A model generated the notes under the pieces. That model was not told the DNA's origin, did not search any database, and saw nothing but the letters and a program-made list of their open reading frames with translations. This document shows positions 1 to 12,216 of a DNA stretch of 12,216 nucleotides, in pieces (the stretch's first letter is position 1; each line of letters opens with the position of its first letter). Location: contig NW_021826668.1 in the NCBI RefSeq assembly GCF_006345805.1, positions 1-12,216 on the forward strand. The letters run 5' to 3'. Source of the stretch: Octopus sinensis. Lineage: Eukaryota. Made by a program: the position numbers and the translations under genes.

Positions 1-12
1 ACATTTTCCTTA

Positions 13-306
13 TAGCGCCTTATGGATGTAATCAATTGAACTTCATGTTCGTTTCTCAATGTTTTTTAGGAGGTCGTTTTCAATTTTAGTTAACTTAACC
101 ACAATGTCTTCTTTGTCATTGAATCATTGGATTCTACTTCATTGATTCTACTTCAGCTTCTACTTTTTCTTCATTTTTTATATTTTCAATATCCTCAACG
201 TCTTGAAATGTATCATTTTCAGAATATTCAAAATTAAGAAATTCTTCTTCGACTTCTAAGGATCAAAAATGTCAGTTTTTTCTACTGCAATATCTTGAAC
301 TTCAAC
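13..306 (-). pseudogene. pogo transposase acidic C-terminal tail
   Basis: In frame with the 4073-4174 piece after removing the Tc1 and one TA: (NHV)VEVQDIAVEKTDIFDP. After single-base frameshifts it continues LEVEEEFLNFEYSENDTFQDVEDIENIKNEEKVEAEVES...NDKEDIVVKL. The exact stop position is uncertain. Confidence 0.7.
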
Positions 307-308
307 TA

Positions 309-526
309 CAGTGGTCAAATTAGTCTTGGGACACTTGTTTATTTTTAATAAAATTTTATTTTCTATAAATACTGTTTTCATTTAATTTTTTCCAAAAGTA
401 TAAAAGTGCACCTAGTTTTTTTACATCATAGATCATTAAAAAAATTAAAAAAGAAGTTTAATTTATAGAAAATTTTTTCATTTAGATCCAAGGCTGGAAT
501 ATCAAAGGCCAATTAGTCTTGGGACA
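309..526 (+). repeat. Tc1 left long imperfect inverted repeat with outer and inner direct repeats
   Basis: AATTAGTCTTGGGACA occurs at 318-333 and 511-526. The sequence between them aligns imperfectly with the reverse complement of 3851-4072. Confidence 0.88.
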
Positions 527-658
527 GTTTGGTATTTATTTACTTTTTGATAAAATAATTGGATTTATCTGCATATCGATCAATGAAATTATACTAATTT
601 CGAATACATTCGTATATTTAAACGATTATTAACATCATTTTCAATTAATATTTTGTAC

Positions 659-1089
659 ATGCCTAAGCGAAAGGAACATTCAGAAGACATAAAAAATCTT
701 ATACTTCTGGAATATAATGCAGGAAAATCAATCCGAAAAATTTCCGAAAGTGTTCATATTCCAAAGAGTACAGTATGGAACATTATCAATAAATGGAAAT
801 TATTAAAAACTACCAAAAATAAGCCAAGATCAGGACAACCGAAAAAAATATCATCTCGATCAATTTCCATAATTAGACGAAAAGTGCTTAATAATCCGAG
901 ATTGTCTCGTAAACAACTCTCTACTTACTTGGGCGAGGTAGGATCGCCAGTATGCTCACAGACTGTTACAAATGCCCTAAGAATAGATGGGTTCCATAAA
1001 TATCGTCCACGTAAAGTTCCGCTGCTTACTAAAAAAAACGTCCATGCACGGTTAAAATATGCCAAAAAAATTTACTCAAGACGACGACT
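659..1089 (+). pseudogene. Tc1 transposase, N-terminal paired-like HTH DNA-binding region
   Basis: ATG at 659: MPKRKEHSEDIKNLI...IPKSTVWNIINKW...RSGQPKKIS...RKVPLLTKKNVHARLKYAKK. One extra A in the run at 1064-1070 gives NLLKTTT up to the Helitron junction. The ORF track's extension beyond 1089 is read-through into the Helitron. Confidence 0.93.
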
Positions 1090-1156
1090 TCTTAATAATA
1101 AAATTGTAATGGTTGTGTCTTCTGTCTGTGTGTGCACACCAACTTCAAATTGGCAA

Positions 1157-1757
1157 TACGATGTCCTCGACTTACATGATGAGGTCCTTAAAACCTTCCC
1201 CCCAAAAAAAATTAAAAAAAAATTTTCTGCATTTTGGTTAAAATGAACAACTACGATGTCCTCGACTTACATGATGAGGTCCTTAAAACCTTCCCCCCAA
1301 AAAAAAATTAAAAAAAAATTTTCTGCATTTTGGTTAAAATGAACACTACGATGTCCTCGACTTACATGATGAGGTCCTTAAACCTTCCCCCCAAAAAAAA
1401 ATTAAAAAAAATTTTCTGCATTTTGGTTAAAATGAACAACTACGATGTCCTCGACTTCATGATGAGGTCCTTAAAACCTTCCCCCCAAAAAAATTAAAAA
1501 AAATTTTCTGCATTTTGGTTAAAATGAACAACTACGATGTCCTCGACTTACATGATGAGGTCCTTAAAACCTTCCCCCCAAAAAAAAATTAAAAAAAATT
1601 TTCTGCATTTTGGTTAAAATGAACAACTACGATGTCCTCGACTTACATGATGATGTCCTTAAACCTTCCCCCCAAAAAAATTAAAAAAAAAAATTTTCTG
1701 CATTTGATTAAAATGAACAACGTTAATGTCCTCGACATTCATGATGAGGTCCATTAA
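1157..1757. repeat. Minisatellite of ~95-bp units (six full units plus one degenerate partial unit) inside the Helitron
   Basis: The unit TACGATGTCCTCGACTTACATGATGAGGTCCTTAAAACCTTCCCCCC(A)nTT(A)nTTTTCTGCATTTTGGTTAAAATGAACAAC starts at 1157, 1252, 1347, 1441, 1533, 1628 and (degenerate) ~1722. Confidence 0.97.
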
Positions 1758-2092
1758 AAATCTCACGTATTAAGAATATCCTTGATGAAAACGACAGCGA
1801 GAATATTAAAAATGATGAACTCCCAATTATTCGCGATAAAGAAATTCAATTCATCTTATGATTTTCTCTTTAAAATTAAATGCATATACCATTCAAAATA
1901 AAACCTATTATCATATTTGACTTGACAGAATGTGCAATTACAGATTGCACGACCTTGAATAGAGTGTGCAATTAACAGATTTTGAAAAACACTTTGATAG
2001 TTGAAACCACATTAGCAAAATCATTAACACAATTTACCACCAATTGACAGCGCAATCAGAAGAATTTGCGTAAAAATATTAACTATTTAGTT

Positions 2093-2327
2093 AAGTTTTT
2101 CGTAAAGATAGAATTTTTTTCGGTATGCCTCTTTTCCTAAACTTTTTTATTATTCAAAAATAATTTTTTCAATAGATAACTGAAGGAGGGAAGACGACCT
2201 TAAGAAAAGAAGTTTTTCGTAAAGATAGAATTATTTTCTGTATGCCTCTTTTTTTCTAATATTTTTTATTATTCAAAAATAATTTTTAAATAGATAACCG
2301 AAGGAGGAAAAACGAAGCTGAAGAAAA
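2093..2327. repeat. Two-copy ~117-bp tandem duplication inside the Helitron
   Basis: AAGTTTTTCGTAAAGATAGAATT...TATGCCTCTTTT...TTATTCAAAAATAATTTTT...TAGATAAC(T/C)GAAGGAGG starts at 2093 and again at 2210. Confidence 0.92.
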
Positions 2328-2680
2328 AACGGTCAGCTTAAGGTAATTAAATCTTTTTTGTGTGTCGCTTTTTTGGCTGCTGCTACTCTGCCTGCCGCAT
2401 CTCCCGCCTCCGCATCTCCGGCTGCCCCATCTCCGCCAGTGGTTTGTCTAATCAAGGTCACTAAGCTAAATCTCCGGACTATAAAGGCTCTTAAGCATTA
2501 TCTTAACTGGCTGTTAAAAAAATTAGACAGGTTGTTGCCGTGGCGGCAGAGATTTTTTTTGTTTAACTTTTTTACAAATTTTTAAAGTTTTTTTTGTTTT
2601 TTCATTTCTTTTGTTTTTAAATTATTTATTTTATTTGTTTTTTTTTTATTTTTTTTGTTATTTTCTACAAATTCAACCGG

Positions 2681-3143
2681 ATTGAATTTTTAAACTCCTT
2701 AGATCCCTCTGGAATGCCGAATCATCTTTTAAAGTTAAAGATAGGCGTTCCAGTGGTTTTATTACGAAATCTTGCGCCACCTAAATTATGCAACGGAACG
2801 AGGTTAGTTATCAAAAATTTGATGGCTAACGTAATAGAGGCGACGATATTCACAGGTAAGTATAGAGGTGAGGATGTTTATATTCCACGAATTCCGATAA
2901 TTTCTGATGAATTACCATTTAGATTTAAAAGGCTGCAATTTCATTTGAGGATGAGTTTTGCAATGACAATAAACAAGGCCCAGGGACAGTCATTAAAGGT
3001 AGTTGGGTTATTTTTAGAGAGTGAGTGCTTTTAACATGGACAGCTGTATGTGGGATGCTCGAGGGTAGGCAGAAGAGAAATTTATTCATATATGCAAAGG
3101 AAGGACGGACGACAAACATCGTTATCAACAGGCGATAGAATAG
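2681..3143 (+). pseudogene. Helitron RepHel PIF1-family helicase C-terminal fragment
   Basis: [31 protein letters not shown]...LCNGTRL...IPRIP...FKRLQF...[14 protein letters not shown]...CF*HGQLYVGCSRV. There is a premature TAA at 3032-3034. Later frameshifts recover NLFIYAKEGRTTNIVYQQAIE*. Confidence 0.95.
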
Positions 3144-3255
3144 GGTTACATTAAACCAGGTAGTTTTATACATCTACATAAACTTATAATTGTTTGATGA
3201 AACAGGCCCTCCGCAGGAGCTAGGTCGCGGTGAGCGAAGCGAGCTGCCGAGCTAG

Positions 3256-3844
3256 TTCTAATATAATATTATTTGGTCAGATGAGACAAAGATAGAAATT
3301 TTTGGGCAGAATTATACAAGCTACGTGTGGCGTAAATCAAAAGATGAATATCGCCCAAAAAATACCATACCAACAGTTAAACATGGCGGGGGCAGTATTA
3401 TGCTATGGGGGTGTTTTTCTTCTTGGGGAGTTGGGGAACTTCATGTAATAGACGGAATATTGAATGCTTCTATATACTGTGATATTTTGGAAAAAAATAT
3501 TTTTTCGTCAATTGAGAAATGTGGTATTGTGGGAAATTGGACATTTCAACAGGACAATGATCCGAAACATACTGCAAAAAAAACTCAAAAATGGCTAGAA
3601 GAACATTTAATTAATATCCTTGAATGGCCAAGTCAGTCCCCAGATCTAAATCCGATTGAAAATCTTTGGAAGAATTAAAAGCCAAAGTATGGGCACATAA
3701 TCCAAAAAATATCACGGAATTAAAATCATTTGTTTCGAAGAATGGAATAAAATTCCCGTAGAAACTTGTAAAAAGCTTGTGAGCAATTATAAAAATCGTT
3801 TAAATGCAGTTTTGGAGAATAAAGGATACTTTACAAAGTATTAA
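3256..3844 (+). pseudogene. Tc1 transposase, DD34E catalytic domain
   Basis: F*YNIIWSDETK...TVKHGGGSIMLWGCF...FQQDNDPKH...WPSQSPDLNPIENLW, with 34 residues between D and E. Single-base frameshifts at 3670-3671 and 3729-3731 restore KELKAKV...EEWNKIP...NKGYFTKY*, with TAA at 3842-3844. Confidence 0.95.
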
Positions 3845-3850
3845 GGGATT

Positions 3851-4072
3851 TGTCCCATGACTAATTAGCATTTGATTTTATGACTGTTTGTTTAAAATGT
3901 CAAAATTTTCTTAAAATAAATGGATTTTGGATTATTTTTAAATGTTTTATTATGTAGAAAACTCTGTTTCATTTTTTAGCCTTTAGAAAAAATTAAAGAA
4001 AAACAGCCATGTTAAAGAAAATAAAAATTTAATTAAAAATAACAAGTGTCCCAAGACTAATTTGACCCACTG
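3851..4072 (-). repeat. Tc1 right long imperfect inverted repeat with inner and outer direct repeats
   Basis: TGTCCCATGACTAATT at 3851-3866 (one mismatch to the left DR) and TGTCCCAAGACTAATT at 4047-4062. Confidence 0.88.
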
Positions 4073-4174
4073 TACATGATTCTTTTTGAATGGGTTACTT
4101 AAAATTCCGAAACAATTTGCAATCGTTTTTTCAGACACATCTTCCCAAGCCATTTTTACGAAAATTACAGTATC
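4073..4174 (-). pseudogene. pogo transposase middle fragment between the hAT and Tc1 insertions
   Basis: Removing the hAT and one TSD gives ...KKLTLK-DTVIFVKMAWEDVSEKTIANCFGILSNPFKKNHV. This contains the AWxxVxxxTIxNCF motif typical of pogo/Tigger transposases. Confidence 0.88.
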
Positions 4175-4182
4175 CTTTAGAG

Positions 4183-5148
4183 CAGGGGTCGGCAGGATTT
4201 TTGTCTTCGCGGGCCAAAATTTTATTTTTGTATGCGATCCGGGCCAAACGAGAAAAAATCCTTATCGGTCACAAAAATAAGGCAACGCTTGCACATTGCG
4301 ATCTTTCTTTATCAAGTTTTTTTTACAACTTTCTTACGAAATAAAAATTTATCAGTTAAAAATGATTATAAAGAAGTGAATTTATTTTACTCATTAATCT
4401 GACTAGTTGCTAAACGTAATATATCGTTAAGATGTGAATCGGTAATCCTCGTTCTCAGACAATTTTTTACATTATTCATTTTAGAGAATAACTGTTCACA
4501 TAAAAATGTGCTTCCAAATATACAAGCCATTTTCTTTTATAAATTCTCCGTCTGAAAATGGTTTCATTCGTTTCGCAATTATCTTTGAAATTTCGTAACT
4601 TGTACGTGTGATATCATCTTTTTCACAACTCAAATTATAAAAAAATGTTGTTTGCTTTTGGTAATTTGTTCGAGTCTCTTAATTTCCTTTATGCGAGATT
4701 CTCCTGTAAACTTGCTGAATTTTTCGTAATGTCGAGTTTCATAATGTCGTTGATGTTATAAATTTTTTTGACAGCAACTTTTTCGAAACATATTAAGCAT
4801 ATAGGTTTTCCATAATCCTCAATAAGAAATATTCATGAGTCCAATCTGGATTAAACGTACGGGTTTGAAGATCTTTAGTTCTTTTCGAACAATTCTGCAT
4901 TCAAATTCACCACACAAAATTATTAACACGTTTATAAATTTATTTAATTTTTAATAATAGATAAAATGTATGTATAAATCTATATTACTAAAAGCCTAGT
5001 ACTTTACTAAATTTGCCCGCGGGCCATGTTAGTTGGAAAAATTTGTCGGCGGGCCAATTTCCCTTAGTATTATAAAATTTGTTCGCGGGCCATTTTTAAA
5101 TCTTCCTGGGCCTAATTTTGCCCGCGGGCCGCGATTTGCCGACCCCTG
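4183..5148 (-). mobile_element. Internally deleted hAT transposon, Buster/SPIN/Charlie-like (966 bp)
   Basis: Perfect 12-bp TIR CAGGGGTCGGCA at 4183-4194 and 5137-5148. Perfect 8-bp TSD CTTTAGAG at 4175-4182 and 5149-5156, with the central TA typical of the Buster subfamily. GGGCC subterminal motifs occur at both ends. Confidence 0.96.
4387..4900 (-). pseudogene. hAT transposase remnant: N-terminal BED-like zinc finger joined to the C-terminal dimerisation motif
   Basis: ATG at 4900. With three 1-nt homopolymer corrections it reads MQNCSKRTKDLQTRTFNPDWTHEYFFIEDYGKPICLICFEKVAVKKIYNIKRHYETRH...SYEISKIIAKRMKPFSDGEFIKE. It then jumps near 4530 to MACIFGSTFLCEQLFSKMNNVKNCLRTRITDSHLNDILRLATSQINE*, with TAA at 4387-4389. 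Confidence 0.9.
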
Positions 5149-6174
5149 CTTTAGAGTTAACTTTTTGTAGGAACTGTATACTGAAATATTTTGCTGTTCC
5201 AACAAATCAGTCAAATACATTAACTTGTGTCGAGTAAAATGTGTTTTAAATGTTTTTATTATACCCAAATCCATAGGTTGAATAAGACCAGTACTATTTG
5301 GAGGAAAAAACAATATTTTTATGTTATCCAAATTTGATGGAACACAATGTGAAGGACAATTGTCCATGAGAAGTAAAATTTGCTTTTTTTCATTTTTGAG
5401 ATGGTAATCAAAGTTTAATAGCCAGTTAGTAAAAATTGTTCCTGTCATCCAAGCTCGTTTTGAGCTATAATAATCAATGAAACATTTATAGTCATAAGAT
5501 TTAAAGCATCTTGGCATTTTAGGTTTCGATCTTTGAAATTTTTATATCCTTGAAATCTGTTTTCTACAATACTCTTCGAAGGAATCAGCTTGTAATACAA
5601 TCCCGTTTCGTCCAAGTTATAAATTTGATCGGCATTATAACTCTTTGATATTTCTATGAATTTTTCGATAAATAAGTCGACATCTACTGGATCATTAGTT
5701 CTCATTTCTCCATGTAACTTGGTCATTCGAAAACCATGCCTCTTTTTGAATTTATGAAGGTATCCATTTGAGTTTTTAAAATTATCCAGTTTTAATTCAG
5801 CTGCGAATAAATTAGCCTTATTTGAAATTAAAGCATCATTAAGAAAGCCACCTTATCATAAATTAGTACAAATTAGCTTTAGACTCAATCGAATCCATCC
5901 ATTCAACTAACGTAGCATCAAGCTGTGGGAACTTGAGTCTATGCGCATTTTTTGAAAATAGATTTTGTTTTTTACACACTTTGAGAAAAAAATCTTTTTT
6001 CAAAATAATATTATTAATTGTTTTTCTGGAAATCTTCTTTTTAAACAAATGGGAAAATCTATCAGCCAAATACTGACATGAAACATCTTCATTTTGATTT
6101 TTAAAAGTTAAAATCTCTATTTTTTGATAAAAGTGAGACGAGTATTAATTACCACGAGAATTGTTCGAAGACAT
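5149..6174 (-). pseudogene. pogo-family transposase, N-terminal CENP-B-like HTH plus DDD catalytic core (DD30D)
   Basis: ATG at 6174, then QKIEIL...KISRKTINNII and KFPQLDATLVEWMDSIESK|GGFLNDALISNKA...KFKKRHG. Catalytic motifs are NLDETG, LLMDNCPSH and QPMDLGII, with 30 residues between the 2nd and 3rd D. Lesions: a stop or frameshifts near 6145, a 25-nt intron-like insert at 5852-5876, and a deletion after KDR near 5526. Confidence 0.92.
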
Positions 6175-6229
6175 AAAAAACTGAAATTTTATTAATTTGC
6201 AAATTATATAAAATATATTTTAAAATTTA

Positions 6230-6352
6230 TGGTCAATTTGAGAATTGGCCACTTTCAATGGAAATTCGAATTTTTCTTAAGATAATTTTATAAGTGTGGT
6301 CAATTTCAGAGGTGCCCAATTTCAGAGGTGGCCAATTTCAGAGGAGTCACTG
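6230..6352 (-). repeat. pogo terminal and subterminal 16-bp direct repeats (probable transposase-binding sites)
   Basis: TGG(T/C)CAATTTCAGAGG-like units at 6297-6312, 6313-6328 and 6329-6344, plus two degenerate units at 6230-6245 and 6246-6261. Confidence 0.85.
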
Positions 6353-6533
6353 TACTTAATAACTTAATAGAGAACAAAATAAAAAAGAGGCAAAGTACTT
6401 ATGGTTTTTTAATTAAAACACTAAAGCAGGAAATGCTAAAAAATTATTATTACAGTTACTTAACATTACGATAAAAAATAAACAAAATTAATCTATAGCC
6501 AAAAAAATAAAAAGCCCAAAACTAAAAAATTAA

Positions 6534-7535
6534 TTATCTTTTTAAAAATTGTTTAAATGCGGCTGAAGTTGCCTCATGAACATCACTTGGTCCCTTATCT
6601 TTCAACAAATCCGAATAGTTTATATACTCCAAAGTCTCCGAATTAATAAAAAATTCCTTTTTATACTAAACAATTTATCACTAAAATATACTTTTTTTCA
6701 TTTCACTAGGATTTATATAAGTAAATGTTTCTGTAAAAGACTCTGTCGGTTTATTAGCGATCAATTCCTGGGTCTTTGTGCTTGTCCCGGTTATCCAAAC
6801 TTGCTGGGTTTTGTGGTATCTCCAATTCCTACGAAATCTAAACAACTTTGACAGCTCTAAACTACAATTCAATGCTTGTATTCACATGGAGTTCATTTTG
6901 AGTGTTCAAATAAAACATAAGTGCCAAAGTTGTGTCACTGTGTCTTCCCAACTTCAACGGCGGGACCTATTTTTAACAAAAAAATGTCAAAATACCATTT
7001 CTTTAATTTTTTTGCTGTAGTAACATGGTTGGAGAATCATTTCTAACATACAAATATATAAATACCAGTTCCCTCGACAAAACAGTCCCTGGATGAATCA
7101 TTCCAATCCAAATTACTTAAATAATTAATTTTAAATACTTGTAGGGGATTGAATCGAAATCTTCTTTATCAAACCCTTGAAATTGTTCAGTTCCTGTTTC
7201 TTGAGATTCTTCGACTAATTTTTTTAAATTTGCAAATTTTTCGAATGTATTTTGACTGATGGATGGCTTATTTGGGTTAGAGCTTTTCATTTTTTCGTCT
7301 TTGGTGTATTGGTCGTGAAATTGGAGCTGTTGGTCATGAAATAAATAGTTTTTTACTTGTAGGAGTTCTTTCTAGTTCGTCTCGTAATTCATGGAACCAT
7401 CGGCTATTATTAGTTAATGTTTATAGTACCTTTGGTTTCTTTTTCCTTTAATATTCTTGGTTTTTTGGTCAGTATTCTCACTGTTCGTAGAAGGCTATTA
7501 TTTTAGGCTATATAATGACCTACATGATTTGACAT
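6534..7535 (-). CDS. NOT2: NOT2/CNOT2-like CCR4-NOT subunit (NOT2/3/5 domain), 9 exons and 8 micro-introns, ~261 aa
   Basis: Exons: 7535-7524, 7494-7430, 7403-7357, 7326-7139, 7115-7066, 7042-6996, 6966-6866, 6837-6692, 6665-6534. The spliced C-terminal half ILQPCYYSKKIKEMVPPLKLGRHSDTTLALMFYLNTQNELHVNTSIELFRRNWRYHKTQQVWIT...MKKYKKEF matches the NOT-box pattern I recall for CNOT2 (IKLGRY...ELFNRDWRYHK...VWIT...KEF). One A must be removed from each of the runs at 7369-7371 and 6692-6698. The 5' exons are less certain. Confidence 0.82.
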
Positions 7536-7783
7536 CAGATAAAATATATGTTAATTAATTTTTATTTAAATTAATTTGTTAATAAATTTTTTATTTGTTT
7601 AATAATTTTCTAAATTAATTCTATTTTTCTGAAAATTTAAAAATTTCTTTTTTAATATTTTTTTATATTTGACGGATTGGTATTAGCATATAATTCTGAT
7701 TTTTACACGATCAGAGAAGTTGAATAAATTTTTGACCTCATTAATTTATTTTATGTAAATATTGACGTTTTAAACTTTGATAA

Positions 7784-8319
7784 CTTCCATTTTGGTCAAA
7801 GAAGTTACTTGATCCGGAATCGATAAAGAAGAAACTGGAAATGACTCACACTAAGGGAAATCGTGTAAATGAAGTACAAATGTCTGGCATAAAGGCCACT
7901 TGGTCGGGGAAGTTACTTGATCCAGAATCTGCCACGCATGCTGGTATCAGCACACAGAAGGGAACTCATCTAATTGACCACAAATCCCCAAAGAAATACG
8001 ATATTAGTGTTCAAACTGACGACATTGTCAAAAACGGATCGAATCCGGAACTCAGACTGCTTCATTAACACGGGAATTTAAACGGACCCATGCCCAGAAC
8101 AAACCCGCCGCCCCGAAGACGAGAGCAGTGAAGAAAACTGCGGTAGCAAATTCTGGAGTTCAGCTGCCAAGTCCCGAAGCCCGGCTGGAGGACGATGGGA
8201 CGCCTCTAGAGCCGGCTGAAATGGGTAGCAAACGGAAAGCAGGCAGACCCCCTTTACCGAAAAAGGTGGCGCTCCCACGGGAGGTCAGCCACCCATGTCG
8301 GAAGGATGCCTCGTTCTGA
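7784..8319 (+). pseudogene. Probable LINE ORF1 remnant
   Basis: A higher-GC coding-like stretch directly upstream of the APE domain, with a duplicated peptide WS(K/G)KLLDPES and a basic patch SKRKAGRPPLPKK. The assignment rests on position only; I recognised no domain. Confidence 0.45.
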
Positions 8320-10057
8320 CAATTCTAAATGCCCGCTCACTCACGAGACGGGTAACGGAGCTGAGGTTTCTGCTAGCCTCAGCGAAAACGGACGTATTGA
8401 TTGTCAACGAGACAACTGAAGGGACCAAATAAAATTGAATTTGAAGGCTAAAAATCCCTTAATATCCCATGGAAAACTGACGCAGTAGCAGGAACCTCTG
8501 TCTTCTATAATGAAAGTATGAGAGTCAAAAACCGGTGACCTGAACGCAAAAAATGTTGTCTATAGGTGTGAAGCAACCAATACGGACGGAGAGGGTACTT
8601 GAGAGTTTGTCTCAAACTCTTTTTTCGATATGGACGTCCGAAGCTAAACCACTATCCGGATAGAGGCAGACCGGATCGCCTTGAATTTTTCTCTCCTCGG
8701 CGTCTATTACTCCACTCTGTGATCGTCCGACAATCGAGGTAAATGTAGGAAGTGATCACATCCCGCAATCATTGAGACTAAGGACGAAAATAAATCTGAC
8801 AGAAGACGTGTTTATTGGATATACTCTGTCGAATGTGGATTGGCATCTATTTGAGTACTCTATGCGCTTGGCACTTAATACTACCGTGCTCCGTCCTCTT
8901 CGGACCATGGAGGATATAGACGACCTCGAGAATCGCACGATGAGGTGTTCCAACGTGGGAGTCAGAAATCAGTTAAAAGTTGAAATCGACCACCTCAAGA
9001 CGATGATAGTTGAAATTGGGAAAAAGAAAATAGAAAAATCATGGAGGAAGGAATGCCGAATGCTGGATAAGAGAAATCCAAAGTTTTGGAAGGCGTATCA
9101 GCGCCTGAACAACGCGGAAGGGAAAGGCGACAACATTGTGTTAAAGGGGCAAGTTGGAAAGTATATCCCCTTCGATCTTGTCCCGGATGAACTAAGAAGG
9201 CAGCTGGGTAGAACCCAAGAAGTCGAACCTGAATCAATTATTCCACAAAAGACCTTTGAGAAAGTCACTTCAAGGCTAGAATCTCTAAATCTTGTGAGTG
9301 GACCTCTATGCGAGGCTATTACCGAAAAAGAGACACAAGAAGTGATAGCAGGGCTGAAAAACAAGGCCCCTGGATTCGACTACATACCTGTGTTACTTCT
9401 TAAGAAAGCTCCGAGGATCCTCCTACGGGCTCTAACTATGCTTTTCGACGCTAGTTTTACCCTTGGTTATCTTCCGCCCACCTGGAAGTGCACAGTCGTT
9501 CGTATGATCCCGAAACCTGGGAAAACAAGTCTCCTAGCAGAAAACTACAGCCCTATAAGCCTGATCTGCGCTTTTTCGAAAATTATGGAGAAAATAATTT
9601 TGAAAGACTCTCATTACATGTTGAAAAGAATAATCTGCTTTCCGTTGTACAATGGGGTTTTCGTCCTGGGAAATCCACGGGAAACTGCTTGAAGGTTCTA
9701 GAAAGGGAACTTTCTTGGGCAATACGTAATAAATCTTGCACGACTGCTGTGTGCTTGGATTTGTCGAAGGCTTTTGACTGCGTCTGGCACCTGTGCAGGC
9801 TGTCGAAGCGGAGGAGCGAAAATGCTCGTGTCTTTGAAGTTGGGGACTTGAAACTTTCGCAGAACCTCCAATACCTTGGGGTTACAATAGATGCCAGAGG
9901 ATCCTATGGAAATCATATCGATACCCAAAGGAAGAGAGCCGTTAAAATCCTAGGAAGCCTGACCAGATTTCATCTCAAAGAAAAATTGGATAACTCATAT
10001 GAATCCTGCGTCCATAAAATACAGTCCGTCCTGGAGAAGGCGCGGTTGCTTTTTTAG
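8304..10057 (+). pseudogene. LINE ORF2 (apurinic endonuclease plus reverse transcriptase), degenerate
   Basis: APE motifs: LTILNARSL...DVLIVNET and HYPDRGRPDRLEFF...GSDHIP. RT motifs: KAPGFDYIP, WKCTVVRMIPKPGK...YSPISL, QWGFRPGKST and LDLSKAFDCVWH. It then jumps straight to ...QYLGVTID, so the GVPQG/YADD core is missing. Confidence 0.92.
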
Positions 10058-10364
10058 TGGACATCAGATATCAGGAAAATATGATGCTAGGTAGAGACAC
10101 TTCGGTGCCTCATTCTTTTTTAAAATTTCCCGTCGTCGGTAATGGCTAGTTTTTTCCTGTCTTCCTAACTAGTAAAATAAATAAATTGTATTGTAATGAA
10201 TATATACGTAAGAGTATGTTTGTTGCTTTTTAAACGTATATCTCTTTTAAAATTAAATTAATTTGTAATTAGTATTTTTATATTTTCTAGTATAATCATT
10301 TTAGATAAAATTAATGGAAGAAATTACAATTGAAAAGTTTGTCGGGACACAAATAAAACTTGTA

Positions 10365-11295
10365 CCAAGCCCTTTTTGAACTGTAATATGAAACAGAGCA
10401 TTGATAGTCGTAATTTTGGAAACATCTTGGCATCTTTGAGTTTCCAATTAAAACAGGATTTCGTGTGCATATGCGATGAGTAGTTATGTGATGGATCTCT
10501 CAAAAAGCAAAAATCTTTATTACCTGGGAGCAACCATCAACTGTCGTGGCTCGTACGCAGATCACATAGCAAATCAGAAAAAGAGGAGTGTGAGGATCCT
10601 CAAAAGCTTAACCAGGTTCCATCTGGATCCGGAAACGTACATCTACGTATAAAAAACGTGTGTGGAGCCAGTCCTCACATATGGCTACGAGGGCTGGTAC
10701 GGTACGGAGGAGAGTGACTACCTGATCGAACAGTTGGAAAAGACAAGACGTTTCGCTATGAAATTGGCTTACGGAGTACAACTTGACGGAAGGTTAAAAG
10801 ACTCACAAGAATCCTCTGTGCCCACGATCCGGATGGTCTTGGAGAATTGTCGTCAAACATGACTAGTATTGGGGATACGCATGGAAAGAGACACTTCGGT
10901 GCCTTGTTTTTATCTCCCCGCCGATGATTTCTTCCTTGTTTTTCTTTTTCATTTCGCTCAATAAACACTATTCTATTCTATTCTAAAACAGGATTTAATT
11001 TGTGATTATTTGCACACAACATTACAGATACCTGATCCTTAAAATTTTTATATCGTCCAAACTGAGTCTTGCAAATACTTTTAGGTGGAATTAGTTTGTA
11101 GAAAATCCTTGTTTTATCAAGGTTATAAATTTCATCGATAGTATAGGACTTGAATAAATTTTGAAATTCATTTAAAAATCTTTCGATGTCAACTTTTTTA
11201 TCAGTTTTCATCTGCACATGCAATTTTCTCAGACGGAATTCATGTCTTTTTTTAAACTTGAACAAGAATCCGGCAGAGTTCTTAAAATTATCGAG
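10365..11295 (-). pseudogene. Second, diverged pogo-like transposase fragment, interrupted by a LINE
   Basis: LDNFKNSAGFLFKFKKRHEF...IYNLDKTRIFYKLIP...YKNFKDQVSVMLCANNHKLNPVL runs from 11295 to 10984. It continues after the LINE as IGNSKMPRCFQNYDYQCSVSYYSSKRAW down to 10365. It is collinear with copy 1. Confidence 0.88.
10462..10983 (+). mobile_element. 5'-truncated LINE (522 bp), related to the 7784-10201 element
   Basis: 13-bp TSD TAAAACAGGATTT at 10449-10461 and 10984-10996. It encodes YLGATINCRGSYADHI...SLTRFHL...CVEPVLTYG, similar to YLGVTIDARGSYGNHI...SLTRFHL in LINE copy 1. AATAAA near 10961-10966 is followed by a (CTATT)3 tail at 10968-10982. Confidence 0.92.
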
Positions 11296-11304
11296 AGAAA
11301 GATC

Positions 11305-11545
11305 ATGGTGAATGAAAATCTCGAATAGACGTCAATCACAGTCAACAACCAAGAAAATTGATCAATTATTATTTTCAAACCTTGGGAATAACACAACTTT
11401 ATATCTTTTTAGGTCAATCAGATCAATCTGAAATCTCTCATTCGGTACATCTGCAAAAATATGACTTACGTCGTCATATTGTTTCAGCGGGACTTCAGAC
11501 TGGCATTCATCGCAGTCTCTTACCACATTATTTATGGCTAATAAA
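11305..11545 (-). pseudogene. Retroviral-type (rve) integrase fragment, Ginger/Gypsy-like
   Basis: VVRDCDECQ (CxxC of the zinc finger), then PNERFQIDLIDLKRY and, after a frameshift, DQFSWLLTVIDVYSRFSF. No LTR or TIR is visible, so the element class is unresolved. Confidence 0.8.
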
Positions 11546-11634
11546 TGACCCACAAGATTAGACATCAAATAAAATACAAATCAATAAAAGTTATTCTAAG
11601 TTTCGTTGGAAAATGTGTTCATAATCACGTTAGC

Positions 11635-11841
11635 TCAATAATTCTCGTCTCCTGGAATTTTTCTCCTCTTGGGAGAGCTTTCCACCAAGGCACCATCAGC
11701 ACTTTCATTCTCCGAACACAAGATTTTCCCGTTTGCTTCATCCGAAGGGTCCTCGCAAGATTGATTTGCCACTTCAGCCAAATGACTGGTTGCCGTAATG
11801 AATTCCTCTTGAGGCGTATGGATTCCATGCCTATGCTCCAC
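11635..11841 (-). other. Orphan coding-like 3' fragment (acidic, ends SSPKRRKIPGDENY*)
   Basis: An open 68-codon frame with a PKRRK NLS-like motif and TGA at 11635-11637, followed by an AT-rich stretch. It is fused abruptly to the RLE element. I do not recognise a family. Confidence 0.35.
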
Positions 11842-11842
11842 T

Positions 11843-12216
11843 CATAGATAAAGATATCTGGCTTATTGAACTGAACTTGTGTATCGGTCAATATTGGTGT
11901 ATCTACTCTTATCTCGACATTTCGAGTCGATAAACTAGACTGTACTGAATGAGACTTTAGTTTCCCAGTTTTCTTTATTCCAAACTGTCTGCATACGTGC
12001 AAATGGATGCATCTCACAACCTCATTGTGCCTTTTCACATAGTCACTGTTTAGCATTCTGTTGCACCGTGTAGCCATGTGGTCTACTGTCTTCTTAGCTT
12101 TTTTGCAATGATCACACTGCGCACCACGCGCAGAAGAAAAAAACAAATTTCTATCTTGCAAGAGGCAATACAAAGCTTCACTCCTTGGTGTATTGTTCCC
12201 TTTGTACAGCCACATT
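11843..12216 (-). mobile_element. C-terminal part of an RLE-type non-LTR retrotransposon ORF (R2/R4/NeSL/Hero-like), truncated within the endonuclease
   Basis: CCHC knuckle CDHCKKAKKTVDHMATRC, followed by RHNEVVRCIH and NKPDIFIY. Homology stops before the second catalytic acidic residue and lysine of the PD-(D/E)xK motif. The element continues beyond the window. Confidence 0.87.

Follow-up and report, generated by a model that had tools for sequence, protein, structure and literature searches.

The completion of a transposase reading frame only through the splicing of a short intron is known from Drosophila melanogaster pogo, the P element, and the fungal Fot1/pogo elements. The intron of Drosophila pogo is about 55 nt long, and in the P element transposition is regulated by how much of the RNA is spliced and how much is not, with the splicing of IVS3 being tissue-specific. 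The idea of a mobile-element intron in the tiny format of the host is associated with the transposons of micro-intron ciliates such as Paramecium and Blepharisma, and papers on Blepharisma reportedly mention both pogo and introns. [quoted passage not shown] These animals inhabit the kidneys or renal sacs of Octopus sinensis and have a genome with 49% repeats and 36.7% GC (PMC6543705; Lu 2019, PMC6736024). The supplement of the Dicyema genome paper does not mention Tigger, pogo, or hAT.

The family described here has the TA target, inverted repeats, CENP-B/Tc5-type helix-turn-helix (HTH), and DDE_1 (putatively DDD) domain in common with pogo-type elements, and, as in the systems above, its transposase frame would be completed only by the removal of a short intron, which is 25-26 nt long, unlike the much longer one of Drosophila pogo. 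It also has the same domain set as TIGD, Jerky, and CENP-B, host genes derived from Tigger/pogo, with 30-36% identity to Tigger-like proteins, although it is not domesticated, being multi-copy, with TA duplications, perfect inverted repeats, and 96-100% identity within each subfamily. The presence of an intron in the tiny format of the host recalls the ciliate transposons; in contrast to these, the standard code is used here, as neither TAA nor TAG occurs in frame among 517 codons. In format the family intron resembles the dicyemid micro-introns (24-26 nt, GT-AG, about 80% A+T, with mini-introns of the same size in neighbouring cellular genes), the difference being that its carrier is a mobile element instead of a cellular gene. 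Intron-bearing pogo elements are known in principle, Drosophila pogo being an example; the present family differs in having a host-typical ultra-short intron inside the Tc5 HTH. We consider it likely, from comparison of sequences, that the 25 nt at positions 5876..5852 derive from a true GT-AG spliceosomal micro-intron, inactivated in this copy and belonging to a pogo/Tigger-type family, the host of which is most likely a dicyemid mesozoan.

The stretch analysed here (the window, 12,216 nt, deposited as O. sinensis) is A+T-rich and consists almost wholly of nested mobile elements, which include two pogo copies, pieces of non-LTR retrotransposons, and an integrase piece. No recognisable host gene was found in it, and tRNA and Rfam scans of the window gave no match. 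The main pogo copy spans from its 5' inverted repeat at 6352 to the left window edge, and the features of the window are as follows.

6175..6352, minus strand: 5' untranslated region, containing the terminal inverted repeat (TIR) CAGTGACTCCTCTGAAATTG at 6352-6333, a TA flank, and 16-nt subterminal repeats at 6301-6344
5877..6174, minus strand: exon 1 (ORF1, 99 codons + 1 nt), encoding a CENP-B-N-like HTH and the first third of HTH_Tnp_Tc5
6146 and after 6133, minus strand: damage in exon 1, a +1 insertion and a -1 deletion, with an in-frame TAA at 6147-6145
5852..5876, minus strand: putative micro-intron remnant, phase 1, 25 nt (CTAATTTGTACTAATTTATGATAAG), with the donor G->C at 5876 and one T gone after 5856
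5149..5851, minus strand: first part of exon 2, encoding the remaining HTH_Tnp_Tc5 and most of DDE_1
about 5527-5530, minus strand: deletion of 61-64 nt in exon 2, VSIMLCSNMSGNHKLKPVMI lost and the frame shifted
4175..5156 including target-site duplications, unstranded: non-autonomous hAT in exon 2 (element 4183-5148, TIR CAGGGGTCGGCA)
4073..4182, minus strand: exon 2 continued (...AWEDVSEKTIANCFGILSNPFKK), 97% identical to the intact L006
311..4072, unstranded: nested composite insertion of 3.8 kb splitting exon 2, Tc1-like, TA/CAGTGGGTCAAATTAGTCTTGGGACA
650-1030 and 3270-3750, within 311..4072: Tc1-like transposase pieces
1157-1759, inside the Tc1-like composite: 95-nt tandem array
2700-3080, inside the Tc1-like composite: Helitron-helicase-like piece
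1..310, minus strand: C-terminal part of exon 2 (...TDIFDP...EVQLITSIRRYKEN), leaving at the window edge, 96% identical to L006 element 1369-1674
7138-7116 (23 nt), 7065-7043 (23 nt), and 6995-6967 (29 nt), minus strand: three candidate mini-introns, GTATTT...AG, 83-91% A+T
10365..11295, minus strand: second, diverged pogo fragment, 68-74% nucleotide identity, with a non-LTR fragment inside at 10461-10979

The main copy has 98-100% identity to an intact relative, and the hAT within it is flanked by a perfect 8-bp target duplication (CTTTAGAG at 4175-4182 and 5149-5156). Removal of the element with one duplication restores ...KKLTLK/DTVIFVKMAWEDVS.... Read from its sequence, the window pogo is a recent copy that is no longer functional. 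It is dead whatever the insert is, because of its small indels, the 61-64-nt deletion, and the hAT and 3.8-kb Tc1-like insertions; for the same reasons, including the in-frame TAA that accompanies the indels, the control of transposition by splicing that had been proposed is moot for this copy. The second pogo fragment was rejected as an internal control, since its start lies some 60 nt downstream of where the intron would be, and it is therefore uninformative on the intron.

On the minus strand, positions 5880..5848 read aaa g/ctaatttgtactaatttatgataag/gt ggc, and re-reading of this strand agreed with the original prediction on both the sequence and the position of the 25-nt insert. When the insert is retained, the frame of ORF1 (ATG at 6174, ...LVEWMDSIESK) reaches a TAA within it, while the frame 3' of the insert translates as GGFLNDALISNKANLF.... 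Excision of the 25 nt joins WMDSIESK to GGFLNDALIS, giving the product ...LVEWMDSIESKGGFLNDALISNKA.... Its Pfam matches are an unbroken HTH_Tnp_Tc5 (residues 82-142, profile 1-64 of 66, junction at 99/100) and, after it, DDE_1. The proposal that removal of the insert restores the CENP-B-type HTH was borne out by this single match over the junction. The excised junction is also gap-free against 6 of 8 intron-less relatives and off by one residue against the other two. The insert starts with CT and ends with AG, the donor GT of a U2-type GT-AG intron being absent in the window copy. It contains, as described before, both TACTAAT and the terminal AG, of which the first had been taken for a branch point.

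The window copy was compared with seven further loci fetched from the O. sinensis assembly (L001, L002, and L004-L008). The insert lies at the same codon and in the same phase in all eight copies, which makes it more than a chance feature; it is 24, 25, or 26 nt long, ends with AG in every copy, and has GT..AG ends in seven of the eight, the window being the exception. The copies fall into two subfamilies with a DNA identity of about 70% between them.

Subfamily A, L006 and L007: GTAATTTGTACTAATTTATGATTAAG, 26 nt
Subfamily A, L001: GTAATTGTACTAATTTATGATTAAG, 25 nt
Subfamily A, window: CTAATTTGTACTAATTTATGATAAG, 25 nt
Subfamily B, L004, L005, and L008: GTATTAATTGAAAACCAATTTTTAG, 25 nt
Subfamily B, L002: GTATTAATGAAAACCAATTTTTAG, 24 nt

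The sister copies had been expected to start with GTA, and all seven do, with GTAAT... in L001, L006, and L007 and GTATT... in L002, L004, L005, and L008. Since they have GTA at the place where the window has CTA, the window start is a G>C donor mutation of this copy, as one of the two earlier proposals held; against the 26-nt consensus of subfamily A, GTAATTTGTACTAATTTATGATTAAG, the window insert differs by G1->C and one missing T. The other proposal, a 26-nt GC-AG intron with one miscalled G, was rejected, as the frame stays broken (AAA GTG GCT TTC...) and the subfamily consensus is a 26-nt GT-AG segment. TACTAAT is present only in subfamily A; the corresponding motifs in subfamily B are TTAAT or CCAAT, and their distances from the 3' end are different. 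The motif itself was found where predicted, but its role as a branch site is not supported because it is confined to one subfamily. Divergence of the interior was discarded as an argument for an intron, the insert (64% identity and three gaps) being not clearly more diverged than its flanks (63-73%).

In a protein search, the close relatives of the conceptual product (62-90% identity) were only NCBI-annotated proteins of O. sinensis, 14 in number, named 'tigger transposable element-derived protein 6-like' or 'jerky-like' and encoded on contigs between 13 kb and 1.29 Mb in size. The junction is spanned by no O. sinensis gene model and by no entry in the protein collection; several models start exactly 3' of it, and two NCBI models, P0004 and P0038, share its acceptor, AG/GTGG, which they join to unrelated upstream exons. 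A more distant Logan relative (L003, 48% identity) lies on a contig that ends 61 nt 5' of the called ORF, and a 31-nt GT..AG segment is possibly present there one codon off the family insert site.

The host was approached through the genes next to the sister copies. In L008 a cathepsin-L-like gene adjoins the pogo element, and its Peptidase_C1 domain, lying within about 750 nt, forms one HMM stretch (E=1.9e-52) after three excisions and two homopolymer frame corrections. The inserts removed were of 27 nt (GTTGGTAAATAAATAATTACTCTTCAG) and 22 nt (GTATAATTGTATAACATTATAG), both GT-AG, and a third of about 25 nt without GT; the gene could be a pseudogene. A hAT-type ORF in L004 becomes continuous once GT-AG inserts of 25 and 31 nt are removed, and at the site of the first of these a different hAT in the window has unbroken coding sequence with the same spacing. 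L007 carries densely packed MBT and PDZ exons, with candidate mini-introns in the MBT gene. The earlier statement that the insert matches the intron size of a micro-intron host is consistent with these introns of 22-31 nt in neighbouring genes on sister contigs and with the dicyemid median of 27 bp (PMC6543705). The statement that eight host introns of the window all start with GTA could not be reproduced: only three candidates were found, at 6967-7138, which bridge short open frames into a joined protein with no recognised domain and for which no homology support was found, and the validated mini-introns of related loci start with GTA or GTT. Only homology-backed mini-introns were used as evidence. 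A scan for GT..AG segments of 18-44 nt bridging long ORFs in the window and the loci, with all 256 dinucleotide pairs as the control, found no enrichment of GT-AG (44 against a mean of 47) and cannot discriminate for that reason. The RT ORF at 8685-9689, considered as a marker of the host lineage, had two weak matches.

These neighbouring genes (MBT, PDZ, cathepsin L) are of metazoan type and therefore point to an animal host, not to a ciliate; a ciliate origin with code 6 was rejected, as there are long ORFs without in-frame TAA or TAG and both the repeats and the neighbouring genes are of animal type. The window and the sister contigs have three other repeat families in common at 92-94% identity, indicating that the window comes from the genome of the sister contigs or a very close one. 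In an octopus, an intron of only 25 nt would be highly unusual, and introns of 22-31 nt are not expected in octopus genes. Since the sister contigs hold compact genes with such introns, the host is probably a dicyemid, and the circumstantial evidence suggests that the 'octopus' sister contigs and the window are probably dicyemid DNA. Protein searches returned no match named as Dicyema, and a literature search found no published report of dicyemid contamination in octopus assemblies.

The contigs might instead truly belong to the octopus, with an octopus spliceosome able to remove introns of 25-26 nt, or with an element acquired horizontally from a dicyemid in the intron format of the parasite. 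The deposits speak for such an origin: all sister copies are filed as O. sinensis on contigs of up to 1.29 Mb, as are all 14 annotated relatives with their range of contig sizes. In the 56 kb around the pogo copies repeats prevail and genes are scarce, and the first protein search gave no high-identity match from public read assemblies. Nevertheless, the same contigs carry compact non-transposon genes with introns of 22-31 nt, and the relatives all come from one assembly, with no O. bimaculoides protein found. The L008 cathepsin likewise has no close octopus homologue among the matches listed; in a collection of 5.8 billion proteins, its best relative among the matches listed has at most 41% identity, and none of the ten listed is an octopus protein. 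An octopus origin of the contigs is unlikely on this evidence. A passage of a pogo with a dicyemid-format intron from parasite to cephalopod, or the reverse, after which the intron is removed in its new host by a spliceosome not known to process introns so short, or persists as a trace of the transfer, is regarded as similarly unlikely.

The intact elements also bear on the reading of the insert as a spliced micro-intron. Three copies are complete: L006:2373-4255 (1883 bp), L008:7287-9109 (1823 bp), and L004:3474-5193 (1720 bp). All three are flanked by TA duplications, end in perfect 20-nt inverted repeats, and keep both reading frames open. The motif TA/CAGTGA(C/A)TCCTC... occurs at both ends of L004, L005, L006, L007, and L008, with the window copy retaining the 5' end at 6352. 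With the GT..AG segment excised, L006 has a single ORF of 517 aa and L008 one of 502 aa, and the ORF of L004 is continuous as well. The transposase matches HTH_Tnp_Tc5 (E=5.7e-12) and the whole of DDE_1 (E=1.9e-41, profile 1-177 of 177) in Pfam, whereas its CENP-B_N match is weak (E=0.0035). The three D residues of a putative DDxD catalytic triad, read by eye from the L006 protein, lie in YNLDETG, LLLMDNCPSH, and QPMDLGII, with 30 residues between the last two. By its domains and termini the element is a member of the pogo/Tigger group of Tc1/mariner DNA transposons.

According to a further explanation, the insert is a neutral inherited lesion, and its carriers are non-autonomous copies moved by an intron-less master transposase; another pogo family of the same genome (L005:14824-15243) does lack an intron at the insert site. 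Selection argues against this. Synonymous sites are saturated between subfamilies A and B (pS about 0.7), and dN/dS is 0.17 in exon 1 and 0.12 in exon 2, so both halves have stayed coding across the insert despite this divergence. In addition, both ORFs are intact in three copies from two subfamilies, GT and AG are retained while the interior and the length vary, and none of the eight copies examined is intron-less. A neutral lesion is thus very unlikely, and the same observations favour a spliced micro-intron.

The two frames could also be joined in translation, by a programmed ribosomal frameshift or by a bypass in which the ribosome skips the insert from one flanking GGT to the other. The insert is indeed flanked by identical GGT codons (AAA GGT ... 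A GGT GGN), and transposase frames are joined by frameshifting in some prokaryotic insertion sequences. However, the offset of ORF2 is +2 in intact copies of subfamily A (26 nt) and +1 in those of subfamily B (25 nt), and in subfamily A the two frames do not overlap, since ORF1 ends upstream of the final ORF2-frame stop; a conserved frameshift is excluded on these two grounds. The incoming frame also meets stops within the insert, whose GT..AG ends, A+T-richness, and size are those of the introns in neighbouring genes, while removal of GT..AG would give the same AAA/GGT GGN junction in all copies. The bypass would need special signals and has nothing else in its favour, and the joining of the frames in translation is scarcely credible overall. 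A private insertion in the window copy by templated repair or slippage, with TAAATTAGC at 5808-5816 of the plus strand as the template, can practically be dismissed: the sequence was found where the original prediction placed it, and 5808-5822 resembles the insert over a short stretch, but the motif is normal coding sequence (K-A-N-L) that the sister copies have conserved, and the insert, expected in that scenario to be missing from these copies, is present in all eight, including those of the subfamily with only about 70% DNA identity.

With the insert read as a micro-intron, intact elements of 1.7-1.9 kb, bounded by the TA duplication and the 20-nt perfect inverted repeats, would contain a transposase gene in two exons. 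The first exon of 99 codons would encode the first HTH together with the beginning of the Tc5-type HTH, and the second, of about 400-418 codons, the rest of that HTH and a putative DD30D catalytic domain. Between AAA G and GT GGN the two exons would be separated by an intron in phase 1, 26 nt long in subfamily A and 25 nt in subfamily B. Splicing of the pre-mRNA, with the predicted junction ...GAGTCTAAAG/GTGG..., would be needed for the transposase of 502-517 aa, and the second HTH would be completed only by this step. Unspliced RNA would be expected to reach a stop 3-5 codons into the intron, giving a peptide of about 103 aa with the first HTH only. The splicing would presumably be carried out by a host spliceosome adapted to micro-introns. 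In its size and A+T-richness the intron resembles those of the probable host's own genes.

The window copy itself is ordinary, being another decayed transposon copy with a dead donor site. The family to which it belongs provides a clear case, supported by comparison of copies, in which the transposase of a DNA transposon appears to depend on the removal of a 25-26-nt intron in the middle of an HTH. It suggests that the mobile elements of a micro-intron animal follow the splicing format of their host, and the pogo micro-intron could serve as a compact natural substrate for the study of how ultra-short introns are recognised. The most useful by-product may be the hint of dicyemid DNA in the O. 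sinensis assembly and protein set. If this is confirmed, part of both public resources is mislabelled and of dicyemid origin, and such mislabelling would affect inferences on octopus gene content and on horizontal transfer between parasite and host.

In a different pogo/Tigger-like family of the same genome (L005:14824-15243, plus strand, on a sister-locus contig), the coding sequence is unbroken at the homologous HTH_Tc5 position, so the micro-intron is specific to the window pogo's own family. The relative L003, from the public read assembly SRR33639317 and 48% identical, has a short contig; in its positions 1-70 an in-frame TGA precedes the LNDD motif by ten codons, and there is a possible 31-nt GT..AG insert one codon off the window intron site. 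In the subfamily B gene models of NCBI (P0002, P0036, P0038 and P0039), an in-frame 102-nt transposase piece (VYNSYKK...QNCFK; L004:4610-4711 and equivalents in L008) is removed as an intron; the piece might be a genuine alternative intron, or the gene prediction might be at fault.

The window holds the following repeats and mobile elements:

311-4072, Tc1-like element (TA|CAGTGGGTCAAATTAGTCTTGGGACA) in the pogo C-terminal region
1157-1759, tandem array (95 nt x 6.4) invading the Tc1-like element
2700-3080, Helitron/PIF1-helicase-like fragment, also invading it
4175-5156, non-autonomous hAT (966 bp, with target duplication) inside the pogo DDE domain
6301-6344, 16-nt unit x 2.8, CAATTTCAGAGGTGCC (plus strand), just internal to the pogo 5' inverted repeat
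8200-10050, plus strand, non-LTR retrotransposon (endonuclease and RT)
10365-11295, minus strand, a second pogo fragment, diverged and interrupted by a non-LTR piece
11320-11600, minus strand, integrase (rve-like) fragment adjoining the second pogo fragment

The 16-nt repeats are conserved in the sister copy L001 and are probably transposase-binding subterminal repeats. With its TIR CAGGGGTCGGCA, a perfect 8-bp target duplication CTTTAGAG and an in-frame pogo empty site, the hAT is a textbook case of nested insertion. Window positions 1090-3272 share ~93% identity with L005:1506-3534, and the non-LTR piece splitting the second pogo (10461-10979) is 94% identical to L005:19600-20112. The non-LTR retrotransposon carries an internal deletion and a frameshift; for its 335-aa ORF, a search of 5.8 billion proteins gave no more than two relatives, both weak (36-39% identity).

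Compact gene regions occur on three sister contigs deposited under Octopus sinensis (VCDQ01000373.1, VCDQ01006471.1 and VCDQ01010770.1):

L008:5700-6400, minus strand
L007:636-950, minus strand
L007:5478-6828, plus strand
L004:6790-7560, plus strand

In the cathepsin-like gene of L008 (5780-5830 and 6040-6060, minus strand), two homopolymer tracts each hold a frameshift, and the third mini-insert lacks GT; long-read assembly of a contaminant at low coverage may have introduced these defects as errors, or they may mark the gene as a pseudogene. The 22-31-nt introns of these compact cathepsin, MBT, PDZ and hAT-type genes, found on contigs filed as O. sinensis, suggest that assembly GCA_006345805.1 is contaminated with dicyemid DNA and that RefSeq proteins XP_029653941 to XP_029657973 are mislabelled.

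What the first reader, a model, noticed from the sequence alone, without database searches (positions are those of the whole stretch)
6534..7535. Hidden host gene split by eight 23-30 nt introns
Introns are 7495-7523 (29 nt), 7404-7429 (26), 7327-7356 (30), 7116-7138 (23), 7043-7065 (23), 6967-6995 (29), 6838-6865 (28) and 6666-6691 (26). All start GTA and end AG, are very AT-rich and have no real polypyrimidine tract. Splicing intron 7 gives IELFRRNWRYHK, in register with the NOT box. High intron density (8 in 1 kb) with near-minimal length is rare. Micro-introns with the standard code point away from most ciliates, and this density points away from typical intron-poor microsporidia. Reduced animal parasites such as myxozoans or dicyemids are candidates; this is inference only. 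Standard gene finders would miss or fragment such genes.
Basis: partly seen in the sequence, partly recalled or inferred. Interest (0 to 1): 0.8.

Follow-up and report, generated by a model that had tools for sequence, protein, structure and literature searches.

The report
CNOT2-like gene with tiny introns

Summary
The core observation holds. On the minus strand at 6534-7290 there is a CNOT2-type NOT-box gene: Pfam NOT2_3_5_C E=4.6e-12, 46.6 bits against a cut-off of 27, and human CNOT2 structures at E=1e-11.

- **Introns 4-7:** 7116-7138, 7043-7065, 6967-6995 and 6838-6865 are well supported. They form the unique minimum-removal set of GT..AG introns that opens the frame, and homology runs across the junctions without gaps.
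- **Intron 8 (6666-6691):** it has homologous exons on both sides but is one base out of frame. As the sequence stands, the product ends at ...EMKKI*.
- **Introns 1-3:** these are unsupported. Spliced as listed, the CDS is 788 nt and stops after 57 codons. Nine other 5' models are equally open.
- **Frame problems:** both abut poly-A runs. This could be a homopolymer assembly error or a real frameshift; I cannot tell which.
- **Motif strength:** GTA..AG of 23-30 nt occurs 4-5 times per kb by chance here, so homology carries the case, not the motif.
- **Source organism:** sub-30-nt GTA..AG introns in AT-rich animal genomes are published for myxobolid myxozoans (Henneguya salminicola: GC 29%, median intron 27 bp) and Dicyema. 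A fish-type (Sleeping-Beauty-like) Tc1 element next door weakly favours a fish parasite. The organism could not be identified.

This is a further example of a known kind, of modest interest.

The parts
7139..7290 (-). First secure coding exon (152 nt). Candidate start codon ATG at 7290-7288 (MKSSNPNK...). The same frame is open upstream to 7372 without another ATG.
   Evidence: With this start the protein is colinear with the crystallised human CNOT2 C-terminal fragment: query residue 79 aligns to chain residue 83.
7116..7138 (-).
   Evidence: Part of the unique minimum-removal open model. If retained it gives an in-frame stop (...SIPYKYLKLII*). This junction lies upstream of the aligned homology, so it rests on frame and parsimony only.
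7066..7115 (-). Exon, 50 nt (NLDWNDSSRDCFVEGT).
   Evidence: The Pfam match starts inside it, at residue 67.
7043..7065 (-). Intron 5, 23 nt, GTATTTATATATTTGTATGTTAG, phase 1.
   Evidence: The junction (residue E79) lies inside the Pfam NOT2_3_5_C match at 67-176. If retained it gives a stop.
6996..7042 (-). Exon, 47 nt (EMILQPCYYSKKIKEM).
6967..6995 (-). Intron 6, 29 nt, GTATTTTGACATTTTTTTGTTAAAAATAG, phase 0.
   Evidence: The junction M83|V84 is ungapped in the alignment to human CNOT2. If retained: KEMVF*.
6866..6966 (-). Exon, 101 nt (VPPLKLGRHSDTTLALMFYLNTQNELHVNTSIEL), the first half of the NOT box.
6838..6865 (-). Intron 7, 28 nt, GTAGTTTAGAGCTGTCAAAGTTGTTTAG, phase 2.
   Evidence: Splicing joins TT|A into Leu and gives IELFRRNWRYHK. 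This aligns without a gap to human VELFNRDWRYHK.
6692..6837 (-). Exon, 146 nt (FRRNWRYHKTQQVWITGTSTKTQELIANKPTESFTETFTYINPSEMKK + 1 nt). It ends in an A7 run at 6692-6698.
6666..6691 (-). Intron 8, 26 nt, GTATATTTTAGTGATAAATTGTTTAG. Probably real, but it leaves the last exon one base out of frame.
   Evidence: Homology continues in the last exon: kkeffinsetle against AKEFHLEYDKLE, ungapped if 27 nt are removed. No canonical intron restores the frame. The literal product is ...EMKKI*.
6534..6665 (-). Last exon, 132 nt (YKKEFFINSETLEYINYSDLLKDKGPSDVHEATSAAFKQFLKR, stop TAA at 6534-6536). It is reached only if one base is dropped at the preceding junction.
   Evidence: It extends the Pfam match from profile position 98 to 125 of 126. 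It is a 43-codon open frame, with a chance probability of about 0.05 at the local stop frequency.
7327..7535 (-). Unsupported as coding structure; possibly 5' UTR or upstream exons.
Evidence: As listed the frame breaks. There are nine alternative open 5' models. Only GC content hints at exon-like sequence: 34-43% at 7357-7494 against 16% upstream of 7535.

Best explanation
The locus is a protein-coding gene for a short CNOT2/Not2-type subunit of the CCR4-NOT deadenylase complex. It would be about 208 aa if it starts at ATG 7290. That corresponds to the C-terminal CNOT1-docking plus NOT-box module of human CNOT2.

The gene sits on the minus strand in a roughly 1.3-kb gap between a pogo-like transposon and a LINE-like element. 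At least four and probably five spliceosomal micro-introns of 23-29 nt interrupt it. Their only recognisable signals are GTA at the 5' end and AG (mostly TAG) at the 3' end. They are AT-rich and lack a polypyrimidine tract.

Shown here:
- the NOT-box homology
- the exon order
- the junctions of introns 4-7
- in-frame stops in every intron if it is retained.

Inferred:
- The introns are removed by a conventional U2-type spliceosome, as argued for myxobolids in PMC13644364.
- The product pairs with a CNOT3-type partner on CNOT1, from established knowledge of the NOT module.
- The source is a reduced animal parasite. A myxobolid myxozoan is somewhat more likely than a dicyemid.
- The one-base frame defect at junction 8 is more likely a homopolymer error in the assembly than a real lesion, at roughly 60:40.
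For: - **Family:** Pfam NOT2_3_5_C at E=4.6e-12, 46.6 bits against a cut-off of 27, covering profile positions 18-125 of 126. Human CNOT2 chains 5fu6_B, 4c0d_B and 4c0f_A match at E about 1e-11, and yeast Not2 (4by6_B) at 1e-7. No CNOT3/Not5 chain appears even at E<=10.
- **Introns 4-7:** they are the unique minimum-removal open model. The alignment to human CNOT2 is ungapped across junctions 6, 7 and 8.
- **Retention:** every retained intron gives an in-frame stop within a few codons.
- **Composition:** exons are 28-42% GC, introns 4-8 are 9-36% and flanking intergenic DNA is 16-22%.
- **Control:** long open paths built with such introns occur only here and in transposon or LINE frames.
- **Genetic code:** all 10 Gln codons in the model are CAA/CAG, and a TAA stop follows shortly after the homology ends.
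- **Published parallels:** H. salminicola has GC 29.13%, a median intron of 27 bp, a 5' splice site reduced to GTa, and a PacBio assembly polished with Racon (PMC13644364). Dicyema has a median intron of 27 bp and 4.9 introns per gene (PMC6543705).
- **Neighbouring transposon:** the adjacent Tc1 element matches Sleeping Beauty SB100X at E=7e-48. Its named nearest relatives are almost all teleost fishes.
Against: - As the sequence stands the reading frame is broken at junction 8. The literal product lacks the last quarter of the NOT box.
- No transcript evidence is available.
- No close homologue was found, so intron positions and selection could not be compared.
- The N-terminus is undefined.
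- The protein is less than half the length of human CNOT2.
- The source organism was not identified. The fish-type Tc1 is only 55-66% identical to fish copies and also has frog and amphipod relatives, so it is weak evidence for a fish parasite.
Confidence: 0.8

Rival explanations
1. The locus is a decaying or truncated CNOT2 copy (an unprocessed pseudogene or gene fragment) stranded among transposons. On this reading the one-base frameshift before the last exon is real, and the missing N-terminal half reflects disruption by the neighbouring insertions.
For: - The frame breaks at junction 8 and no canonical intron rescues it.
- A second frame conflict appears if the upstream exons are used.
- The gene lies within a few hundred bases of pogo-like sequence on one side and LINE-like sequence on the other.
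- The neighbouring transposon copies are visibly degraded.
- The protein is only about 208 aa.
Against: - There are 166 codons without a stop across five exons in roughly 30%-GC DNA.
- All five GTA/AG splice-site pairs are intact.
- The last exon is still a 43-codon open frame with residual homology.
- Both frame problems sit at poly-A runs, the usual site of long-read consensus errors.
- The 208-aa length matches the functional human C-terminal module that was crystallised.
Confidence: 0.3
2. The source is a protist with short introns, such as a ciliate germline (Paramecium-like, or Stentor-like with the standard code), a nucleomorph or a microsporidian, rather than an animal parasite.
For: - The DNA is AT-rich and has GTA..TAG introns of about 25 nt, which resembles Paramecium (my own knowledge).
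- PMC13644364 lists ciliates and microsporidia as other carriers of introns under 30 nt.
Against: - None of the 10 Gln codons is TAA or TAG, and the gene ends on TAA shortly after the homology stops.
- Stentor introns are 15-16 nt. Nucleomorph introns are 18-21 nt and those genomes are compact and free of transposons (my own knowledge).
- The window is packed with animal-type elements: SB-like Tc1, pogo DDE_1, a Pif1/Helitron-like fragment and a LINE reverse transcriptase.
- The NOT box scores higher against human CNOT2 (48 bits) than against yeast Not2 (35 bits).
Confidence: 0.07
3. The NOT-box resemblance and the 'introns' are a chance construct. GTA...AG pairs are common in AT-rich DNA, and an open frame can be stitched together from them.
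For: - GTA..AG of 23-30 nt occurs 4-5 times per kb on either strand.
- Thousands to millions of open GT..AG models exist across the same 600 nt.
- Nine different open models exist for the 5' end.
Against: - The Pfam score is 19 bits above the curated cut-off.
- Human CNOT2 matches at E=1e-11 over 100 residues spanning three junctions without gaps at them.
- The parsimony solution is unique and coincides with the homology-based one.
- No comparable open path exists in non-transposon DNA elsewhere in the window.
Confidence: 0.02

Closest known systems
Ultra-short spliceosomal introns of myxobolid myxozoans (Henneguya salminicola, Thelohanellus kitauei, Myxobolus rasmusseni; Hadjez et al. 2026, PMC13644364)
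   Same: - Intron lengths of 23-29 nt, against medians of 22-27 bp.
- A 5' signal reduced to GTA and a 3' AG, with no polypyrimidine tract.
- Several short introns clustered in one gene, lying between conserved exons.
- Local GC of about 30%, against 29.13% for H. salminicola.
- Myxobolid genomes are rich in transposons, especially DNA transposons (PMC8855578).
- A fish-type Tc1 element next door fits a fish parasite.
   Different: - The source organism was not identified, so membership of that clade is untested.
- There is no transcript support here.
- One junction is out of frame.
Micro-introns of dicyemids (Dicyema japonicum and Dicyema sp.; PMC6736024, PMC6543705; Ogino et al. 2010 as cited there)
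   Same: - Median intron of 27 bp, with two thirds under 30 bp.
- About 5-6 introns per gene.
- GTa/AG-only signals.
- A repeat-rich genome (48.9%) with many LINE copies.
   Different: - D. japonicum GC is 36.7%, higher than the roughly 30% of the non-transposon parts of this window.
- Dicyemids live in cephalopods, which makes a fish-type Tc1 less expected.
- Neither point is decisive.
Human CNOT2 / yeast Not2 NOT-box module (PDB 4c0d, 5fu6, 4by6)
   Same: - The C-terminal NOT box has the conserved KLGR...LFY...ELF.R.WRYHK...VWIT core.
- The length and colinearity match the crystallised CNOT2 fragment.
- The match is to CNOT2-type chains rather than CNOT3-type chains.
   Different: - It has about 208 aa against 540 in human CNOT2, with no long N-terminal region.
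- It is highly divergent, and the NAR/connector region shows no detectable similarity.
- The C-terminal strands are out of frame in the sequence as given.
Paramecium-type 20-34-nt introns
   Same: Length, AT-richness and GTA...TAG ends (my own knowledge).
   Different: - The standard code is used here.
- The window is full of animal-type transposons.
- It is not a ciliate macronuclear context.

Membership tests
CNOT2/Not2 (Pfam NOT2_3_5_C, PF04153) | NOT-box domain scoring above the curated Pfam cut-off | tested here: met
   46.6 bits against 27, E=4.6e-12, profile positions 18-125 of 126. The literal truncated product still scores 45.0 bits.
CNOT2/Not2 (Pfam NOT2_3_5_C, PF04153) | Closer to the CNOT2/Not2 branch than to the CNOT3/Not5 branch of the NOT-box family | tested here: met
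   PDB hits are CNOT2 (E=1e-11) and Not2 (E=1e-7) only. No CNOT3/Not5 chain appears at E<=10, although they are present in the same entries. No phylogeny was possible.
CNOT2/Not2 (Pfam NOT2_3_5_C, PF04153) | Uninterrupted reading frame through the whole NOT box | tested here: not met
   The exons sum to 628 nt, which is 3n+1. Junction 8 shifts the frame and gives ...EMKKI*, and no canonical intron rescues it. This may be a sequence error.
CNOT2/Not2 (Pfam NOT2_3_5_C, PF04153) | N-terminal CNOT1-anchor region and heterodimerisation with CNOT3 | not testable with these tools
   About 66 residues precede the domain, similar in length to the human fragment, but they show no detectable similarity.
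Animal micro-introns (myxobolid/dicyemid type) | Length under about 30 nt with a GTa 5' end and an AG 3' end | tested here: met
   Lengths are 23, 23, 29, 28 and 26 nt, all GTA...AG, four of the five ending TAG.
Animal micro-introns (myxobolid/dicyemid type) | Introns sit between exons whose protein homology continues across the junction | tested here: met
   Junctions 5-8 lie inside the Pfam or PDB alignments with no gap at the junction. Junction 4 rests on frame and parsimony only.
Animal micro-introns (myxobolid/dicyemid type) | Removal from transcripts | not testable with these tools
   No RNA data are available.
Animal micro-introns (myxobolid/dicyemid type) | Source genome belongs to Myxobolidae or Dicyemida | tested here: inconclusive
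   - Four window ORFs are not on record in the assembly index.
- No related protein or locus was found.
- Only circumstantial support exists: GC and intron size, plus fish-type Tc1 relatives.
Ciliate (Paramecium-type) short introns | TAA/TAG read as Gln, with TGA the only stop | tested here: not met
   0 of 10 Gln codons is TAA or TAG, and the ORF ends at TAA shortly after the homology stops.
Processed pseudogene | Absence of introns | tested here: not met
   Five intron-like interruptions carrying in-frame stops are present.

The most novel reading that the evidence does not exclude
The window could come from an animal (or other eukaryote) lineage in which sub-30-nt introns have not yet been described. 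That would be a third independent origin of micro-introns in Metazoa, beyond myxobolids and dicyemids. In that case the fish-type Tc1 element could mark horizontal transfer between a vertebrate host and this parasite.
Probability: 0.1. Interest if true: 0.6.

Novelty: new member of a known kind. Interest (0 to 1): 0.3.

Why it matters
It is a clean worked example of a problem already recognised in the literature. In genomes of reduced animal parasites, genes are cut into 50-150-nt exons by introns of 23-29 nt whose only signals are GTA and AG.

In AT-rich DNA that motif occurs by chance 4-5 times per kb. An open reading frame alone therefore cannot define the gene model; homology or transcripts are needed.

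The case also shows how a single homopolymer error, or a real frameshift, can hide the end of a conserved domain. It adds no new biology beyond what was published for myxobolids in 2026 and dicyemids in 2010-2019, unless the source turns out to be a different lineage.

Tried and rejected
The CDS is 788 nt and stops early, so the model is rejected as written.

**Rescuing junction 8.** I looked for any GT-AG, GC-AG or AT-AC intron that restores the frame. No GT-AG or GC-AG intron does. The only two solutions are AT-AC introns of 54 and 72 nt that delete conserved residues, so I rejected them.

**Resolving the 5' end.** Exhaustive enumeration gave nine open models and nothing to choose between them.

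**Finding relatives:**
- The word-indexed search of 5.8 billion proteins with the 208-aa product found nothing.
I did not try to get round this.
- The same tool run with exon 8 alone, an exact window translation, returned only two repeat proteins that are not CNOT2.
- A metagenome scan with 103 aa of the NOT-box region of the spliced product found nothing. An exact 38-mer from the gene also found nothing.

**Identifying the source.**
- Four window ORFs are not on record in the assembly index.
- The reverse-transcriptase ORF found only two relatives, at 38-43% identity.

**Other negative or uninformative results:**
- Rfam and tRNA scans of the window found nothing.
- NCBIfam gave no meaningful hit.
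- Structure prediction was not attempted, because the spliced sequence is not an accepted input.

Full report
**What is in the sequence.** The feature lies on the minus strand. For the five introns measured, 4-8, AT content is 64-91%. Spliced exactly as listed, however, the CDS from ATG 7535 to TAA 6534 is 788 nt, which is not a multiple of three. It runs into a stop after 57 codons (...RRKNEKL*), well before the NOT box.

**The part that holds.** A three-frame translation and re-splicing give a consistent 3' model. The minus-strand exons are 7290-7139, 7115-7066, 7042-6996, 6966-6866, 6837-6692 and 6665-6534.

The product starting at ATG 7290 hits Pfam NOT2_3_5_C at E=4.6e-12. The score is 46.6 bits against a curated cut-off of 27, covering profile positions 18-125 of 126. 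It matches human CNOT2 structures (5fu6_B, 4c0d_B, 4c0f_A) at about 1e-11 and yeast Not2 at 1e-7. No CNOT3/Not5 chain appears even at E<=10, so it is a CNOT2-type NOT box.

The alignment to human CNOT2 covers residues 79-178 and is ungapped at junctions 6, 7 and 8. Junction 5 lies inside the Pfam match. Each intron, if retained, puts a stop in frame within a few codons. The exons are 28-42% GC, introns 4-8 are 9-36%, and the flanking DNA is 16-22%.

**Is it more than chance?** The motif alone is weak. GTA..AG pairs spaced 23-30 nt apart occur 4.1-5.4 times per kb across the window on either strand, against 11 per kb in the gene. An open frame alone is also weak. Between 7290 and 6693 there are 8,804 open models using GT..AG introns of 15-40 nt, and 4.3 million using 15-100 nt.

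The model that removes the least sequence (103 nt) is unique, and it is exactly introns 4-7. With GTA..AG introns of 20-32 nt only two open models exist. As a control I asked where in the window a 598-nt open path can be built with such introns. There are only five places: this locus, the Tc1 reading frame, and the LINE region on both strands. Together with the homology, introns 4-7 are secure.

**The two frame problems.**
- **Intron 8.** It has homologous exons on both sides. The last exon reads YKKEFFINSETLEY..., aligns to human AKEFHLEYDKLE, and extends the Pfam match from profile position 98 to 125. But the six exons sum to 628 nt, which is 3n+1. As the sequence stands the product ends ...PSEMKKI*. 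No GT-AG or GC-AG intron restores the frame, and only two implausible AT-AC solutions exist. Removing 27 nt rather than 26 gives a gapless alignment to human CNOT2. The surplus base abuts an A7 run at 6692-6698.
- **Intron 3.** It puts the upstream exons out of frame with the NOT-box frame. Nine other 5' models are equally open. The simplest model starts at ATG 7290 and needs no upstream coding exon.

Both conflicts therefore sit at poly-A runs. That is typical of consensus errors in long-read assemblies. The one published myxobolid long-read assembly was polished with Racon only. Real mutations also favour such runs, and a similar one-base shift at an A-run is seen in the neighbouring, clearly degraded LINE. 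I put error against real frameshift at about 60:40. This is inference. The exon-like GC of 7357-7494 (34-43%, against 16% upstream of 7535) hints that the transcript extends to about 7500, either as UTR or as coding sequence.

**Surroundings.** The gene is the only non-transposon coding sequence I could recognise in the window.
- **Tc1-like element, 313-4067.** It has terminal inverted repeats of 56 nt at 89% match, HTH domains (653-1246) and a DDE_3 fragment (3325-3678). A 95-nt tandem array at 1157-1759 and a Pif1-2B (Helitron-like) fragment at 2714-3034 interrupt it.
- **pogo-like copy.** A DDE_1 copy runs on the minus strand from 5029 to about 6160. That ends a few hundred bases from the CNOT2 stop codon.
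- **LINE-like element.** A block of 43-51% GC with reverse-transcriptase similarity runs from about 7841 to 10057.
- **Further fragments.** There is a second pogo fragment (10978-11265, minus strand) and an ORF that I read by eye as a LINE C-terminal fragment (11625-12215, minus strand). Neither gave a Pfam hit.

The 'hidden host gene' description is fair.

**Which organism?** I could not identify it.
- Four window ORFs are not in the assembly index.
- The spliced protein has no relative in the word-indexed collection.
- Two metagenome scans found nothing.

The circumstantial evidence is as follows.
- The code is standard: 0 of 10 Gln codons is TAA or TAG, and the stop is TAA.
- The transposons are of animal type.
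- The NOT box is closer to the human protein than to the yeast one.
- The DDE_3 fragment matches Sleeping Beauty SB100X at E=7e-48, with about 60% identity by my count from the alignment.
- The named nearest relatives of that fragment are almost all teleosts, including Oncorhynchus, Salmo, Esox and Sander, at 55-66% identity. A frog and an amphipod also appear.

This fits a fish-associated parasite better than a cephalopod parasite, but only weakly.

**Comparison with what is known.** Introns under 30 nt in animals are published.
- **Dicyemids.** Dicyema sp. has a median intron of 27 bp, two thirds under 30 bp, and 4.9 introns per gene (PMC6543705). D. japonicum has a mean intron of 38 bp, 6.2 introns per gene, GC 36.7% and 48.9% repeats (PMC6736024).
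- **Myxobolid myxozoans.** H. salminicola has a median intron of 27 bp and GC 29.13%. [quoted passage not shown] Splice signals are reduced to GTa and AG, with weak A residues as a putative branch point and a conventional U2 machinery (PMC13644364).
- **Transposon load.** Myxobolid genomes can be rich in transposons, especially DNA transposons (PMC8855578).

The introns here match that description in length, signals, clustering and genomic background. Its claim of rarity is overstated for those lineages.

**Mechanism.**
- **Shown:** a CNOT2-type NOT-box coding sequence is interrupted by micro-introns that must be removed for the domain to be read.
- **Inferred from established knowledge of the CCR4-NOT NOT module (structures 4c0d and 4by6):** the product would pair through its NOT box with a CNOT3/Not5-type partner and dock on the CNOT1 C-terminal domain. 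The 208-aa length corresponds to the human fragment that is sufficient for this.
- **Inferred from PMC13644364:** splicing is done by a conventional U2-type spliceosome using minimal signals.

**Verdict.** This is a real gene with real micro-introns: four firm, one probable and three unsupported. It has one unresolved single-base frame defect and an undefined 5' end. It is a new example of a known kind and of modest interest. It would become interesting only if the source proves to lie outside Myxobolidae and Dicyemida.

Noticed in passing
window 313-4067 (+), especially 3325-3678 and 653-1246: A Tc1-like transposon with 56-nt terminal inverted repeats (313-368 / 4012-4067, 89% match). Its DDE fragment matches Sleeping Beauty SB100X at E=7e-48 (about 60% identity by my count). 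Its named nearest relatives are almost all teleost fishes at 55-66% identity. This could mark old horizontal transfer between a fish host and a parasite, or simply a widespread Tc1 clade.
   Followed up: partly
window 1157-1759: A 95-nt tandem array (6.4 copies, 93% match) sits inside the Tc1 element, directly after the HTH-domain ORF. It is followed by a 119-nt repeat at 2101-2374.
   Followed up: no
window 2714-3034 (+): An ORF with a Pif1 helicase 2B domain (E=6.7e-13). It looks like a Helitron-type helicase fragment nested inside the Tc1 element.
   Followed up: no
window 7841-10057 (+): A LINE-like block with 43-51% GC in a roughly 30% GC background. It carries reverse-transcriptase similarity (RVT_1, and 43% identity to an ENA protein). 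A one-base frame shift at an A-run near 9600 splits the reverse transcriptase into two overlapping ORFs.
   Followed up: partly
window 5029 to about 6160 (-) and 10978-11265 (-): Two pogo/Tigger-like transposase remnants. The first has a DDE_1 domain (E=5e-23). Its internal deletion and CENP-B/HTH-like N-terminal part I read by eye, and the second remnant gave no Pfam hit. The first ends a few hundred bases from the CNOT2 stop codon.
   Followed up: partly
window 6301-6344: A 16-nt tandem repeat (CAATTTCAGAGGTGCC, 2.8 copies, 96% match) lies between the pogo-like element and the 3' end of the CNOT2 gene.
   Followed up: no
window about 4700-4900 (-): A translated stretch (…KPICLICFEKVAVKKIYNI…) resembles a zinc-finger motif of hAT/BED-type transposases. 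I saw this by eye only and did not test it.
   Followed up: no
window 11625-12215 (-): A 196-aa ORF with a Cys/His motif that I read by eye as the C-terminal part of a second LINE-type element. It gave no Pfam hit.
   Followed up: no
window 6692-6698 and 7290-7295 (-): Both reading-frame conflicts of the CNOT2 models abut poly-A runs (A7 and A6). In both cases one A fewer would restore the frame. This suggests systematic homopolymer over-calling in the assembly, but it is unproven.
   Followed up: partly
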